DNA from: Bacteroidaceae bacterium
Lineage (GTDB): Bacteria > Bacteroidota > Bacteroidia > Bacteroidales > Bacteroidaceae
Direction of reading: 5' to 3'
NCBI GenBank assembly: GCA_017466325.1
Contig: JAFTUK010000007.1
Span: forward strand, 11,315 to 75,314
Length of the DNA: 64,000 nucleotides
Shown here: positions 1 through 64,000 of the stretch, in pieces
How the letters are laid out: each line of letters begins with the position of its first letter
How positions within the stretch are numbered: position 1 is the first letter of the stretch
Notes under the pieces: model-generated
Databases searched by the model: none
What the model was told of the DNA's origin: nothing
Seen by the model: only the letters and a program-made list of their open reading frames with translations
Position numbers and translations under genes: made by a program

Positions 1-787
1 CATGATAGACACCTGCCGCAATGCCTTCCTTTTTCAACTTTTCCGCCAGCTCTTCCGTCGTCTTGCGAGCCAAACAATAGATGATTCCACTCTCACCAGA
101 ATGATGACGAATGAGTTCCACGATGGAACGCAGTTTCTCACGAGCTGAATAGCCACGTTTTACATCGAGACTCAGATTCGGACGGTCAAAGGAACCGATA
201 AACGTCTGGGCGTCCTCGATATTCAGCTGCTTCAGGATGTCCTGTTTGGTTATCTTGTCTGCCGTAGCTGTCAGCGCCATGATAGGAACACTTGGAAACA
301 ATTCACGTAATAGTCTCAATTGTGTGTACTCTGGTCGGAAATCATGACCCCAACTGGAGATGCAATGTGCCTCGTCGATAGCAAAGAGCGATACGTTTGT
401 CTTCTGCAATAGGTGCATCATACCGCTCACCAGTCGTTCTGGTGAGATATAGAGCAGTTTCACTTTCCCCTCTAGGCATCGGTTGATGATATCGCGGTTC
501 TTTCCCTCATCATTGCTGCTGTTCAATGCCTCTGCCGCTATGCCGTTTGCCTTCAGTGCCTCCACCTGGTCCTTCATCAGTGAGATGAGCGGTGAGACAA
601 TAACTGCCATTCCGTCCATTGCTAATGCAGAAATCTGAAAGCAGAGCGATTTGCCTCCGCCTGTTGGCATTAGAACAAGAGAGTCACCACCATCAATGGT
701 ATGGCAGATAATCTTCTCTTGCATCGGTCGAAAAGTATCGTACCCGAATTTCGTTTTGAGCAACCTATATAATAAATTGTTGTTCAT
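1..787 (-). CDS. recQ: ATP-dependent DNA helicase RecQ, N-terminal part (gene runs off the left edge)
   Basis: Not in the ORF track because it is truncated. Manual minus-strand translation from the ATG at 785-787 gives MNNNLLYRLLKTKFGYDTFRPMQEKII..LVLMPTGGGKSLCFQ (Walker A)..LFAIDEAHCISSWGHDFRPEY (DEAH box)..MALTATA. Confidence 0.85.
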   Translation of the reverse strand, partial: MNNNLLYRLLKTKFGYDTFRPMQEKIICHTIDGGDSLVLMPTGGGKSLCFQISALAMDGMAVIVSPLISLMKDQVEALKANGIAAEALNSSNDEGKNRDIINRCLEGKVKLLYISPERLVSGMMHLLQKTNVSLFAIDEAHCISSWGHDFRPEYTQLRLLRELFPSVPIMALTATADKITKQDILKQLNIEDAQTFIGSFDRPNLSLDVKRGYSAREKLRSIVELIRHHSGESGIIYCLARKTTEELAEKLKKEGIAAGVYH

Positions 788-801
788 GATAAACACCTAT
801 A

Positions 802-1182
802 TTAGTACTTTTGCTTTTGGGGAATCACGCCACGCACCCCGCCTTTGGGATTGGACACGTCGCCCTTGTATCGGGGAATAACATGCATGTGACAATGAAA
901 GACCGATTGGCCAGCGGCTTCGCCTATGTTAATACCGACATTATATCCATTGGGATGGAAACGCTCGTCAATCTTCTGTCTGACATATTGCAGCACGACG
1001 TTCATGGCCTCGCGCTCATGGTTCGTCAGATCAAAGTAGGAGGCGACGTGCCTCTTGGGGATGATAAGCGCATGACCGGGCGAGACGGGATAGCCGTCGT
1101 AGAAGGCCACGCAGGTAGCTGTCTCGCAGATGATTTCCACTCGGCGGGAAAGGCGGCAGAAAGGACACTTCTCGCCTTCCAC
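802..1182 (-). CDS. HIT-family (histidine triad) nucleotide hydrolase
   Basis: 126-aa ORF with CPFC..GHALIIPKRHV and the histidine triad HCHMHVIPR. The start is GTG, and no ATG is available upstream in this frame. Confidence 0.85.
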   Translation of the reverse strand: MEGEKCPFCRLSRRVEIICETATCVAFYDGYPVSPGHALIIPKRHVASYFDLTNHEREAMNVVLQYVRQKIDERFHPNGYNVGINIGEAAGQSVFHCHMHVIPRYKGDVSNPKGGVRGVIPQKQKY

Positions 1183-1664
1183 GCGCGGCAGCTTGTTGAA
1201 ATGGTTGTATTGGTATAGTTCGTAGCTCTTATTGCTGAGAGGCTCTTGTATGGCAGTTTTACGTTACATTGGTAAGTGTATTGCGTGTGGATGGCGTGGA
1301 GCCGGAAGCCCTCTTCCGTCAGGTCACGTCGTACCGCAAAGTAGGCCGTCCCCTTAGGGGAAAGCAGGTTGGCGACATTCATCAACACCTCGGCCTGGGC
1401 GTAGGGTTCCAAGACGTTCAGCACATAGTTGCAGAAGATGGTGTCGAACTTGCCCTCAGGGAAGTCCGGGCGGTAGTAGTAATCGTAGCCGATGATGTCG
1501 AAGCCTTGCTTCCTGAGTTCGTCGGTATCGAAACCGAAACCGCATCCGAAGTCGAGAATCTTGCCTCTGAGCAGATTGTGCTGCATGAGGTATCGCGTGG
1601 GCACAGAGAAATCCGTGCGCTTGATGGCTGTAAGGTAGGGATGGTTTATCTTCTCTGGTTCCAT
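1026..1664 (-). CDS. Small class I SAM-dependent methyltransferase (3' end uncertain)
   Basis: Motif I ILDFGCGFG, then DTIFCNYVLNVL and PKGTAYFAV. The last ~55 codons overlap the HIT gene in another frame and look non-protein-like. Confidence 0.65.
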   Translation of the reverse strand: MEPEKINHPYLTAIKRTDFSVPTRYLMQHNLLRGKILDFGCGFGFDTDELRKQGFDIIGYDYYYRPDFPEGKFDTIFCNYVLNVLEPYAQAEVLMNVANLLSPKGTAYFAVRRDLTEEGFRLHAIHTQYTYQCNVKLPYKSLSAIRATNYTNTTISTSCRAWKARSVLSAAFPAEWKSSARQLPAWPSTTAIPSRPVMRLSSPRGTSPPTLI

Positions 1665-1666
1665 AG

Positions 1667-2746
1667 TTATTGGGGGCTTAGGGTTCGGTATCCCATGTTG
1701 ACAGCCATTTGGCTAAGAGGGGAGAATGTCTTGCGGCAGACGTTCAGGAACAGGTCGTTGGACATTTGCATCAAGTCCTGCGGGGAATAGCCCAAGGCAT
1801 AATACTCGTCCAAAGTATTGTCCCTTTTCCCGCTTTGTGGGATATACAAGCGCAAAGCTCTGTGCTGAACCTCTGCCATCTTGGGAAGATAGTAGTCGAG
1901 GTCGGGGATGCGGTTGCTCTTGGAAGAATTAAACGAGCCGTCGGTAGGAATCAGGTTCCAGTTCTGATTGTGCGACACGAAGCTCCACGGAATGAAGTGG
2001 TCGAGGTCATATTCGTTCCTTCCAAGTGGCGTGTCCTTGTATATGCACCAGATGGGGCCACCTATCTCGATGACCTTATTCCAGAACTTCTTCTGTCTGT
2101 TCAGCGGTTCCCGTTCTTCCAGGCGAAGCAACTTGCCGGATATGTTCGGTACGTTGGGATTCTTCGACTGCAAGAACAACGTGAGGTTCCACAAAGCAAA
2201 ATCGCGAAGCACCTCATAATTGGTTGTCAGATAACTGCTCCAACGCAGATTGATGGTAACCGTAAGCCTTTCACCACTACCCGTCAGGGAATACAAACAA
2301 TCATTCTCAAACGACTGGCTGCGACGTTGCATCTCGGAATCGTCGGTTGTGTCAATACAAGGCTTCTGAAAGCGGAAAGGGACATTATTCAACAGAATCT
2401 TGACTCTCTTCTTCACCTCCCTGTCCTCCGAAATGGCATTAGAGATGGCTTCATTCTTGTCTTCGAGCCTGTCATCTACCGTAATGCCCGTCAACAGAGC
2501 CACATCGGGAATAATCTTCGACATGGAATCGCCCTTGCCAAACGACAGTCGGATATACTGGGTCGGGTACCAAGCGTAGGCAACCATCCGAACCGCCACA
2601 TCGAGAGCCAGCATTTCATCCTTCTGCTCCTTGACGTGCATGTCGAGCAACGCCAAGAGCCAATAGAATTTGTACGTTGCAGTTGTCGTGTCAAACACGC
2701 GATTCATGGCGTTGGTTGACAATATGTCCGACTGAGGAATCTGCAT
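1667..2746 (-). CDS. HNH endonuclease-domain protein with an uncharacterised N-terminal domain
   Basis: C-terminal HNH pattern EYDLDHFIPWSF..NWNLIP..NSSKSNRIP. Its stop lies 2 nt before the methyltransferase ATG. I could not assign the N-terminal ATYKFYWLLALL region. Confidence 0.7.
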   Translation of the reverse strand: MQIPQSDILSTNAMNRVFDTTTATYKFYWLLALLDMHVKEQKDEMLALDVAVRMVAYAWYPTQYIRLSFGKGDSMSKIIPDVALLTGITVDDRLEDKNEAISNAISEDREVKKRVKILLNNVPFRFQKPCIDTTDDSEMQRRSQSFENDCLYSLTGSGERLTVTINLRWSSYLTTNYEVLRDFALWNLTLFLQSKNPNVPNISGKLLRLEEREPLNRQKKFWNKVIEIGGPIWCIYKDTPLGRNEYDLDHFIPWSFVSHNQNWNLIPTDGSFNSSKSNRIPDLDYYLPKMAEVQHRALRLYIPQSGKRDNTLDEYYALGYSPQDLMQMSNDLFLNVCRKTFSPLSQMAVNMGYRTLSPQ

Positions 2747-2782
2747 ATCTTTTACAAATTAAAATGTATTATAATACGAACG

Positions 2783-3061
2783 TCAGAATTCAGAATGTTT
2801 ACCGTCCACCCCTGTTTCAGTCTGGGAATCAACTTTCTCTTCATTTTTATCAAGCTCTTCATACCTGACAAGGTCTTTAAATTCCACGCCAAGCAACCTT
2901 GTTATCTTCATCAGCGATTCCAACGGAGGTTGTGACGAGTTGGTACACCACTTAGATACAGTAGTTGGCGCACATCCCAACTGCTTGGACAGCCAGAGAT
3001 TAGACTTCTTTTTTTCTGCCAGTATCACCTTCAGGCGATTGAGGTCTTTGTTACTTGCCAT
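2783..3061 (-). CDS. XRE/Cro-C1 family helix-turn-helix transcriptional regulator
   Basis: 92 aa. LWLSKQLGCAPTTVSKWCTNSSQPPLESLMKITRLLGV is a typical HTH_3 pattern. Confidence 0.8.
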   Translation of the reverse strand: MASNKDLNRLKVILAEKKKSNLWLSKQLGCAPTTVSKWCTNSSQPPLESLMKITRLLGVEFKDLVRYEELDKNEEKVDSQTETGVDGKHSEF

Positions 3062-3293
3062 TGCAATATGTTTGTTATTCGCTCACAAAGGTACTCATTT
3101 TATCTCAGACCAAGGTCTGATGGCCATTAAAAGTTACTAAAACGAGTGCTTTTAGTGAATTTTATTCACTTTACAGAGCGGTTTGTTTCTTTTTTCTTGT
3201 CAAAAGCAGGATTAATTCAATATCCTAACAACAGATGCTCAGTTTAAGTACCTCATCTGTTTATTCTTCACAGACGGGGGAATGCCACTGTGA

Positions 3294-4013
3294 CTAATCA
3301 ACACAATACGACCTTCCCAAAAAATCGGGAAACAAGTCTGTTTCATAATACTTATGGGCCAGTACGCGCATAAACTCAAATCCTGCGACATCTGTTCTAT
3401 ATACTATCGAACTGTTTTTTTTCGAATAATTCTTATGAAATCCATCAAGAGTATCGGGAAGTTTTATATCAGTCTGAACAGCCATTTCATCATAGAGGCG
3501 ATGTTCAAAAAGAGCCTGTTCGATATCGAATTCATCCGTAATGGGAAATGCAATCTGCAAATTAACGCCAGATTCCTTAACAGTCTTATTAAACGGTGTA
3601 TAAAGCTGTGGTATATTCAAATAAGCAATTAGTTCAAATATCACAGTTAGCAAAAGTGATGATTCGCAGCAATAGTCGTCATCCTTTACATAAAGGCTCC
3701 TCGCTAAAGCCAATCGATTCCCCGTCATTTCCTGCCACATTTTTTTATCTTGATCTCTTTTAGTCATGTTTATAACTACATCCATCAGATATTTTCCGAG
3801 AAAATGCACATCTTCCTTATTACCTTTAGATCGGTTATAAATATATAAGGATACCATTTGAATAGGGATAGAATGCGTATCCAATAATGGCATTGTACAA
3901 GCGGTGTTCTTTTCTATGACTAATCTCAACGTATCAAGTCTGTTCCTTATTTCTTTCTGTGTTGGACGACCTATTGAATCTGTCAAGAAAAAGAAATAGG
4001 TTAAATCCTCCAA
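3294..4013 (-). CDS. Hypothetical protein, downstream partner of the 775-aa ORF
   Basis: 239-aa ORF whose start overlaps the end of the upstream ORF by 13 nt. No motif recognised. Confidence 0.5.
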   Translation of the reverse strand: MEDLTYFFFLTDSIGRPTQKEIRNRLDTLRLVIEKNTACTMPLLDTHSIPIQMVSLYIYNRSKGNKEDVHFLGKYLMDVVINMTKRDQDKKMWQEMTGNRLALARSLYVKDDDYCCESSLLLTVIFELIAYLNIPQLYTPFNKTVKESGVNLQIAFPITDEFDIEQALFEHRLYDEMAVQTDIKLPDTLDGFHKNYSKKNSSIVYRTDVAGFEFMRVLAHKYYETDLFPDFLGRSYCVD

Positions 4014-6328
4014 AAATCAAAGCATCTGAGCGGATAGAATATATATTCTGTGTCAGAAGACTCAAATCCATACATACTCTTGTTGAGTCTTGCTACAGAC
4101 AAAATCTTATTTACATACTCTTCATAAATCTGCACTTGTAGTAATACTAAACTATAAAAATGCTTGATAATTGCAGCTTTTTTCTCTTTCTTTCCTTTAA
4201 GAATCCATGCCCATGTTTTCACCAAGATGGTATCTATACAGAATTTTGCAGGTAGAAGGTTATTACAGTCTTTTGAATAAAAATAAATCATAGAGGCTAT
4301 TAAACGCAGTGTAGCAAACAGATTGATTACAACTCTCCTCCCCTCTTTCTTCTTACCATCTATTTTCTGGATTTGCAAGTCTATCAATGAAACAATATCT
4401 TTGAAATTATTTCCTTCGCCATCCAACAAAACAAGAACCTTTTTAAATAACCTGCAACTCTCCTCGTCCGTCAGGAGGGTTTCATCAAACAAATACTCTG
4501 AGAAGAGTGTTGTCAACTTGTCCAAATCCCATCTGTCAAAACTCCCTTCTGGAAAATTCTCTTCCACATAATCATTAAGGGTAAGGAGTGCATTCGCTTC
4601 TGCATAACCATTATGTACAAAGACATATTTCCTCGGAAATTTTGATAACCCTAAGATAGAAGCGTCTCGGTACTTCGTATTCTTAGATGCATTTAATGAC
4701 TCTATTATGCCATCTCTTGCAGATAGAGTCCTATCGGTAATATCTTTAGCACTGAACCCCTTAAGTTCAAAAAGGAAAAGAGTGTCCACCCCGTCAATAT
4801 TCTTAGCTGCTACCACATCTCTACCATATTGGGGTTGGCCTTTAGACTGTTTTGGAGTTAACAAAATCCTATAGCCCATCTGCTTCAAGAGCAGTGGGAA
4901 AATATAGTCTAACTCATTGTCCTCTTTTAGGGTGGCTATATATTGCTTAATTATTTCTTGTTTTACATCCCAATCTTCAATAACTTTATTTATCCAATCC
5001 TCCTGTTCCATCGGTGTCATGGATTGTACCAGTTGTCTAGAAGGCATTGAGAACTTAATGTGCGCCAAATGATGTACAACTCCATTCTCATCACGCCAAC
5101 CACCACCTCTGGCAAGAACAACATTCTTTGCTATATCTTTCAAAATACTTTTGTGTCCCTTTTCCGCTTCTCTCATCTGTTCCTGCATGTGCACCTTCTG
5201 CAATCGCATCGTTTCCTGAAACTCAGACATGTGGCTATATCTGGGTGACAATTCTTTCATGCTTCGTCTCTTTTCCAGTGCATCCGCTCTTCGTTCATAG
5301 TATTGCTTAATGACATCTATATACTTACTCTCCAGTTTCGGCTTATTTAAGGCATTAATAACATGCCCCATATAGTCATCCAAATATGGGTCCAATTGTC
5401 CCATAAGGATATTTCTCACACGCTCCGATTTACTATCTATGAGAGGGAGCAATTTTGGTAAACGAGTCTCAGGATTACCATAGTCCTGAAGCATGCTAAT
5501 AATAAACAGGCATTGGAGATCTTCGGGTAAATCCTTCTGTGCATTAAAACTCGAGGTCTCAAAATGAAAATTATCCCATAGCCTTCTTCCCACAATACGG
5601 TACATGCCCTTTGGGTGCATCACAAATGACAATACCATATTCTGAAAATAGTCATTGTGTTCATGCAAACTTCTAAGACATCCTTCCATTCTTAATATAT
5701 CGGTAGGTTGAAGGTTCTCAGCTATACAGACAAAGATTTTAGTTAGAAACTCAGGGTCTTTCGCATGAATACCAATAGAACTATCTATTGCATCAAGTGA
5801 TGCCTCTTTCTTCTCCCCCCTTAGACCTTTTATCAACGACAAAACGCACTCCTCTTCAAATGCAGTTACCTCCTGTTCCATGAACATCCAATTGCACAAA
5901 GGAGTCACATAGGGTGTTGTATCGCCATTTATTAAATCAAGGATAACCTCTTCACATTTACCCTTTCTTTTTTCATTTAACTTACCGTGTATAAAGAGGA
6001 AGAATGCCATTGCTGAGGTCGAAGTGAACGAAGGAAGATTTATTGCTGTATCGAATGCCTTGTTCACCTCATGCTGCTTCAATGAATTCGCTTTTACAAA
6101 GGCCAGCGCGAAAAACTCTTTATTATCCTCGGGCGGATATTCAGCATAATAGCGTTCGAAATTGTTCTCCATCAGACCTGCCATAATGCTCAATCGATAT
6201 TGCGGTAATAAAGACATTAAAGTAACGGCTTCATCGTAATATGTGTTACCATATATTTGTGTGGCCCTGCTCATTAGCCCGTCAATGCCATCTTCCTTTC
6301 CTTCAAAGGATTGTATCACCCGTACCAT
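4001..6328 (-). CDS. Large helical protein with a central Mrr-like PD-(D/E)XK nuclease core
   Basis: 775-aa ORF. LDYIFPLLLKQMGYRIL..QYGRDVVAAK..LFLFELKG matches the restriction-endonuclease D..(E/Q)xK arrangement. No P-loop seen. Confidence 0.55.
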   Translation of the reverse strand: MVRVIQSFEGKEDGIDGLMSRATQIYGNTYYDEAVTLMSLLPQYRLSIMAGLMENNFERYYAEYPPEDNKEFFALAFVKANSLKQHEVNKAFDTAINLPSFTSTSAMAFFLFIHGKLNEKRKGKCEEVILDLINGDTTPYVTPLCNWMFMEQEVTAFEEECVLSLIKGLRGEKKEASLDAIDSSIGIHAKDPEFLTKIFVCIAENLQPTDILRMEGCLRSLHEHNDYFQNMVLSFVMHPKGMYRIVGRRLWDNFHFETSSFNAQKDLPEDLQCLFIISMLQDYGNPETRLPKLLPLIDSKSERVRNILMGQLDPYLDDYMGHVINALNKPKLESKYIDVIKQYYERRADALEKRRSMKELSPRYSHMSEFQETMRLQKVHMQEQMREAEKGHKSILKDIAKNVVLARGGGWRDENGVVHHLAHIKFSMPSRQLVQSMTPMEQEDWINKVIEDWDVKQEIIKQYIATLKEDNELDYIFPLLLKQMGYRILLTPKQSKGQPQYGRDVVAAKNIDGVDTLFLFELKGFSAKDITDRTLSARDGIIESLNASKNTKYRDASILGLSKFPRKYVFVHNGYAEANALLTLNDYVEENFPEGSFDRWDLDKLTTLFSEYLFDETLLTDEESCRLFKKVLVLLDGEGNNFKDIVSLIDLQIQKIDGKKKEGRRVVINLFATLRLIASMIYFYSKDCNNLLPAKFCIDTILVKTWAWILKGKKEKKAAIIKHFYSLVLLQVQIYEEYVNKILSVARLNKSMYGFESSDTEYIFYPLRCFDFWRI

Positions 6329-6348
6329 AAAATCAGGATTCCATCCTG

Positions 6349-6642
6349 CTATGCCGGCAATAAGATGGAACGACCACGCCCATCTCCAAACATGATCTTT
6401 TTCAGTAAAGACAAATTTCCATCTTTCTTTACCGCGATAAAAGCCAAAGACACGGCAAAATAATAGCCAGCACCATCATGCCCCAAACCTAATGGTTTGA
6501 TGATCCCCTCATGCTTGGCCTAGTATGATGGTGACTCGCTGAACTCAAATTCACCAACATCTGCTTTTTCATTCAAGAAATTTACGACCTTGGTGAGCTC
6601 CTCTTGAGAGTTCGGTATATTATTGCGCCCGTTAAATATCAT
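6349..6642 (-). pseudogene. Decayed small ORF or 5' leader remnant upstream of the 775-aa ORF
   Basis: Manual translation from the ATG at 6640-6642 gives MIFNGRNNIPNSQEELTKVVNFLNEKADVGEFEFSESPSY, then an in-frame TAG (6520-6522), then AKHEGIIKPLGLGHDGAGYYFAVSLAF... The 775-aa frame is also open upstream to 6475 without a start codon. Confidence 0.35.
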
Positions 6643-6816
6643 TGTTACCTTATTATCTTACTCACTTTTATTCTCTCCTTGATCTTCTTCCTTCATATGA
6701 TTCATCGTTTCTAGCAAATCCATTCGTTCCATTGTGGTCAGCCCTTCTACACTATTCTTATTAAGTAGCTCATCAATTTTTGTAGGGTCCACTTTAACCG
6801 CTTTGGGCAAATCCCT

Positions 6817-9800
6817 CTATATTACCCTCATTGGTTGAATAACGGTCACGGGACCTTCCTGCTCATATCTATAGGCAGCTGACAGATCTTTCATAATGGA
6901 ATGCGGTGCCTCAGCTCGTAACACTTTCTCGCCAAGGACGTAATAGAATAACACATAATTTTTCCTTCTCAAAAATTCATCCAGTATGTCCTTCCTAACG
7001 AATAGTCCAGTAACGCCATCTTCTTTGGAAGAATTAATCGCCGCAATAGTGTCATCTGTTTGTAATTTTACAATACCTCTTACATCAGAATTATATAGTC
7101 CCATCTCTTTCATCATCTCCACACAGGGCATATACACCGTCGTGAGATAATCGTCCTCGTAGGCTATGCCCTCCCAGTGTTCCTGCAATTGTGCTTCATA
7201 GGCCAACATTACATCACAAGGACTTCCATTTGATGGTCTTTCCCATGCAGGCAATTCGATAGCATTATAATACGCATCAGCCCAAGGATAGTCATTCCAC
7301 AAAAACTTATACATCCCATTTCTTTCTGGCATCCATCTTCCATAAAAGTTCTTGTCTCGACACCATTCCGCAAATGCTTCAGAATCAGATTTCTTCACAA
7401 AGGCCGCGTTCGTAATCACCACGGTCTCTTTATCACCCCCTGTAGCCTTGTCAAATCCTCTTAGCATCACGAAAGGAATACTCCCTTCTACTAACACTTG
7501 GTTCCTGAACGTCGGAACGTACTTGTTATTGTCTATCCACGATTCGTCTTGTGTTCCAATTACCTCCAACGCCTCTACACCACTCAAAAGTTTATTATAC
7601 GAATTATACACTTCAACATCAAGTGTTGGATCAAAATATGTCACCTCCGATGTATTCCATGGATATGGAGTTGGGGTAAGTTCATCTTCTTTTGCTTTGT
7701 CTGAATAATGATAAGAACTTCTTGTCACCTTATAACTATCCATTAGTCTAGCATTCAACCTAAACCAAGCTAACCACTGAAATTTTTTTCCTATACGTTC
7801 CTCATCATTGTGTGACCTATCAACCGAGTACTTTCCATTATCTAATGAACCCAGTTTATCATTCCATCCAAACACATTCTTGATATAATATGCTATTTCA
7901 GCCTCTTCTCTAGTCAAATCATCACCCAAATAGATTCCCCCAATCTCATCATACTTGAAATAATCACTACTCCTGTGTCTATTGTTGGTTCCTATTATAT
8001 AACGGTTAAAGTCCTCAAATCCAAAGATTGAGTTATACATCAATCTCGAACCATGCTGCATTCCAAAGTAGTCTCGATTTATATCTTCGTAAGGCGTTAT
8101 CTTATCCTCATCAAAAGGCAAAGCTGCAAATGGCGTTTGTATCTTTGACCAGCAATCATTATGTTCATCTAGAGCATATGCTCTTTCAATAATCTTCAAA
8201 GTCCATTGCCGCACTATCAAGTCTTGAGGCACAGTTTCAGCCTGCCCATAGAAGGTTTTGTATATGTATTCCGCGATGCTTCCTGCTAACTCCTCATTTC
8301 TCGTTGTTAGAACCACTCCGGCAACGGCACAGTACAATCCCGCTACGACGTATGGATCATTCACTTTCTCAAACTGTTTAAGTAGCCATAATATCACATC
8401 AGTATGACTATTCAATTGCTTCCGAATCATACGCATCGTCAAAGCACGACACTTAGGATGTGAACTGGTCAATAACCAACCCAGCCTGATAAGATACACC
8501 CTTTCTTGTTCATCCACACTAATCTCGGGATTAACGTCAATTGGGAACACTCCTATGATTCCACTGCCGTAATTCTCAAACAAACCGTTCACAAAATGCG
8601 TCCATAATAAGTCTCTCTTGCCAATTGTTTCGTATGATTTCAGATGCTCATGTATTTCAAGAGCTTGTTGCATTGACATCTCCTGCGGAGAGCGTAACAT
8701 TTTCAAATCACGCTCTATTGTAGGATCCAGTTCTATCATCTTGTCCATCACCTCATCGAATGTCATATCTGAACCCATTAGGTATGCTATATACTCCTCA
8801 CGCAAGAACTCATTGCGGCGAATCATTTCGCTCCGCTGTAACTGAGCACTTTGTCTCGTCCAACAATCAAATAGGGCCACCACTGCGTTCTCGAATTTAC
8901 TGGATGATACTTCTGGATGACGCTCAAAATATCGTTTCTTATCTGCTATCCATCCCAGTGTCTCATCAACATTCATCTTCGAGAGCATCAACTGCTCTGC
9001 CTTGTAATAGTCGCCAAAGTTCTCATATTCAAACATCACCGCCGCGCCACCTTCATCTGAACGGTCGTTCAACAGTAGGCTTGATGTCAACATGGCATTT
9101 AACAAGTCTTGACTCCAAAGTCTCCCAGGGCATAGCCTACGGGCATATTCTCTAGCTTTATTTCGCGAAATCGTATTAAAGTGGTTTGTATAAACAGAAT
9201 AGTTGGCAAGCTTCTTCAAATAACGGTCTGCAATATTCAGTTCTACATCCTCATCCACCTGTTGAGAGACGGCTACGTTTTTTTTCTCCACATACTTTTT
9301 GTAGATGGTCTCCTTCGACAAAGTGGACAACTCTTTCTGCGACATGGAATGAAAGGTCTCGCAGAATATTTTCAAAAACAACGGATTACCAAATGCCTCC
9401 AGGTTTTTCTCTTTGTATGATTGCGGAATCTCATACCTTTCGAAGAAATTGTTGATGGCCGTTTCTTTGTCCTCAAAACCATCTACTTCTATGGTCTTCC
9501 ATCGGGCATCTATCACAGCAAGGTCGTTCAATTCTTGTTCAAAAGGGCTCCTGACTGATATGATTAACTTGATGTTGTCATGTTTTGCTATTTCCGTTCT
9601 GAGTGCTCCAAGGTGGTTATTCCAGTAAGAGCAGCCCAGTCCTTCGTTGATGGCATCTATCACTATCACGGCATAGCGATTCTTCTTCTGCATGTCGTTA
9701 TTAAAGTCTTCAAAGCTCTTTTCTTCACACACCACACTTCTGATATGTTCTGTTGCTGTCTCGTGTGCACTGAACTCTGTCCCGAAAAATAGATAGATGT

Positions 9801-10920
9801 TAGCAAAATCTTGTTTCTTTGTGGCAAACTCACATAGACTATGGGTTTTGCCTGTTCCAGCCTTGCCTACCAGACAGACATTCTTGACCAACCCTCCTCG
9901 TAGGTATTCAAATGGAGAACCATCCCTCAACTTGATGACGCGCTTATTAAACTCTATTTCATCATCCCAAGAAGAAAGCACATTCTTAAACCTATCGTTT
10001 AAAGCATACTGGCAGAAAAAATCCAAGTTATCTATTCCCGTTTCTGTTTGCCTGAAATCCAACTTATCAGGGTGGTTATAAATATCATATATCTTTTTCA
10101 GGTCTTTCTCATTCAACCCTTTCAGGAACGTCTTAAGCGACTGCGCATATATTATCTTTTCGTCTATGTCCTTTTTAGATGTTATACTCTTCAACAGAAA
10201 ATCTAGTCGCTTGTTATCCTGATGCAAGTCTGACATATAACGGTCGTGAATAGAGTCAACAGCTTTTTTGCTAATCTCTATACTACGTCCCGTTCCGAAA
10301 GTAGTATTATCTTCCTTTTGCCAGTCTTCAGCAAATGATACTCCTTTTGTGGTTAATAGTGCGGAAATCTTTTCAATTGACAGATAACCCAGTGTCTCGT
10401 TGGTCTGCTGAGTGAGTATGCCTATTGCCCGTCCTTCTTTGTTCACAACTGGTGCCCCTGATAGACCATCATAATTTGCCAGTTTCAAAGTGTCATGTCT
10501 AACCAATGCACGGTCGTTCCAACCCTTTATTTCTAGGCGGTTCATCACCGACAGTTCAACCAAACTTGCTCCCATTGCCACCTCTTGCGGATAACCATAC
10601 ACTTTGAGAGCAAGGTCCTTTACAAACTTATCTTTTAATAAATTCAGAAAGTCTGGTGCTTCATACAGTTCTTCATCAGTTATAGTTAGAAGGGCTATAT
10701 CAGCCACGCCGCCAAGTTCTTCTGCCCGACAAGTGTATAGTTCTCCTTTCACATTGACAAAAATAGGTTCTGGAGCACCGGGATTACAGAAGTGCTCCCG
10801 AACTACATGCCGCGCTGTTATCAGTTGGCTTTTGTCTATAAAGAAAGCTGTCCCTTGCTCTTCACAGCATGTCACGGGGACAATCACTTGTTCTGTCAAT
10901 CTACCATTCAAAAAGCTCAT
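6817..10920 (-). CDS. Trypsin-like serine protease fused to a NACHT/STAND P-loop NTPase with a long C-terminal (sensor-like) region
   Basis: 1367 aa. Triad-like ITARHVV / VADIALL / GLSGAPVV. Walker A GKAGTGKT, Walker B VIVIDAINEG, LIISVRS, NPLFLKIF. About 850 aa of the C-terminus is unassigned. Confidence 0.8.
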   Translation of the reverse strand: MSFLNGRLTEQVIVPVTCCEEQGTAFFIDKSQLITARHVVREHFCNPGAPEPIFVNVKGELYTCRAEELGGVADIALLTITDEELYEAPDFLNLLKDKFVKDLALKVYGYPQEVAMGASLVELSVMNRLEIKGWNDRALVRHDTLKLANYDGLSGAPVVNKEGRAIGILTQQTNETLGYLSIEKISALLTTKGVSFAEDWQKEDNTTFGTGRSIEISKKAVDSIHDRYMSDLHQDNKRLDFLLKSITSKKDIDEKIIYAQSLKTFLKGLNEKDLKKIYDIYNHPDKLDFRQTETGIDNLDFFCQYALNDRFKNVLSSWDDEIEFNKRVIKLRDGSPFEYLRGGLVKNVCLVGKAGTGKTHSLCEFATKKQDFANIYLFFGTEFSAHETATEHIRSVVCEEKSFEDFNNDMQKKNRYAVIVIDAINEGLGCSYWNNHLGALRTEIAKHDNIKLIISVRSPFEQELNDLAVIDARWKTIEVDGFEDKETAINNFFERYEIPQSYKEKNLEAFGNPLFLKIFCETFHSMSQKELSTLSKETIYKKYVEKKNVAVSQQVDEDVELNIADRYLKKLANYSVYTNHFNTISRNKAREYARRLCPGRLWSQDLLNAMLTSSLLLNDRSDEGGAAVMFEYENFGDYYKAEQLMLSKMNVDETLGWIADKKRYFERHPEVSSSKFENAVVALFDCWTRQSAQLQRSEMIRRNEFLREEYIAYLMGSDMTFDEVMDKMIELDPTIERDLKMLRSPQEMSMQQALEIHEHLKSYETIGKRDLLWTHFVNGLFENYGSGIIGVFPIDVNPEISVDEQERVYLIRLGWLLTSSHPKCRALTMRMIRKQLNSHTDVILWLLKQFEKVNDPYVVAGLYCAVAGVVLTTRNEELAGSIAEYIYKTFYGQAETVPQDLIVRQWTLKIIERAYALDEHNDCWSKIQTPFAALPFDEDKITPYEDINRDYFGMQHGSRLMYNSIFGFEDFNRYIIGTNNRHRSSDYFKYDEIGGIYLGDDLTREEAEIAYYIKNVFGWNDKLGSLDNGKYSVDRSHNDEERIGKKFQWLAWFRLNARLMDSYKVTRSSYHYSDKAKEDELTPTPYPWNTSEVTYFDPTLDVEVYNSYNKLLSGVEALEVIGTQDESWIDNNKYVPTFRNQVLVEGSIPFVMLRGFDKATGGDKETVVITNAAFVKKSDSEAFAEWCRDKNFYGRWMPERNGMYKFLWNDYPWADAYYNAIELPAWERPSNGSPCDVMLAYEAQLQEHWEGIAYEDDYLTTVYMPCVEMMKEMGLYNSDVRGIVKLQTDDTIAAINSSKEDGVTGLFVRKDILDEFLRRKNYVLFYYVLGEKVLRAEAPHSIMKDLSAAYRYEQEGPVTVIQPMRVI

Positions 10921-12103
10921 ACTCTTGCTCTGTGATAATAGTATCTATGTGCAGCGTTTCTTTTTCTGCGTCATCCAAACCATTTATTAGCTTACTCATA
11001 TCACCTTTGTGACTAAATACTATTAGGCTTTTCCCATCTTCTTGATGACTTAGGGCTATTCTGCCTATTGTTCCCCAAGTAGGATATTCGTCTTTTCTGC
11101 CGCCCGGTATGAAGTATCTGTTCGAATTAATTTGTTCTAACAGGCTTTTACTTGTATTTCCGTTACTACCATGATGTGCCACCTTAATGGCATCACAATC
11201 CAACGGTTTATGTTCTTCTCCATACTTATTCTTGATGGCATTTTCTAATGTCACAGCAAATGAATCTCCTAACATAGCCACCTTGTGTACACCACACTCA
11301 AGCATGAATGCTATTGAAGAATAGTTGGTGTCCGATGTGTCAGTCCCTTCTTTCTCTGCCATCTTTTTCACATATTCTGCATCCAGTTTTTGGGGTAATG
11401 AAGCTGATATCTGTTTCTTTTCAAATTTATCTTTGTATGCATCTGCAAGTCTTATCAGTAATTCAAACAAGCTCTCACCTCCCCTGATACTATCATTCCA
11501 TACTTGCATAAAGTATTTATTGAAGGCATCCTTGAATCTTTTCTCTATTTCATCAAGTGCGTCTCTCGGAGGTCCTAACAACACGATTTTCCCGAAGCCC
11601 CCCTCTAAATCAAAATTGGGGGTCTGATCGGTTATATATTCTATATTCCAGGCATTTCGCCAGGGTTCTTTCTTCAATATTTCGCCTGCTAAAGTCTTTC
11701 CTTGCTCCGCGCTGATCTCCTTCTTGTAATTAATAGCATCAAACTCAGCTGGTAGAGCATTCTTAACCCATTGCAAAATTTCCTTCTGCTCTTCCGTCAG
11801 ATCTACAGTTTCATCCTCTTTTTTTACTCGTCCATAACAATTATACCAGATGTGATCTATTTGTAGATTGGGACATTTTTTCAGCATCTGTGCACAACCA
11901 TTGATATGGTCGCCATCAATATGTGTAGCTACAAGTAGATTGATATGACTTTGCAGCTCTCCCTCTACATATCTTTTCACTGCAGGTGTAAACTTACCGC
12001 AATCCACCATAATGACATATTGTTCTCCGCATTCTTTCACCAATCGGATAACGCAACAGTCCCCTATACCAACATCAAAAGAGCGAAAATAACACTTATT
12101 CAT
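10901..12103 (-). CDS. Metallo-beta-lactamase-fold hydrolase (ComEC-type MBL domain with a helical insert)
   Basis: 400 aa. VMVDCG, THIDGDHING (HxDxDH) and VAHHGSNGN. It overlaps the downstream protease-STAND start by 20 nt. Confidence 0.8.
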   Translation of the reverse strand: MNKCYFRSFDVGIGDCCVIRLVKECGEQYVIMVDCGKFTPAVKRYVEGELQSHINLLVATHIDGDHINGCAQMLKKCPNLQIDHIWYNCYGRVKKEDETVDLTEEQKEILQWVKNALPAEFDAINYKKEISAEQGKTLAGEILKKEPWRNAWNIEYITDQTPNFDLEGGFGKIVLLGPPRDALDEIEKRFKDAFNKYFMQVWNDSIRGGESLFELLIRLADAYKDKFEKKQISASLPQKLDAEYVKKMAEKEGTDTSDTNYSSIAFMLECGVHKVAMLGDSFAVTLENAIKNKYGEEHKPLDCDAIKVAHHGSNGNTSKSLLEQINSNRYFIPGGRKDEYPTWGTIGRIALSHQEDGKSLIVFSHKGDMSKLINGLDDAEKETLHIDTIITEQEYELFEW

Positions 12104-12238
12104 TATAGCAACGAATCTATTATCTTAAACCTTGTCATTATAACCACAAACAGCCATACTCTCATCGGACGCAGCTGTTAACATATTCAAATTTTTCCAT
12201 AGAGCCAAAGAGCAACCGCCCGATTACCCCCAATACTC

Positions 12239-12738
12239 TCAATATGTCTCATTTAACTCACGGAACATATCTTGAAATGGTATACATTTTACGCCAAATT
12301 GATTGCAAACGTCCGGCAATTTGAATTCAGAAGAGCCGTTGTGATTAGACACCTCAAAGGAAACAACGGTATAATTAGCCAGATCAGTCGCAGCGTATGA
12401 AACCAGAAAATGTCCGCAGCATCGGGGCGGAGAAACTTTTCAAGAGCCTTCTGTGAACGGTTCTGCGATGCTGCCCATCGGGATATGGTGGCATATTTCG
12501 CCACCGCCTGCTGGTTGGTTTGGAACGTCTCAATAGATGCCACATTGAAATTCGCATCTACCCACAGATGCAATGCATCCGAATTAATAAACAGCTCTTG
12601 TTGTACTCTGTCCAACAAGACAATAGTGCCACTATTAGACATGTCCTTGAACTTATCCCACAGCGTCACAGCCACATCCATTGGAGCATATCCACGATAT
12701 GGTGTGATAAACGTATTTGCATCTATTAGGTACTTCAT
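12239..12738 (-). pseudogene. DUF4411-type (PIN-like) protein, frameshifted
   Basis: The N-terminus MKYLIDANTFITPY is DUF4411/PIN-like. The tracked ORF tail (IFWFHTLRLIWLII...) looks like nonsense. Shifting one nt at 12412 restores HFLVSYAATDLANYTVVSFEVSNHNGSSEFKLPDVCNQFGVKCIPFQDMFRELNETY, with the stop at 12239-12241. Confidence 0.7.
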
Positions 12739-13871
12739 CTTGCTATCTGTCTTTTATCACCAACCACATTATGGAACGTATCACCTTTTAATCCAGCCAA
12801 ACGATATGCGTCAAGATAGAGAATCTTGTTTGCATGCGCCGCATTAGATAAATGAATCATAAAGGTTGGACTTATTCTACGGAGTGCCATAGTCCTAAAA
12901 GGAGGATGACCACTATTATCTTTATGAGGAATCGGCTCATTCTTCCATATTGCAAACAATTGGAATTGCCTAGCCCTGTTAATAAAATTCAGTTCAGCCG
13001 CCCTTCGTGCTATGGTATATCTGCTAACCTTAAACCTTCTTGCAAGTTGGGTATATACATCTTCCGTATCCCCAGTCCATACCTGCCTAAACAGCCCTTC
13101 TGGAACCAGGAAATGAGCCGCCACTTTATCGCAGTACCGCTCGTCATCAGAAGAATTGATAATGCTATCTTCGTCTCCTACTCCAGATTCGTAACCAATT
13201 AACACATGAACAAATTCATGTATCAGCGTAAACGTCTGGGCAACTTGGGCATCACCTCCGTTTACGAAAATAAAGGGAGCATTCTTGTCAATTAAAGCAA
13301 AACCCCTACAATCAGAAACGGATATCTTTCTAAAAATATTATTACCAACCATGTTGTTGATGCAAACCATAGTGCCAGAATCTTCCATTCTCGTCACCAA
13401 TTTACGAATTGCATCACCCATAGAATACTCTTTAAAGGCCCAGTCAAGACTCAGGCCCAAAATATTTCTGATTGTTTGACAAGTTGTTTCAATAGGCGTA
13501 TCCGTCGCAATACTTCCCACATAACTTGGGGCTTCTATACCATTACCTTCAATGTAAGAAGAAAGCCATTCCTGACGTTCTTGAACTTTTCTAACTTCGT
13601 CCATAACATTTAAAGAAACAGAACCGCCCCCAGAACGGAACATCGGTATGGGTACAGTTTCAACAGGAGGCTCATCAAGAAATAGATATCCTAAAGGTAC
13701 ATACACGCTGTTAGCGAATTCCTCCAATTGCTTGAAGGTGGGTTTTCGCTCTTCATTAATCCATTTACTGAAAGCCGGATTCTTCTGGGCATACTCCTCC
13801 ACGGACAGCCCGTATCGCGTAACTGCCCATATCAACATTTCTTTTTTTATGTCCAGCCTTTCTGGTTTCAT
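12735..13871 (-). CDS. HTH domain + ImmA/IrrE-family (COG2856) zinc metallopeptidase
   Basis: 378 aa. HEXXH motif in LIHEFVHVLIG, downstream FLVPEGLF, and an N-terminal HTH-like region. It overlaps the DUF4411 start by 4 nt. Confidence 0.85.
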   Translation of the reverse strand: MKPERLDIKKEMLIWAVTRYGLSVEEYAQKNPAFSKWINEERKPTFKQLEEFANSVYVPLGYLFLDEPPVETVPIPMFRSGGGSVSLNVMDEVRKVQERQEWLSSYIEGNGIEAPSYVGSIATDTPIETTCQTIRNILGLSLDWAFKEYSMGDAIRKLVTRMEDSGTMVCINNMVGNNIFRKISVSDCRGFALIDKNAPFIFVNGGDAQVAQTFTLIHEFVHVLIGYESGVGDEDSIINSSDDERYCDKVAAHFLVPEGLFRQVWTGDTEDVYTQLARRFKVSRYTIARRAAELNFINRARQFQLFAIWKNEPIPHKDNSGHPPFRTMALRRISPTFMIHLSNAAHANKILYLDAYRLAGLKGDTFHNVVGDKRQIAR

Positions 13872-14082
13872 AATGTATCTCTATCTTAATTTTAGGTATT
13901 CTTATCGTACTTAATATATAATAACGCTTTGTAAAATTAGCAATTTTCCACCTCTTTTATTGTATTTCTTTGCGATTATTATTCTTTTTTAACTCCAAAA
14001 CGGATATTTCATAGCAAATTTGCACCACTAACTCTTATTTTTATATTCTTTCTTTCCGTAATTCTGTCAATCCTTAGATCCG

Positions 14083-14486
14083 TCATTCCTTGCCTCCAGA
14101 GAGGCATTTCCTAACTTTCGCCGTTATCGTGATCAATATCTTATTAATCCTAGCACCATCATTCATCAGTGATTCCGCAGCCCGTGGTTCCAAATATCCG
14201 TTGTCCTTCAACAAGGACAACCACGTTTCCGATTCCCGTGATTCCTTTAAAGCGATAGAGGCTTTTGATAAAAAGTCATTGTCGCTTTGAGGATGCTGCG
14301 CCTCATTCATATTGGCATTGATGCTGGTTGCCGACCTAAACAGCTGCCTTCCCAACACATCAAGATATCTCTATCAGCCATACTTAGCTTTCCTTCATTC
14401 AGGTATTTGTACAACCTGATGATCCTACATGAAAAGTCATAGCTCAACTCCAAAACCTGAGCATCCTTCTTCTCCCCTTCCGCCAT
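14083..14486 (-). pseudogene. Four-helix-bundle protein (23S rRNA IVS-protein family, TIGR02436-like), split by a frameshift
   Basis: ..LELSYDFSCRIIRLYKYL.. lies in ORF 14307..14714. ..GRQLFRSATSINANMNEAQ..DFLSKASIALKESRESETWLSLL.. lies in ORF 14083..14358. The frames switch near 14340-14360. The likely true start is MAEGEKK at 14486. Confidence 0.65.
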
Positions 14487-14689
14487 CAACGGTTTTACAC
14501 GGATTATCAAATATCCGTGTATCCGATTCTTCGGCTTTCCTCGTATCCGCATCTCCGCGCTTTGCGCTTCCGTATTTCCGCGGCTTGCTGCTTCCGTAAT
14601 TCCGTTTTTCCATAAATCTGTCCTTCCGCTGCTCGCAGCAAGGTTCCGTAGCTCCGTAATTCCATACTTCCGGCATCCTTTAGATGTCC

Positions 14690-15943
14690 TCACACCCACA
14701 TAAGCCACTTCCATACCGGCACAACGGGTATTCCCTCTTCCGTGCCCTCCTCATCGTAAGTAATCAGAAGGCACTTCCAGTTCTCGTGTGCTTTGGCATA
14801 CTTCGCCAGTGGTGGCACTTCCCTGTTGTAAGTGGCCTCATCCTTGATGCTGTAGGACACCTGTATGGCCAACTTCTCGTCAGGCACAATGAAGTCTATC
14901 TCCTTCTCCGCGTTCAGGAAAAACACATTCTTTTTGCCAAACCGCCTACACAGTTCCACCGCCATCATGTTTTCCAGTAGCGATGTCTCTGAATTCATCA
15001 AAAACAGATTCAGCAGACCGTTGTCAACGAAGTAGTATTTCTTCTGCATTTCCTTTTCCGTCAGCTTTCCGACCTCGTTCTCCATGGGTAGTATCAGCCA
15101 ACTGTCAGAGGCGTAATCCGCATAGTCTATAGTAGTAGGTACACTGATAGGCGACCCCGTTGACACAATCACATTCTTCAGTCTGTTATACGACAGCGGT
15201 TGCTTCACGCTCTCTGCCATCTTCTTGATCAGGATGTTCAGCACCCTGTCGTTCTTAATGTTGTTTCGTGCACAGATGTCACCCAGATAAATCTTCTGGT
15301 ACAAGCTTGAAAGCATAGCCCGCTTGTTCTTAAACGACTGGATCTCTGGCAGACCACCGTAATAAAAGTACTCATTCAGATGCCGTTTCACCTCGCTTCT
15401 CTGAATCGTGTCATACTCCCAATGCTCCTTCAGTTCCACCTGCTGCGCTGCCAGATACTCTTTGAATGAATATGGGTACGCATCATAGATAAAGAACCGT
15501 CCGCCCAGCGTAGTTGCCACTTCCTTGCTCAGCATCTTCGCATTGCTACCCGTTACATACACCCTGTATTTCGCATCAGCCAACCTCCGCACGAACTTAT
15601 CCCAATGCGGAATATTCTGCACCTCATCCAGAAATACCACTGGCTTCTTACCATACAGTTCCAGATGGGCTTCCAGCAGACTGTTGAAGTCTTCCGTCTG
15701 GAATTCCGCCAGACGCTCATCCTCAAAGTCCACAAACAAGATCTCATCCCATCCCTTTCCAGCAGCCTGCAACTGACGCACACGCTGATACAACAAGTAC
15801 GACTTACCTGCATGTCTCACGCCAACTATCACATAGTTGCCATTCTCTTCAAAGTCTGTGGGACGGTTCACAATCACCGCCTCATCCACTTCGCGTTGCT
15901 TGCTAATCAAGCATTGTTTGATGACATCTTTACTGACACTCAT
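14690..15943 (-). CDS. AAA-type ATPase (AAA_14 + DUF4143 architecture)
   Basis: 417 aa. Walker A GVRHAGKSYLL and Walker B VVFLDEVQ. This architecture is common in Bacteroidales accessory DNA. Confidence 0.8.
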   Translation of the reverse strand: MSVSKDVIKQCLISKQREVDEAVIVNRPTDFEENGNYVIVGVRHAGKSYLLYQRVRQLQAAGKGWDEILFVDFEDERLAEFQTEDFNSLLEAHLELYGKKPVVFLDEVQNIPHWDKFVRRLADAKYRVYVTGSNAKMLSKEVATTLGGRFFIYDAYPYSFKEYLAAQQVELKEHWEYDTIQRSEVKRHLNEYFYYGGLPEIQSFKNKRAMLSSLYQKIYLGDICARNNIKNDRVLNILIKKMAESVKQPLSYNRLKNVIVSTGSPISVPTTIDYADYASDSWLILPMENEVGKLTEKEMQKKYYFVDNGLLNLFLMNSETSLLENMMAVELCRRFGKKNVFFLNAEKEIDFIVPDEKLAIQVSYSIKDEATYNREVPPLAKYAKAHENWKCLLITYDEEGTEEGIPVVPVWKWLMWV

Positions 15944-16104
15944 ATAAATTATATTTAATAAGAGTTGTATGATTTTATAAAGTTTGGTTTACAAAGTTAA
16001 GCATTTCCTATAAAACAGAATTAATAAACCCTGATTTTTTACTATATTTTCACATTTTTTATCGCCACCACTATTTTTCCTGCTATCCTTGTGCCAGATT
16101 TTGC

Positions 16105-16515
16105 CTATTGTATGGCATCAAAGATTTCCACCAGATACGACACTATTCTTCTTCCACGTTGCCACTTTGAACTCTTGGAGGTCAGGAATTTCTTTTCCTC
16201 ACGATAAATGATAGTGTCAACCCTTTGGGCGGGGGCATACTTGTACTCTCTGCCAGAGAAAGTGCAGATAGCACGGAGAAATACAGAAAAGGAAATGTGT
16301 GGATCAAGATGATGAGAACGGATGAGTGCAGCCTTGATATAGGCAGTTTCGTATTCGTGTTCCATGTCGTCGAGGGCCGTCAGAATCGCCTCCTTCAACG
16401 CTTGCTTGTCATCGGCAATGAGAATGTCATCAATGCTCTGTTCTTCTTGCAGAGCGGTTCTGCGTCCATGCTTGCCTTTCGTATTGACAAGGGTGTTCTT
16501 CACGAGTTGCTTCAA
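16105..16515 (-). CDS. Hypothetical protein
   Basis: 136-aa ORF co-oriented downstream of the integrase. No motif recognised. Confidence 0.4.
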   Translation of the reverse strand: MKQLVKNTLVNTKGKHGRRTALQEEQSIDDILIADDKQALKEAILTALDDMEHEYETAYIKAALIRSHHLDPHISFSVFLRAICTFSGREYKYAPAQRVDTIIYREEKKFLTSKSSKWQRGRRIVSYLVEIFDAIQ

Positions 16516-16539
16516 TTCAGCATCTTCAACTCCCTTAAT

Positions 16540-17358
16540 CTATTTGGTCCATTCTGCCTTCTTGTCAAGTGCATTCGTTACACTTGTTTCCACAAGTTTT
16601 TCGACTACAGCTTTGGCACTCTCACGTATGTAGGAAATTTGTTTGGCTCCTAGGCTGACCTTGCTCAGTGCCATAGCGCTCCTGGGTAGCCCGTGGTCAT
16701 AGCAGATATAATACAATGTACACATCAACAGAGAATTGCTGCCATCATGGATTTGGTCGCGGAGTTTGATGAAAATCTCTGGTAACGCTTGTATGGCTGA
16801 CAACATGATTCTCTTTGACAGAGTCGCAAGTTCATCAGCAGAGTGTCCTTTCCCAAAAGTGAATATTGCCATCTGAATAAAGGACGGCAATGACTCCCAA
16901 AACTCCTGAGCAGTCACATAAGGAACATAGATGTGTTCGTCATCTTCCTCACTCATGTCCTTGTCTGATAAGCTAAATTCCCTTATCAGGAACTGCTCTG
17001 CCTGGTCTGGAGCATCTTTATCCCCTACTGTCTCAGCGTACACTCCAAACCTTAGATAGCCTTTCAATCCCATCAATTCATCAACAACTCGGCTGGCAGC
17101 GACAGCTCTTTCATCAGCAGACAGCACTTCTTCAGAATCGGGTGCTAGCAATTTGCGGCATTCGACAAGAACAGATGTCGGCACAAAGCCTGCCGCCATC
17201 TTGAAGATGCGTTCAAGGCAACTGAAGTCGTTGCGCTCCACCTTCATCATTTCCACGGAGAAACGTGAGTATTCTTCTGGATGCTCCTGCTTCCATGAAT
17301 ACACTCTGTCCATTGCCTCTCTCATGGCATGCTTTTGGAAATCTTCAAAGGGTATCAT
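16540..17358 (-). CDS. Hypothetical protein
   Basis: 272-aa acidic ORF directly downstream of the integrase. No motif recognised. Confidence 0.45.
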   Translation of the reverse strand: MIPFEDFQKHAMREAMDRVYSWKQEHPEEYSRFSVEMMKVERNDFSCLERIFKMAAGFVPTSVLVECRKLLAPDSEEVLSADERAVAASRVVDELMGLKGYLRFGVYAETVGDKDAPDQAEQFLIREFSLSDKDMSEEDDEHIYVPYVTAQEFWESLPSFIQMAIFTFGKGHSADELATLSKRIMLSAIQALPEIFIKLRDQIHDGSNSLLMCTLYYICYDHGLPRSAMALSKVSLGAKQISYIRESAKAVVEKLVETSVTNALDKKAEWTK

Positions 17359-17393
17359 CTGAAAAGTATGATTATGAATAATACAATAACGTG

Positions 17394-18857
17394 TTACTTA
17401 TTAGCTAATAGTTTGAGAAGCATCTCCGTTTTCTGCTCTTCTGTCATGTTCTTGACATCTTCCTCGGTCACCTTTGGCTGTAAGTCTAACAACTTGTTGT
17501 TGTACTCGAACATAGTTTCCAACGGGTATTGGGCGATGTATCTTTCTGTAATGGTCTTGTCGATTGCATGCCCCATGCTCTGCGAGATATATCTCTCCTC
17601 TACTTTGGCATGAGTGAGGTTCGTTCCGTAAGAATGTCTACACCAGGTTCCCGATGGACGGACTTCCCAATGCAAAACGTCCTCACAGATTTTGATGACA
17701 CGGTCTTGTACATTTGAGTTTTCCTGAGAGATACGCTTGCGTTTGTCAGCCTTATGAGTTGCACCTTGCAGAATATCTGGGAACACGAAGCCATTGAGTA
17801 CGGGCTCTGCCGCTATCTCATCAAGAATTTTCTGTAACGGTTCTATGACGGGGATTATTACTTCACCGCCACCTTCTGTGCGATTCCTGGTCTTCACTCG
17901 CTTGAATTTGAACGCTTTCCTACTAGAGTCGAAATAGAATTTCGAATACTTAAGCTCGGCTGCATCAGCCATATTGAAACCGTTACACAGGTATTGGACA
18001 AGGAATAATCCTAATGAGTAATGGGCTTTTTCTGCATAGCCTTTCTTCCATGTGTCAGGATAGCGTTTCTCGATAAACACCCAATACAGTTCTGTCATCT
18101 GCTGGACATTCAGGTAATGATCCTTCCTTGTGTCGCCGACTGGTATCGCTACGAGTTTCTTTTTCTTGACATTAGAAAATGGATATTCTTGGTTAGTAAG
18201 ATAGCCTCGTAACACACATTCATTCCAAACTGCACGACAGTTTCGGAGATAAAGGCCTCTTGTCGCCTCTCTTATTTGACCGATTAACTCACCATTCTCA
18301 TTCAGCACACCATTTTGCATTCCGTTACTCCAATACTCAATGTCTTCCTTTCCCACCTTAAAACCGGTAATAGGTCTATCCCAAAGAATCTTTTGGAAAG
18401 ACTTCATGGCGCACTCGTATGACTCGGCAGTGGTGTATTGCTCTCCGTTGTTGTTGGTCCTAAAGAAATTGATCCTGTCTTGCCACACGCTAAAGAAGGA
18501 GGCATCCTTGGAAGTGTCAACACCCGTAATGGCTGCTTTTATTTTATCGAGCGTCAGACTATTCCCCAGACGCTCAATCAGCTCCACTTGCGCCTCAAAG
18601 ATGGCATCAAATTCCAATTTCTTATCGTAGAGTTCTGAGCGGACTGCCTTGGCGCTGAGATTACATACCTTCGCAAAATCTTCCTCCGTGAACTCTCCAG
18701 CCACGAAGTTGTACCACAACTTTCTGTCTATGATATAGCGCATTACGACGAGGAACGTGTTCTTGTCTTTCTTCGGATGACGCTTGTCAAGGATGAGCGC
18801 ATAGGTGCAATTTCCGAATCGTGGGCTCTTGTACGTTGTGTCTAATTTCTTTGCCAT
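17394..18857 (-). CDS. int: Tyrosine-type site-specific integrase (Bacteroidetes arm-binding / SAM-like / catalytic domain layout)
   Basis: 487 aa. C-terminal catalytic pattern ..WCRHSYGTNL..SMGHAIDKTITERYI.. (R-H-x-x / H / Y). It lies next to a tRNA 3' fragment. Confidence 0.85.
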   Translation of the reverse strand: MAKKLDTTYKSPRFGNCTYALILDKRHPKKDKNTFLVVMRYIIDRKLWYNFVAGEFTEEDFAKVCNLSAKAVRSELYDKKLEFDAIFEAQVELIERLGNSLTLDKIKAAITGVDTSKDASFFSVWQDRINFFRTNNNGEQYTTAESYECAMKSFQKILWDRPITGFKVGKEDIEYWSNGMQNGVLNENGELIGQIREATRGLYLRNCRAVWNECVLRGYLTNQEYPFSNVKKKKLVAIPVGDTRKDHYLNVQQMTELYWVFIEKRYPDTWKKGYAEKAHYSLGLFLVQYLCNGFNMADAAELKYSKFYFDSSRKAFKFKRVKTRNRTEGGGEVIIPVIEPLQKILDEIAAEPVLNGFVFPDILQGATHKADKRKRISQENSNVQDRVIKICEDVLHWEVRPSGTWCRHSYGTNLTHAKVEERYISQSMGHAIDKTITERYIAQYPLETMFEYNNKLLDLQPKVTEEDVKNMTEEQKTEMLLKLLANK

Positions 18858-18905
18858 TTTTGGTCAATAGTCTGGAGGTCTCAACTTTACTTTTTTCTCT
18901 ATTTT

Positions 18906-18994
18906 GGGAAAACAACGGGAAAACAAAGTCTCTAATTTTCTCCCGAAATCCCGTGTTTTCCGATGTTTTTCGGGAAAACAATGGGAAAACAGAG
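18906..18994. promoter_or_regulatory. Array of GGGAAAAC motifs (direct and inverted) upstream of int
   Basis: GGGAAAACAACGGGAAAACAAAG (18906-18928) and GGGAAAACAATGGGAAAACAGAG (18972-18994), with inverted copies cccgtgttttcc and ttttctcccg between them. Confidence 0.4.
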
Positions 18995-19107
18995 GCGTTT
19001 TGATACGGGGTTTTATGGGGTATCATAAACTGCCGCAAAGACAGTAACTATTTGGTAATCAGCCAAACTTCTGATATTAAAAATTCACAAAATATCATTC
19101 TGCCTTA

Positions 19108-19149
19108 CTCATAATCTGGAGGTCCCTGGTTCAAGCCCAGGCTGGTCCA
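19108..19149 (+). other. 3' half of a tRNA (CAU anticodon loop, Met/Ile2-like): probable att core left by island integration
   Basis: The order is ctcataa (anticodon loop), tctgg, aggtc (variable loop), cctgg-ttcaagc-ccagg (T arm), ctggtcc (acceptor 3' strand), then a. There is no matching 5' acceptor strand or D arm upstream. Confidence 0.6.
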
Positions 19150-19155
19150 CAAAAA

Positions 19156-19187
19156 AGAATCGCCCAAATGGCGGTTCTTTTTGTTTT
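19156..19187 (+). terminator. Rho-independent terminator following the tRNA remnant
   Basis: agaatcgcc-caaat-ggcggttct (9-bp stem with one G-U pair) followed by ttttgtttt. Confidence 0.6.
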
Positions 19188-19454
19188 AAGGGCCTGGACT
19201 TTCACCGCTGGTTATCTCCTTCGTTCGTGGCTCGCTCCAACTTCATTTACGCCTCATAACGATGCCGTCCGCACCTTTTTGAGATTCATTCCCTGTCGTA
19301 TTTTATGCCTTTTCGAGATTTTATACAAGAAGTCTATTGAAAAAACATAAGTAACTTGCTTGCTTTAGGTCAACAAAGGTAAGGAGGGTTTAGCCAGAAC
19401 AACACTATGCAAAAGTTACAAGAACGATACGCATAAGCAAAAAGGACACTTCCT

Positions 19455-19560
19455 ATAAAATAAATCCAATATTGTGGAGTATTGTACCAAGCATTGCGTA
19501 GCATTGTACTAAACGTTAAGTATAATTGTACTCAATATTGGGTACAATTTTATAAACACG
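19455..19560 (-). repeat. Dispersed ~105-bp repeat, copy A (helically phased ATTGTAC submotifs)
   Basis: The reverse complement aligns by eye with 30404-30510, e.g. ttagtacaatgctacgcaatgcttggtacaatactcc versus ttaggataatgctactgaatgttaggcacaatactcc. Confidence 0.6.
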
Positions 19561-19572
19561 TATTTCACATAT

Positions 19573-20033
19573 TTATTTCCTTGTCTTAATACTTTTAGTA
19601 AGCGTTCCTAGCGCTTTTAGGACAGAGTTGTGTTTGTACTCAAATTGCTCATTAGAATGTAAGATTTTGGGGTACATATCGTATCTGTTGTAGGTTTGAC
19701 CTGATGGTCTTAGCCTACATTCAAAATAGAATTGCTTTAGCCAATGGTATCCTGAATCATGATATAGTATGATGATAAGCATGATTTCTGCCTTTGAGAA
19801 AGTAGATACCCGATGATAGGAATACTTTATAGTGTTCTTTTGCGTATATCTTGCCGTCATTATGTCAAAAAGCATGCAAAATGTATCTGCCAGAAAGAAT
19901 AATTTTATAACTTTGTCTGTGGTAATCATAACAATTATTCTTTATAATACTTTGTATATAAGCACTATAAAGATGCAGCAATTTCGCTAATAGCTATATT
20001 TATAAGTAGTTATAATTCGTTGAACTCACGTTA
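19573..20033 (-). mobile_element. IS982-family element remnant (left end plus a truncated 118-aa transposase N-terminus)
   Basis: ORF 19573..19929 MITTDKVIKLFFLADTFCMLFD..SKAEIMLIIILYHDSGY resembles IS982 transposase N-termini. The ~110-bp end sequence is homologous to 50017-50125. Confidence 0.55.
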
Positions 20034-20050
20034 AATAGAAATTCTATGTC

Positions 20051-21067
20051 ATGAATCAAGAGAAAGAATATAGTATGTCTTTTTTGATAGAAGACTTAAC
20101 TTATGATACGAAAAACAATATTGTTGAAGCGGTTGATTCGAAAGGTAAAACCATGGCTGTAGACACTTGGAAATATGCTACTTACTTTTTTGAGAATATA
20201 CAACGGAAATACATTTCAGAACAGCGTGTTTTTCTTGATGGATTGCGATTAGATAAGTTCGTGGAAATTTTCATAAGAGATAAACATCATCATAAGATAT
20301 ATACATTCTTGACAAATAAAAATTTATGCATTCTTCATCAGGAGATGCAAGAAATACATGCTACACACATAAATTTGGTTGCGTTATATGGACTTTGCGC
20401 ATATATACGAGAAATAATAAGTCGTAGATATGCACTCCTCTTAAAACCTACATTGAAGGATACTATCGAAGAGATTGGAGGTCTGGATAATTTGGAAAGT
20501 GTAACATTTAACCTTAAGAATGGCAATAAGCATAAAACAGACTTTTGCGAGGTTAAGAAATTGCTTTTTGAGAGTCTGGAAAGTAGCGATTTGTCAACTA
20601 TAGGTTATCATAGGATAGTGAAAAAAGTTGATGTTTACACAAAAGAATATGGGCAGATAGAGTTTGTACGATATATCTCAAAATTCTTACATGTGTATTT
20701 CAGTTCTATAAAACGAAGAAGGAATAGTTATCTTACAACGACTGAACAAAAGTTGGTATGTTTTCTACTTAATTTTTTTGATTTTGCTCCTGAAATTGTA
20801 ACGACATCCCGATTTAGACAACTTTTTAACAATAAGTATGAAGAGGTTGACCACATATTTCCTCTCTCTATTCCTGGTTTATTAAAAACAAAATTAGAAC
20901 TCTATTTAGAGTTTATTCCTTATTGCATCTGGAGTAGAGGGGATATAAACCCTCTAAAAGAAAAAGAATTGCATAAAGAGGCTTGGGTAAACCACTTCAC
21001 TATACAAATGGGGGAAATGCCAAATATCTCAGCACTAGTAGAATTGATAGATGGTATAGTTGGATAA
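20051..21067 (+). CDS. Hypothetical protein
   Basis: 338-aa AT-rich ORF that starts 18 nt from the IS remnant end. No motif recognised. Confidence 0.5.
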   Translation: MNQEKEYSMSFLIEDLTYDTKNNIVEAVDSKGKTMAVDTWKYATYFFENIQRKYISEQRVFLDGLRLDKFVEIFIRDKHHHKIYTFLTNKNLCILHQEMQEIHATHINLVALYGLCAYIREIISRRYALLLKPTLKDTIEEIGGLDNLESVTFNLKNGNKHKTDFCEVKKLLFESLESSDLSTIGYHRIVKKVDVYTKEYGQIEFVRYISKFLHVYFSSIKRRRNSYLTTTEQKLVCFLLNFFDFAPEIVTTSRFRQLFNNKYEEVDHIFPLSIPGLLKTKLELYLEFIPYCIWSRGDINPLKEKELHKEAWVNHFTIQMGEMPNISALVELIDGIVG

Positions 21068-21093
21068 AACAACCATATTTTGTTAATTATTGA

Positions 21094-21140
21094 TGGGTGG
21101 TAGGAACTAACAGTTTATTTCTTCCGCCCATATTTTTTTA
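21094..21140 (+). terminator. Possible terminator after the 338-aa ORF
   Basis: tgggtgg...ccgccca stem with a large loop, followed by tattttttt. Confidence 0.35.
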
Positions 21141-21196
21141 TGTCTAACTTTGCGCCATCAAAACAAATAGATGTTAAACTTTAATTGATAGAATAT

Positions 21197-22381
21197 ATGA
21201 ATACTGAAAGAATATCCAGAATCAAAGAGATTGTATCTCAGAGCATGAGAGAAGATGGTTGGACGCCAATGTCAACCATTGGTTTGAAACTTATCGCTCA
21301 AGGAATTGACGTCAAAGAAGATGGTTTCGTTAAATTGAAACCTTTCTTTGAGTCATTAAGTGACCATTTTATTATTGATATTGATGAACAAAGTCGTTTG
21401 CCATTGGTTAAGTGTAGTTATATGACAGCTACAAATTCTGTTCCCAATATCAAAAAGAACTCGAAATGTAAAAAAGGAGAAATAATGCATTTAACTCAAT
21501 GGGCGAATATAAACCAAATGAGTGCTATCGAGACATTGAAGAATATGGCACTTCCTGAACGTTGGACGTACAGCGTTGAGGATAAAAATTACCCAAATCC
21601 AATTCTTGCCAAGTACTTGAAATGGACTTTTGTGAAACTTATGAAGGATGACAAAATCCTGTATTCAAATGACTACGCCTCTTTCAATACAGGATTGGTA
21701 GATAAGTTCTACAAACCGATATATGCAGTTTTTGATAAAAACAAGTTTAATAAACAACCTTGGCATTTTTTAGACTTTTGTGTAGCAGGAAGTAGTACTG
21801 TCGCTGCAAGAAAGTTGACGGACAACTTTTCTCATCTACCAGAAAGAGCATCATATATACAAAATTATGACGATGTGATTTATGACACATCACTCCCTGT
21901 TGATGTAAATTGGGAACACATCATCTTAGAAAATATCGATAGAATGCCAACTGAACTTCTTCGTCAAGTCTGCTTTGGCTCTTTTGAGGTTCTTGATCAG
22001 TCTCAGATTAGGGATAATGACAAATTGAGTTACTATGATGAACTAAGAAATTTTTTGGAGTCAAATCCTATGCGATTGTCTATCATTTCAAGCATGATGG
22101 GGATGGCGGTTGAAACAGCAAAGCATCGAGTAGCATGGAATTATAAGACGGCAATACCTGTGTATTATCCTAAAGATGACTCCGTGCATTTGATTTTACC
22201 TTTGGCTTTAAACATTAATGAACCAGAGGAAATCTCAATCGCACTGGTAATGACCAAAACGCCTTCAGGTCGGTATCGTGCAGTTACCATCTTTACATTA
22301 GATATGGCATATAGTAATGCTAGATTGGTTACGAAACCTTCAAGTGATTGGTTAATAGCAGAGTCAATTAATTCATTATAA
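21197..22381 (+). CDS. OST-HTH/LOTUS-like N-terminal domain + DUF3825-like C-terminal domain protein
   Basis: ISRIKEIVSQSMREDGWTPMSTIGLKLIAQGIDVKEDGFVKLKPFFES is LOTUS-like. LAKYLKWTFVKLMKDDKI..FNTGLVDKFYKPIYAVF resembles DUF3825, recalled from memory. I prefer the ATG at 21197 over the tracked TTG at 21185. Confidence 0.5.
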   Translation: MNTERISRIKEIVSQSMREDGWTPMSTIGLKLIAQGIDVKEDGFVKLKPFFESLSDHFIIDIDEQSRLPLVKCSYMTATNSVPNIKKNSKCKKGEIMHLTQWANINQMSAIETLKNMALPERWTYSVEDKNYPNPILAKYLKWTFVKLMKDDKILYSNDYASFNTGLVDKFYKPIYAVFDKNKFNKQPWHFLDFCVAGSSTVAARKLTDNFSHLPERASYIQNYDDVIYDTSLPVDVNWEHIILENIDRMPTELLRQVCFGSFEVLDQSQIRDNDKLSYYDELRNFLESNPMRLSIISSMMGMAVETAKHRVAWNYKTAIPVYYPKDDSVHLILPLALNINEPEEISIALVMTKTPSGRYRAVTIFTLDMAYSNARLVTKPSSDWLIAESINSL

Positions 22382-22403
22382 ATCATATGATAGAATAATC
22401 GCT

Positions 22404-22595
22404 ATGAAGAAAATTGACAGCAAAAGTATAGAATTAACAGGGTTGCAAAGACTTACACAAGTCCAACTTATCAATATAATTTTAAGAAAGGATGAATTAG
22501 AGAAACAACTGAGTTCAGAAGTAAAGAAACTTCACAAGGCAAATAGACAACTTAGAGAGTTGATTGAAGAAATGTATTGTTTAATGAATCAATAA
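22404..22595 (+). CDS. Small coiled-coil protein
   Basis: 63-aa ORF in an operon context. The sequence is heptad-like and charged. Confidence 0.4.
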   Translation: MKKIDSKSIELTGLQRLTQVQLINIILRKDELEKQLSSEVKKLHKANRQLRELIEEMYCLMNQ

Positions 22596-22607
22596 AATAT
22601 AGAAATC

Positions 22608-23243
22608 ATGGATAGAATTACATGTGAAGATTATCTAAAAAAAAATGGAAGTGTTCATTGTGGTATGATTGCCAATAGCAATCTCATTGATAGAATGGAA
22701 ATATACGGATTTGTAAATGCTTGCAAGGACGAAGATATGTATAACGATGTTTATGCCGGACATATTCTCAATGGCATTGTGAACAAGGAACCAAAGCATC
22801 AAATTGTTTTGTCAAATTATATTTATCAGGTAACCACTCACTATAGAGGTAAAGAAATTACAAGAGAAGGCATGGCTATTCCTGTCTTTCAGTCACTCGT
22901 GGTATCTGAATCTGAAGGTCAATACAATGTAGAAGACTTGTATGTTCCTTCATTGGTAGGAAAGGAACTATATCGCAAGATTAAGTCACGTCACGGAAAT
23001 GGAGTTCTTGTTCGAGAATATGACTTGGAAAAAGCAAAATTCTCCTCACATATTAAAGCGATTGAGGGAAGGGCAATACTAAATGCACCAAAAGCACATA
23101 TTCAATTCATTGACAAAGACGGTGAGGTAAAGAGTATTGCTGAGAATATTATGGTGGTATGTCGTTATCTACATACAGAAACAGGAACAATGTGTTATAC
23201 GCAGTATAATCTTACAGAAGTTTTTGTTGATGACGTACATTGA
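22608..23243 (+). CDS. Hypothetical protein
   Basis: 211-aa ORF lying 12 nt after the previous stop. Confidence 0.5.
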   Translation: MDRITCEDYLKKNGSVHCGMIANSNLIDRMEIYGFVNACKDEDMYNDVYAGHILNGIVNKEPKHQIVLSNYIYQVTTHYRGKEITREGMAIPVFQSLVVSESEGQYNVEDLYVPSLVGKELYRKIKSRHGNGVLVREYDLEKAKFSSHIKAIEGRAILNAPKAHIQFIDKDGEVKSIAENIMVVCRYLHTETGTMCYTQYNLTEVFVDDVH

Positions 23244-23649
23244 GCATTTGGATGATAAGTTCAACTTTGGCAAGTTTGCAAGATGTACATTTGCTGAAGT
23301 TGTTGAATATAACCCAGAATATATTTCATGGGTAGTTGAAAATGTGAGCGGAGCGATATGCGTCTTTGCTGATTCTGTTATAGAAGAACTCCGATTGCTA
23401 TTTCCCCAGTTTGAAATCTCCCCTGCTTTTGAAGCAATGCGAAATCAGCGAATTGCTGAATATGAATATATGGAAGAAGGCTACAACGAAAATGAGGATT
23501 TTTATGATCATCGTTTCAATGACGAATGCGAACTTCCTACATATGAACGATATGCTGGGTCATATGCACAGAACGAAATGGGGTATAGTGATGATGACAT
23601 AGACACTATATTTGACGGGGACGCTTCTGCTTATTGGAATATAGATTAG
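23230..23649 (+). CDS. Hypothetical protein with an acidic C-terminal ..SYAQNEMGYSDDDIDTIFDGDASAYWNID tail
   Basis: An internal ATG at 23230 overlaps the previous stop by 14 nt. The upstream part of tracked ORF 23137.. overlaps the 211-aa gene. Confidence 0.5.
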   Translation: MTYIEHLDDKFNFGKFARCTFAEVVEYNPEYISWVVENVSGAICVFADSVIEELRLLFPQFEISPAFEAMRNQRIAEYEYMEEGYNENEDFYDHRFNDECELPTYERYAGSYAQNEMGYSDDDIDTIFDGDASAYWNID

Positions 23650-23781
23650 GGATAGTTGCGAAACATATTTAAAAAGTAACAAGTAGATCATCAGAGTTAT
23701 AAATATCCTGTATCTTAGCAATAGGAAATTAAAAATCCTCCGAACACCAGGGAAAAGTGAATATCGGAGCAAAAATAACTC

Positions 23782-24009
23782 ATGGAAAAGGTACTAAATT
23801 TATCTGGCATTCAACAGGAGATGACATTTACAGAGTTTGATTTTTATCAGCGATACGAAGAGAACTTCAAGTCTTCAGCACTTGGACGTATCAACTTTTC
23901 TCTCGCAAGGCCATTTTTACTTTCGCTAAACGTGCAAAAAGGAGCCAAAATGACTCCTTTTCACATTAATTTTCCCGATGAACATGCCATATCACGTAGC
24001 AACGCATAG
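23782..24009 (+). pseudogene. Possible transposase N-terminal remnant
   Basis: MEKVLNLSGIQQEMTFTEFDFYQRYEENFKSSALGRI resembles Bacteroidales IS transposase N-termini (from memory only). It is truncated at 75 aa. Confidence 0.25.
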
Positions 24010-24408
24010 TGATGTCTGGCATGAGACAATATATTCTCTGGCCTTTGTCGTCGTATTGTTTGAGCACTCGCGCCGTCCTCTCGTTCATGTCTTCTTAAAT
24101 AAAAACCATGCACCTCGTTATTCGGATGTCGTTTTTCGCTCACTTATTCGTAACATTGAGACCTTTGTCTCCAAATTACTCACGTTCGGAAATAAAAATA
24201 AAGATTTATTTTGTATTTCGCTCACTTATTCGTAATTTTGCACACGATTTCAATAAACATGTGGATAGATTTGGGCTGCTTGCAACCACAGAAAAAAATG
24301 CTAAAAGGAAAGACCTGCTTGGCACAGGCACAACAGGACTTTGACGCATTCCGCCCTATTTCTTTCCCCATACATTATTAATTAATAACACATTTAATTA
24401 TTAAAACT

Positions 24409-25668
24409 ATGGGTTACCTATTTACTTCCGAATCAGTTTCCGAAGGCCATCCCGACAAGGTGGCCGACCAGATCAGCGATGCCGTGCTGGACAAATTGCT
24501 TGCTTTCGACCCCGAGTCAAAAGTGGCTTGCGAGACTCTCGTAACTACAGGTCAGGTGGTGCTGGCCGGAGAAATCAAGACTCAGGCATACGTTGACCTG
24601 CAGCGCATTGCACGCGAAGTCATCAACCGTATCGGTTACACCAAGAGCGAGTACATGTTCGATGGCAACTCCTGCGGTGTGTTCAGCGCCATACACGAGC
24701 AGAGCAGCGACATCAACCGTGGTGTGGAGCGCGAGGAGCGCGAGAACCAGGGCGCCGGCGACCAGGGCATGATGTTCGGCTATGCCACCAACGAGACAGA
24801 GAACTACATGCCCCTGAGCCTGGACCTGAGCCACCGCCTGTTGCGCGTGCTGGCCGACATACGTCGCGAGGGCAAGGTGATGACCTACCTGCGTCCCGAC
24901 TCCAAGAGCCAGGTTACCCTCGAATACAGCGACGAGAACATACCCGTGCGCATAGATACCATCGTGGTAAGCACCCAGCACGACGAGTTTGCCAGCGACG
25001 AAGCCATGCAACAACAGATACGCCACGACGTCATCAACATTCTCATTCCCCGCGTGAAGGAAACCATCACCAACGGGAACATCCTGGCCCTCTTCAACGA
25101 CGACATCACCTATCACGTGAACCCCACCGGCAAGTTCGTCATCGGCGGGCCTCACGGCGACACAGGCCTGACTGGCCGCAAGATCATCGTTGACCCCTAT
25201 GGCGGCAAGGGCGCACACGGTGGCGGTGCATTCAGCGGCAAGGACCCCTCAAAGGTGGACCGCTCGGCCGCATACGCCGCACGCCACATCGCCAAGAACA
25301 TGGTGGCGGCAGGAGTGGCCGACGAGATGCTGGTGCAGATTTCATACGCCATCGGTGTGGCTCAGCCCGTGAGCATCTGCGTGGATACCTACGGACGTGC
25401 CAAGGTGCAGATGACCGACGGAGAGATTGCCGAGAAGATAAAGGGCATCTTCGACCTGCGCCCCTATGCCATAGAGCAGCGCCTGAAACTGCGCAACCCC
25501 ATCTACGAGGAGACCGCAGCCTACGGACACATGGGACGCGAGCCGCGCATCGTGACAAAGACCTTCGACTCCAACTACAACTGCGGCAAGAAGACCGTGG
25601 AGGTGGAACTCTTCACCTGGGAGAAACTGGACTATGTAGACGAAATACGCAAGGCATTCTCCCTGTAA
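24409..25668 (+). CDS. metK: S-adenosylmethionine synthetase
   Basis: [39 protein letters not shown] and [16 protein letters not shown]. Confidence 0.95.
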
Positions 25669-25686
25669 ACACACATAAGTCAAGGC

Positions 25687-26265
25687 ATGAAAAGTATATG
25701 CATATACTGCGCCAGCAGCGACAAGATTCCCGAGAAGTACTTTGAAGCGGCAAGGGAACTGGGCCGCCTGATGGGCGAAAAGGGCATGACGCTGGTGAAC
25801 GGAGCAGGCAACATGGGCCTGATGCGTGCCGGTGCCGATGCGTGCATGGAGGCAGGCGGCAAGGCCATAGGCATCATCCCCACGTTCATGATAGAGGAGA
25901 ACTGGCACTATCAGGAAATGACCGAACTGATAGAGACCCCCGACATGCACACCCGCCAGCAGAAGATGGCGGAAATGTCCGATGCCGGCATAGTGCTGGC
26001 AGGAGGTTTCGGCACACTGGCAGAGTTCAGCGAACTCGTCACGTGGAAGCAGTTGGGCATACACCTGAAACCCATCATCCTGCTTAACACCGACGGTTAC
26101 TACGACGAACTGATAGCCTTCCTGCAAAAGGGAATGGAGGAGAACTTCCTGCGCGAAGAACACCTCAGGACCTTTGCCGTGGCATCCACTCCGCAGGAAG
26201 CCCTGGATCTGGCCATGAGCACCCCCATGTGGGACACCAACGTGCGCCGCTTTGCAAAATTGTAA
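25687..26265 (+). CDS. LOG-family (TIGR00730) nucleotide phosphoribohydrolase
   Basis: LVNGAGNMGLM and VLAGGFGTLAEFSELVTW. Confidence 0.85.
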   Translation: MKSICIYCASSDKIPEKYFEAARELGRLMGEKGMTLVNGAGNMGLMRAGADACMEAGGKAIGIIPTFMIEENWHYQEMTELIETPDMHTRQQKMAEMSDAGIVLAGGFGTLAEFSELVTWKQLGIHLKPIILLNTDGYYDELIAFLQKGMEENFLREEHLRTFAVASTPQEALDLAMSTPMWDTNVRRFAKL

Positions 26266-27270
26266 ATGACACTACGCAACGACACGACCAGCACACAATA
26301 CAGCACACCCAGTACCGGAGACAGCGTCCCCGAGTACTGGGTGACACGTGTCGTAAGGCAGATGAAGGGATGCTCCCCTGCCAAAATAGACTCGGTGATA
26401 CAGGCCAACCTGCCTCCAAGAAAGATAAAGTGGAGCCAAAGGCCAGACACGCTGGAGATACCGGGGCTGGAGGGGCGCATAGCATACACCGTGAATCTGC
26501 CCAACTGCTATGAACTGGGCTTTTTCAAGGGGAATGCCCTGCTGCATCCAGAACTTACCGTCAAACCACAGGGAATACCCACAGAACCTGCATCTTATAC
26601 AATACAGGACAGCATAATCAGCACAACCATAATACTGTGCCTCCTATTGCTTTCCATCACAGTCAACCGTACACATTCCTTCCTGAGCCAGCAGGCACAC
26701 GGCTTTTTCCTGTCCCCAAAGCACAACAACGGCCACACGGATGCAAACATAACCATGGGTTACGGGTATGTACTGCTTGCCAATACCGTACTCAGCGCCA
26801 CCGGAGGCATGCTGTTCATGCACTATGCACAGGAACAATACAACCTTTTCATGTGTCCGTTTCCTTCCTACCTGCTGCTGGGGGTATACACGGGCATTTT
26901 CGCTCTGTTCGTTCTTGCAAAAAAGGCATTGTCCGCCTTCATAAACTGGATATTTTTTGATAAAACAAGCAGACAGGAATGGAGGGATTCCTACAACTTC
27001 CTGCTCATACCGGAAGCCGCCGCGCTACTGGTTCTCTGTGCCGTAGCGACATTCCTGCACCTGCCCCAGGAGGCCGTACTCTACTCCGCAATTCTCCTGA
27101 TAGGTATCTTCAAGATTACATTATTATATAAGACATACACCACATTTCTATTCAAAATATATGGTTTTCTGCATTTATTGTCGTACCTTTGTGCCCTTGA
27201 AATCGTCCCCCTCTTATTACTGTGGGTGATTTTAACGGGTGTTACGGAGCATTTGACAATAACGTTTTGA
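26266..27270 (+). CDS. Multi-pass membrane protein (DUF4271-like)
   Basis: The C-terminal half is hydrophobic. It sits upstream of a hemD-like gene, as in other Bacteroidales. Confidence 0.6.
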   Translation: MTLRNDTTSTQYSTPSTGDSVPEYWVTRVVRQMKGCSPAKIDSVIQANLPPRKIKWSQRPDTLEIPGLEGRIAYTVNLPNCYELGFFKGNALLHPELTVKPQGIPTEPASYTIQDSIISTTIILCLLLLSITVNRTHSFLSQQAHGFFLSPKHNNGHTDANITMGYGYVLLANTVLSATGGMLFMHYAQEQYNLFMCPFPSYLLLGVYTGIFALFVLAKKALSAFINWIFFDKTSRQEWRDSYNFLLIPEAAALLVLCAVATFLHLPQEAVLYSAILLIGIFKITLLYKTYTTFLFKIYGFLHLLSYLCALEIVPLLLLWVILTGVTEHLTITF

Positions 27271-27282
27271 CATAGAAAAATA

Positions 27283-28026
27283 ATGATAAAGAAGATACTG
27301 GTTTCACAGCCCAAACCCTCTTCGGAGAAGTCTCCCTACTTCGATATTATGCGCAAGCACGACGTGGAACTGATATTCCGCCCCTTCATCAAGGTAGAAA
27401 GGCTGAGTCCGCGCGAATTCAGGGCACAACGCATAAATATCCTTGACCACACGGCAGTTATCTTTACCAGTCGTCATGCCATAGACAACTTCTTCCTTCT
27501 ATGTCAGGAAATGCGCGTAGAGATTCCTGAAGACATCAAGTACTTCTGCATCACCGAGACAATCTCGCACTACATACAGAAATACGTGCAGTACCGCAAG
27601 CGCAAGGTGTTCTTCGGAGATACAGGCAAGATTGCCGATCTCATGCCAATGATCCAAAAGCACAAGAACGACAAATACTTCATCCCGCAAAGCGATGTTC
27701 ACAGCAGCGAACTGTCAGAACTGCTCGACTCCAAGGGAATATCATATACCAGCGGTGTAATGTACCGCACGGTAAGCAACGACTTCACAAGCGAAGAAGA
27801 GTTTGACTACGACATGCTCGTCTTCTTCAGCCCAAGCGGAATACAGTCACTGCTGAAGAATTTCCCCGACTACGCCCAAGGCGAAACAGCTATTGCCACA
27901 TTCGGTCCTGCCACGGCAAAGAGCGTTACCGACGCAGGATTGCGACTGGACCTGCAGGCACCCACACCTGAATATCCCAGCATCACAGCCGCTCTGGATG
28001 CATACCTGAAACAGCACAATGGATAA
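27283..28026 (+). CDS. hemD: Uroporphyrinogen-III synthase-like protein
   Basis: 247 aa with HEM4-like layout (ILVSQPKP..VIFTSRHAI..VFFSPSGI). Confidence 0.7.
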   Translation: MIKKILVSQPKPSSEKSPYFDIMRKHDVELIFRPFIKVERLSPREFRAQRINILDHTAVIFTSRHAIDNFFLLCQEMRVEIPEDIKYFCITETISHYIQKYVQYRKRKVFFGDTGKIADLMPMIQKHKNDKYFIPQSDVHSSELSELLDSKGISYTSGVMYRTVSNDFTSEEEFDYDMLVFFSPSGIQSLLKNFPDYAQGETAIATFGPATAKSVTDAGLRLDLQAPTPEYPSITAALDAYLKQHNG

Positions 28027-28405
28027 TGGCTTTGGCCTGAAGAAAGCGGAGAGACTTTGCAGCAAAAAGGCTATAGATGCGCTCTTCACGGGAACTGACA
28101 GCAAATCCCTGTCGGCCTATCCCATACGCATCGTGTACAGATATACCGAGGAAGCGGGAATCCGCATCCTCGTTTCTGTTTCCAAGAAGCGCTTCCGACA
28201 TGCCGTGGACAGGAACAGGGCAAAACGCCAGATACGCGAGGCATACAGACTCAACAAGCACAGGCTTGATTACATAGCGCAGGCATCCCCTGGTATGGAC
28301 ATTGCATTCATCTGGCTGACCGACAGACACCAGCCGTCACAACTCGTTACAGCAAAGATAATATCCTTGCTGAATAAAATAGCACAATCAGCACCCACAC
28401 CATGA
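28019..28405 (+). CDS. rnpA: Ribonuclease P protein component
   Basis: 128 aa, basic. [26 protein letters not shown]. Confidence 0.8.
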
Positions 28406-28632
28406 ACCCCATACTTAGGTTTCTGAGTCAAATACTGATTCTGCCCATACGGTTCTATCAGACATGCATATCGCCACTGACACCTCCGTCGTGCAGATTC
28501 ACACCCACATGCAGCCATTATGCTGTGGAAGCATTGCGAAAGCACGGCCCGTTCAAAGGCATGTACCTTGCCATCCGCAGGATACTGAGGTGCCATCCCT
28601 GGGGAGGACACGGTTACGACCCGGTACCGTGA
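28402..28632 (+). CDS. yidD: Membrane protein insertion efficiency factor YidD
   Basis: [39 protein letters not shown]. Confidence 0.85.
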
Positions 28633-28674
28633 GAACGGAAAACGGAAATCTGAAAGGTGAAAACGGAAAACTTA
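28631..28674. repeat. GAAAACGGAAA-type dispersed repeat copy
   Basis: gagaacggaaaacggaaatctgaaaggtgaaaacggaaaactta lies directly after the yidD stop. Confidence 0.7.
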
Positions 28675-28728
28675 GAGCAATCGGGTTGACCAGACTAACA
28701 ATAAACAAACAAACAACACATACATAAA

Positions 28729-30240
28729 ATGGAATTCAACAAAATCACTGCTGCCGAGGCTGCTGCCCTCGTAGAGAACGGCCACACCATTGGCCTTAGT
28801 GGATTTACTCCTGCAGGTGCCCCCAAGTGCACTCCTGCAGAAATAGCGAAGAAGGCCGAAGCCGAGCATGCCGCCGGCCGTCCCTTCAAGATCAGCGTCA
28901 TCACAGGCGCCAGCACCGGACAGAGTTGCGACGGCGCCCTGGCAAATGCACAGGCCATCGACTTCCGCACACCCTACACCACAAATGCGGATTTCCGCAA
29001 GCGTGTGAACATGAACGAAATCAACTACCACGACCTGAACCTGAGCAATCTGGCCACACAGATGCGCCAAGGCTATCTTGGCGAGTTGGATTGGGGTATC
29101 ATCGAGGCATGTGCCATAGAGAAGGTTGGTTCCAAGGCCCATATCTACCTGACCGCCGCCGGTGGTATCAGCCCCACGGTGTGCCGCCTGGCCAAGCGTG
29201 GCATCATCGTGGAAATTAACGCTTTCCACTCCCCCAAGAGCAAAGGCATACACGACGTTTACGAGATAGAGGACCATCCCTTCCGCAAGCCCATCATGAT
29301 TACAAAGGCTTCCGACCGTATCGGCAAGCCATACATCGAGGTTGATGCCGACCGCATCGTAGGTGTCATAGAGTGCAACATCCCCGACGAGGCTCGCGGT
29401 TTCAAGGATGCCGACCCCATCACCAACCAGATTGGCCAGAACGTTGCCGACTTCCTGTTGGACAACATGCGCAAGGGTCTTATCCCCAAGAGTTTCCTGA
29501 ACCTGCAGAGCGGTGTGGGCAGCGGTGCCAATGCCGTCCTTGGTGCACTGGGCCAGTGCCCCGAGGTGCCCAACTTCAACATCTACACCGAAGTGCTTCA
29601 GGATGCTCCCGTACAACTCATGCGCGACGGCCGTGTGCTGAGCGCAAGTTCCTGTTCGCTGACCGTTACCAACGAGTGTCTGGAAGGTATCTACCGCGAC
29701 ATAGACTTCTTCAAGGACAAGTTGGTTCTGCGCCCCTCCGAGATAAGCAACTGCCCCGAGGTTATCGCCCGTATCGGCGTGTGCTCGCTGAACACGGCCA
29801 TAGAGTGCGACATCTACGGACACGTCAACAGCACCAAGATTTGCGGTACCAAGATGATGAACGGTATCGGCGGCAGTGCCGACTTTACCAACAATGCCTA
29901 CCTGAGCATCTTCACCTGCGGTTCTACCACCAAGGGCGGAGCAATCAGCAGCATAGTGCCTTTTGCCAGCCACATCGACCACACCAACCACTTCATCGAT
30001 GCTGTAATCACCGAATACGGTGTAGCCGACCTGCGCCGCAAGAGCGACATGCAGAAGGCTCAGGAACTCATCAAGGTGGCACATCCCGACTACCGTCCCA
30101 TGCTGCAGGATTACCTGCGTTTCGCACAGAAGAACGGCGGTCACACACAGCACTGCCTGTCTGCAGCCTTCGCCATGCACGACACCTTCCTCCGCACCGG
30201 CGACATGCGCAATACCGACCTGTCAGAGTACATCAAGTAA
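28729..30240 (+). CDS. Acetyl-CoA hydrolase/transferase family enzyme (succinyl-CoA:acetate CoA-transferase-like)
   Basis: 503 aa. GLSGFTPAG.., ..EVLQD.., ..NGIGGSADF. Confidence 0.85.
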   Translation: MEFNKITAAEAAALVENGHTIGLSGFTPAGAPKCTPAEIAKKAEAEHAAGRPFKISVITGASTGQSCDGALANAQAIDFRTPYTTNADFRKRVNMNEINYHDLNLSNLATQMRQGYLGELDWGIIEACAIEKVGSKAHIYLTAAGGISPTVCRLAKRGIIVEINAFHSPKSKGIHDVYEIEDHPFRKPIMITKASDRIGKPYIEVDADRIVGVIECNIPDEARGFKDADPITNQIGQNVADFLLDNMRKGLIPKSFLNLQSGVGSGANAVLGALGQCPEVPNFNIYTEVLQDAPVQLMRDGRVLSASSCSLTVTNECLEGIYRDIDFFKDKLVLRPSEISNCPEVIARIGVCSLNTAIECDIYGHVNSTKICGTKMMNGIGGSADFTNNAYLSIFTCGSTTKGGAISSIVPFASHIDHTNHFIDAVITEYGVADLRRKSDMQKAQELIKVAHPDYRPMLQDYLRFAQKNGGHTQHCLSAAFAMHDTFLRTGDMRNTDLSEYIK

Positions 30241-30275
30241 TACTACTCTCACCAAATTATTTATATCAATACGTG

Positions 30276-30305
30276 AAAATGGTGTGTCAGTTGGCACACC
30301 ATTTT
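30276..30305 (+). terminator. Hairpin terminator after the CoA-transferase gene
   Basis: aaaatggtgtg-tcagttgg-cacaccatttt forms a perfect 11-bp stem. Confidence 0.6.
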
Positions 30306-30403
30306 CGCGTTATTTATATCAAGCCGGGTTATCAAAAGCATTTATACAAGAAAACAAACAGTTAAACCCAAATCGGTCATTGACTGATTTGGATTAAAAT
30401 ATA

Positions 30404-30510
30404 CGTATATAAAAATGTACTCAATGCTCAGTACGAATAGATTTAATGTTTAGGATAATGCTACTGAATGTTAGGCACAATACTCCCTAATGCTGAATTT
30501 ATTTAATACA
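30404..30510 (+). repeat. Dispersed ~105-bp repeat, copy B
   Basis: Homologous to the reverse complement of 19455-19560. AATG(C/T)T submotifs recur about every 10-11 bp. Confidence 0.6.
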
Positions 30511-30653
30511 TACCGTTCTTTCTGATTATATTACCTATTCTTATGCACAAAACAACGGTATGTGAACTAATATCCGTCCTGCCCTAATCTCCGGTTCTCG
30601 CATTAGCAATGGAACAGACAATACAATAACAACCTTTTAACAGCATCGCCCCC

Positions 30654-31292
30654 CTACTCCACTCCGCAGAAACTGAACATCTGGCGGTATGCTTCGGCTT
30701 TCTTGGGCAAGGAAAGGGGATATGCGCGTGAAGAGGAGGGCAAGCGGTAGAGTACCATCTGCTGTCCGTCGGCATATAGGCCAGGAATGGGCACATACCG
30801 GCCCACTGAGGGCATTTCGGGTATGGAGAGGGACTGACATAGGGTGGCGGTGGCTTTCTCGCCTGTGGTGACGATTACACGGCAATGGGGAATACGGGAC
30901 AGGAGGGCGTGGATGTCGGTGGGAAGGACAACCTCCAGGAACTTGTCCGAGGCATTGTCCTTCAGGCGTCGCACGGCGGTGGAGGCGTCGTAGAAGCCTA
31001 TGCCCTTGTCCATCAAGAAGGGGATGATAAGGTCCAGGCGGAATGTCTTTGCCGCAGTGTCCACGAAATGGTCCTTATCACCAAAGAAAATGAGGCCCTC
31101 TATGCGCCAATGGTCGTTGATGAAGTTAGGATAGTAGAAGTCCATGCACCATCGCTTCCTCTGCGGAGGGAAGCTGCCCAGGAAGAGCACACGGCAGTTC
31201 TCGGGCAGAAAGGGGTGCAGAGGGTGGTACTCCACCCCATCGGTGGAGAGAGCAATGTGCTCGGGGTTGAGGAAGGAGGCGGAGATATTCAC
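30654..31292 (-). CDS. Uracil-DNA glycosylase superfamily protein (possibly the deoxyinosine/hypoxanthine glycosylase type)
   Basis: VLFLGSFPPQRKRWCMDFYYPNFINDHW is a UDG-superfamily N-terminal motif. Confidence 0.65.
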   Translation of the reverse strand: MNISASFLNPEHIALSTDGVEYHPLHPFLPENCRVLFLGSFPPQRKRWCMDFYYPNFINDHWRIEGLIFFGDKDHFVDTAAKTFRLDLIIPFLMDKGIGFYDASTAVRRLKDNASDKFLEVVLPTDIHALLSRIPHCRVIVTTGEKATATLCQSLSIPEMPSVGRYVPIPGLYADGQQMVLYRLPSSSRAYPLSLPKKAEAYRQMFSFCGVE

Positions 31293-31428
31293 TTCAGATA
31301 GAACCTATAGTTTTTACTTATTAGCTATTGGTGTCGGTTTTAATATATTTGCAACTTCCTACAGAGAAAGCCACGTGGAGATCGTGATCAAATCAAAACA
31401 GCGAGTACAAAGATACACAAATCTTTTG

Positions 31429-31500
31429 AGGTAGGTTCTATAAATTAGCATATCCTTTCATCGGGCCAAACAACTCAGAGCTAATTTACAGAACCTACCT
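31429..31500. repeat. 21-bp near-perfect inverted repeat
   Basis: aggtaggttctataaattagc, then 30 nt, then gctaatttacagaacctacct (1 mismatch). A partial third copy, atagaacctata, lies at 31298-31309. Confidence 0.7.
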
Positions 31501-31516
31501 TGAGAGTAACGCCACT

Positions 31517-32356
31517 TTACTCAATAGGAATCTGAATGATAGACAACCACTGTTCTGGGTCTTCCTGATTCCATACTCCGTCAATGTAGGAGGTACGAAG
31601 AGGCCCAGCAAGTTTGTAGCCTTGCTCTTCCATATAAGCAAAAGCTTCGGTGAATGACTCGTGGAAGCGTTCATAAGGACCAATATGTTTCATACATAGC
31701 GCCTTGGGCACAGCAGCAAAACGCTTGAATTGTATGATATCGTTGTCTGCGCCCATATCTTCCACCTGTTCGCAATACTCGATGTCAATGTCAGTGGGGC
31801 GATACTCTTTGTTGTGCTCAATGGTAAAGCAATAGCCTGGCTCTGTACATTTGCATCCGAGACGGTGCATTTCGGGGCCAATTGTCTCTACACACAGTTG
31901 TCCAAGAGCAGCGTAATTAGAAATCACTTCACGATGGCTTGCCACAATAATCTCGGGCAAGGCTTGAATACTAAATTTTTCCATTTTTTTGATCTGTTTT
32001 TGAGAGTCCACCCATTTAAGCAATTGACTACGTCGCTCCATCAGCAGTTGCAATTGTCGCTCTGTCTCCTCTATCTTTTGAGTCAGCTGGTCAATGCTTG
32101 GCATCTGCGCACCATCCTCTAATAGTTCTTTGATCTCTTCGAGCGTGAAACCTTGCCGTTGGAGTCCACGAATGGTGCCCAACCGCTGCATTTGCTCGAC
32201 GTTGTAATAACGATAGCCTGTCCACTCGTCTACTTCGCAGGGAAATAGCAACCCTTTTTGTTCGTAGTGGCGCAGAGTCTTAACTGTTACTTGCATCATC
32301 TTTGAGAACTCTCCGATTTTTAACTTTGTTGATTTACTCATAATCGTACGATTCAT
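31517..32356 (-). CDS. MerR-family regulator with a GyrI-like effector-binding domain
   Basis: IGEFSKMMQVTVKTLRHYEQKGLL plus a coiled-coil linker and a C-terminal GyrI-like half. Confidence 0.85.
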   Translation of the reverse strand: MNRTIMSKSTKLKIGEFSKMMQVTVKTLRHYEQKGLLFPCEVDEWTGYRYYNVEQMQRLGTIRGLQRQGFTLEEIKELLEDGAQMPSIDQLTQKIEETERQLQLLMERRSQLLKWVDSQKQIKKMEKFSIQALPEIIVASHREVISNYAALGQLCVETIGPEMHRLGCKCTEPGYCFTIEHNKEYRPTDIDIEYCEQVEDMGADNDIIQFKRFAAVPKALCMKHIGPYERFHESFTEAFAYMEEQGYKLAGPLRTSYIDGVWNQEDPEQWLSIIQIPIE

Positions 32357-32477
32357 TTGCTAGCGAGTGCAAAGTTAATATATGCCCTTAGGGACGAGTC
32401 AAGAGAATTTCGATTTTTTTTCAGGAAAAAGTAAAAAAAGACTAGGCATTAAGTCATATCAAGCGTAATAAAACAAA

Positions 32478-32512
32478 AATCCCGATGGCATGTGGGAGCA
32501 CCATCGGGATTA
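32478..32512 (-). terminator. Terminator of the frd/sdh operon
   Basis: On the minus strand, aatcccgatgg-(12 nt)-ccatcgggatt is followed by tttgtttt. Confidence 0.6.
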
Positions 32513-32560
32513 TCTTTGAGGTCCTTACATATATAAATATATATAAGGATGCGTGTCGGT

Positions 32561-33319
32561 TTAGTCGGCGAGCTTTGCCTTGATGAACTCGCGGTTGAGG
32601 CGGGCAATGTTGGCGATGGTCTCGCACTTGGGACAAACGGCCTCGCAGGCACGTGTGTTGGTACAGTTACCGAAGCCCAGTTCGTCCATCTTGGCAACCA
32701 TTGCCTTGGCACGGCGTGCAGCCTCTACCTTGCCCTGAGGCAGGAGAGCAAACTGGCTCACCTTGGATGAAACGAAGAGCATGGCAGAACCGTTCTTACA
32801 TGCTGCTACGCAGGCACCGCAACCGATGCAGCTGGCGCAATCCATTGCCTCGTCGGCATCGTCCTTGGGGATGAGGATGGCGTTGGCGTCCTGAGCCTGA
32901 CCTGTGCGGATGCTGGTGTAGCCACCTGCCTGCATGATCTTCTCGAATGCCATACGGTCCACCATACAGTCCTTGATGACGGGGAAGCCGGCAGAGCGCC
33001 AGGGCTCTACGGTGATAGTGTCGCCATCGTTGAACTTGCGCATGTAGAGCTGGCAAGTTGTAGCACCGCGCTCGGTCTTACCGTGGGGAGTACCGTTGAT
33101 ATAGAGTGAGCACATGCCGCAGATACCCTCACGGCAGTCATGATCGAACACGAAGGGCTCGTTGCCGGCGGCAATGAGTTCCTCGTTCATCATGTCGAGC
33201 ATCTCCAGGAATGAAGTATCGTCGGGGACGTTCTTCATCTCGTGCTTCTCAAAATGACCCTTATCCTTAGGACCATTCTGCTTCCAAAACTTTACAGTTA
33301 CTGATATATTCTTTGCCAT
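32561..33319 (-). CDS. frdB: Succinate dehydrogenase/fumarate reductase iron-sulfur subunit
   Basis: Cys clusters [20 protein letters not shown] and CEAVCPK. Confidence 0.9.
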
Positions 33320-33342
33320 AATAATCTTTGGGATTAAGGGGA

Positions 33343-35325
33343 TTAGTTCTTATAGTTACGCTGCTGAACCTTGATGTTCTCGTAGTGGAGAGGCTCCTTG
33401 ATGAGTTCGGGGGCAGAGTCGTCGTTCTTCTGGTACTCCCAGCAACCAACGTAGAAGAAGTTCTCGTCGTCGCGCTTTGCCTCGCCTTCCTCTGTCTGGT
33501 GCTCCTCGCGGAAGTGACCGCCGCAGCTCTCCTCACGATGGAGTGCGTCGTATGCAACGAGTTCGCCCATGAGGATGAAGTCGCGCAGGTGGATAGCCTT
33601 GTCCAACTCTACGTTCAAGCCTTCCTTGGTGCCGGGGATGAAGAGGTTCTCGTTGAACTCCTTGCGGATAGCCTTCAGGAGCTTCAAGCCTTCCTGCAGA
33701 CCTTCCTTGGTACGGCCCATGCCCACGTGTTCCCACATGATATGACCCAGTTCCTTGTGGATAGAGTCAACGGAGCGCTTACCCTTGATGTTCATCAGGC
33801 GGTCGATCTCGGCGTTAACGGCCTTCTCGGCAGCCTCGAACTCGGGCAGGTCGGTAGAGAGACGGCCCCAGAGGTTCTGGTCGGCCAGGTAGTTCTGTAT
33901 AGTATAAGGAAGAACGAAGTAACCGTCGGCCAGACCCTGCATGAGGGCAGAAGCACCCAGACGGTTGGCTCCGTGGTCGGAGAAGTTACACTCACCGATA
34001 GCGAACAGGCCGGGGATGGTGGTCTGCAGTTCGTAGTCAACCCAAACACCGCCCATGGTGTAGTGGATGGCGGGGAAGATCATCATGGGGTGATAGTACT
34101 CTACTCCGTTTACGGTCTTGGCGAGCTTGCCGGGGTTAACGTCGGTAATCTCCTCGTACATCTCGAAGAGGTTGCCATAGCGCTGGAGGATTTCCTTGAT
34201 GCCCAGACGCTGGATAGACTCTGAGAAGTCCAGGAATACGGCCAAACCTGTGTTGTTCACACCGAAGCCCTTGTCGCAACGCTCCTTGGCGGCACGTGAA
34301 GCCACGTCGCGGGGAACCAGGTTACCGAATGCGGGATAACGGCGCTCCAAGTAGTAGTCGCGGTCCTCCTCGGGAATCTCATAACCCTGCTTTGTGCCAG
34401 CCTGAAGTGCCTTGGCGTCCTCCAACTTCTTGGGAACCCAGATACGGCCGTCGTTACGCAGAGACTCTGACATAAGGGTCAGCTTTGACTGCTTGTCGCC
34501 GTGTACGGGGATACAGGTGGGGTGAATCTGTACGTATGAGGGGTTTGCCATCACAGCACCCTTGCGGTAGCACTGGATAGCGGCGGTGCAGTTACAGCCC
34601 ATAGCGTTGGTGCTGAGGAAGTATGCATTGCCATAACCACCGGTGGCGATAACCACGGCATTGGCGCTGAAGCGAACGAGCTTGCCGCTTACCAGGTCCT
34701 TGGCGATGATACCGCGGGCACGGCCGTCGACGATAACAACGTCCTCCATCTCGTAGCGGGTGTAGAGCTTAACCTTGCCGGTGTTTACCATGCGGCTCAG
34801 TGAAGAGTAGGCACCCAAGAGGAGCTGCTGGCCTGTCTGACCCTTGGCATAGAAAGTACGGCTTACCTGTGCACCACCGAAAGAACGGTTGGCCAGCATG
34901 CCGCCGTATTCGCGAGCGAAGGGAACACCCTGTGCCACGCACTGGTCGATGATGGCGTTGCTCACCTCTGCCAGACGGTAAACGTTGGCCTCGCGGGCAC
35001 GGTAGTCACCACCCTTTACGGTATCGTAGAACAGGCGGTAAACAGAGTCGCCGTCGTTCTGATAGTTCTTGGCTGCATTGATACCACCCTGTGCGGCGAT
35101 AGAGTGAGCACGACGGGGAGAGTCCTGGATGCAGAAGTTATATACGTTGAAACCCATCTCGGCCAGAGAAGCGGCGGCGCTGGCACCTGCCAGACCCGTA
35201 CCTACAACGATAACGTCGAGCTTGAGCTTATTCTTGGGGTTAACCAGACGCTGGTGAGCCTTATAGTTGGTCCATTTTTCAGCAATAGGTCCCTCGGGGA
35301 TTCTTGAATCTAAAGTCTTTGCCAT
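33343..35325 (-). CDS. frdA: Succinate dehydrogenase/fumarate reductase flavoprotein subunit
   Basis: [15 protein letters not shown]-binding fold. 660 aa. Confidence 0.95.
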
Positions 35326-35372
35326 GATTTTGGTAGATTATAGATTAATGGATTTAGTTTAATAGATAAAGA

Positions 35373-36101
35373 TTAGCAACCGATTGCATGGCAAGCGTTA
35401 GAGGCAACGCCAACAACCTCGTTGTAGTCGCAGGGACGGTAACCGAAGCAGAAGGCAACGGCAACGGCAACGAACATCAGGATGATGACGGTAGACACAA
35501 TGCAGCTGATGCAACGCCAGCGGTTGAACCAGATCTTACCGCTCCAACCCAAGGTCTGCATTGAACTCCACAAACCGTGGTTCAGGTGCATCCACAGGGC
35601 AGCAAGCCAAACGAGGTAGATGACGGTGTAGACGGGGCAAGAGAATGTCTCTGCAATCCAGTACACGCCATTGGTGGCCAGGTGATGGTCGCCGGCACAG
35701 GGAACCAACTCAACGAGCATCATCTTTGCCCAGAAGTTGTACAGGTGCAAGCCCATACCCAGGATGACAATGATACCCAGAACGAGCATGTTCTGGCTGC
35801 TCCACTCCACCTTCTTGGGAGTGTCTGTCACCTCATAACGGCTGTTGCCACGGGCACGACGGTTCTGGATTGTCAGCCAGAAAGCATACAGGAAGTGCAG
35901 AAGCACCAGACCTGCCAAACCGATGGTTGCGGCAACCGCATACCAATTAGCACCAAGGAAACCACAAATCATGTTGTAACCCTCGGCACTGATAAGAGCC
36001 ACTACGTTCATTGACGCATGGAACAGGAGGAAGAGAATGAGGGCAACGCCGGTTACCGACATAACCACCTTCCTACCGATTGATGAATTGATTAACCACA
36101 T
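35373..36101 (-). CDS. frdC: Succinate dehydrogenase/fumarate reductase cytochrome b subunit
   Basis: 242-aa polytopic membrane ORF heading the frdCAB-type operon. Confidence 0.75.
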   Translation of the reverse strand: MWLINSSIGRKVVMSVTGVALILFLLFHASMNVVALISAEGYNMICGFLGANWYAVAATIGLAGLVLLHFLYAFWLTIQNRRARGNSRYEVTDTPKKVEWSSQNMLVLGIIVILGMGLHLYNFWAKMMLVELVPCAGDHHLATNGVYWIAETFSCPVYTVIYLVWLAALWMHLNHGLWSSMQTLGWSGKIWFNRWRCISCIVSTVIILMFVAVAVAFCFGYRPCDYNEVVGVASNACHAIGC

Positions 36102-36236
36102 AGGATTTTGATTAAAGTTTTAAGTGTTTATTGTTTGATTGCTTTTCTCTGTCTGACACACCGAACCCTCGCCGTGGCATCGAAGCAGAGTGCACCCACG
36201 CACACGCATACCAAGATTTAGGTACGATAGACGCCA

Positions 36237-36244
36237 CAAATTTA
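36237..36244 (-). promoter_or_regulatory. Candidate Bacteroidetes -7 box (TAAATTTG) for the frd operon
   Basis: Matches the TAnnTTTG consensus on the minus strand. Confidence 0.35.
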
Positions 36245-36298
36245 AGGTTTTTTATTTATTTGTGCAACGCTTTTAAGAAAAAGTAGAAAGAATTTCCG

Positions 36299-36306
36299 TA
36301 CTTTTG
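36299..36306 (+). promoter_or_regulatory. Candidate -7 box (TACTTTTG) for mnmG
   Basis: TAnnTTTG match 25 nt upstream of the ATG. Confidence 0.4.
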
Positions 36307-36330
36307 CGAATGAAACAATAAGCAGAGAAG

Positions 36331-38208
36331 ATGGAATTCAATTACGACGTTGTTGTAATAGGCGCCGGGCATGCCGGTTGCGAGGCAGCGGCGGCCAGCG
36401 CAAGGCTGGGCGCCAGGACGTGCCTGGTGACCATGGACATGAACAAGATTGCGCAGATGTCGTGCAACCCTGCCATCGGCGGCATTGCCAAAGGGCAGAT
36501 AGTTCGCGAGATCGACGCCTTGGGAGGCCATACCGGCGAGGTTACCGACCGCAGCGCCATTCAGTTCAGGATGCTGAACCGTAGCAAGGGGCCTGCCATG
36601 TGGAGCCCCCGGGCACAGTGCGACAGGGCTAAGTTCATCTGGGAATGGAGAAAGATTCTGGAGAACACGGAGAACCTGAGCATCTGGCAGGACCAGGTGA
36701 GGGAACTGCTCGTGGACGAGGAGACAAAGCAGGTGACTGGCGTGAAGACCTACATGGACGTTACGCTCCGCGCCAAGGCCGTAATCCTGACCGCCGGCAC
36801 CTTCCTGAACGGCCTCATGCACATCGGCCGCACGAAACTGGAGGGCGGACGTTGTGCCGAACCTGCATCCAAGGAACTGACAGAGAGCATCATACGCCAT
36901 GGCATAAGGTGCGGACGCATGAAAACGGGCACTCCAGTGCGCATAGACGGGCGCTCGGTACATTTTGATGACATGGAGATGCAACCTGGCGATGCCGTGA
37001 CGCAGAACTTTTCCTTCATGGGCGAGGCGCGCCCCCTACCCCAACTGCCTTGCTGGATAACTTACACAAATACAGCAGTTCACGAGCGTTTAAGGGAGGG
37101 GCTCCCCGAGTCTCCCCTGTACAACGGACAGATACAGAGCATAGGTCCCAGATACTGTCCCAGCATAGAGACTAAACTGGTAACTTTTGCTGACAAGGAC
37201 CAGCACCAACTATTCCTCGAACCGGAGGGCGTGGACACGCAGGAGTACTACCTGAACGGTTTTTCTTCCTCTCTGCCCATAGAGGTGCAACTGGATGCCT
37301 TGCGCAAGATTCCGTGCTTCCGCGACGTGCAGGTGTACCGCCCTGGCTATGCCATAGAATACGACTTCTTCGACCCCACACAACTGTACCACACCTTGGA
37401 GTCAAAGGTGGTGGAGAACCTCTACTTTGCCGGACAGGTCAACGGCACCACCGGCTACGAGGAGGCGGCAGGACAGGGACTTATCGCCGGCATCAATGCG
37501 GCACTGAAACTCCAGGGCAAGGAGGAGTTCATCCTGCATCGCGACGAGGCCTACATAGGCGTGCTCATTGACGACCTTGTCACGAAGGGTGTGGACGAGC
37601 CCTACCGCATGTTCACCTCGCGTGCCGAGTACCGTATACTGCTTCGCCAGGACGATGCCGATGCACGCCTCACAGAGCGCAGTTACAACATAGGCCTTGC
37701 CACAGAGGAGCGCTACCAGAGGTGGATGGAGAAGAAGGAATGGATAGAGAAGATCAGCGAGTTCTGCCGCACCTTCTCCGTGAAGGCGGCATACATCAAC
37801 GACGCCCTCGAGCAGATGGGCACCATGCCCTTGCAGAAGGGATGCAAGTTGATGGACCTCATCACCCGACCGCAGGTTGGCTTCAACGCACTGGCAAAGC
37901 ATATCAATGCCCTGCGCCAACTGCTTGACTCCATCCCCGACAGACGCGAGGAGATAGTGGAGGCGGCAGAGATTCGCATCAAGTACAACGGCTACATCCG
38001 TCGCGAACGTGAGATTGCCGACAAGATGCTTCGCCTGGAGAACATCAAGATTCGCGGCAAGTTTGACTACGAAAGCCTCAAGTCGCTCTCCACCGAGGCA
38101 CGCCAGAAACTCATAAAGATTGACCCCGAAACATTGGCTCAGGCTTCGCGCATTCCCGGGGTGTCTCCCTCGGACATCAACGTGCTGCTGGTGCTGATGG
38201 GAAGATAG
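36331..38208 (+). CDS. mnmG: tRNA uridine 5-carboxymethylaminomethyl modification enzyme MnmG (GidA)
   Basis: YDVVVIGAGHAGCEAA. 625 aa with GidA-like sequence throughout. Confidence 0.95.
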   Translation: MEFNYDVVVIGAGHAGCEAAAASARLGARTCLVTMDMNKIAQMSCNPAIGGIAKGQIVREIDALGGHTGEVTDRSAIQFRMLNRSKGPAMWSPRAQCDRAKFIWEWRKILENTENLSIWQDQVRELLVDEETKQVTGVKTYMDVTLRAKAVILTAGTFLNGLMHIGRTKLEGGRCAEPASKELTESIIRHGIRCGRMKTGTPVRIDGRSVHFDDMEMQPGDAVTQNFSFMGEARPLPQLPCWITYTNTAVHERLREGLPESPLYNGQIQSIGPRYCPSIETKLVTFADKDQHQLFLEPEGVDTQEYYLNGFSSSLPIEVQLDALRKIPCFRDVQVYRPGYAIEYDFFDPTQLYHTLESKVVENLYFAGQVNGTTGYEEAAGQGLIAGINAALKLQGKEEFILHRDEAYIGVLIDDLVTKGVDEPYRMFTSRAEYRILLRQDDADARLTERSYNIGLATEERYQRWMEKKEWIEKISEFCRTFSVKAAYINDALEQMGTMPLQKGCKLMDLITRPQVGFNALAKHINALRQLLDSIPDRREEIVEAAEIRIKYNGYIRREREIADKMLRLENIKIRGKFDYESLKSLSTEARQKLIKIDPETLAQASRIPGVSPSDINVLLVLMGR

Positions 38209-38319
38209 GACCCGCCCCTAACCCAGTCCGCGCGTCGAACTGGGAAGTTCTCCCCTCACAAGGTACAGAAAGCACATTCAGTGCTTCCCCAAAGACCTTG
38301 TTCGCCACAAGGGAGGGGA
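38208..38319. repeat. GC-rich palindromic MITE-like element (GACCC..CCCCTCC-ACAAGGGAGGGG family)
   Basis: ggacccgcccctaaccc ... ttcgccacaagggagggga. The element starts within the mnmG stop codon. Confidence 0.65.
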
Positions 38320-38489
38320 ATATATACGCCCAAGTATGTGGCATAAGAGGGCAGATAATTCAAAGAACTTGGGGTTCTCGGATTACTCGGATTACTCAGA
38401 GTATTCAGATTACTCAGAAGCCCCCCCCAACAGACCTAATGTTTCACGTGAAACAATTACACGAAGACCACAATAGCATTATACTAAAT

Positions 38490-39020
38490 ATGAACAACAA
38501 AACCTTATTAGAGAACCTGAGGGTAGTACCCGACTTCCCCATCCCGGGCATCCAGTTCCAGGACGTCACCACCCTATTCAAGAATCCCGAGTGCCTGAAG
38601 ATCATGCGCGACGAAACACTTGCCATGTACAAGGACAAGGGCATAACCAAGGTGGAGGGCGTGGAAAGCCGCGGTTTCCCCCTCGGTGGCATACTGGCGG
38701 CAGAACTGAACGCCGGCTTTGTTATGGCCCGCAAGCCGGGAAAACTCCCCGGGGAGGTGATAGAGCAGGTATATGAGAAGGAGTACGGACAGGACAAGAT
38801 TTGCATGAGTTCGGACGCCATAGACACCAACGATGTAGTGCTTCTCCACGACGATTTGCTCGCCACAGGCGGGAGCATGAGGGCGGTTTACGACCTCGTA
38901 CGCAAGTTCAACCCCAAGAAGATCTACATCAACTTCATCATTGAACTTACCATCGAGGGCCTGCACGGCAGGGATGTCTTCGATGCAGATACGGAGATAA
39001 CCACTCTGATGGTGATTTAA
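38490..39020 (+). CDS. apt: Adenine phosphoribosyltransferase
   Basis: MNNKTLLENLRVVPDFPIPGIQFQDVT..VLLHDDLLATGGS. I chose the internal ATG because the tracked 5' extension is encoded by repeats. Confidence 0.9.
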   Translation: MNNKTLLENLRVVPDFPIPGIQFQDVTTLFKNPECLKIMRDETLAMYKDKGITKVEGVESRGFPLGGILAAELNAGFVMARKPGKLPGEVIEQVYEKEYGQDKICMSSDAIDTNDVVLLHDDLLATGGSMRAVYDLVRKFNPKKIYINFIIELTIEGLHGRDVFDADTEITTLMVI

Positions 39021-39025
39021 TATAC

Positions 39026-39135
39026 GACCCCTCCCCAACCCTCCCACAGGGGGAGGGAGTATAATGTACTGCTGATGTAAGCACAAGACGGTTGATACCA
39101 CTCCCCTCCCTTGTGGAGGGGTTGGGGGTGGGTCC
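39026..39135. repeat. GC-rich palindromic MITE-like element, complete copy with ~35-bp terminal inverted repeats
   Basis: gacccctccccaaccctcccacagggggagggagt ... actcccctcccttgtggaggggttgggggtgggtcc. Confidence 0.75.
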
Positions 39136-39149
39136 GGTAACCTTCAAAA

Positions 39150-41012
39150 ATGAATATGAAACAAGCTCCCCAGCAACGCCTGAAATCCATCGTGGGCAGC
39201 TTACCCGAACTGCCCGGATGCTATCAGTACCTTGACGAAAACGACACTATCATCTACGTCGGCAAGGCAAAGAACCTGAAGCGAAGGGTAAGCAGTTATT
39301 TCAACCGTGAGCACGATAACTTCAAGACGAGCGTACTTGTTTCCAAGATTCACGATATAAAATACATCGTCGTAAACACGGAAGAGGATGCCCTCCTGCT
39401 TGAAAACAATCTAATCAAGCAATGGAATCCCCGCTATAACATCCTGCTGAAGGACGGTAAAACCTACCCGAGCATCTGCATAACCAATGAATATCTCCCA
39501 CGCATTGTCTACACGAGAAAGATAGACAAGAGACTTGGAACATACTTCGGCCCTTATAGCCACGTTCCAACGTTGCAGGCCCTGCTGGAGCTCATCAAAA
39601 ACCTGTACCCATTACGTCGGTGCCGCGAAAAAATCACCGCAGAAACCATACAGAACGGCAAGCACAAACTATGCCTGGAGTACCATATAAAGAACTGCAA
39701 AGGTCCGTGCTGCGGTCTTCAGAGCAGAGATGAATACCTTTCGTACATAAACGAGGCACGTGAAATCCTGAAAGGAAACACCGGTGAAATCGAACGCCAA
39801 ATGCTTACACAAATGCAATCCCTCGCAGAAGAGATGAGGTTTGAAGAGGCAGAGGCAATAAAGCGCAAATACATCCTTCTGGAGAACTACCGAAGCAAGA
39901 GCGAGGTTGTAAGCAACACTTTGCACAATATTGATGTTTTCAACATAGAAAACGACGAAAAAAACGCCTATATCAACTATCTGCACGTTGTGAACGGTTG
40001 CATAAACCAAGCCTTTACCTTCGAATATTCAAAGAAGTTGAACGAGAGCGCAGAGGAACTTCTCATCGCCGGCATAGGCGAAATGCGTGCAAGATACGGT
40101 AGTAAAAGTCGTGAAATCATCGTTCCGTTCCACGTGGAACTATCACTGGATGGAGTGGAGTTCACCATACCGCAAAGGGGCGACAAGAAGAAGTTGCTGG
40201 AACTCTCGAAACTCAATGCCCTGCAATACAAGAAAGACCGATTAAACCAGGCTGACAAGTTGAATCCTGAGCAGAAACAGGTTCGTTGCCTGAAGGAATT
40301 GCAGGATGCTCTTGGCATGGACACCCTGCCGATGCACATAGAATGTTTCGACAACAGTAACATCAGCGGAGAGGATGCCGTGGCCGGATGCGTGGTGTTC
40401 AGGAAGGCAAAACCAAGCAAGAGCGACTATCGCAAATACAACATCAAGACGGTACAGGGTCCCGACGATTATGCCTCCATGAAGGAGGTTGTACGTCGCC
40501 GATACTCGCGCATGATGGAGGAAGGCACTTCCCTACCCGACCTTATCATAACCGACGGTGGAAAGGGGCAAATGGAGGTCGTCAGGGAGGTTATAGAGGA
40601 CGAACTGAACCTCAATATCCCCATAGCAGGATTGGCCAAGGACGACAAGCACAGGACAAACGAACTGCTCTTCGGCTTCCCCCAGAAGACCATAGGCTTG
40701 CGTCTGGACAGCGCCTTGTTCCGCTTCCTCACACAGATACAGGACGAGGTACACCGCTTTGCCATAACATTCCACAGAGATAAAAGGAGTAAACGACAGA
40801 TTGCCAGCGAGTTGGATAGCATCCCGGGCATAGGGCCAAAGACCAAGGAAGTTCTTTTAAAGCATTTCAAAAGCATGGCAAGAATACGCAAAAGCACCTT
40901 ACAGGACCTAATAGAATGTATAGGAGAAAGCAAAGGAAAGGCACTATATGAGAACCTAAGAACCACCCCTACCCCTCCATTGGAGGGAATAACAGAGGGT
41001 GAAACTCATTGA
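39150..41012 (+). CDS. uvrC: Excinuclease ABC subunit C
   Basis: GIY-YIG N-terminus (PGCYQYLDENDTIIYVGKAKNLKRRVSSYF). 620 aa. Confidence 0.95.
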   Translation: MNMKQAPQQRLKSIVGSLPELPGCYQYLDENDTIIYVGKAKNLKRRVSSYFNREHDNFKTSVLVSKIHDIKYIVVNTEEDALLLENNLIKQWNPRYNILLKDGKTYPSICITNEYLPRIVYTRKIDKRLGTYFGPYSHVPTLQALLELIKNLYPLRRCREKITAETIQNGKHKLCLEYHIKNCKGPCCGLQSRDEYLSYINEAREILKGNTGEIERQMLTQMQSLAEEMRFEEAEAIKRKYILLENYRSKSEVVSNTLHNIDVFNIENDEKNAYINYLHVVNGCINQAFTFEYSKKLNESAEELLIAGIGEMRARYGSKSREIIVPFHVELSLDGVEFTIPQRGDKKKLLELSKLNALQYKKDRLNQADKLNPEQKQVRCLKELQDALGMDTLPMHIECFDNSNISGEDAVAGCVVFRKAKPSKSDYRKYNIKTVQGPDDYASMKEVVRRRYSRMMEEGTSLPDLIITDGGKGQMEVVREVIEDELNLNIPIAGLAKDDKHRTNELLFGFPQKTIGLRLDSALFRFLTQIQDEVHRFAITFHRDKRSKRQIASELDSIPGIGPKTKEVLLKHFKSMARIRKSTLQDLIECIGESKGKALYENLRTTPTPPLEGITEGETH

Positions 41013-41103
41013 TATGTATTGATTAAATGATTATAAACTAAATATTAAATTAAACCGCACTATCTACTCCCCTCCATAGAGGGAGGGGTTAGGGGGTGGG
41101 TCC
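40961..41103. repeat. GC-rich palindromic MITE-like element overlapping the uvrC 3' end
   Basis: aaccacccctacccctccattggaggg ... actcccctccatagagggaggggttagggggtgggtcc. The left arm encodes the uvrC tail TTPTPPLEG. Confidence 0.65.
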
Positions 41104-41111
41104 TAAACATT

Positions 41112-41999
41112 ATGGAAGAAAACAAGTATGAACACATGTTGGCCGAGTACAACACCAACATCAAGGACGAGGAAGTAAAGCGTGCCGTGGCACGTATCAT
41201 TGAGGACAAGGTTGCCGAGAACGACACCTTGGAGGTCAAGAAGTTCCTGATGGGCAGCGTGGAACTGACCACACTGAAGACCACAGACAGCGATGAAAGC
41301 GTGCTGAAATTCACTGAACGCGTGAACGAGTTTGAGGATGCATATCCCGATCTGCCACACGTGGCCACCATCTGCGTGTACCCCTGCTTCGCACAGATTG
41401 TCAGCCAGAGCCTCGAGGTTGAAGGCGTGGAAGTGGCTTGCGTAAGTGGTTCTTTCCCAAGTTCCCAGGCACTGATAGAGGTAAAGGTTGCCGAGACAGC
41501 CCTGGCCATAAAGGATGGCGCCACGGAGATAGACATGGTGATGAGCGTGGGCAAGTTCCTGAGCGGAGATTATGAGACAGTATGTGATGAAATCAGCGAA
41601 TTGAAGGCCGTTTGTGGCGAAAAGAAGTTGAAGGTTATCCTGGAAACAGGCCTCCTACCCTCTTGTGCGGACATAAAGACCGCCAGCCTTCTGGCCATGT
41701 ATGCAGGTGCCGACTACATCAAGACAAGTACCGGCAAGGAACAGCCTGCCGCCACCCCCGAGGCTGCCTACGTAATGTGTCAGGCAATAAAGGAATATTA
41801 CGATAAAACCGGCATTCGCATTGGCTTCAAGCCTGCCGGAGGTCTGAACACCGTACACGATGCCCTTGTGTACTATACCATAGTAAAAGAAGTGCTGGGC
41901 ACCGAATGGCTCACCAACCAGTACCTGCGCCTTGGCACCAGCCGCTTGGCCAACCTGCTCCTTAGCGAAGTACAAGGCGAGGAAGTGAAGTTCTTTTAA
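41112..41999 (+). CDS. deoC: Deoxyribose-phosphate aldolase
   Basis: ADYIKTSTGKE (Schiff-base Lys region). 295 aa. Confidence 0.88.
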   Translation: MEENKYEHMLAEYNTNIKDEEVKRAVARIIEDKVAENDTLEVKKFLMGSVELTTLKTTDSDESVLKFTERVNEFEDAYPDLPHVATICVYPCFAQIVSQSLEVEGVEVACVSGSFPSSQALIEVKVAETALAIKDGATEIDMVMSVGKFLSGDYETVCDEISELKAVCGEKKLKVILETGLLPSCADIKTASLLAMYAGADYIKTSTGKEQPAATPEAAYVMCQAIKEYYDKTGIRIGFKPAGGLNTVHDALVYYTIVKEVLGTEWLTNQYLRLGTSRLANLLLSEVQGEEVKFF

Positions 42000-42026
42000 A
42001 AGAGGTAAGACCCGACGACGACGGAC

Positions 42027-42214
42027 GGACCCTCCCCCACCCTGTCCTCTCGTCGCAATGGAGATTGCTCCCCTCATGGAGCAAAGATTGACATTCAGTC
42101 AATCCGCCAAGGACTCCATTCGCCACAAGGGAGGGGAGTAGTAACAACCGCCTAAGTGTCCATATCTGCAATACATCATACTCCCCTCCCTTGTGGAGGG
42201 GTCGGGGGAGGGTC
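42027..42214. repeat. GC-rich palindromic MITE-like element(s)
   Basis: ggaccctcccccaccc ... ttcgccacaagggaggggagt ... actcccctcccttgtggaggggtcgggggagggtc. Confidence 0.7.
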
Positions 42215-42399
42215 TTTTCCCTCTTGACAATCCAAAATTCACGCCCCTGTGGCCGAAAAAGTGAAAGAAAACGATTCTCACGAGGCAAAGAAATGCCCTT
42301 TGCAGATGATTATTAGTCTGTTAAGGGCATTTTTATTTGCATCATCCTTTTTGTGATCTAGAAGAACGAGAGAAGAAACAACGATTATAAGTCACGTTA

Positions 42400-43530
42400 A
42401 TGATAAAAATTAGCTATCTTTGTGCAAAAGATGGCACTACTATGCAAAAATGGAATACCCTATGTAAAGATGTCTTAGAAAAGAAGACAAAAGAAGCAGG
42501 CGAACAGGAGTATCAAGAACTTATATATAATCATTTCCGCCTTCTACTGGGTTGGCACTGCGAACGTGTAGAAAAACAGTACAAATTAAGGGTGGGCAGT
42601 AGCATTAACTACGTATATCCGGACATCGTTTTCTTCAATAAAGAAACACCCGCATTCGTCATTGAGATGAAAAAGCCCAACCACCTTCAAAACAGGGATG
42701 AAGTTGTACAACTACATTCCTACATGAAACTATTGCCCGTACAATTCGGTCTTTATATCGGAGAACACATTGAACTTTATTATTATGAATTCGGCAAAGA
42801 ACCCATCAGTGTTTTTCAAATCAACTTTACAATAGACTCGCCAAAAGGAAAGACATTCGTAGACCTTTTCAATCAGGAGAACTTTAGCATTATGGAACTT
42901 GCCTCCTTCTGCAAAGCACAAATTGAGAAGTTAGAACAGGAAAAAGAAATAAAGAGGTATATCAATGATTTTGTAACAGAAAATGGCAAGGAAACTTTAT
43001 CAAATCTACTGGAGTTACACTTATTGAGCGAAGGGTATAGCGAAAACAACGCTAAAAGAATCATAAGTGAATTAGAAATCAATGTTGGTCTTAAACACAA
43101 ACACCAAGCCATTAGTACAGAAGAACATACATCATACAAAACAAGAAAGACAGAGAAAAGAAGTAAGAAGGACTACACTCACTACACATTAAACGGCCGA
43201 GGACATTATGGGAAGGGGCGCTTGGCCTTGGCAATTGTCAAATTATTTGTAGAAAACAACCCTCATCTCACCTTCTCTGAAATACATAAACAGATTCCGT
43301 TGGATACAATGTCATATAGCGCAATACAAAGTTGGAAAGAAAGCACGAATGACATGAAAAAGGACAACAGATGGTTTGAAAGCCAAGAGGACTTAATGAA
43401 AAGCTCTGATGGCATACTTTTTGCATTTACCAGAGAAATTGGAAAAAGTAACATCAACAAAATTATTGATTTTGGGCGAAAACAAGGCTATAAAATAGAA
43501 CCAGTCCTGACAACACAACAAGTCCTGTAA
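42400..43530 (+). CDS. Orphan protein with an HsdR_N-like PD-(D/E)XK nuclease motif
   Basis: YVYPDIVFFNKETPAFVIEMKKPNH shows the D..ExK pattern seen in type I R-subunit N-terminal domains. The ORF is AT-rich. The start could instead be the internal MQKW. Confidence 0.55.
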   Translation: MIKISYLCAKDGTTMQKWNTLCKDVLEKKTKEAGEQEYQELIYNHFRLLLGWHCERVEKQYKLRVGSSINYVYPDIVFFNKETPAFVIEMKKPNHLQNRDEVVQLHSYMKLLPVQFGLYIGEHIELYYYEFGKEPISVFQINFTIDSPKGKTFVDLFNQENFSIMELASFCKAQIEKLEQEKEIKRYINDFVTENGKETLSNLLELHLLSEGYSENNAKRIISELEINVGLKHKHQAISTEEHTSYKTRKTEKRSKKDYTHYTLNGRGHYGKGRLALAIVKLFVENNPHLTFSEIHKQIPLDTMSYSAIQSWKESTNDMKKDNRWFESQEDLMKSSDGILFAFTREIGKSNINKIIDFGRKQGYKIEPVLTTQQVL

Positions 43531-43882
43531 GTTTATTTTGCAGAGGCCAAATGGACTTGGAGCAAGAAACTCACAAAACCACCCCCCAAAGACACATAAA
43601 TATGGCCTCCATGAGAACAAGGGTTTGTTGTCCCGACAACACGTCCTTGTCACCGTTGAGGACAAGCGCTTGTCCTCGGGAGAACCGAATAACAGCCTCA
43701 TGGGACCCGAATTTATGGGTCGGAAAACAGGACTGTTATTCCGACGTTCATCATATATTTTCCATCTTAAACCCAAACCGTCCAATAGGCAGTTACGCGC
43801 TAAGGAACGAATGGGTAAAACCTCGTCGGAGTAATGTGAATTGTTTGTATATTTGCAGAAATCACAATACTCCTTACAACAA

Positions 43883-43924
43883 TCACGGGCACCGCATGAC
43901 GCAAGTGCCCGTGACTGTTTTTTT
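43883..43924 (+). terminator. Rho-independent terminator
   Basis: tcacgggcac-(12 nt)-gtgcccgtga followed by ctgttttttt. Confidence 0.65.
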
Positions 43925-43950
43925 ATTACATTCTATAAATATAGGCTGCC

Positions 43951-44931
43951 TTACAGCGCCCTCTTTGCCACGTAATCGAGATAGTACTGCAGGGTTTGGG
44001 CAATGGCGGTCTCCCCTACCTCATCCAGCAAGCCGGTGGCCATGCCAGACATGTCGCCCATGGCACTTTCGGCATACACTACCCCACCCTCCTGACGGGT
44101 AAGGGCAACCAGATGGGCTATCTCCTCCTGCGTGGCCTCGCCGGCACGTACTTTCAGGGCAAGGGCATGAGCCTCGGGGTTCTTGTTGGCAACGTAGATG
44201 ACGGGCAGGGTGAGTTTGCCTTCCTTCATGTCGTTTCCGGCAGGTTTGCCCACATCGTGCTGGTCGTCGTAGTCGAAAATGTCGTCCTTCAACTGGAAAC
44301 AGATGCCGAGAAGCATGCCGAAACGCTTCATTGTATATATATAACCGGCATGATCCGTGGCAAGCAAAGCACCCATTTCCGCACAGGCGGAGAACAGGGA
44401 TGCCGTCTTCTTGCGCACCACCTCGTAGTAGGCGCTCTCCTCTATTTCTTTGCTGTCCACATTGGCCAACTGAAGGAGTTCGCCGTCTGAAAGCATGATG
44501 CCCACGTTGGATACAAGAGCCACTACCCTACTGTCGCCGCATGCCACGGCATGTTCTATGGCCTTGCTGAGCAGGAAATCGCCCACCAGCACGGCCGCCT
44601 TGTTGTCCAAAAGGCTGTTGATGCTCTTCTGACCACGTCGGCGGTCACTCTCGTCAACGATGTCGTCATGCACCAAAGACGCCGTATGGAGCAGTTCCAT
44701 GGCAATGGCAGCATGGATTACCTCGTCGCAAAGCACGGGAGCGCTGTTGTCGGCACCACGGGCTGCCAGAAGCACCAAAATGGGGCGCATCTGCTTGCCT
44801 GTGCGACGTGTCAGGTGTTCCAGTGCCTTGTTGAGCAACGGATTGTCGGACGTGAGCGTTTCACGGAACATTTCGTTGAAGCGCAACAGGTCGGCCTCTA
44901 CGGGCTTTCTTATCTCTTTCAGTAAATCCAC
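43951..44931 (-). CDS. ispB: Polyprenyl (octaprenyl-type) diphosphate synthase
   Basis: DDIVDESDRRRG and DDIFDY aspartate-rich motifs. I prefer a GTG start at 44929-44931. The tracked 639-aa ORF extends through the promoter and antisense to polA. Confidence 0.85.
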   Translation of the reverse strand: MDLLKEIRKPVEADLLRFNEMFRETLTSDNPLLNKALEHLTRRTGKQMRPILVLLAARGADNSAPVLCDEVIHAAIAMELLHTASLVHDDIVDESDRRRGQKSINSLLDNKAAVLVGDFLLSKAIEHAVACGDSRVVALVSNVGIMLSDGELLQLANVDSKEIEESAYYEVVRKKTASLFSACAEMGALLATDHAGYIYTMKRFGMLLGICFQLKDDIFDYDDQHDVGKPAGNDMKEGKLTLPVIYVANKNPEAHALALKVRAGEATQEEIAHLVALTRQEGGVVYAESAMGDMSGMATGLLDEVGETAIAQTLQYYLDYVAKRAL

Positions 44932-44958
44932 TTGACTTTTGTAGTGTGTTACGATTTG

Positions 44959-44966
44959 CAAATTTA
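44959..44966 (-). promoter_or_regulatory. Candidate -7 box (TAAATTTG) for ispB
   Basis: TAnnTTTG match 28 nt upstream of the proposed GTG. Confidence 0.35.
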
Positions 44967-45000
44967 TATAAAAACACGGAATTTTCTCACTTATTTTCAT

Positions 45001-45008
45001 TATTTTTG
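45001..45008 (+). promoter_or_regulatory. Candidate -7 box (TATTTTTG) for polA
   Basis: TAnnTTTG match 23 nt upstream of the ATG. Confidence 0.4.
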
Positions 45009-45030
45009 TAGGCAAATAAGATAAATAGTC

Positions 45031-47619
45031 ATGAAACTGTTCCTTTTGGATGCATACGCTCTCATCTACAGAGCCTACTATGCCTTCATCAAAAACCCGA
45101 GATACAACTCCAAGGGCGAGAACACGAGCGCCATACTGGGCTTTGTGAACACCCTGGAGGACGTCCTGCGCAACATGCGCCCCACTCACCTTGGAGTGGC
45201 TTTCGACCCCCACGGAGGCACTTTCCGCCACGAGGCCTTCCCCGACTACAAGGCCCAGCGCGAGGAGACGCCCGAGGCCATACGCTTTGCCGTGCCCAAG
45301 ATAAAGGAGATACTGGAGGCCTACCACATTCCCGTGCTGGAGGTGCAGGGGTATGAGGCCGACGATGTCATTGGCACATTGGCACATCAGGCTGACCTCC
45401 AAGGCATTGAGACCTACATGATGACCCCCGACAAGGACTATGGCCAGTTGGTGACCAACAACGTGAGCATGTACCGCCCGCCCGTAGGCAAGAGCGAGGC
45501 ACAGGTCATGGGTCCCAAGGAGATTTGCGAGAAGTGGGGCATAGAGTCGCCCCTGCAGGTAATAGACATCCTGGGACTGATGGGCGACTCCAGCGACAAC
45601 ATCCCCGGTTGCCCCGGAGTGGGAGAGAAGACCGCCTGCACCCTCATCCAGCAATGGGGAAGCATAGAGAACCTGCTGAACAATACCGACAAACTGAAGG
45701 GCGCCATACAGAGGAAGGTGACGGAGAATGCCGAGCTCATCAGGCAGAGCCATTGGTTGGCAACAATAGTGAAGGACGCTCCCATCACGCTGGATATGAA
45801 GGCACTGGAAATCAAGGAACCCGACCACAATGCCCTGCAGGAGATATACGAGGAACTGGAGTTCAGACAACTCTTGAAGAAGACCCTCCCCCCTGCCCCT
45901 CCCAAAGGAGGGGAGTGGTCACAACCGACAAGTAATACGTCTATACATAATACTACCCTCTCTAAGAAGGGAGAAGGAGGAGGGGCCTCTATGCTTGGCG
46001 GCAATTTCCGCTTCAAAGACGGCAGCATACAGGGCGATTTGTTTTCCGACATTGTATCAAATACACCTGTAACTACTCCCTCCCATACAGGGGAGGGACG
46101 GGGAGGGGTCCTGCCTATGGACGAGCCTCCGTTCATCCTGGATGGCAACACCATCATAGGGCACGATCTGAAGGCGCACTGGCAGGAACTCACCGCACAG
46201 TATCCCGAGGTGCAAACTTTTGGTTTAGAGACCGATGGAGTAGGGGAGAAGCAACTCTTCGACACCGCCATAGCGCACTACCTCCTGCATCCTGAAATGC
46301 GCCACGGACTTGACTATCTGAAGGATGCCTACCGCAAAGCCACACTGAAGGAACTGAAGGAACTCTTCGAGAAGGAGTTGCACGACACAGGCCTTTGGGA
46401 CATCTTCCGGCAGATGGAGATGCCCCTGATGTGCGTACTGGCACGCATGGAGCAGACGGGAGTACGCATAGACGAACCGGGGCTGGCAGAAACAAGTCGC
46501 CACTTCACCGAGGAAATGATGCACCTGGAGGAAGAGATATACCGACTGGCAGGACAGAGGTTCAACATCGCCTCGCCCCGGCAGGTGGGCGAAATCCTCT
46601 TCGACGTGCTCCAACTGGATTCCAAGGCCAAGAAGACGAAGACCGGACAATACGTTACCGGCGAGGAAGTGCTGGAAGGCCTGCGCCACAAGCACGAGGT
46701 GGTAGGCAAGATACTGGAGCACAGAGGATTGAAGAAACTGCTGGGCACATACATCGATGCCCTGCCCAAACTGGTCAATGCCTCCACGGGACACATACAC
46801 ACCACCTTCAACCAAACCGTCACCACCACGGGACGCCTGTCCTCCTCCAACCCCAACCTGCAGAACATCCCCGTGCGCGATGCCATGGGCAAGGAGGTGC
46901 GCAAAGCCTTCATCCCCGACGAGGGGCAACTCTTCTTCTCGGCCGACTACAGCCAGATAGAACTTCGCATCATGGCACACCTCAGCAAGGACGAGAACCT
47001 GGTGCAGGCATTCCTCTGCGGAGAGGACATACATGCCGCCACGGCAGCCAAGATATTCCACAAGGACATCAGCGAGGTTACCTCCGACGAGCGGCGGCGT
47101 GCCAAGACGGCCAATTTCGGCATCATCTACGGCATCAGTGCCTTTGGCCTGGCAGAGCGCCTCGGATGCTCCAGAAGCGAAGCAAAACAACTCATAGACG
47201 GTTATTTCCTGACCTATCCCGGAGTGAAGGAATACATGGAGCGGAGCATAGCCATGGCACGCGAGAAGGGGTACACCGAGACCATCTTCCACCGCCGTTG
47301 CCCCCTGCCCGACATAAACAGCCACAATGCCGTGGTACGAGGCTATGCCGAGCGCAATGCCATCAACTCGCCCATACAGGGCAGTGCAGCCGACATCATG
47401 AAGATAGCCATGATACGTGTGGACCGCCGCATGCGCCGGGAAGGCCTCCGTAGCCGCATGATTCTTCAGGTGCACGACGAACTGAACTTCAGCGTCCTGC
47501 CCGAAGAACGCGACCAACTCCAGCGACTCGTCATAGAGGAGATGCAGAATGCCGCCTCGCTCACCGTTCCCCTCATAGCCGATGCAGGGTGGGGCAGCAA
47601 CTGGCTGGAGGCGCATTAA
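45031..47619 (+). CDS. polA: DNA polymerase I
   Basis: 5' nuclease N-terminus (LLDAYALIYRAYYAF). The polymerase motifs DYSQIELR and QVHDEL are present. 862 aa. Confidence 0.95.
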   Translation: MKLFLLDAYALIYRAYYAFIKNPRYNSKGENTSAILGFVNTLEDVLRNMRPTHLGVAFDPHGGTFRHEAFPDYKAQREETPEAIRFAVPKIKEILEAYHIPVLEVQGYEADDVIGTLAHQADLQGIETYMMTPDKDYGQLVTNNVSMYRPPVGKSEAQVMGPKEICEKWGIESPLQVIDILGLMGDSSDNIPGCPGVGEKTACTLIQQWGSIENLLNNTDKLKGAIQRKVTENAELIRQSHWLATIVKDAPITLDMKALEIKEPDHNALQEIYEELEFRQLLKKTLPPAPPKGGEWSQPTSNTSIHNTTLSKKGEGGGASMLGGNFRFKDGSIQGDLFSDIVSNTPVTTPSHTGEGRGGVLPMDEPPFILDGNTIIGHDLKAHWQELTAQYPEVQTFGLETDGVGEKQLFDTAIAHYLLHPEMRHGLDYLKDAYRKATLKELKELFEKELHDTGLWDIFRQMEMPLMCVLARMEQTGVRIDEPGLAETSRHFTEEMMHLEEEIYRLAGQRFNIASPRQVGEILFDVLQLDSKAKKTKTGQYVTGEEVLEGLRHKHEVVGKILEHRGLKKLLGTYIDALPKLVNASTGHIHTTFNQTVTTTGRLSSSNPNLQNIPVRDAMGKEVRKAFIPDEGQLFFSADYSQIELRIMAHLSKDENLVQAFLCGEDIHAATAAKIFHKDISEVTSDERRRAKTANFGIIYGISAFGLAERLGCSRSEAKQLIDGYFLTYPGVKEYMERSIAMAREKGYTETIFHRRCPLPDINSHNAVVRGYAERNAINSPIQGSAADIMKIAMIRVDRRMRREGLRSRMILQVHDELNFSVLPEERDQLQRLVIEEMQNAASLTVPLIADAGWGSNWLEAH
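45882..45987. repeat. GC-rich MITE-like element inserted in frame inside polA
   Basis: gaccctcccccctgcccctcccaaaggaggggagtggt ... actaccctctctaagaagggagaaggaggaggggcc. Confidence 0.65.
46075..46111. repeat. Solo arm of the GC-rich element inside polA
   Basis: actccctcccatacaggggagggacggggaggggtcc. Confidence 0.6.
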
Positions 47620-47730
47620 AACGGAAAGGTGAAAACGGAAAACTGAGTTGAACGGATGAGCGGGTGAGAGGTTAGCGGATTAGTTTTCCGTTTTCCGTTT
47701 TCCCATTTCCGTTTTCCCATTTCCGTTTCT
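47618..47730. repeat. GAAAACGGAAA-type palindromic repeat cluster
   Basis: aaacggaaaggtgaaaacggaaaact ... agttttccgttttccgttttcccatttccgttt. The loop carries GGTGAGCGG-type units. Confidence 0.75.
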
Positions 47731-47817
47731 CCACTCCGTCCTACGTTAAAGAATGCGAAATACTTGCACCATAGAGCACTTATTCGTACCTTTGACCCTT
47801 GAAAACAAGCCTTTGAC

Positions 47818-48396
47818 ATGAAAAAGATACCATTCATACTACTGCTGGCGGCAATGATGCTGACCCTCACGTCTTGGAAAACGGAAAACGGAAAACGGAA
47901 AACGGAAAACTCATCCGTTCACCGCTCACCGCTCACCACTCACCTCTCGCCGTTCACCGCTCACCGCTCACCGTTCACTATCCCATCAGACACCACCAAG
48001 TCCGCCAAGGATACCACCAAGACACGCAAGGCTTATCCGCAAACAGCCCAGGACACCTCTGTGGCATACACGGACACTTTGAGCGAGGTTAGCGTGAAGG
48101 CCGACAAGAACCTGCGTGTTGTGGATGTCATAAACAAGTCCCTGAAAAACGGTCTTACACAACCGCGCCAGAAAGGTATCTCCGACATCATAGGCGAAAA
48201 GGCCAACGACTACATCATGCACCCCTTTGCGTGGCGCGAACGACGCAAGGAAAAGAACCTGAAGAAAGCCAAGGAGAACATCCAGAAACTGGATGCCGCC
48301 AAGACCTACGAAGACGAACTCACCGAAGCCATCAACCGCCAGTTGCGCGAGGACTCTATTGCTGCAGCAAAGAAGAAGATGGGAGAGAGGAAGTAA
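47818..48396 (+). CDS. Hypothetical exported protein whose N-terminal region is encoded by tandem 7-bp repeats
   Basis: Signal-like MKKIPFILLLAAMMLTLTSW. Residues ~20-55 are encoded by (GAAAACG)x4 and (CACCGCT)n at 47876-47976. Confidence 0.5.
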   Translation: MKKIPFILLLAAMMLTLTSWKTENGKRKTENSSVHRSPLTTHLSPFTAHRSPFTIPSDTTKSAKDTTKTRKAYPQTAQDTSVAYTDTLSEVSVKADKNLRVVDVINKSLKNGLTQPRQKGISDIIGEKANDYIMHPFAWRERRKEKNLKKAKENIQKLDAAKTYEDELTEAINRQLREDSIAAAKKKMGERK

Positions 48397-48445
48397 ACCT
48401 TGCCATAATGCAAAGTGATATTACTTTAAAGTCGCTTCCTTTTGA

Positions 48446-50008
48446 CTAAAGAGTAGTTGGGGATTGAGGACTCCTTGCTATGTTCCAACATAAACAATGC
48501 AATGCCCCACCTTCTTTCACTATATCAGACATCTCTATTTGGTGTACTTCGCAATCGGGAAAAGCCTCGTGAACATATCTTAGGGCTATGGAATCCTCCT
48601 CTATGTTGAATTTAGGCATGATTATCTTGTTCCCGACTTGAAGAAAGTTGATGTAGGCCCAATTATATTCCTCTTTCGGGCATGCAACCTTATCCTTGAA
48701 ACGTATCTCCGTCACAATAAAGCCGTATCCCTCAAGAATATGTCTTATGGCATCCGCCTCCTCTGGATAACAATCTCCATGATTACCCATAAGAATTCGG
48801 TTACCTCCGCACCATTTTATAAAACCATCGGAATGTCCATATTTGTCTGTATCGTCGGAATCAAAATCTCCATGTAGAGTCCATGGTATTATTATGACAG
48901 GATGTCCCAACTCCATTTCCAACCTTGATTTGAATACAGCATCACCTTTCGCATGACCGTTTTCTGTGAAGACCTTATCTGTCATTACTACATAAGGACC
49001 ACAAGGAACCATGTTGCCGCCATCAATCACAAGCTTTGTGGAACGACAATTTATCCCCATTCCTTGCAATACTTTCGCACAATCGGTTATTGTGTCCTTG
49101 TCTTTGGGGTTCTTGCTTCTAACAAGATAATCAGGATAGTATCTGTACTTTACATATTCATTTCTTCCCATTTGTATTGGCATATAGTCGCGTGCCCAAT
49201 AATCGGACGTGCCTTTCAATTCTTTAACCTTTATACCAATCCCTTTAAATAAATCCGTCAATCTTTCATAGAAGTCTTTATGCCCTTCCTTTTCATCCAT
49301 TAGCCATTTAGAAAGATACACCTCATCGGTATCTCTATCATGCATAAGAGAATCGCATCGTATGAATCTATATGGCTTTCCCATGAAGCGAGAAAAGTCT
49401 TCGCAAAGAACAGACCTGTCTGGATGCTCATCATAATTAGAAAGAATATAGTCTACCTTAGACGGAATGCTTTGTTTTCCTCTAATCAACCGGATACGCT
49501 CTCCTTTCAAATAAGCGGACATACCACTATTGTACTCTACTATTAGAGGTTGGCACGTGCTTTGGTTAATTGCGTCAAAACATCTGAATAATTCTGCACA
49601 AGCCCAAGGACCATCAAGCGTCTCACTTCCATCAATGCTAACAAGTTGACGTATTAATATTCCACCGAAAAAAGCCTTGTCATCCAAAACGAATTTTGTC
49701 TTGGACTTGCCTTTAACATCCTTTTCTCTAATAGCTATATTACTACCAAAATTAAGATCAATACCACCGAAGTCATTTACATACCAATACAAGGCCTTGG
49801 ATAAACGTGGATGGGTTATAATATCGCGATGAAGATTATTATAGAAGTAGAATTCTATTTCCTTGAATAAATATTTCTTTGTCCCTTTTTGTATGGCAAA
49901 ATCATTGAATAAGGCCAATGCTATTTCTTTGAAACGCTCCTCTATTTGAGTGGAATTCATTTCTGCACCGATATTCAGCAGTGCTCTCAATTTTTCTGTT
50001 TTGCTCAT
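48446..50008 (-). CDS. Fusion protein: uncharacterised (possibly AAG/Mpg-like) N-terminal domain + agmatine deiminase/PAD-type guanidino-modifying domain
   Basis: The C-terminal half has YWARDYMP, LVIDGGNMV, GHSDGFIKW, AYINFLQVGNKIIMPKF and a terminal GGALHCLCWNI with the catalytic-Cys signature. The N-terminal ~190 aa are discussed in the findings. Confidence 0.7.
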   Translation of the reverse strand: MSKTEKLRALLNIGAEMNSTQIEERFKEIALALFNDFAIQKGTKKYLFKEIEFYFYNNLHRDIITHPRLSKALYWYVNDFGGIDLNFGSNIAIREKDVKGKSKTKFVLDDKAFFGGILIRQLVSIDGSETLDGPWACAELFRCFDAINQSTCQPLIVEYNSGMSAYLKGERIRLIRGKQSIPSKVDYILSNYDEHPDRSVLCEDFSRFMGKPYRFIRCDSLMHDRDTDEVYLSKWLMDEKEGHKDFYERLTDLFKGIGIKVKELKGTSDYWARDYMPIQMGRNEYVKYRYYPDYLVRSKNPKDKDTITDCAKVLQGMGINCRSTKLVIDGGNMVPCGPYVVMTDKVFTENGHAKGDAVFKSRLEMELGHPVIIIPWTLHGDFDSDDTDKYGHSDGFIKWCGGNRILMGNHGDCYPEEADAIRHILEGYGFIVTEIRFKDKVACPKEEYNWAYINFLQVGNKIIMPKFNIEEDSIALRYVHEAFPDCEVHQIEMSDIVKEGGALHCLCWNIARSPQSPTTL

Positions 50009-50016
50009 GGTATTAA

Positions 50017-50220
50017 CTAACGTGAGTTCGACGAAATATAACTGCTTATAAATTTGGCGATTAGCGAAAATTGTTGTGTCTTTATAGTGCTCAATTACAA
50101 AGTATTACAAACAATAATCGCTATGCTCACCGAGGACAAAGTTACAGAATTATTTTTTATGGCAGATGAATTTTGCAAGTTTTTTGACTGGATGATGGCA
50201 GGATTGTCATCTCTTTAGTC
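50017..50220 (+). mobile_element. IS982-family left-end remnant (second copy)
   Basis: taacgtgagttcgacgaaatataactgcttataaat.. is homologous to the reverse complement of 19925-20033. It encodes MLTEDKVTELFFMADEFCKFFDWMMAG and then stops. Confidence 0.55.
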
Positions 50221-50400
50221 GCTTCTCGGTTACAATGGAATCCCATTGCACACTCTAAGCGGAAAACATCTGTTCAAAAACAAAGGAGATTATCATTATA
50301 ACGCAGGGAGCGATTTGGGATTATCGGCTGATTTGTGAACAGCAAATGGTTTTTCTATCGTTTTTTGTCCTGGCATCCTTATAAATCAGGATTTTTTATG

Positions 50401-50408
50401 TAACTTTG
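50401..50408 (+). promoter_or_regulatory. Candidate -7 box (TAACTTTG) for leuS
   Basis: TAnnTTTG match 26 nt upstream of the ATG. Confidence 0.4.
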
Positions 50409-50433
50409 TACCAAAATAAATATCCGAATAATA

Positions 50434-53274
50434 ATGAGAGACTACGATTTCAGAAAGATTGAAGAGAAGTGGCGTGCCCAGTGGGTTGCCAACAAGACAT
50501 ACCACGTGGAAGAGGACGAGAAGAAGGAGAAATTCTACGTCCTGAACATGTTCCCCTACCCCAGCGGTGCGGGGTTGCACGTGGGACATCCCCTGGGCTA
50601 CATAGCCAGCGACATATATGCACGCTTCAAGCGCCAGCAGGGCTACAATGTGCTGAACCCCATGGGCTATGACTCATACGGCCTGCCTGCCGAGCAGTAT
50701 GCCATACAGACAGGACAGCACCCCGAGAAGACCACCTTCCAGAATATTGACCGCTACCGCGAGCAGTTGGACAAGATAGGCTTCTGCTTCGACTGGGACC
50801 GCGAGGTGCGCACCTGTGCCCCCGGTTACTACCACTGGACACAGTGGGCCTTCCAGAAGATGTTCAACTCATACTTCGACACCTCACTTGGCAAGGCTCA
50901 GCCCATAGACCTGCTGATTGCCCGTTTCGAGTCAAAAGGCACAGAGGGAATCACTGCCTCCTGCACCGACGAACTCTCGTTCACGGCAGAGGAGTGGAAG
51001 GCAATGAGCGAGCAGGATAAGAGCCAGACGCTGATGAACTACCGCATAGCCTTCCTGGGCGAAACGATGGTGAACTGGTGCCCCAAGTTGGGCACGGTGC
51101 TGGCCAACGATGAGGTTATCGACGGTGTGAGCGAGCGTGGCGGATACCCCGTGGAGCAGAAGAAGATGCGCCAGTGGTGCCTGCGTGTCAGCGCATACGC
51201 CCAGCGCCTGCTGGACGGCTTGCAGACAATAGAGTGGAGCGAGAGCATAAAGGAGACACAGAAGAACTGGATAGGCCGAAGCGAGGGTGCCGAGGTGCAG
51301 ATAAAGGTGGCAGACAGTGACATAGACTTCACCATCTTCACCACACGTGCCGATACCATGTTCGGCGTAACCTTCTTCGTGCTGGCACCCGAGAGCGAAC
51401 TGGTGGCCAGACTTACCACCGAGGAGCAGAAAGAGGAGGTGGACAAGTACCTGACCTACGTGAAGAGCCGCACCGAGCGCGAGCGCATGATTGACCACAC
51501 GGTTACCGGCGTGTTCTCCGGTTCATACGGCATCAATCCCATTACCGGCGACAAGTGCCCCATCTACATTGCAGAATACGTGCTTTCGGGCTATGGTACC
51601 GGTGCCATTATGGCGGTGCCTGCCCACGACTCACGCGACTATGCCTTCGCGCGCCACTTCAACCTGCCCATCATCCCATTGGTGGAGGGTGCCGACGTGA
51701 GCGAGGAGAGTTACGATGCCAAGGAGGGCATAGTGATGAACTCTCCCATGGAGGGCAAGACTTCCTTCAAGGGCTTCAGCCTGAACGGCCTGACCGTGAA
51801 GGAGGCCATAGAGGCAACGAAGAAGTTTGTCAGCGAGAACGGTCTCGGACGCGTGAAGGTGAACTTCCGTCTGCGCGATGCCATATTCTCACGCCAGCGC
51901 TACTGGGGCGAACCCTTCCCCGTGTACTACAAGCAGGGCATACCCTGCATGATTCCCGAGGAGTGCCTGCCCGTGGAACTTCCCCAGGTGGAGAACTTCC
52001 TGCCCACAGAGAGCGGCGAACCTCCTCTGGGCAATGCACAACTCTGGGCCTGGGACGAGGCTAACCGCAAGATTGTGGACAAGGCCCTCATCGACGAGAA
52101 AACAGTATTCCCCATAGAACTCTTCACCATGCCCGGCTTTGCCGGTTCCAGCGCTTATTACCTGCGCTACATGGACCCCAACAACGGCAAGGCTCTGGTA
52201 AGCGAGGAGAATGCCAACTACTGGCAGAACGTGGACCTCTACGTTGGAGGCAGCGAGCATGCCACCGGCCACCTCATCTACTCCCGCTTCTGGAACAAGT
52301 TCCTCTTCGACCTGGGTATCAGCAAGAAGGAAGAACCCTTCCAGAAACTCATCAACCAGGGTATGATTCAGGGACGAAGCAACTTCGTCTACCGCATAAA
52401 GGACACCAACACCTTCGTAAGCCTGGGTCTCAAGGACCAGTACGAGACAACACCCATCCACGTGGACGTGAACATAGTGAAGAACGACGTTCTGGATGTG
52501 GAGGCCTTCAAGGCATGGCGCCCCGAATACGAGACCGCCGAATTCATCCTGGAGGACGACAAGTACATCTGCGGATGGGCCGTGGAGAAGATGTCCAAGA
52601 GCATGTTCAACGTGGTGAACCCCGACATGATAGTGGAGCGCTACGGTGCCGACACCCTGCGCCTGTATGAAATGTTCCTGGGCCCCGTGGAGCAGAGCAA
52701 GCCCTGGGACACCAACGGCATAGACGGATGCCACCGCTTCCTGAAGAAGTTCTGGCAACTGTTCTGGGACAAGGACGGCAACCTACAGGTAGACGCCTCA
52801 GAGCCTACGGCTGACAACATGAAGTCCCTGCACAAACTCATCAAGAAGGTGACGGCCGACATAGAGGAGTTCTCCTACAACACCTCCATATCCGCCTTCA
52901 TGGTGGCAACCAACGAACTCACCGCACAGAAATGCCGAAGCCGCGAGGTGCTGGAGAAGATGGTTGCACTGATTTCACCCTTCGCACCCCACGTGGCAGA
53001 GGAACTCTGGGAGGCTCTGGGCAAGGATGGAAGCGTATGCGACGCCGCATGGCCCGAGTTTGACGAAAAGTACCTCGTTGAGAGCAGCGTTCAGTTGGGC
53101 GTACAGTTCAACGGCAAGGTACGCTTTGCCATGCAGTTCCCCGCCGATGCCACACCGGAGGAGATGGTGCAGATGGCACTCTCCGCACCCGAAGCACAGA
53201 AACATCTGGAGGGCAAGCAGATAGTGAAGACCATAGCAGTGCCCAAGCGTATCGTAAACATAGTGGTAAAGTAA
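50434..53274 (+). CDS. leuS: Leucine--tRNA ligase
   Basis: HVGHP (HIGH) and KMSKS motifs. 946 aa. Confidence 0.95.
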
Positions 53275-53298
53275 GATTAACACACACAAACCTGTCTT

Positions 53299-54234
53299 AT
53301 GAAGACAAAGATCACCCTGGCCGAGCAGCGGGAGAAACTACAAGGCCGCCTACGCAAGTATCACATCCTTGACCTCATAAAGGATTTGATTTTCATAAAC
53401 CTCGGTATGGCCATCTACGACGTGGGATGGGCCTTGTTCCTCCTACCCTACAAGATCACTACCGGCGGTGGTGCCGGTCTGTGCGCCATCGTCCAATACG
53501 CCACAGGTATACCCATGCAATACAGCCTGCTCGTGGTAAATGCGCTGTTGCTCCTGCTGGCATGGTGGCAACTGGGGCCTAAGTTTACGCTGAAGACCCT
53601 TTATGCCGTGCTGTCGCTCACTTTCTATCTGGAAATAGGACAGGACATAGTTTCCGACCAGGCAAACGGTCTGTGGCAGGTGCTCGGCGAGAACCAGGAG
53701 GGCATGGCATGCATCCTGGGCGCCACACTCAACGGCATAGGCATAGGCATGGTGTTCATGAGTGGCGGAAGCACCGGAGGCTGGGACATACCTGCATCCA
53801 TCATCAACAAGTACAAGAACGTGAGCATAGGCCGAGTGCTGCTGTACCTCGACCTCTTCGTCATAGGCAGTTGCTACTTCCTGTTCCATAGCTGGCAGAT
53901 GGTGGTATTCGGCTATGTCACCCTTGTGGTCTACACCTTTGCCGTGGATGCCATGATAAACTCATCCAAGCAGGACATCCAGTTCACCATCTACACAAAG
54001 CACAACGACCTCATGGTGGAAAGTATACGCACCCATACAGGACATACGGCCACGCTACTCTTCGCCGAGGGCGGATTCACTCACAACCAGATGAAAGTAG
54101 TGGTGACCATAGTGCACAAGAGCGAACAGGTGGAAATGTTGCGCCTGATACGCGACACCGACCCCGATGCCTTCGTCACCTTCCACCGCGTAGAAGGAGC
54201 CTTCGGCAAGGGATTCAACGTTATAAAAGCATAA
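53299..54234 (+). CDS. YitT-family membrane protein (DUF2179 C-terminal domain)
   Basis: Polytopic N-terminus plus C-terminal ..TIVHKSEQVEMLRLIRDTDPDAFVTFHRVEGAFGKGF. Confidence 0.8.
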   Translation: MKTKITLAEQREKLQGRLRKYHILDLIKDLIFINLGMAIYDVGWALFLLPYKITTGGGAGLCAIVQYATGIPMQYSLLVVNALLLLLAWWQLGPKFTLKTLYAVLSLTFYLEIGQDIVSDQANGLWQVLGENQEGMACILGATLNGIGIGMVFMSGGSTGGWDIPASIINKYKNVSIGRVLLYLDLFVIGSCYFLFHSWQMVVFGYVTLVVYTFAVDAMINSSKQDIQFTIYTKHNDLMVESIRTHTGHTATLLFAEGGFTHNQMKVVVTIVHKSEQVEMLRLIRDTDPDAFVTFHRVEGAFGKGFNVIKA

Positions 54235-54324
54235 GTACAAACTGAAATCTGCGGATAAGCGAGAGCAGAGAAAATGTATTTACTCTGCCGAGCGGGAGCA
54301 GATTCAAGACCGCGAAGCGGGATT

Positions 54325-54400
54325 AAAACGGAAAACTAACCTTATCGCTCGCTAATCCGCTCATCTGCTAACCGCTCACCGCAAATCCACGAACAATTCA
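54325..54400. repeat. GAAAACGGAAA / CCGCTCACC repeat copy
   Basis: aaaacggaaaacta..ccgctcatctgctaaccgctcaccg. Confidence 0.55.
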
Positions 54401-54424
54401 CCGTTAACCCTTAAAATAAGCCAT

Positions 54425-55318
54425 ATGGAGAAGATTACTATGCATGATATCATTCCTTCCAGCAAGGACCTGTTTCTCATGGCATCGGGCCTGCTTATAT
54501 TTGCCATCGGATACTCATGCTTCATCCTGCCCTACGAGATGACCAGCGGAGGTGTTTCCGGTATAGGCGCACTGATATTCTATGTCAGCGGTTTCCCTCC
54601 CTCCTATACCTACTTCATAGTAAACGTGGCACTGCTTCTCTTTGCCCTAAAGATACTTGGCCTGAAGTACACGGTAAAGACCCTGATTGCCACAGCTATG
54701 GTGTCTCTGTTCATTGACTTGGGCCAACGTCTGGTACCTGTAGACGAAATGGGTAACATGTACAAGATGGTGGGTGAAGAGAAGTTCATGGCATGTGTGC
54801 TTGGCGGACTCACTGAAGGCCTCGGCCTCGGCCTCGTATTCCAGTCTGGAGGCAGTACCGGAGGTTCGGACATCATAGCCTCCATCATAAACAAGTACAA
54901 ACCTATAAGCTTGGGACGCGCCCTGCTAATGGTGGACATCTTCATCGTGGGCATGAACTGGTTCGTCATCCGCGATATGGAAACCCTGGTAATGAGTTAC
55001 TGCATGATGTTCATTGCCATCAACATGGTTGACTATGTCGTCAACGGCGCACGCCAGAGCGTACAGTTCATCATCGTTTCCGATAAGTACGAGGAGATAG
55101 CCACGCGCATAAACCACGATCTGCAAAGAGGCTGTACCATCCTGGATGGTCATGGATGGTACAGCAAGCAAAAGAAACCTGTACTGCTCGTTCTGGCCAA
55201 GAAATTCGAGCGCAAGGATATCTTCGACCTTATTCACAGAGTAGACCCCAAAGCCTTCGTCTCCATGTCCAATGTGGAAGGCGTCTTCGGCGAAGGTTTT
55301 GACCCCATTAAAAAGTGA
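54425..55318 (+). CDS. YitT-family membrane protein (paralog)
   Basis: Same architecture as the upstream gene, with C-terminal ..LVLAKKFERKDIFDLIHRVDPKAFVSMSNVEGVFGEGF. Confidence 0.8.
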   Translation: MEKITMHDIIPSSKDLFLMASGLLIFAIGYSCFILPYEMTSGGVSGIGALIFYVSGFPPSYTYFIVNVALLLFALKILGLKYTVKTLIATAMVSLFIDLGQRLVPVDEMGNMYKMVGEEKFMACVLGGLTEGLGLGLVFQSGGSTGGSDIIASIINKYKPISLGRALLMVDIFIVGMNWFVIRDMETLVMSYCMMFIAINMVDYVVNGARQSVQFIIVSDKYEEIATRINHDLQRGCTILDGHGWYSKQKKPVLLVLAKKFERKDIFDLIHRVDPKAFVSMSNVEGVFGEGFDPIKK

Positions 55319-55424
55319 AAACGGAAAGGTGAAAACGGAAAACTAAGAATGATTTCCGTTTTCACCTTTCATCTTTCACCTTTCCGTTTTCCGTTTTTAG
55401 ATTTCCGTTTTCCGTTTTCCGTTT
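55316..55424. repeat. GAAAACGGAAA-type palindromic repeat cluster
   Basis: gtgaaaacggaaaggtgaaaacggaaaact..atttccgttttcacctttc..tttccgttttccgttt fills the whole YitT-rdgB spacer. Confidence 0.75.
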
Positions 55425-55431
55425 AATTAGT

Positions 55432-56043
55432 ATGGTATTCGCGACAAACAACGAACACAAACTGCGCGAGATACGTCAGATACTCGGTTCGCAGATAGAG
55501 ATACAATCCTTGGCCGAAATAGGTTGCACAGAGGAGATTCCCGAAGACAGCGACACACTGGAGGGCAATGCCCTGCAGAAAGCACGCTATGTGGCAGAGA
55601 AATACGGCGTGGACTGCTTTGCCGACGACACTGGCCTCCATGTCGATGCGCTGGATGGCGCACCCGGAGTATACACTGCCCGTTTCGGCACCATGAACGG
55701 ATATGGCGACAGCCACGACTCCACCGCCAATATCCGTTGCCTCCTAGCCAAGATGGAAGGCAAGGAAAACCGTACCTGCCGTTTCCGCACCGTCATAGCA
55801 CTGGTAAGGCATACTACAAAGTCAGGCAACTCAGAACCCGAACTTGAAGAACACCTCTTCGAAGGCATAGTGGAGGGTAGGGTAGTACATGAACTCCGTG
55901 GCGAGAACGGTTTCGGCTACGACCCTGTCTTTGAAGTTGAGGAAAGTGGTCTCACCTTCGCAGAAATGGGTCCAGAAGGCAAGAATGCCGTTTCTCACCG
56001 CGCCCGTGCCGTTGCCCGCCTGGCAGAGTTCCTGCTGGGATAA
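55432..56043 (+). CDS. rdgB: Non-canonical purine NTP pyrophosphatase (RdgB/HAM1)
   Basis: VFATNNEHKLREI and FGYDPVF. Confidence 0.9.
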   Translation: MVFATNNEHKLREIRQILGSQIEIQSLAEIGCTEEIPEDSDTLEGNALQKARYVAEKYGVDCFADDTGLHVDALDGAPGVYTARFGTMNGYGDSHDSTANIRCLLAKMEGKENRTCRFRTVIALVRHTTKSGNSEPELEEHLFEGIVEGRVVHELRGENGFGYDPVFEVEESGLTFAEMGPEGKNAVSHRARAVARLAEFLLG

Positions 56044-56197
56044 AGGAATTAGGCATTTAGCACCTTTTTGTCCCTATATCCCTGCTAAAACGATACCCAA
56101 TCCCAAATAGATCATTGGCATTATGATGATAATAGCATCATTAGCACGTATATCTACTGAGCGATTTGGGATTGTGCTATGGGAAGTCTGAAAATGC

Positions 56198-56274
56198 CCT
56201 CGGTGGCGGTAAAATAAATCGCCAGTGGCCGTTCGTCTCACCGCCACTGGCGGTAAACTTTATCGCCACCGAGG
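56198..56274. repeat. Compound palindrome between convergent genes
   Basis: cctcggtggcg-gtaaaataaat-cgccagtggc .. gccactggcg-gtaaactttat-cgccaccgagg. Confidence 0.65.
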
Positions 56275-56365
56275 ACTAAACGTGGATTTCTGGAAGATAG
56301 ATGACATGCATCCTAAGCAGTAGGGTAGGACGCATGGTATAGAGAGGGCAAAAAATGCCCCAGCT

Positions 56366-56482
56366 CTATTTTGCAGGAACACACAAGTAGAGGAATAACC
56401 CTGCCACAAGCAGGACTACTATTGCCATGGCCATGATGCCCCACATGAAGGACAGGTTGGCTTTGCTTGCTTTTCGTCTCAT
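56366..56482 (-). CDS. Possible 38-aa single-pass membrane peptide
   Basis: Manual translation gives MRRKASKANLSFMWGIMAMAIVVLLVAGLFLYLCVPAK. It lies just downstream of the peptidase gene stop. It is below the ORF-track cutoff and speculative. Confidence 0.25.
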   Translation of the reverse strand: MRRKASKANLSFMWGIMAMAIVVLLVAGLFLYLCVPAK

Positions 56483-56501
56483 AGATATTTAGGTGTAAAA
56501 A

Positions 56502-58163
56502 CTAATTTTCCGCTGATTTCAGGATGGAGTGATATGCTTTGGTGTCACGCAACAGTTTTACGGCACTACGGTACACCTTGTCCTTGGGAATAGAATGGCG
56601 GATACTGCCCTGTTGGTGGTAGTATCTGATGATTATCTCGCTCTCCAGATATGGCATGATGTGCTTACGCATGCGCTGCAGGTCCTTGTGAATATCCGGC
56701 GCAAACTTGGCCTCCAAGGCCTTCATTTCGTCCTCGGCATCCTCCAGATAACCTTCCATGTCCGCAACACGGCGCAGGAGCTGCATCACCTCGTCCGAAC
56801 GGCGGTTGTAGGTAAACTTGGACTCCTCCACATACTTGCAGAAAGCATCATATAGACTGTCAGTGACCTGGAACTTTCCAGGTGCATCTATGGCGGGATG
56901 GCTGTTGGCAAAGTCCGTAGCCCAGTCAAAGAAGATATCGCTCTGCACGAGATCATATATCATGGTGGGCAGAGTGTCGTTCAGTATTACACTGTCCGGC
57001 TGAATGCCACCTCCGTCGGTAACAGGGCGTCCGGCCTTGGTGTAGAATGTGTTGCGCAGGGAGTCGGGGATAATCTTGGAACTGCCGTCGTGGTTGTATT
57101 CGTGTGCCTGGATACAACGGCCAGAGGGGATGTAATAACGGCCAGTGGTAATCTTCAGTTCCCCACGATAGGGAACGTCGCGTATGGCCTGTACCAAGCC
57201 CTTGCCAAACGTACGGGTACCCATGATGACGGCACGGTCCATATCCTGCAAGGCTCCGCTTACTATCTCAGAAGAAGAGGCCGACATGCCGTTTACCAGC
57301 ACCACCAGTGGCATATCGGGGGCTATAGGGTCTGTGGTGGTGGAGTATTCGTGATTCATGGATGCCTGCTTGCCTTTGGTATAGACTACCTTCACTCCTT
57401 TGGGCAGAAACAGGTTCGTTATATCCACCGCTTCGTTAATGGCACCGCCCACATTGTCGCGGATGTCCAGCACAAGGCTCTTTGCCCCCTGCGACATGAG
57501 CTGCAGCAAGGCATGGCGCATCTCGCGTGCGCAACCCGATGTGAAACTATTCAGGTTTATGTAACCTACACCGTCGTCCATAATTCCATAATAAGGTATG
57601 GCAGGCAATTGGATAGTGCGGCGCGTAATATGTACGGTACGGGGATTCTTCTCACCCGGGCGCTGGAAACGAAGTTCAAGCGTAGTACCGGCCTCGCCAC
57701 GCAGCATCTCCGTCACCTTTGTGGGCATCATGCCTTTGATGTCCTTGCCGTCTACTGTCAGGATAATATCACCTGCCCTTAAACCTGCATCCTGACTGGG
57801 AGTATTGGCATACGGTTCGTCTATCACCACACGGTCGTGCTTCTTGTGATAACGTATGATACTGCCTATGCCGGCATATTTGCCTGTAGCCATCTGGCGC
57901 AGGTCTTCATTGTCGGCAGGGTAGTAGCCAGTAAAGGGGTCCACCTTCATGAGCATACCGTCAATGGCCCAACGGATAACGGTGTCAGCAGCAAGAGTAT
58001 CCACATAGAAAAGGTCCAGTGCCTTGTATATCTCATTGAATATCTCCAGGTTCCTGGCTACCTTGGAATTGTGGTTCTCTACTACCTGCGCACTGGCGGT
58101 TATGCCCGTACCTGCCGAAAGCAGGAGTGCGGCAACAAGAAAAAACTGGCGTATAATCTTCAT
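56502..58163 (-). CDS. S41-family carboxy-terminal processing peptidase
   Basis: Signal peptide, PDZ-like region, LVNGMSASSSEIVSGALQD and RTFGKGLVQ. Confidence 0.85.
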   Translation of the reverse strand: MKIIRQFFLVAALLLSAGTGITASAQVVENHNSKVARNLEIFNEIYKALDLFYVDTLAADTVIRWAIDGMLMKVDPFTGYYPADNEDLRQMATGKYAGIGSIIRYHKKHDRVVIDEPYANTPSQDAGLRAGDIILTVDGKDIKGMMPTKVTEMLRGEAGTTLELRFQRPGEKNPRTVHITRRTIQLPAIPYYGIMDDGVGYINLNSFTSGCAREMRHALLQLMSQGAKSLVLDIRDNVGGAINEAVDITNLFLPKGVKVVYTKGKQASMNHEYSTTTDPIAPDMPLVVLVNGMSASSSEIVSGALQDMDRAVIMGTRTFGKGLVQAIRDVPYRGELKITTGRYYIPSGRCIQAHEYNHDGSSKIIPDSLRNTFYTKAGRPVTDGGGIQPDSVILNDTLPTMIYDLVQSDIFFDWATDFANSHPAIDAPGKFQVTDSLYDAFCKYVEESKFTYNRRSDEVMQLLRRVADMEGYLEDAEDEMKALEAKFAPDIHKDLQRMRKHIMPYLESEIIIRYYHQQGSIRHSIPKDKVYRSAVKLLRDTKAYHSILKSAEN

Positions 58164-58228
58164 AATTCATAATTCCGCTCCCAATAAAGAGAGAGCGGAC
58201 ATTTATATGCTAAAACAATGATGTACGG

Positions 58229-59209
58229 CTATCTGCAATCTATGCTGGTCTTGATTCGGTTCCATGCTGCAGGGGACAAGTGGCTGCCTAAAACCTGAAC
58301 GGCCTCTGTTGCCAAAATGGTGCCGGTATGTAAGCATTTTTGCAACCTATGACCACGGGTAAGCGCATGCAGGAAACCTGCGGCAAAATAGTCGCCGGCC
58401 GCCGTTGTATCCACTACGTCCTCCACATACTCGGCACGGCACTTGTATATGCGTCCACCCTCCAGCATGGCAATGGAACCATGTTCGCCAAGCTTCACTA
58501 CGGCAAGGTCGCACAAATGTGCAATGTGTCTAACCTGTTCCAGAGAATCGAAACTTCCCGTGAAGGCACGTGCCTCGCCCTCGTTGGCAAAGACAATGTC
58601 GATATAGTCAGATATCAAGTGGTGGAAGTAGGTGCGGTTCTTGCTGACGACATTGAAGCTGGACAAGTCCAGGCTGAGGATAAGTCCTGCCTGCTTGGCC
58701 CTCTGGCATATAGCCTCGATGAGTTCCTGGTTCTGCACCAGATATCCTTCGATATGAAGCAGATCGTAACCGCGGAACATCTCTGCAGTGATGTCATTCG
58801 GTCCAAGATAGTAGGCAGCACCCAGCAATGTGCCGAAAGTACGGCTTCCACCGGGAGTGACAAAGGTGTGGGCAACACCTGTGGCCTCACGCCCCCTGAT
58901 TAGTTGAGTGTGTACACCTGCCTCATGCAACTTGCCCTCGAAGAAGTGCCCCATCTCGTCGTCACCTACGCGTCCGATATAACCAACCTCGCGCCCGAGA
59001 CGCGCCAAAGCCACCATGGTGTTGCTGATGCTTCCGCCGTTGGCCATACTCTTGTCCACGTTACGTGTCATGTCCTCTATCTCATGCTCCCAACGCTCGT
59101 TGATAAGGGTCATTGCATCCTTCTTCAAGTGTATCTCGCTCAAAAGGTGCTCGTCGTCCAAACGATACAAAATGTCTACCAACGCGTTGCCTATACCCAA
59201 TATTTTCAT
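58229..59209 (-). CDS. PfkB-family carbohydrate/nucleoside kinase
   Basis: ILGIGNALVDIL and DTTAAGDYFAAGFLHAL. Confidence 0.8.
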   Translation of the reverse strand: MKILGIGNALVDILYRLDDEHLLSEIHLKKDAMTLINERWEHEIEDMTRNVDKSMANGGSISNTMVALARLGREVGYIGRVGDDEMGHFFEGKLHEAGVHTQLIRGREATGVAHTFVTPGGSRTFGTLLGAAYYLGPNDITAEMFRGYDLLHIEGYLVQNQELIEAICQRAKQAGLILSLDLSSFNVVSKNRTYFHHLISDYIDIVFANEGEARAFTGSFDSLEQVRHIAHLCDLAVVKLGEHGSIAMLEGGRIYKCRAEYVEDVVDTTAAGDYFAAGFLHALTRGHRLQKCLHTGTILATEAVQVLGSHLSPAAWNRIKTSIDCR

Positions 59210-59303
59210 GCTGTTCCTTTATTTTTTTCTGCAAATATATTGTTTATTTCCGAAAAAACCTCTATCTTTGCACCGCAATTGAGAAAAAACGCTCAAAAAA
59301 GTT

Positions 59304-59377
59304 GCTTCAGTAGCTCAGTTGGTTAGAGCACATGACTGTTAATCATGGGGTCGTTGGTTCAAGCCCATCCTGAAGCG
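59304..59377 (+). tRNA. tRNA-Asn (GUU)
   Basis: Cloverleaf read by hand: acceptor gcttcag/ctgaagc, D arm gctc..gagc, anticodon loop ctGTTaa, T loop ttcaagc. Confidence 0.9.
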
Positions 59378-59415
59378 CAAAGACGAGAAAAAGGGCGTCG
59401 CTCAGTTGCAAAACT

Positions 59416-59489
59416 GCTTCAGTAGCTCAGTTGGTTAGAGCACATGACTGTTAATCATGGGGTCGTTGGTTCAAGCCCATCCTGAAGCG
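59416..59489 (+). tRNA. tRNA-Asn (GUU), identical tandem copy
   Basis: Same 74-nt sequence 112 bp downstream. It is followed by the hairpin atagcc..ggctat and attt. Confidence 0.9.
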
Positions 59490-59578
59490 CACGCAAGTGA
59501 TAGCCTGTCGGTAACGGCGGGCTATATTTGTTAAATGACGCGCGCACGCGAACGAATTATTAGGTACGGCGTAACAAA

Positions 59579-60274
59579 ATGGTTAACAAAGTAGAAGAGA
59601 TAATAAACAGTTTCCGTTCCATCCTTTTCCCAAAGTTCTATGGTGAAGGAGTGAGCGAAGAACTGCTATATGCCCAGATGTGCAGCATAATGGAGAAGGA
59701 GAAGGCTGCCCGTATGATAGAATACCTGCCCGAACTGAAGCACCAACTGGACATGGACGTGGAAGCCGCCTACAACGGAGACCCTGCAGCAGAATCCTAC
59801 GATGAGATAATATGTTGCTATCCTGTGATAAAGGCAATGATAAACTACCGCATAGCACATAGGATGCTGGAACTGGGAGTGCAACTGATACCCCGCATCA
59901 TCACGGAAAAGGCACACTCGGAAACAGGTATAGACATCCATCCTGCCGCCACCATAGGACACCACTTCACCATAGACCACGGTACCGGTGTGGTGATAGG
60001 CGCCACCTGCATCATAGGCAACAACGTGAAACTGTACCAGGGAGTGACCCTCGGAGCAAAGAGTTTCCCGTTGGACGAAAACGGACACCCCATAAAGGGT
60101 ATACCACGCCATCCCATATTGGAGGACGACGTGATAATCTACAGCAACTCCACCGTTCTGGGACGCATCACCATAGGCAAGGGCACGGTAATCGGAGGCA
60201 ACCTCTGGGTGACGGAGGGAACCAAGCCCGGAGAGAAACTGATGCAGGGCAACAATATCAGAAACAAGCAATAA
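59579..60274 (+). CDS. cysE: Serine O-acetyltransferase
   Basis: GIDIHPAATIGHHFTIDHGTGVVIGATCIIGNNVKLYQGVTLG (hexapeptide repeats). Confidence 0.8.
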   Translation: MVNKVEEIINSFRSILFPKFYGEGVSEELLYAQMCSIMEKEKAARMIEYLPELKHQLDMDVEAAYNGDPAAESYDEIICCYPVIKAMINYRIAHRMLELGVQLIPRIITEKAHSETGIDIHPAATIGHHFTIDHGTGVVIGATCIIGNNVKLYQGVTLGAKSFPLDENGHPIKGIPRHPILEDDVIIYSNSTVLGRITIGKGTVIGGNLWVTEGTKPGEKLMQGNNIRNKQ

Positions 60275-60285
60275 CAGACAAGATA

Positions 60286-61791
60286 ATGGAATTCGAACTA
60301 ATTGCCAAGACCTTTCAAGGCTTGGAAACAGTGTTGGCATCCGAACTCATAGACCTGGGAGCCAACAACATTCAGATAGGACGCCGCATGGTGTCCTTTA
60401 CGGGTAATAAGGAGACTATGTACCGTGCCAACTTCCAACTGCGCACTGCCATACGTGTCCTCAAACCCATCAGTCACTTCAAAGCAAAGACCGCCGACGA
60501 GGTATATGACGCCGTAAAACAGATAGACTGGACAGAGTATCTGAGCAACGACACCACCTTTGCCGTGGACAGCGTGGTTTTCAGCAACGAGTTCAAGCAC
60601 TCCAAATTCGTTGCCTACAAGGTGAAGGACGCTATCGTTGACCAGTTCCGTGAGAAGACCGGCAACCGTCCCAACATACGCATCATGAACCCCGACATCC
60701 AGTTGCACATCCACGTGGCAGAGTACGACTGCACACTGGCACTAGACAGTTCCGGCGAAAGCCTGCACCGTCGTGGCTACCGTCAGGAGGCTGTAGAAGC
60801 ACCGCTGAACGAGGTACTGGCAGCCGGCATTATCCTGCAGACAGGATGGCGCGGCGAATGCGACCTGATAGACCCCATGTGCGGCAGCGGCACCTTTGCC
60901 GTAGAGGCGGCACTGATAGCACGCGGCATTGCTCCTGGTGTGTTCCGCAAGGAATACGCTTTCGAAAAGTGGCCCGATTTCGATAAGGAACTTTTCGAAC
61001 GCATCTATGACGACGACAGCATGGAGCGTCCGTTCGAGCACCACATCTATGGCTATGACAACAACCGCCAGGCCGTGGAGATAGCCACACGCAATGTGAA
61101 GGCAGCAGGCCTGAGCAAGGAGGTTACGATTGCTTTCCAGGATTTCAAGGACTTCACCCAACCAAAGGAAAAGAGTATCATCGTCACCAACCCGCCGTAT
61201 GGAGAACGCATCTCCGCTCCCGACCTGCTGGGTTTGTACAAGATGATAGGAGAGAGATTCAAGCACCAGTTCGTTGGCGGAGACGCCTGGGTGCTGAGTT
61301 ACAGGGAGGAATGTTTCGAGGCCATCGGCCTGAAGCCCTCGCTGAGAACACCCCTCTACAACGGTTCTTTGGAGTGCGAGTTGCGCAAGTACCAGATTTT
61401 CGACGGCAAGTTCAACGACATGCGTGCCGGAGGCGGCGACATCAAGACCGCACAGGAACGCCGTCTTATGGCCGATCAAAAACGCTTCAAGCAGAAGCGC
61501 GACTTCAAGACCCGTCTGGGAGAAGAACCAGAGGAACGCCAACTGTCAGGCGACCGCAATTTCGGAAAGGGCAAATATGCTCGCGAAGATCGCAGGTTCG
61601 GCCGTGATGACAGAGGTTTTGGCCGCAAGGAGGAGGGCAGACATAGCGACGGTAGACGCGACGGTAAGTCCTTCGGCCGTGATTCAGAAGGCCGCAGGGG
61701 AAAGTCCGATGGCTACAAGTATGGAAAGAAGGACTTCAACAGGAAAAACAACAAATCATTCAATAAATTCCGTAGAGATGATGAAGACTAA
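60286..61791 (+). CDS. THUMP-domain class I SAM-dependent RNA methyltransferase with an Arg/Gly/Lys-rich C-terminal tail
   Basis: DPMCGSGTF and VTNPPYGERI. The last ~115 aa are low-complexity (RFGRDDRGFGRKEEGRHSDGRRDGKSFGRD..). Confidence 0.85.
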   Translation: MEFELIAKTFQGLETVLASELIDLGANNIQIGRRMVSFTGNKETMYRANFQLRTAIRVLKPISHFKAKTADEVYDAVKQIDWTEYLSNDTTFAVDSVVFSNEFKHSKFVAYKVKDAIVDQFREKTGNRPNIRIMNPDIQLHIHVAEYDCTLALDSSGESLHRRGYRQEAVEAPLNEVLAAGIILQTGWRGECDLIDPMCGSGTFAVEAALIARGIAPGVFRKEYAFEKWPDFDKELFERIYDDDSMERPFEHHIYGYDNNRQAVEIATRNVKAAGLSKEVTIAFQDFKDFTQPKEKSIIVTNPPYGERISAPDLLGLYKMIGERFKHQFVGGDAWVLSYREECFEAIGLKPSLRTPLYNGSLECELRKYQIFDGKFNDMRAGGGDIKTAQERRLMADQKRFKQKRDFKTRLGEEPEERQLSGDRNFGKGKYAREDRRFGRDDRGFGRKEEGRHSDGRRDGKSFGRDSEGRRGKSDGYKYGKKDFNRKNNKSFNKFRRDDED

Positions 61792-63982
61792 TCGTATCAA
61801 ACAGCTTTCGGTGAAGGCTTTGTTATCGTTTGTATTTTGCTTTATGTGTATAGCATCGGCATCAGCGCAGCAGAAGCAGTTCACTTTGGACGACCTGCTG
61901 GGTGGCGGCGAGAGTTATTGGAAATTGCGCCCCAAGAATGTCTACACCTCATGGTGGGGCAATATTGCGTTGAAGACTACCCCGGAGGGAGTCTATGACC
62001 TGAATACAGGCAAGGAGATTCTGACCGTGGAGCAGGTTAACAAGTGCCTGAACGAGAAGGTGGCATTCAGCGCCCACAGTTTTTCTTTCCCTCTTTCCGA
62101 GGAACCCGTGGTAATGTTCACCAAGGGTCAGCGCCGCATAATGCTGGACTTCCACGCATGTCGTGTACTTTACGACGTGACATTGCCCAAAGGTGCAGTT
62201 ACACGCGACTTTAACATCAAGAGCAGACAGACGGCATACACCATAGGAGGCAACCTGTATGTCTTTACCGCCAATTCCGACACACTGCAAATCAGCATGG
62301 ACGGCAGCACAGACGGCAGCGACAACATCGTGTACGGACAGAGCGTACACCGCGATGAGTTCGGTATCAGCGGTGGCACATTCTGGTCTCCTGACGGCAA
62401 GACCCTGGCATATTATCGCATGGATCAGAGCATGGTGCCCAGTTATCCTCAGGTGGACATCAAGTCCAATGGTCCTGCCGAAGGCGAGTCACGCATTGCA
62501 AAGACCTATTCATGCCACTATCCCATGGCCGGCGAGAAGAGCCATGTGGTGAAGGTTGGTGTGTACAACACCGAGACAAAAGAGAATATCTGGCTGGATC
62601 TCGTTGGCGAGAAGGATGACTATCACACCAACGTGACATGGGCTCCCGACGGCAAGAGCATCTACATCTTCGAATTGAACCGCGACCAGAACCACATGCG
62701 CCTTGTGCAGTACGATGCCCAGACAGGCAACGTAGTCCGCACCGTTCTGGAGGAAAAGCACGACAAGTATGTAGAACCTATGCATCCTCTGGCCTTCCTG
62801 CCATGGGACGACACCAAGGCCGTAATGCAGAGTCAGCGCGACGGCTACAACCACCTCTATCTTCTGGACTTGGAAAAGGACGAATTGAAGCAGATAACAA
62901 CGGGCAAATGGGTGGTGCAGCAGTTCGTTGGCTTCAACACCATGGCACGCCGCCTCATCTTCCGCAGCAACGAGGCCGATCCACGTAAATCATGCCTCTA
63001 TAGCGTGAAGGTTTCCGGTGGAAAACGTACTCCTTTGGGTGCTCAGGAGGGTGTCTGCTATCAGGCACAACTGAGCAAGAGCGGTGCTGCCGTAATATCT
63101 GCCTATACCGCACCTGATGTACCCAGAAGCATCAACCTGCTGTCCACCACAACTGGCAAGGGTTCCAACATCCTCACTGCCAAGGACACATGGAAGGAGA
63201 ACGGATACTGCATCCCCACCTTCAAGAGCGGAAGCATCAAGGCTGCCGACGGCATTACCGACCTCTACTACCGTATGGTATTGCCTGCCGACTTTGACGA
63301 GAAGAAGAAATACCCGACCATCGTCTATGTCTACGGCGGACCTCATGCACATCTGGTGGACGCTTCATGGCATTGGTCCAGCCGCGGTTGGGAAACCTAT
63401 ATGGCACAGAAGGGCTACATCGTCTTCATCCTCGACGGACGTGGCAGCGAATGGCGCGGCCGCGACTTCGAGCAGGCCACATTCCGCCAGTTGGGAACCG
63501 TTGAGTGCCAGGATCAGTACAAGGGTGTGGAGTACCTGATGTCACTGCCCTATGTGGACAAAGACCGCATGGGTGTACATGGCTGGAGTTTCGGCGGTTT
63601 CATGACCACTAACCTGATGCTCACTTTCCCCGACGTGTTCAAGGTGGGCGTGGCCGGAGGCCCCGTCATCGACTGGAACTACTACGAGGTGATGTACGGC
63701 GAGCGCTACATGGACACTCCCGAGCAGAACCCCGAGGGATACAAGAACAGCAACCTGCGTCTGCGTGCCGGCAACCTGAAGGGCCGCCTGCAACTTATCA
63801 TCGGTTACAACGACCCCGTATGCGTGCCGCAGCACACCCTCAGTTTCATCCGAGCCTGCATAGACGCCGGCACACAGTGCGACTACTTCCTCTACCCTGG
63901 TGGCGAGCACAACATGTACGGCAAGGATGCAGTGCACCTGCACGAGAGGATAACAAGATACTTTGAAGACTATTTGAAATAA
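61778..63982 (+). CDS. Dipeptidyl-peptidase IV-like S9 serine peptidase
   Basis: Start at MMKTNRIKQLSVKALLSFVFCFMCIASASAQQ (signal peptide). GWSFGG nucleophile elbow. The tracked upstream extension overlaps the methyltransferase. Confidence 0.85.
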   Translation: MMKTNRIKQLSVKALLSFVFCFMCIASASAQQKQFTLDDLLGGGESYWKLRPKNVYTSWWGNIALKTTPEGVYDLNTGKEILTVEQVNKCLNEKVAFSAHSFSFPLSEEPVVMFTKGQRRIMLDFHACRVLYDVTLPKGAVTRDFNIKSRQTAYTIGGNLYVFTANSDTLQISMDGSTDGSDNIVYGQSVHRDEFGISGGTFWSPDGKTLAYYRMDQSMVPSYPQVDIKSNGPAEGESRIAKTYSCHYPMAGEKSHVVKVGVYNTETKENIWLDLVGEKDDYHTNVTWAPDGKSIYIFELNRDQNHMRLVQYDAQTGNVVRTVLEEKHDKYVEPMHPLAFLPWDDTKAVMQSQRDGYNHLYLLDLEKDELKQITTGKWVVQQFVGFNTMARRLIFRSNEADPRKSCLYSVKVSGGKRTPLGAQEGVCYQAQLSKSGAAVISAYTAPDVPRSINLLSTTTGKGSNILTAKDTWKENGYCIPTFKSGSIKAADGITDLYYRMVLPADFDEKKKYPTIVYVYGGPHAHLVDASWHWSSRGWETYMAQKGYIVFILDGRGSEWRGRDFEQATFRQLGTVECQDQYKGVEYLMSLPYVDKDRMGVHGWSFGGFMTTNLMLTFPDVFKVGVAGGPVIDWNYYEVMYGERYMDTPEQNPEGYKNSNLRLRAGNLKGRLQLIIGYNDPVCVPQHTLSFIRACIDAGTQCDYFLYPGGEHNMYGKDAVHLHERITRYFEDYLK

Positions 63983-64000
63983 TCTATATTATGGAAAGAA

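Follow-up and report, generated by a model that had tools for sequence, protein, structure and literature searches.

Two genes were found side by side on the minus strand of the window, by which we mean the whole 64,000-nt stretch of Bacteroidaceae DNA that was analyzed. They encode a metallo-beta-lactamase (MBL)-fold protein of 400 aa and a protease-STAND protein of 1367 aa, and their features are listed in Table 1. At the junction, the MBL frame reads GAG TAT GAG CTT TTT GAA TGG TAG, and the ATG of the large gene lies inside it; this 20-nt overlap suggests co-expression. Both open reading frames (ORFs) and the overlap are present exactly as described in a first-pass annotation of this DNA. 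That annotation also placed the pair in the most AT-rich block, which is correct as far as a broad low-GC block at 2-24 kb is concerned (GC 0.40 versus 0.51 elsewhere in the window), but the most AT-rich part of that block is at 20-24 kb (GC 0.34), and both genes lie outside it. Between positions 6329 and 6816, 3' of the large gene, no ORF of at least 80 aa was found, only ORF calls of 40-44 aa. In a neighboring DUF4411 gene, 1 nt is missing from a T-run, and the C-terminus is altered as a result (149 aa versus 166 aa).

Table 1. Positions in the window of the two genes, their domains, and the predicted sites discussed in the text
Feature	Positions	Strand	Basis or detail
MBL-fold pro-nuclease gene (predicted)	10901..12103	-	ORF, profiles, AlphaFold, PDB fold matches
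Ile130-Ser131 codons (KKEI/SA; cut I/S)	11711..11716	-	predicted first protease cleavage site, gating insertion 1
Ile232-Ser233 codons (KKQI/SA; cut I/S)	11405..11410	-	predicted second protease cleavage site, gating insertion 2
MBL/Avs2 gene overlap	10901..10920	-	20 nt; MBL ends EYELFEW-stop, Avs2 starts MSFLNG
Protease-STAND (Avs2) ORF	6817..10920	-	
Avs2 aa 1-195, trypsin-like serine protease effector domain	10336..10920	-	triad H38, D74, S154
Avs2 aa 196-345, all-helical extension/insertion, effector to NTPase	9886..10335	-	model
Avs2 aa 346-650, STAND NTPase (NBD-HD1-WHD)	8971..9885	-	Walker A G352-T359 (K358), Walker B D422, R457
Avs2 aa 651-1100, helical TPR-like sensor domain	7621..8970	-	alignment to EcAvs2 (9o4e) residues 640-1150
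Avs2 aa 1101-1367, beta-rich C-terminal sensor domain (CTD)	6820..7620	-	alignment to EcAvs2 residues 1150-1470
TAG stop and lost acidic C-terminal tail	6658..6819	-	TAG 6817-6819, 52 in-frame codons, ancestral TAA

The 400-aa protein contains the MBL motifs quoted in the first-pass annotation, THIDGDHING at aa 60-69 and VAHHGSNGN at aa 308-316. Its metal-binding residues, H61-I-D63-G-D65-H66, D280, and H310-H311, were all invariant in the alignment of MBL homologues. The Pfam Lactamase_B model matched with 24.4 bits (cut-off, 22.7), and the NCBIfam Avs1a model matched at 8.8e-56 with 189 bits, below its equivalog cut-off of 420 bits. Among the PADLOC profiles, LmuA-MBL (7e-56), Avs1a (2e-41), and RT-associated MBL (3e-29) gave matches, and identity to annotated Avs1a MBLs was 25-29%. 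By these matches, the protein is predicted to be a member of the protease-associated "Avs1a/LmuA-MBL" pro-nuclease family. In the AlphaFold model, a confident core, for which the best PDB fold matches were all MBL-superfamily proteins, is interrupted by two insertions with pLDDT below 50 (~aa 88-146 and ~188-238). Each insertion holds one candidate cleavage site. At Ile130-Ser131, E-I/V-S is kept in 15 homologues, and at Ile232-Ser233, the homologues keep I/V followed by S/G/A.

The N-terminus of the large protein matched Pfam Trypsin_2 over the whole model (aa 23-168; 38.9 bits against a cut-off of 27.6; 1.8e-9), and the protease domain also matched the N-terminal region of PADLOC Avs1b at 2.6e-14. 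The motifs ITARHVV (aa 34-40), VADIALL (aa 72-78), and GLSGAPVV (aa 152-159) carry the triad residues; H38, D74, and S154, together with K358 and D422 of the NTPase, were invariant in 32 homologues with identities down to 27%. We obtained an AlphaFold model of aa 1-660 with a pLDDT of 88.7, in which the protease part resembles the chymotrypsin-fold proteins MarP, V8, and HtrA (target TM ~0.7) and the NTPase part resembles the NTPase of NLRC4. The chymotrypsin-fold triad proposed earlier from motifs alone is thereby borne out, and structure prediction, to which the first-pass annotation had referred the question, returned both a protease fold and an NTPase fold. Because of the Pfam scores, the invariant residues, and the AlphaFold fold matches, the motifs are not chance matches. 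Between the protease and the beta-strand at aa 347-352, the model shows helices at aa 210-344. The segment of aa 196-345 is the most divergent region among the homologues, where identity falls to 25-30%. A helical insertion or extension before the NTPase has been reported for VcAvs2 and EcAvs2 as peculiar to Avs2, and in the model the 1367-aa protein has this trait.

The P-loop NTPase motifs quoted previously are all present in the large ORF, at aa 352-359 (GKAGTGKT), 418-427 (VIVIDAINEG), 452-458 (LIISVRS), and 512-519 (NPLFLKIF). GKAGTGKT, VIVIDAINEG, and R457 were invariant in the 32 homologues. The earlier label of NACHT proved loose: the motif order is that of a NACHT-like STAND NTPase, but the Pfam NACHT model (PF05729) gave 19.5 bits, under its cut-off of 26.7. 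Judged from its sequence, the NTPase is an Avs2-type STAND module. The last ~850 aa, previously said to carry no recognizable motif, are homologous to the TPR and C-terminal sensor domains of Avs2. They include the clade-conserved sensor motifs D970-F-N-R973-Y974 and R1035/E1041-RIGKKFQW, and the PADLOC Avs2 profile PDLC02162 covers the CTD up to aa 1354.

We next consider the family to which the large protein belongs. One PADLOC Avs2 profile matched at 3e-115, and a second matched at 2e-100 and covered aa 345-1354 of 1367. The NCBIfam Avs2 model (NF041813) gave 358 bits (1e-106) over profile positions 165-829 and a second stretch. This is below its equivalog cut-off of 1000 bits; the stretch of the model that represents the N-terminal effector has no counterpart here, and the clade is distant. 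The solved structure of EcAvs2 (PDB 9o4e) matched over aa 349-1353 at 1.4e-36, and the best plasmid matches were PGAP-annotated avs2 genes. At the level of sequence, homology to Avs2 is not in doubt despite the sub-threshold NF041813 score.

In all homologous loci examined (MBL identity, 58-99%), a Trypsin_2 gene of ~1360-1430 aa comes directly after the MBL gene, and an overlap of the same length, 20 nt, recurs in every homologous locus with called genes. The adjacency to which the first-pass annotation had pointed as a check thus holds throughout these loci; the genes flanking them differ and their contexts are unrelated. An MBL gene directly upstream of a fusion of an N-terminal trypsin domain to a sensor is a trait of the protease/pro-nuclease module, and this trait is present in the window. 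On plasmids, the gene downstream of an MBL homologue encodes either an Avs1b protease or protease-HamA.

This architecture has already been characterized in Vibrio cholerae (Vc) (Evans et al. 2025 bioRxiv 10.1101/2025.11.14.688446; Guo et al. 2026 bioRxiv 10.64898/2026.08.25.746987). In that system, the phage large terminase binds the sensor of VcAvs2, the protein forms a tetramer, and its protease cuts the MBL zymogen after two isoleucines; the freed DNase then kills the infected cell (10.1101/2025.11.14.688446; 10.64898/2026.08.25.746987). The VcMBL cleavage sites, mapped by experiment, are Ile133/Ser134 and Ile232/Ser233, and the predicted sites here are I130/S131 and I232/S233. The two-gene order is identical, with the MBL gene upstream, and the domain order is likewise trypsin, helical insertion, STAND NTPase, TPR, and CTD. 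By published positions, H32/S151 of the Vc protease correspond to H38/S154 here, and the tested MBL catalytic residues D65/D276 correspond to D65/D280. The two systems differ in host (Bacteroidota versus Vibrio), in length (1367 or 1420 aa versus 1461 aa for VcAvs2), and in the missing C-terminal tail of the allele in the window. Experiments demonstrating that protease cleavage turns the MBL into a DNase are limited to the homologues from Vc, Pfl, Kp, Epi, and At.

The comparison with EcAvs2 (PDB 9o4e; bioRxiv 10.64898/2026.04.30.721860) extends to the STAND NTPase, TPR, and C-terminal sensor, which are homologous at ~24% identity over the NTPase and sensor, and to a helical extension before the NTPase in both proteins. 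In EcAvs2, D981 and R1132 are bridging-ATP contacts and E1362 is among the residues contacting ATP or terminase; in an alignment of ~24% identity, these residues are identical here (D970, R1035, and E1250) and invariant in the clade. The motifs DFxRY and ERIGKKxQW also occur in both. By contrast, V and I stand at the positions of the bridging-ATP contacts T1128 and E1364, and for the contacts R1130 and W1266, which coincide with indels, no counterpart is aligned. The N-terminal effector of EcAvs2 is non-enzymatic and uncharacterized and has no partner gene, whereas the protein here has a predicted serine protease and a separate predicted MBL zymogen.

The same MBL-protease pair has been reported in AVAST type 1, Hachiman, Lamassu, and DRT systems; the module corresponds to MBL clade 1 of Evans et al. 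(10.1101/2025.11.14.688446) and to the "gated nuclease" of Tuck et al. (PMC12799240). In AVAST type 1 (EpiAvs1a/Avs1b/Avs1c; Tuck et al. 2025 Science, PMC12799240), a protease-STAND fusion is preceded by an MBL pro-nuclease that has two gating loops containing Ile, terminase activates the system, and proteolysis unmasks the nuclease. Of the present pair, the MBL matches the Avs1a profiles and the protease domain matches the Avs1b profiles, but Avs1b belongs to a different STAND family, measures ~1900 aa, and is followed by a small avs1c; neither is found here. The same mobile module, with Ile-specific double cleavage, occurs in Hachiman HamMAB (protease-HamA plus the HamM MBL) and in variants of Lamassu and DRT. 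A homologous MBL lies upstream of HamA-HamB on a Plesiomonas plasmid, and the PADLOC LmuA-MBL and RT-associated MBL profiles match the MBL here. Instead of a STAND pattern-recognition receptor, these systems use a helicase complex that senses DNA, an SMC-like protein, or a reverse transcriptase as the sensor. ComEC/Rec2 shares the HxDxDH-type MBL core (TIGR00361, 3.5e-8; PDB 9ic4 "competence protein," 5.5e-3) but is a membrane DNA-uptake protein without the two gating insertions and without a protease partner.

Taken together, the pair is very probably a two-gene Avs2-trypsin/MBL antiphage system that combines Avs2 with the mobile module of trypsin protease and gated MBL nuclease. It is supported by sequence homology and the folds of the domains, by the catalytic residues and candidate sites of cleavage, and by the conserved adjacency and overlap. 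The first-pass annotation had regarded the pair as uncharacterized, with a layout unlike those of named systems, and had named profile matches to an already named system as the result that would count against this. Such matches were obtained: the profiles place the two proteins in the Avs2 and the Avs1a/protease-associated MBL families. Novelty also fails at the level of architecture, the Vibrio cholerae example having been reconstituted and its structure solved. What holds is its functional proposal of a putative antiphage module in which an effector (protease)-STAND NTPase-sensor protein works with an MBL-fold partner; of the two roles that it offered for this partner, nuclease or second effector, a nuclease is the predicted one.

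By analogy with the Vc system, we infer a terminase trigger, MBL cleavage, DNase activity, and an abortive outcome at the Bacteroidales locus. The TPR and CTD of the 1367-aa protein would bind the ATPase domain of the phage large terminase, probably through ATP-mediated contacts. The STAND NTPase would then drive tetramerization, by which the protease domains at the four N-termini would come together as an active assembly. In the MBL zymogen (400 aa), the cuts made by this protease would follow Ile130 and Ile232, in two loops proposed to occlude the MBL active site, and the freed Zn-dependent DNase would degrade DNA indiscriminately and abort the infection. The features that the Vc mechanism requires (H38/D74/S154, K358, H61xDxDH66, Ile130/Ser131, and Ile232/Ser233) are present here.

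The reading frame of the large protein ends at codon 1368, which is TAG here and GAG in close relatives, as seen in DNA and protein alignments with the L007 and L008 loci. The stop removes a 52-aa acidic tail that most close relatives retain. In this clade, the tail is ~50-80 aa long with a conserved [EDQ]GL[TS][TS]xE helix motif; it is found in many members and repeatedly missing in others, and within one population it is subject to a nonsense polymorphism. The 1420-aa allele was found in 8 of 10 contigs with an identical MBL, and the 1367-aa allele recurs in at least five other, independently assembled contigs.

These observations bear on whether the locus is a decaying, non-functional copy, with the large gene a nonsense-truncated pseudogene in an island gathering lesions. 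Such decay would account for the 52 lost codons, for the 1-nt T-run deletion in the adjoining DUF4411 gene, and for the predominance of the 1420-aa form among contigs with the identical MBL. We nevertheless consider it quite unlikely: the stop lies past the final segment that is both conserved and structured (...IQPMRVI), the ends of many natural homologues are within 1-10 residues of the same site (e.g., P0147, P0150, P0157, P0175, and P0179), the catalytic and sensor motifs of the 1367-aa allele are all intact, and that allele recurs in the independent contigs mentioned above. That the system is instead AVAST type 1, with the MBL as Avs1a and a short Avs1b as the large protein, is very unlikely, even though Avs1a is the top NCBIfam match of the MBL (8.8e-56), aa 13-210 match the Avs1b N-terminus (1.4e-11 in NCBIfam and 2.6e-14 in PADLOC), and plasmid MBL homologues sit within avs1a-avs1b-avs1c operons. 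The Avs1b match is limited to the protease domain (42 bits against a cut-off of 1500), and from aa 345 on, the Avs2 profiles and EcAvs2 match far more strongly. Moreover, the protein measures 1367-1420 aa rather than ~1900 aa, no avs1c-like ORF follows it among the 40-44-aa calls, and the literature describes exchange of the protease-MBL module among sensors.

A third alternative leaves the Avs2-trypsin/MBL assignment and its output unchanged and alters only the trigger, the sensor having drifted to a non-terminase protein, for example one that is Ksap-like or a different phage ATPase fold. Besides terminases, Ksap1/2 and vs.8 elicit a response from KpAvs2 and EcAvs2, and the sensor here is only ~24% identical to that of EcAvs2, with several Ec contact residues not conserved. 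Against this stand D970, R973-Y974, R1035, ERIGKKFQW, and E1250, terminase-ATP or bridging-ATP motifs that are common to EcAvs2 and invariant in the clade; both Avs2 effector types tested in the literature sense the terminase ATPase domain. A changed trigger is improbable.

As a predicted terminase-sensing Avs2-trypsin/MBL pair, the locus is an ordinary Bacteroidales copy of an already known anti-phage system. The conceptual gain is small: the Avs2-trypsin and gated MBL nuclease characterized in Proteobacteria are extended to gut and rumen Bacteroidales, in which the two-gene cassette is common and tightly conserved. The acidic tail might act in regulation and set the threshold at which members of the Bacteroidales Avs2 clade become active, for instance by autoinhibition or as an anti-decoy, although we think this a long shot. 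Were it true, the 1367-aa allele would be a naturally selected variant, either hair-trigger or desensitized, and the segregating tail-less allele offers a cheap test for a regulatory role of the Avs2 C-terminal tail. A possible use of the assignment lies in predicting which Bacteroidales phages, crAss-like phages included, may be restricted via terminase sensing.

The two ORFs are present as the first-pass annotation described them, overlapping by 20 nt, and every motif that it quoted was found in them. The MBL frame ends in ...EYELFEW-TAG, which contains the ATG of the large ORF. In this overlap and in homologous loci, the C-terminus of the MBL protein (E-Y-E-L-F-E-W) and the N-terminus of its partner (M-S-F/Y-L-N-G) were both nearly invariant, probably owing to dual-coding constraint in the conserved 20 nt. 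The 185-nt spacer preceding the MBL gene lacked the Bacteroides-type promoter motif TAnnTTTG. Both genes lie in a block of low GC (0.40 across 2-24 kb vs 0.51 for 24-64 kb), but not, as had been claimed, in its most AT-rich part; the extreme (0.34) is at 20-24 kb. The window reaches its lowest GC (0.33-0.36) in a segment that encodes a DUF3825/OST-HTH protein, flanked by ORFs without a Pfam or PADLOC match. Two tandem tRNA-Asn(GTT) genes, 37 nt apart, were also observed in the window.

Features of the gene pair, its predicted domains, and other genes in the window
Feature	Position	Strand	Size or remark
HNH_4, Cro/C1-type HTH, and SAM-methyltransferase genes	1026-3061	-	359, 92, and 212 aa
Olokun-like genes	3294-6328	-	775 and 239 aa
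TAG and lost acidic Avs2 tail	6658-6819	-	52 aa; nonsense, TAG for GAG
Large ORF (Avs2)	6817-10920	-	1367 aa
Overlap of the two ORFs	10901-10920	-	20 nt
MBL ORF	10901-12103	-	400 aa
DUF4411 (PIN-like) gene	12289-12738	-	149 aa
ImmA/IrrE-DUF4411 pair	12289-13871	-	directly upstream of MBL gene
AAA_14 + DUF4143 ATPase	14690-15943	-	417 aa
Lowest-GC segment	20051-23649	+	
DUF3825/OST-HTH protein	21185-22381	+	
tRNA-Asn(GTT) genes	59304-59490	+	two, in tandem
Two-barrel protease	aa 13-181 of large protein		AlphaFold model
All-helical insertion	aa 210-344 of large protein		AlphaFold model
NBD-HD1-WHD NTPase	C-terminal to helical insertion, in aa 1-660		AlphaFold model

The large protein has a complete Pfam Trypsin_2 domain spanning aa 23-168 (38.9 bits vs a cut-off of 27.6), and its P-loop matched AAA_24 and NACHT weakly, the latter at 19.5 bits, under its cut-off. 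Six PADLOC Avs2 models matched the protein (top E 3e-115), one of which (2e-100) spans aa 345-1354, all that lies beyond the protease. The NCBIfam Avs2 model also matched (E 1e-106), and a phmmer search of PDB sequences retrieved the cryo-EM structure of EcAvs2 (9o4e; 10.64898/2026.04.30.721860), which aligned to aa 349-992 and 1017-1353 with E 1.4e-36. On these defence-specific profiles, which were decisive, the region after the protease is assigned to Avs2. Because of the Avs2 profile and EcAvs2 matches, the last ~850 aa, previously described as carrying no motif, are identified as the TPR domain and C-terminal sensor of Avs2.

An AlphaFold model of aa 1-660, built with an alignment of 32 homologues (pLDDT 88.7, pTM 0.82), contained both the protease and the NTPase folds proposed from the motifs. 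Foldseek matched this model to the proteases MarP/Rv3671c, V8, and HtrA/DegS with target TM of ~0.7, and also to NLRC4. H38, D74, S154, G355/G357/K358, D422, N425-E426-G427, and R457 were invariant among homologues down to 27% identity.

The MBL protein matched NCBIfam Avs1a over nearly its full length (8.8e-56) and, in PADLOC, LmuA-MBL (7e-56), Avs1a (2e-41), and RT-associated MBL (3e-29). Its similarity to ComEC/Rec2 was weak, and phmmer against PDB sequences gave nothing beyond a marginal ComEC-like match. The predicted structure has a confident core and two long segments below 50 pLDDT (~aa 88-146 and 188-238). The top Foldseek matches were all generic MBL-superfamily folds. Their low TM is explained by the model's two disordered insertions and its mean pLDDT of 66.8, and a solved "gated" MBL was not among the structures retrieved. 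Such MBLs of Hachiman and AVAST are pro-nucleases cut after two conserved isoleucines by a partner trypsin-like protease (Tuck et al., Science 2025, PMC12799240). In reconstituted Vibrio cholerae VcAvs2 and VcMBL, cleavage depends on terminase and occurs at Ile133|Ser134 and Ile232|Ser233; a dsDNase activity requiring Zn was also shown (Evans et al., bioRxiv 2025, 10.1101/2025.11.14.688446). In the MBL protein studied here, a single Ile-Ser pair occurs in each low-confidence segment, with similar surrounding residues (KKEI130|S131A and KKQI232|S233A); at both of these candidate cleavage sites, 15 homologues keep I/V and then S/G/A.

The adjacency of the two genes, which the first-pass annotation had left to comparison with other Bacteroidales genomes, is kept at 58-99% MBL identity. 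On the other Bacteroidales, Prevotellaceae, Phocaeicola, and Porphyromonas contigs carrying such homologues, the gene after the MBL gene always overlapped it by the same 20 nt and encoded a Trypsin_2 protein of ~1360-1430 aa with 49-99% identity to the large protein. The neighbouring genes are unrelated from one locus to the next: capsule or SIR2 genes, AAA_21/RloB, or an integrase. This invariant pairing amid unrelated flanks argues that the MBL-Avs2 pair is a self-contained mobile cassette. A contig scan with the MBL alignment gave seven loci, six from Bacteroidales; as the query was two narrow peptide patterns, it gives no broad taxonomic picture. More distant plasmid homologues of the MBL (25-29% identity) sit upstream of Avs1b-Avs1c or protease-HamA-HamB. 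These contexts match the published picture of an MBL-protease module common to several sensors, which Evans et al. (bioRxiv 2025) catalogued in 29 STAND families, Avs1, Avs2, and Avs4 among them.

Avs2 codon 1368 is TAG here and GAG in two homologous loci (98.7% and 87% identical), and the 52 codons beyond it remain in frame, nearly identical to the relatives' tail, up to the ancestral stop. An assembly error is unlikely, since the same 1367-aa product occurs on five other contigs from different runs: three on which it is called and two of the 10 distinct contigs with an identical MBL, the other eight encoding a 1420-aa product. The tail-less allele thus segregates within the population. The tail, which is charged, shows little conservation outside an [EDQ]GL[TS][TS]xE motif, and its length varies widely among natural homologues (0-81 aa). 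Pseudogenisation of this copy was weighed as a rival reading; the truncation is probably tolerated, because many of these homologues stop within 1-10 residues of ...MRVI, the truncation point.

The genes around the pair vary. The matches of the 775-aa Olokun-like ORF describe a fusion of OloA (aa 4-436) with OloB's N-terminal half (aa 459-772), and the 239-aa ORF that overlaps it corresponds to the C-terminal part (profile 335-550). OloB has here been split or frameshifted, or else this arrangement is a natural variant. Most relatives carry at this position an unrelated 565-aa protein without a Pfam match; the junction downstream of the pair is therefore a swap point. Farther out, where the low-GC block begins on the left, the HNH_4, HTH, and SAM-methyltransferase genes may form a further defence or restriction-like module. 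The AAA_14 + DUF4143 ATPase matched PADLOC candidate system PDC-S01 (1.7e-95), whose place in two relatives' contigs (L021 and L022) is taken by no more than a DUF4143 fragment of 208-233 aa. Compared with L021, the DUF4411 gene has lost one T from a run near 12410 (T5 to T4), which shifts the frame past ~residue 110 and gives 149 aa instead of 166 aa; the frameshift may be genuine or due to a homopolymer error, and the 149-aa form was also found at three other loci (L014-L016).

Other assignments of the system were weighed. The ImmA/IrrE (Peptidase_M78, RmrA-like) gene, which overlaps the DUF4411 gene, adjoins the MBL gene with it in all close relatives, but this pair is absent beside the homologues of 58-71% identity. 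We reject it as part of the system and regard it as probably a toxin-antitoxin-like or regulatory module in its own right. AVAST type 1 is suggested by the Avs1a matches of the MBL protein and by an Avs1b match of the large protein, but the latter is limited to the protease region (aa 13-210); the sensor is not Avs1b and avs1c is missing, so this assignment was also rejected. By homology, the pair is a Bacteroidales member of a kind already known and mechanistically characterised. The earlier proposal of an unnamed layout is thus overturned by the PADLOC and NCBIfam Avs2 matches to a named system, an outcome that it had itself listed as refuting, while its mechanistic guess of a protease-NTPase-sensor protein acting with an MBL partner was a good one.

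A changed sensor trigger instead of terminase is possible but not favoured. EcAvs2 and the Avs2 of the window share only ~24% identity, the Bacteroidales member being fairly divergent. Among the EcAvs2 residues contacting bridging ATP and terminase (D981, T1128, R1130, R1132, E1362, and E1364; EcAvs2 structure paper), T1128 and E1364 are not kept, and R1130, like W1266, falls within indels. By contrast, D981, R1132, and E1362 align by phmmer to identical D970, R1035, and E1250, which are invariant in the Bacteroidales clade, and the DFxRY and ERIGKKxQW motifs are common to both proteins. VcAvs2 Y1049, R1104, K1107, and others tentatively correspond, by motif alone, to DFxRY and ERIGKK. Guo et al. 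(10.64898/2026.08.25.746987) described two bridging ATP molecules between the sensor and the terminase ATPase domain and an obligatory C4 tetramer of protease domains.

Terminase sensing is the preferred trigger. The present analysis shows the homology and folds of the two proteins, their catalytic residues, the candidate cleavage sites, and the linkage of the genes; the trigger, cleavage, DNase activity, and abortive outcome are proposed from the homologues. As our best estimate, which we consider quite likely as a whole, the TPR domain and CTD of Avs2 would bind the phage's large terminase at its ATPase domain, the NTPase would drive tetramerisation, and tetramer formation would activate the protease domains. 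The protease would then cut the MBL protein after Ile130 and Ile232, and the unmasked DNase would degrade DNA and abort infection.

What the first reader, a model, noticed from the sequence alone, without database searches (positions are those of the whole stretch)
45882..46111. Palindromic GC-rich repeat element inserted in frame inside polA (RPE-like)
Seen: one complete (~106 bp) and one half (~37 bp) copy of the intergenic GACCC..CCCCTCC-ACAAGGGAGGGG element family lie within the polA ORF. They are translated as ..LPPAPPKGGEWSQPTSNTSIHNTTLSKKGEGGGAS.. and ..TTPSHTGEGRGGVLP... This places them between the 5' nuclease domain and the region where the 3'-5' exonuclease-like domain should start. 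The reading frame is intact. The same family also supplies the last residues of uvrC (TTPTPPLEG). Known: Rickettsia palindromic elements insert in frame into protein genes. Inference: an analogous selfish repeat has colonised a tolerant linker of an essential gene here.
Basis: partly seen in the sequence, partly recalled or inferred. Interest (0 to 1): 0.65.

Follow-up and report, generated by a model that had tools for sequence, protein, structure and literature searches.

The report
Palindromic repeat built into polA linker
A small GC-rich palindromic repeat that normally lies between genes in gut and rumen Prevotella-like bacteria is translated as part of the flexible linker of DNA polymerase I, and other strains carry other repeat "cassettes" at the same spot, which makes it a Bacteroidota counterpart of the Rickettsia palindromic elements.

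Summary
polA (45031-47619, +) holds three ~37-nt units of an interspersed family (ACTCCCCTCC-loop-GGAGGGG-TTGGGGGTGGGTC). An inverted doublet lies at 45882-45989. A 5'-truncated copy (spacer remnant plus right arm) lies at 46045-46112. Both are in frame. Four more copies lie in or next to intergenic DNA at 38.2-42.2 kb, and one supplies the last ~16 codons and the stop of uvrC.

The segments begin right after the last helix of the 5'-nuclease domain. They are lineage-specific. Among 104 PolA relatives (78-100% identical), site 1 holds the GC element (22), a GGAAAAC-derived ENGK cassette (47), a 9-mer SEYSE cassette (17), an EKEKGER cassette (10) or a plain K/E-rich linker (8). Site 2 holds the truncated element (44) or native sequence (58), and nearly every combination of the two sites occurs. 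The cassettes are less diverged than the surrounding gene, so recombination moves them.

The family occurs in many Prevotella-group genomes as REPIN-like doublets without target-site duplications. About 15% of sampled units lie in frame inside genes verified by Pfam (priA, uvrD, metH, glmS, an M16 peptidase and others).

The RPE-like reading is supported. The enzyme that moves the element is unknown. This is a new member of a known kind.

The parts
45031..47619 (+). polA ORF, 862 aa: 5'-nuclease domain (aa 2-266), variable linker (aa ~284-362), truncated exo-like region (aa ~363-484) and family A polymerase domain (aa 485-860). There is no PF01612 hit.
45882..45917 (-). Left arm (one repeat unit, reverse orientation) of the full element at polA site 1. 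It encodes ..TLPPAPPKGGEW.
   Evidence: nhmmer E 1.7e-7; 78-81% complementary to the intergenic arms at 39089-39134 and 42180-42216
45918..45949 (+). Spacer of the site-1 element (tcacaaccgacaagtaatacg...). It is homologous to the spacers of the FeoAB copy in L128 and, in reverse orientation, of the copy at 39026-39134.
   Evidence: direct comparison of the printed spacers
45950..45989 (+). Right arm of the site-1 element, degenerate (ACTACCCTCTCTAAGAAGGGAGAAGGAGGAGGGGCCTC). It encodes ..TTLSKKGEGGGAS.
   Evidence: nhmmer E 3.8e-6; arm-to-arm identity only 0.65; fold z -1.8
45990..46005 (+). 16 nt (TATGCTTGGCGGCAAT, encoding SMLGGN) that always accompany the GC cassette. Their origin is unknown. 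The whole allele-specific site-1 cassette is 45885-46005.
   Evidence: DNA alignment with L001-L006
46006..46044 (+). Native island (FRFKDGSIQGDLF) between the two cassettes. The DGS[IV]QGDLF core is conserved in nearly all relatives.
46045..46112 (+). Site-2 cassette: a 5'-truncated element. The spacer remnant is 46045-46074 and the right arm is 46075-46110. It replaces about 96 nt of native sequence (GGFGEPASSPQEE..EPDLFSMAAAPAP) and encodes SDIVSNTPVTTPSHTGEGRGGVLP.
39026..39134 (.). Intact intergenic doublet (109 bp) between a phosphoribosyltransferase (Pribosyltran) gene and uvrC. It folds as one long hairpin of -67.7 kcal/mol (z -5.6).
40958..41103 (.). Element across the uvrC/deoC junction. 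Its left arm and spacer supply the last ~16 codons and the stop codon of uvrC. It is absent in L002 and L005.
42002..42214 (.). Composite element downstream of deoC (left arm with nested inserts, clean right arm at 42178-42214). In L127, L128 and L129 a GGAAAAC-type repeat fills the same site between identical flanks.
38209..38322 (.). Composite single unit between mnmG and the phosphoribosyltransferase gene, with two nested hairpin inserts. The same composite occurs inside the right arm of the 39026-39134 copy in strain L127.

Best explanation
The segment consists of two independent copies of a non-autonomous, GC-rich palindromic repeat. One is complete but decayed. The other is 5'-truncated. 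The repeat resembles a REPIN or a MITE in build: two ~37-40-nt units in inverted orientation around a 30-100-nt AT-rich spacer, with ends AGACCC...GGGTCT. It is interspersed in the genomes of gut and rumen Prevotella-group Bacteroidales.

The arms are C-run/G-run hairpins and carry fewer stop codons than random DNA. When read through, they give Pro-rich then Gly-rich peptides with no predicted structure. A copy that lands in frame in a flexible, weakly constrained part of a protein is therefore tolerated.

In polA both copies sit in the tether between the 5'-nuclease domain and the truncated exo-like domain. There they replaced earlier linker sequence while keeping the frame and roughly the linker length. 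They are transcribed and, by inference, translated as passenger sequence. The site-1 palindrome has since decayed.

The alleles are polymorphic in the population and are passed between lineages by homologous recombination of short tracts.

Shown: family membership, frame, position, lineage specificity, the mosaic of alleles, cassettes younger than their background, RNA contigs running through the element, and in-frame copies in other genes.

Inferred: that the element moves by transposition (the enzyme is unknown), that it is close to neutral, and that the peptide is present in the protein.
For: Family and chance: (7 units found, 0.00 expected).

Architecture: 25 doublets in the window and related loci share the same termini, and no target-site duplication is seen. 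Intact copies fold far better than shuffles, with z of -5.6, -8.4 and -14.0.

Position: the Taq Pol I alignment covers query 3-292 (Taq 14-292) and resumes at query 423. LEFRQLLKKT|LPPAPPK aligns to the end of the Taq 5'-nuclease domain. Pfam domains flank the segment. Residues 278-363 are coil with the lowest pLDDT.

Lineage specificity and mosaic. Site 1: GC 22, ENGK 47, SEYSE 17, EKEKGER 10, other 8. Site 2: GC-half 44, native 58. Nearly all combinations occur.

Recombination: window against L002 is 81-93% identical across polA but 96.7% in the site-1 cassette. Window against L001 is 96-100% identical, but the cassette cannot be aligned. Window against L005 is about 81% identical but 91% in the site-2 cassette.

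Relaxed constraint: amino-acid diversity is 0.035 and 0.196 in the two cassettes, against 0.007-0.017 in the domains.

Transcripts: metatranscriptome contigs X25 (45745-46097) and X27 (45772-46147) cross the element without gaps.

Generality: in-frame copies lie in GlmS, UvrD, GH97, an M16 peptidase, MetH, altronate dehydratase, PriA and an NTP transferase, with Pfam domains on both sides. A further copy lies in FeoAB of the same species complex. 10 of 67 units are in genes, compared with 85 of 728 RPEs in R. felis (PMC1166351).

Not an artefact: the sequence is held by DNA runs from at least 8 studies, and 22 distinct PolA proteins from the search (each the representative of a 90%-identity cluster) carry the site-1 allele.
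Against: No strain with an empty site 1 was found. Every allele in this species complex carries some cassette, so the primary insertion event cannot be reconstructed.

No transposase (RAYT or other) was identified. The one element cluster I inspected flanks an ABC transporter.

The arms are only moderately depleted of stop codons: 4.9 of 6 frames are open, against 4.1 in controls.

The structure model is poor overall (mean pLDDT 45), so 'surface linker' rests mainly on the Taq alignment and on variability.

The RNA contigs may contain contaminating DNA.

The genome-wide copy number in this organism could not be counted.
Confidence: 0.75

Rival explanations
1. This is cassette swapping rather than transposition. 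The polA linker, like several intergenic sites, would be a hypervariable dock that is repeatedly patched with whatever short repeat DNA is at hand. The patching would occur by ectopic gene conversion, template switching or hairpin-directed insertion. On this reading the GC element was copied in from an intergenic copy and did not transpose into an empty site.
For: Four unrelated cassettes share the same boundaries at polA site 1. Downstream of deoC the window has the GC element where L127-L129 have a GGAAAAC-type repeat, between identical flanks. Downstream of polA the window has heptamer inverted repeats, L127, L129 and L001 have 9-mer arrays, and L004 has nothing. A 77-nt composite from 38.2 kb reappears nested in the hairpin of the copy 0.8 kb away in strain L127. 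No target-site duplication is seen.
Against: Copies in different genes and genomes share homologous spacers and complete termini. This is what copy-out of a whole element predicts. The in-gene copies in PriA, the M16 peptidase and FeoAB are near-perfect whole doublets, with no sign that another repeat was there before. The two readings are not exclusive: transposition could bring the element in, and recombination could then shuffle the alleles.
Confidence: 0.3
2. The inserted sequence has been taken over for a function. It could set the length or flexibility of the tether between the 5'-nuclease and polymerase domains. Alternatively, its residual mRNA or DNA hairpin or G-rich tract could modulate polA expression.
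For: The frame is kept in all 120 relatives listed, and total length stays within 831-874 aa despite cassette turnover. This suggests selection on the presence or length of the linker. The strand GGGAGGGGTTGGGGGTGGG of the intact units fits a four-G-run pattern (read directly from the sequence).
Against: The peptide sequence is the least constrained part of the protein. Unrelated cassettes substitute for one another. The polA hairpin has decayed to z -1.8. No conserved motif is shared by the cassettes.
Confidence: 0.1
3. It is an assembly or binning artefact: repeat-induced chimeric joining of polA fragments in a metagenome assembly.
For: The window comes from uncultured gut metagenome material, and repeats are known to cause misjoins.
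Against: The same allele, with an open frame, was recovered in 22 distinct PolA proteins from the search (each the representative of a 90%-identity cluster), drawn from ENA, NCBI and Logan assemblies. It is also in DNA runs from at least 8 studies and in RNA-derived contigs that span both junctions. Its flanks are collinear with all relatives.
Confidence: 0.01

Closest known systems
Rickettsia palindromic elements (RPE-1 to RPE-8)
   Same: Both are short (~100-150 bp) palindromic interspersed repeats that lie mostly between genes. In both, a minority of copies lies in frame inside genes, including housekeeping genes, adding a peptide without breaking the ORF. The in-gene share is similar: 10 of 67 units here, against 85 of 728 in R. 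felis (PMC1166351).
   Different: The phylum differs (Bacteroidota gut and rumen commensals, not obligate intracellular Alphaproteobacteria). The composition differs too, by my recollection: these are GC-rich C-run/G-run hairpins, whereas RPEs are AT-rich. No sequence relation to RPEs was tested. Here the polA site is polymorphic within a species complex, other repeat families occupy the same site, and the cassettes move by recombination.
REP doublets (REPINs) mobilised by RAYT tyrosine transposases
   Same: Each unit is a short imperfect palindrome. Two units in inverted orientation around a spacer form a long hairpin, which is the REPIN definition in PMC3337134 and PMC3116915. Singlets and decayed copies coexist with doublets. 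There is no target-site duplication. The family persists across many related species.
   Different: No RAYT gene was found or looked for systematically. REPINs are described as extragenic, whereas this family is often translated. I saw no Bacteroidota REPIN-RAYT system in the papers I searched.
whalefall-1 RNA motif (Rfam RF01762)
   Same: It is the best Rfam match to the polA left arm. The consensus GUAUCuCuCCUuGGGGaGaGACA..AGgGuGAGGAC has the same plan: a C/U-rich then G/A-rich hairpin, an optional insert, and a G-rich tail ending GGAC.
   Different: The score is 25.6 bits, below the gathering score of 37, so this is not a member. That family is annotated as an sRNA of unknown function from metagenomes, not as a mobile repeat.
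Bacterial MITEs (for example Correia elements of Neisseria, Nezha of cyanobacteria); comparison from my own knowledge
   Same: They are small, non-autonomous, have terminal inverted repeats, fold as hairpins and are occasionally fused to ORFs.
   Different: MITEs derived from DDE insertion sequences make target-site duplications and share their terminal repeats with a parent IS. No duplication is seen here, and no parent IS is known.

Membership tests
RPE-like in-frame palindromic repeats (functional class) | Multi-copy short palindromic repeat, dispersed in the genome | tested here: met
   7 strong units in the window against 0 expected. 25 doublets in the window and related loci, and about 49 of the 120 loci returned by the capped scan are from Prevotella-group genomes.
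RPE-like in-frame palindromic repeats (functional class) | Copies lie in frame inside intact protein genes, and orthologues lack them | tested here: met
   polA. uvrC tail. GlmS, UvrD, GH97, M16 peptidase, MetH, altronate dehydratase, PriA and NTP transferase, each with Pfam domains on both sides. FeoAB. Orthologues without the insert were examined only for polA and uvrC.
RPE-like in-frame palindromic repeats (functional class) | The insert lies in a surface or linker region away from catalytic sites | tested here: inconclusive
   The Taq alignment puts it right after the 5'-nuclease domain. It is predicted to be coil with the lowest pLDDT, but the whole model is poor at mean pLDDT 45. Diversity is high.
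Rickettsia palindromic elements proper (RPE-1..8) | Sequence homology to an RPE family; host in the genus Rickettsia | not tested
   No RPE model is available in the tools. The host is a Bacteroidales bacterium, so this is an analogue, not a member.
REPIN / REP-RAYT | Unit is a 20-40-nt imperfect palindrome; two inverted units plus a spacer form a long hairpin | tested here: met
   (z -5.6 to -14.0 for intact copies)
REPIN / REP-RAYT | No target-site duplication | tested here: met
   Flank comparison of 26 regex matches to element-like spans gave a longest direct repeat of 0-2 nt.
REPIN / REP-RAYT | Cognate single-copy RAYT (Y1 HUH transposase) gene flanked by the units | not tested
   Only one cluster was inspected (L022), and the flanked gene there is an ABC-transporter ATPase. 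No whole genome could be searched.
MITE derived from a DDE insertion sequence | Terminal inverted repeats plus a fixed-length target-site duplication | tested here: not met
   Terminal repeats are present (AGACCC..GGGTCT), but there is no duplication.
whalefall-1 RNA (RF01762) | Covariance-model score at or above the gathering threshold (37 bits) | tested here: not met
   25.6 bits at 45883-45916 (-)
DNA polymerase I (family A, Taq-like) | 5'-nuclease N and SAM-fold domains plus a family A polymerase domain | tested here: met
   PF02739 5e-56, PF01367 2e-31, PF00476 1e-161. Taq Pol I match at E 3e-164. No PF01612 3'-5' exonuclease hit.

The most novel reading that the evidence does not exclude
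The polA linker and several intergenic sites in these genomes may be 'repeat docks'. At these sites unrelated short-repeat families (the GC palindrome, GGAAAAC and CCGCTCA heptamer arrays, a 9-mer array) replace one another between nucleotide-identical flanks, and small hairpin modules nest inside the hairpin loops of others. This would imply a structure-directed or site-directed insertion-and-replacement mechanism that has not been described. Candidates are hairpin-targeted single-strand transposition or template switching at stalled forks. Such a mechanism would continually rewrite protein linkers, including those of replication and repair enzymes (PolA, PriA, UvrD, UvrC).
Probability: 0.2. 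Interest if true: 0.75.

Novelty: new member of a known kind. Interest (0 to 1): 0.55.

Why it matters
In-frame colonisation of genes by palindromic repeats is best known from Rickettsia, where it is often linked to the relaxed selection of intracellular life. I found no report of it in Bacteroidota.

Here the same behaviour appears in abundant, free-living gut and rumen Bacteroidales. It affects core replication and repair genes (polA, priA, uvrD, uvrC) and metabolic genes.

The polA site is polymorphic within one species complex, so population metagenomes provide natural allele series for two questions. How are such elements gained, decay and get exchanged? How much sequence freedom does an interdomain tether have?

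There are also practical consequences. These cassettes create strain-specific length and sequence variants in a marker-like gene. They break assemblies, inflate protein-cluster counts and can mislead domain annotation.

Tried and rejected
A fuzzy regex scan of the window timed out and was replaced by an nhmmer profile.

Rfam at gathering thresholds found nothing at the elements. At permissive E-values it gave only chance miRNA-hairpin hits and a sub-threshold whalefall-1 match.

The structure prediction used 23 close homologues and gave a poor model (pLDDT 45).

I looked for a transposase in the densest cluster of units (L022) and found ABC-transporter genes instead.

I looked for target-site duplications and found none.

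I tested whether the arms are free of stop codons. The effect is modest: 4.9 open frames against 4.1.

I tested whether arms match their own partner better than arms of other elements. The excess is small: 0.785 against 0.727.

I tested whether the ENGK cassette of L001 is a structured palindrome. It is not significant at z -1.15, so I describe it only as derived from the GGAAAAC repeat family, on the blastn matches to 28.6, 47.6-47.9 and 55.3 kb.

Literature searches for a described Prevotella or Bacteroidales REP, MITE or RPE-like element found nothing relevant. The RAYT survey I read does not mention Bacteroidetes.

The assembly-artefact reading is rejected.
Full report
**What is there.**
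The ORF at 45031..47619 (+) encodes an 862-aa DNA polymerase I. It has a 5'-nuclease domain (PF02739 aa 2-170, PF01367 aa 173-266) and a family A polymerase domain (PF00476 aa 485-860). It has no PF01612 3'-5' exonuclease hit.

Between these domains the DNA contains three units of a repeat whose consensus is ACTCCCCTCC-(4-6 nt loop)-GGAGGGG-TT-GGGGGTGGGTC. A profile built from the units finds seven strong matches in the 64-kb window (E 4e-9 to 4e-6). Three are in polA: 45880-45917 (-), 45950-45988 (+) and 46073-46110 (+). Four are in or next to intergenic DNA at 39.0-42.2 kb. A degenerate pattern gives 7 matches against 0.00 expected from shuffles.

**Anatomy of the element.**
A full element is two units in inverted orientation, with the G-rich tails outward, around an AT-rich spacer of 30-100 nt. 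The ends read AGACCC...GGGTCT. This plan recurs in 25 doublets from the window and from Prevotella-group genomes.

Intact copies fold as one long hairpin far better than shuffled controls. The intergenic copy at 39026-39134 gives -67.7 kcal/mol (z -5.6). A copy inside FeoAB of a related strain gives z -8.4. A copy inside an M16 peptidase gene forms a perfect 41-bp stem (-103.7 kcal/mol, z -14.0).

Spacers of copies within this species complex are homologous. Compare the polA, FeoAB, 39.0-kb and 42.1-kb copies. These are therefore descendants of one element and not independent hairpins. No target-site duplication flanks the elements.

Rfam has no family for it. The best match is sub-threshold, to the whalefall-1 motif, which has the same hairpin-plus-G-tail plan (25.6 bits against 37).

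**Position in the protein.**
phmmer aligns residues 3-292 with Taq Pol I residues 14-292, and the next block starts at residue 423. The element begins directly after LEFRQLLKKT, the helix that ends the 5'-nuclease domain.

The AlphaFold model is poor overall (mean pLDDT 45, built from only 23 close homologues). In it, residues 278-363 are pure coil with the lowest confidence, while 364-470 is the best-predicted part.

I therefore place both cassettes in the interdomain tether, or in the degenerate N-terminal part of a truncated exo-like domain. This placement rests mainly on the alignment and on variability.

**Lineage specificity.**
An alignment of 23 relatives and a classification of 104 of the 120 relatives listed by the search (78-100% identity) show two variable sites separated by the conserved island FRFKDGSIQGDLF.

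- Site 1 carries one of five things: the GC element (22 proteins), an ENGKRKTENGK cassette (47), a SEYSEYSE cassette (17), an ENSEKEKGERRKEK cassette (10), or, in the most distant relatives, a plain K/E-rich linker (8).
- Site 2 carries either the element-derived SDIVSNTPVTTPSHTGEGRGGVLP (44) or native GGFGEPASSPQEE..EPDLFSMAAAPAP (58).
- Nearly every combination of the two sites occurs.

At DNA level the cassettes have the same boundaries in all strains. Site 2 is not a bare half unit. It is a 68-nt, 5'-truncated element (spacer remnant plus right arm, 46045-46112) that replaces about 96 nt of native sequence.

The ENGK cassette matches the GGAAAAC heptamer repeats found between genes in the window at 28.6, 47.6-47.9 and 55.3 kb. 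The SEYSE cassette matches the 9-mer array at 38378-38420.

**How the alleles spread.**
- Window against L002: polA is 81-93% identical per 150-nt block, but the site-1 cassette is 96.7% identical.
- Window against L001: 96-100% identical, but the site-1 cassettes cannot be aligned.
- Window against L005: about 81% identical, but 91% in the site-2 cassette.
- The 25 nt upstream of the GC cassette are identical in the window and L002, and differ in L001.

Short recombination tracts therefore carry the cassettes between lineages.

Within the 18 proteins that share both GC cassettes, amino-acid diversity is 0.035 (site 1) and 0.196 (site 2), against 0.007-0.017 in the domains. The peptides are weakly constrained. 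The polA doublet has also lost most of its palindrome (arm-to-arm identity 0.65, z -1.8). This fits an old, decaying copy, or selection against a strong hairpin in this gene.

**Reality of the allele.**
DNA runs from gut, sheep, goat and bovine metagenomes in at least 8 studies hold the sequence. Contigs assembled from metatranscriptomes run through the element and both junctions (X25 45745-46097; X27 45772-46147). Other runs show loose ends that match the ENGK alleles. DNA carry-over in those libraries cannot be excluded.

**Generality.**
About 49 of those 120 loci are from Prevotella, Bacteroidaceae, Bacteroidales or Paludibacteraceae genomes, mostly gut or rumen MAGs.

In 43 of these loci the profile finds 67 units. 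Ten of the units lie deep inside long ORFs that have Pfam domains on both sides:

- GlmS, between the GATase and SIS domains
- a UvrD helicase
- a GH97 glycosidase
- an M16 peptidase (whole doublet)
- MetH, between the pterin-binding and B12-binding domains
- altronate dehydratase
- PriA (whole doublet)
- a nucleotidyl transferase

A further doublet sits between the FeoA and FeoB parts of a fused gene in a strain of the same species complex as the window. In the window itself the element supplies the C-terminus and stop codon of UvrC.

The in-gene share of about 15% is close to the 85 of 728 reported for RPEs in Rickettsia felis (PMC1166351).

**Mechanism.**
The build matches the published definition of REPINs: imperfect-palindrome units, an inverted doublet with a spacer, singlets and decayed copies, and no target-site duplication (PMC3337134, PMC3116915). 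I could not test the defining partner, a RAYT transposase. The only cluster inspected flanks ABC-transporter genes, and no whole genome was available.

Tolerance in genes is partly explained by composition. The arms have fewer stop codons than random segments (4.9 against 4.1 open frames of 6). They translate to Pro-rich then Gly-rich peptides in either orientation.

**An unexplained extra.**
The 'either/or' pattern is not limited to polA.

- Downstream of deoC, the window has a composite GC element (42002-42214) where three related strains have a GGAAAAC-type repeat between identical flanks.
- Downstream of polA, the window has heptamer inverted repeats, three strains have 9-mer arrays and one strain has nothing.
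- In strain L127, a 77-nt composite identical to part of the 38.2-kb copy is nested in the hairpin of the copy 0.8 kb away.

This suggests that hairpin repeats attract or replace one another. I rate a dedicated mechanism at about 0.2.

**Verdict.**

- The events replace linker sequence rather than insert into an empty site.
- The alleles are polymorphic and moved by recombination.
- The polA palindrome has decayed.

I found no description of this family in the literature searched. I class it as a new member of a known kind, with moderate interest.

Noticed in passing
window 28620-28682, 47611-47742, 47876-47978, 55311-55438: Arrays of the heptamers GGAAAAC and CCGCTCA, often as inverted pairs (for example 47663-47717 against 47876-47930, 89% complementary). 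The array at 47876-47978 is in frame inside a small signal-peptide ORF (47818..48396, ..WKTENGKRKTENSSVHRSPLTTHLSPFTAHRSPFT..). Its length differs between strains in 21-nt steps. The same family forms the ENGK cassette of polA in other strains.
   Followed up: partly
window 38378-38420; L004 polA linker; L127, L129 and L001 downstream of polA: A 9-mer tandem array (GGATTACTC / TCCGAGTAA) lies between mnmG and the phosphoribosyltransferase gene. The same family encodes the SEYSEYSE cassette in the polA of other strains. It also fills the site downstream of polA where the window has heptamer repeats. L004 has that site empty.
   Followed up: partly
window 42002-42214 against L127, L128, L129 (after deoC): Between identical flanks the window has a composite GC element and the three related strains have a GGAAAAC-type repeat. 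This is the same 'either/or' seen in polA, here at an intergenic site.
   Followed up: partly
L127 ~3600-3680 (right arm of the copy orthologous to window 39026-39134); window 38222-38308: A 77-nt insert, made of two small hairpin modules, is nested in the hairpin of the right arm in strain L127 only. It is the reverse complement of part of the composite unit 0.8 kb upstream. This indicates nested insertion or gene conversion between neighbouring copies.
   Followed up: partly
L023 2847-2974; L079 6393-6518; L128 14215-14331: Near-perfect whole doublets lie in frame inside an M16 peptidase, PriA and a FeoA-FeoB fusion. The M16 copy can form a 41-bp perfect stem (-103.7 kcal/mol) within the coding region.
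   Followed up: partly
window 45031-47619: This PolA lacks a detectable 3'-5' exonuclease domain. There is no PF01612 hit, only about 120 residues lie between the linker and the polymerase domain, and all 120 listed relatives are the same. It appears to be a Taq-like enzyme with a truncated, probably inactive exo region.
   Followed up: partly
window 45883-45916 (-): A sub-threshold match to the Rfam whalefall-1 motif (25.6 bits against 37), with the same hairpin-plus-G-tail plan. That metagenomic 'sRNA' motif might itself be a unit of a related repeat family.
   Followed up: no
window 24255-24314 (+): SAM-II riboswitch aptamer (RF01726), 54 bits against a gathering score of 44.
   Followed up: no
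window 59304-59378 and 59416-59490 (+): Two tandem tRNA-Asn (GTT) genes. The 82-nt repeats that contain them are 98% identical.
   Followed up: no
window 19848-20033 against 50018-50204; 19433-19565 against 30397-30529: Long inverted repeats (about 190 nt at 80-88% complementarity, 30 kb apart, and 133 nt at 74%, 10.8 kb apart). They may be the ends of a mobile or invertible segment.
   Followed up: no
window 56198-56274: A 35-nt-arm inverted repeat with a 7-nt gap (CCTCGGTGGCGGTAAAATAAATCGCCAGTGGCCGT / ACCGCCACTGGCGGTAAACTTTATCGCCACCGAGG), 83% complementary. Its nature is unknown.
   Followed up: no
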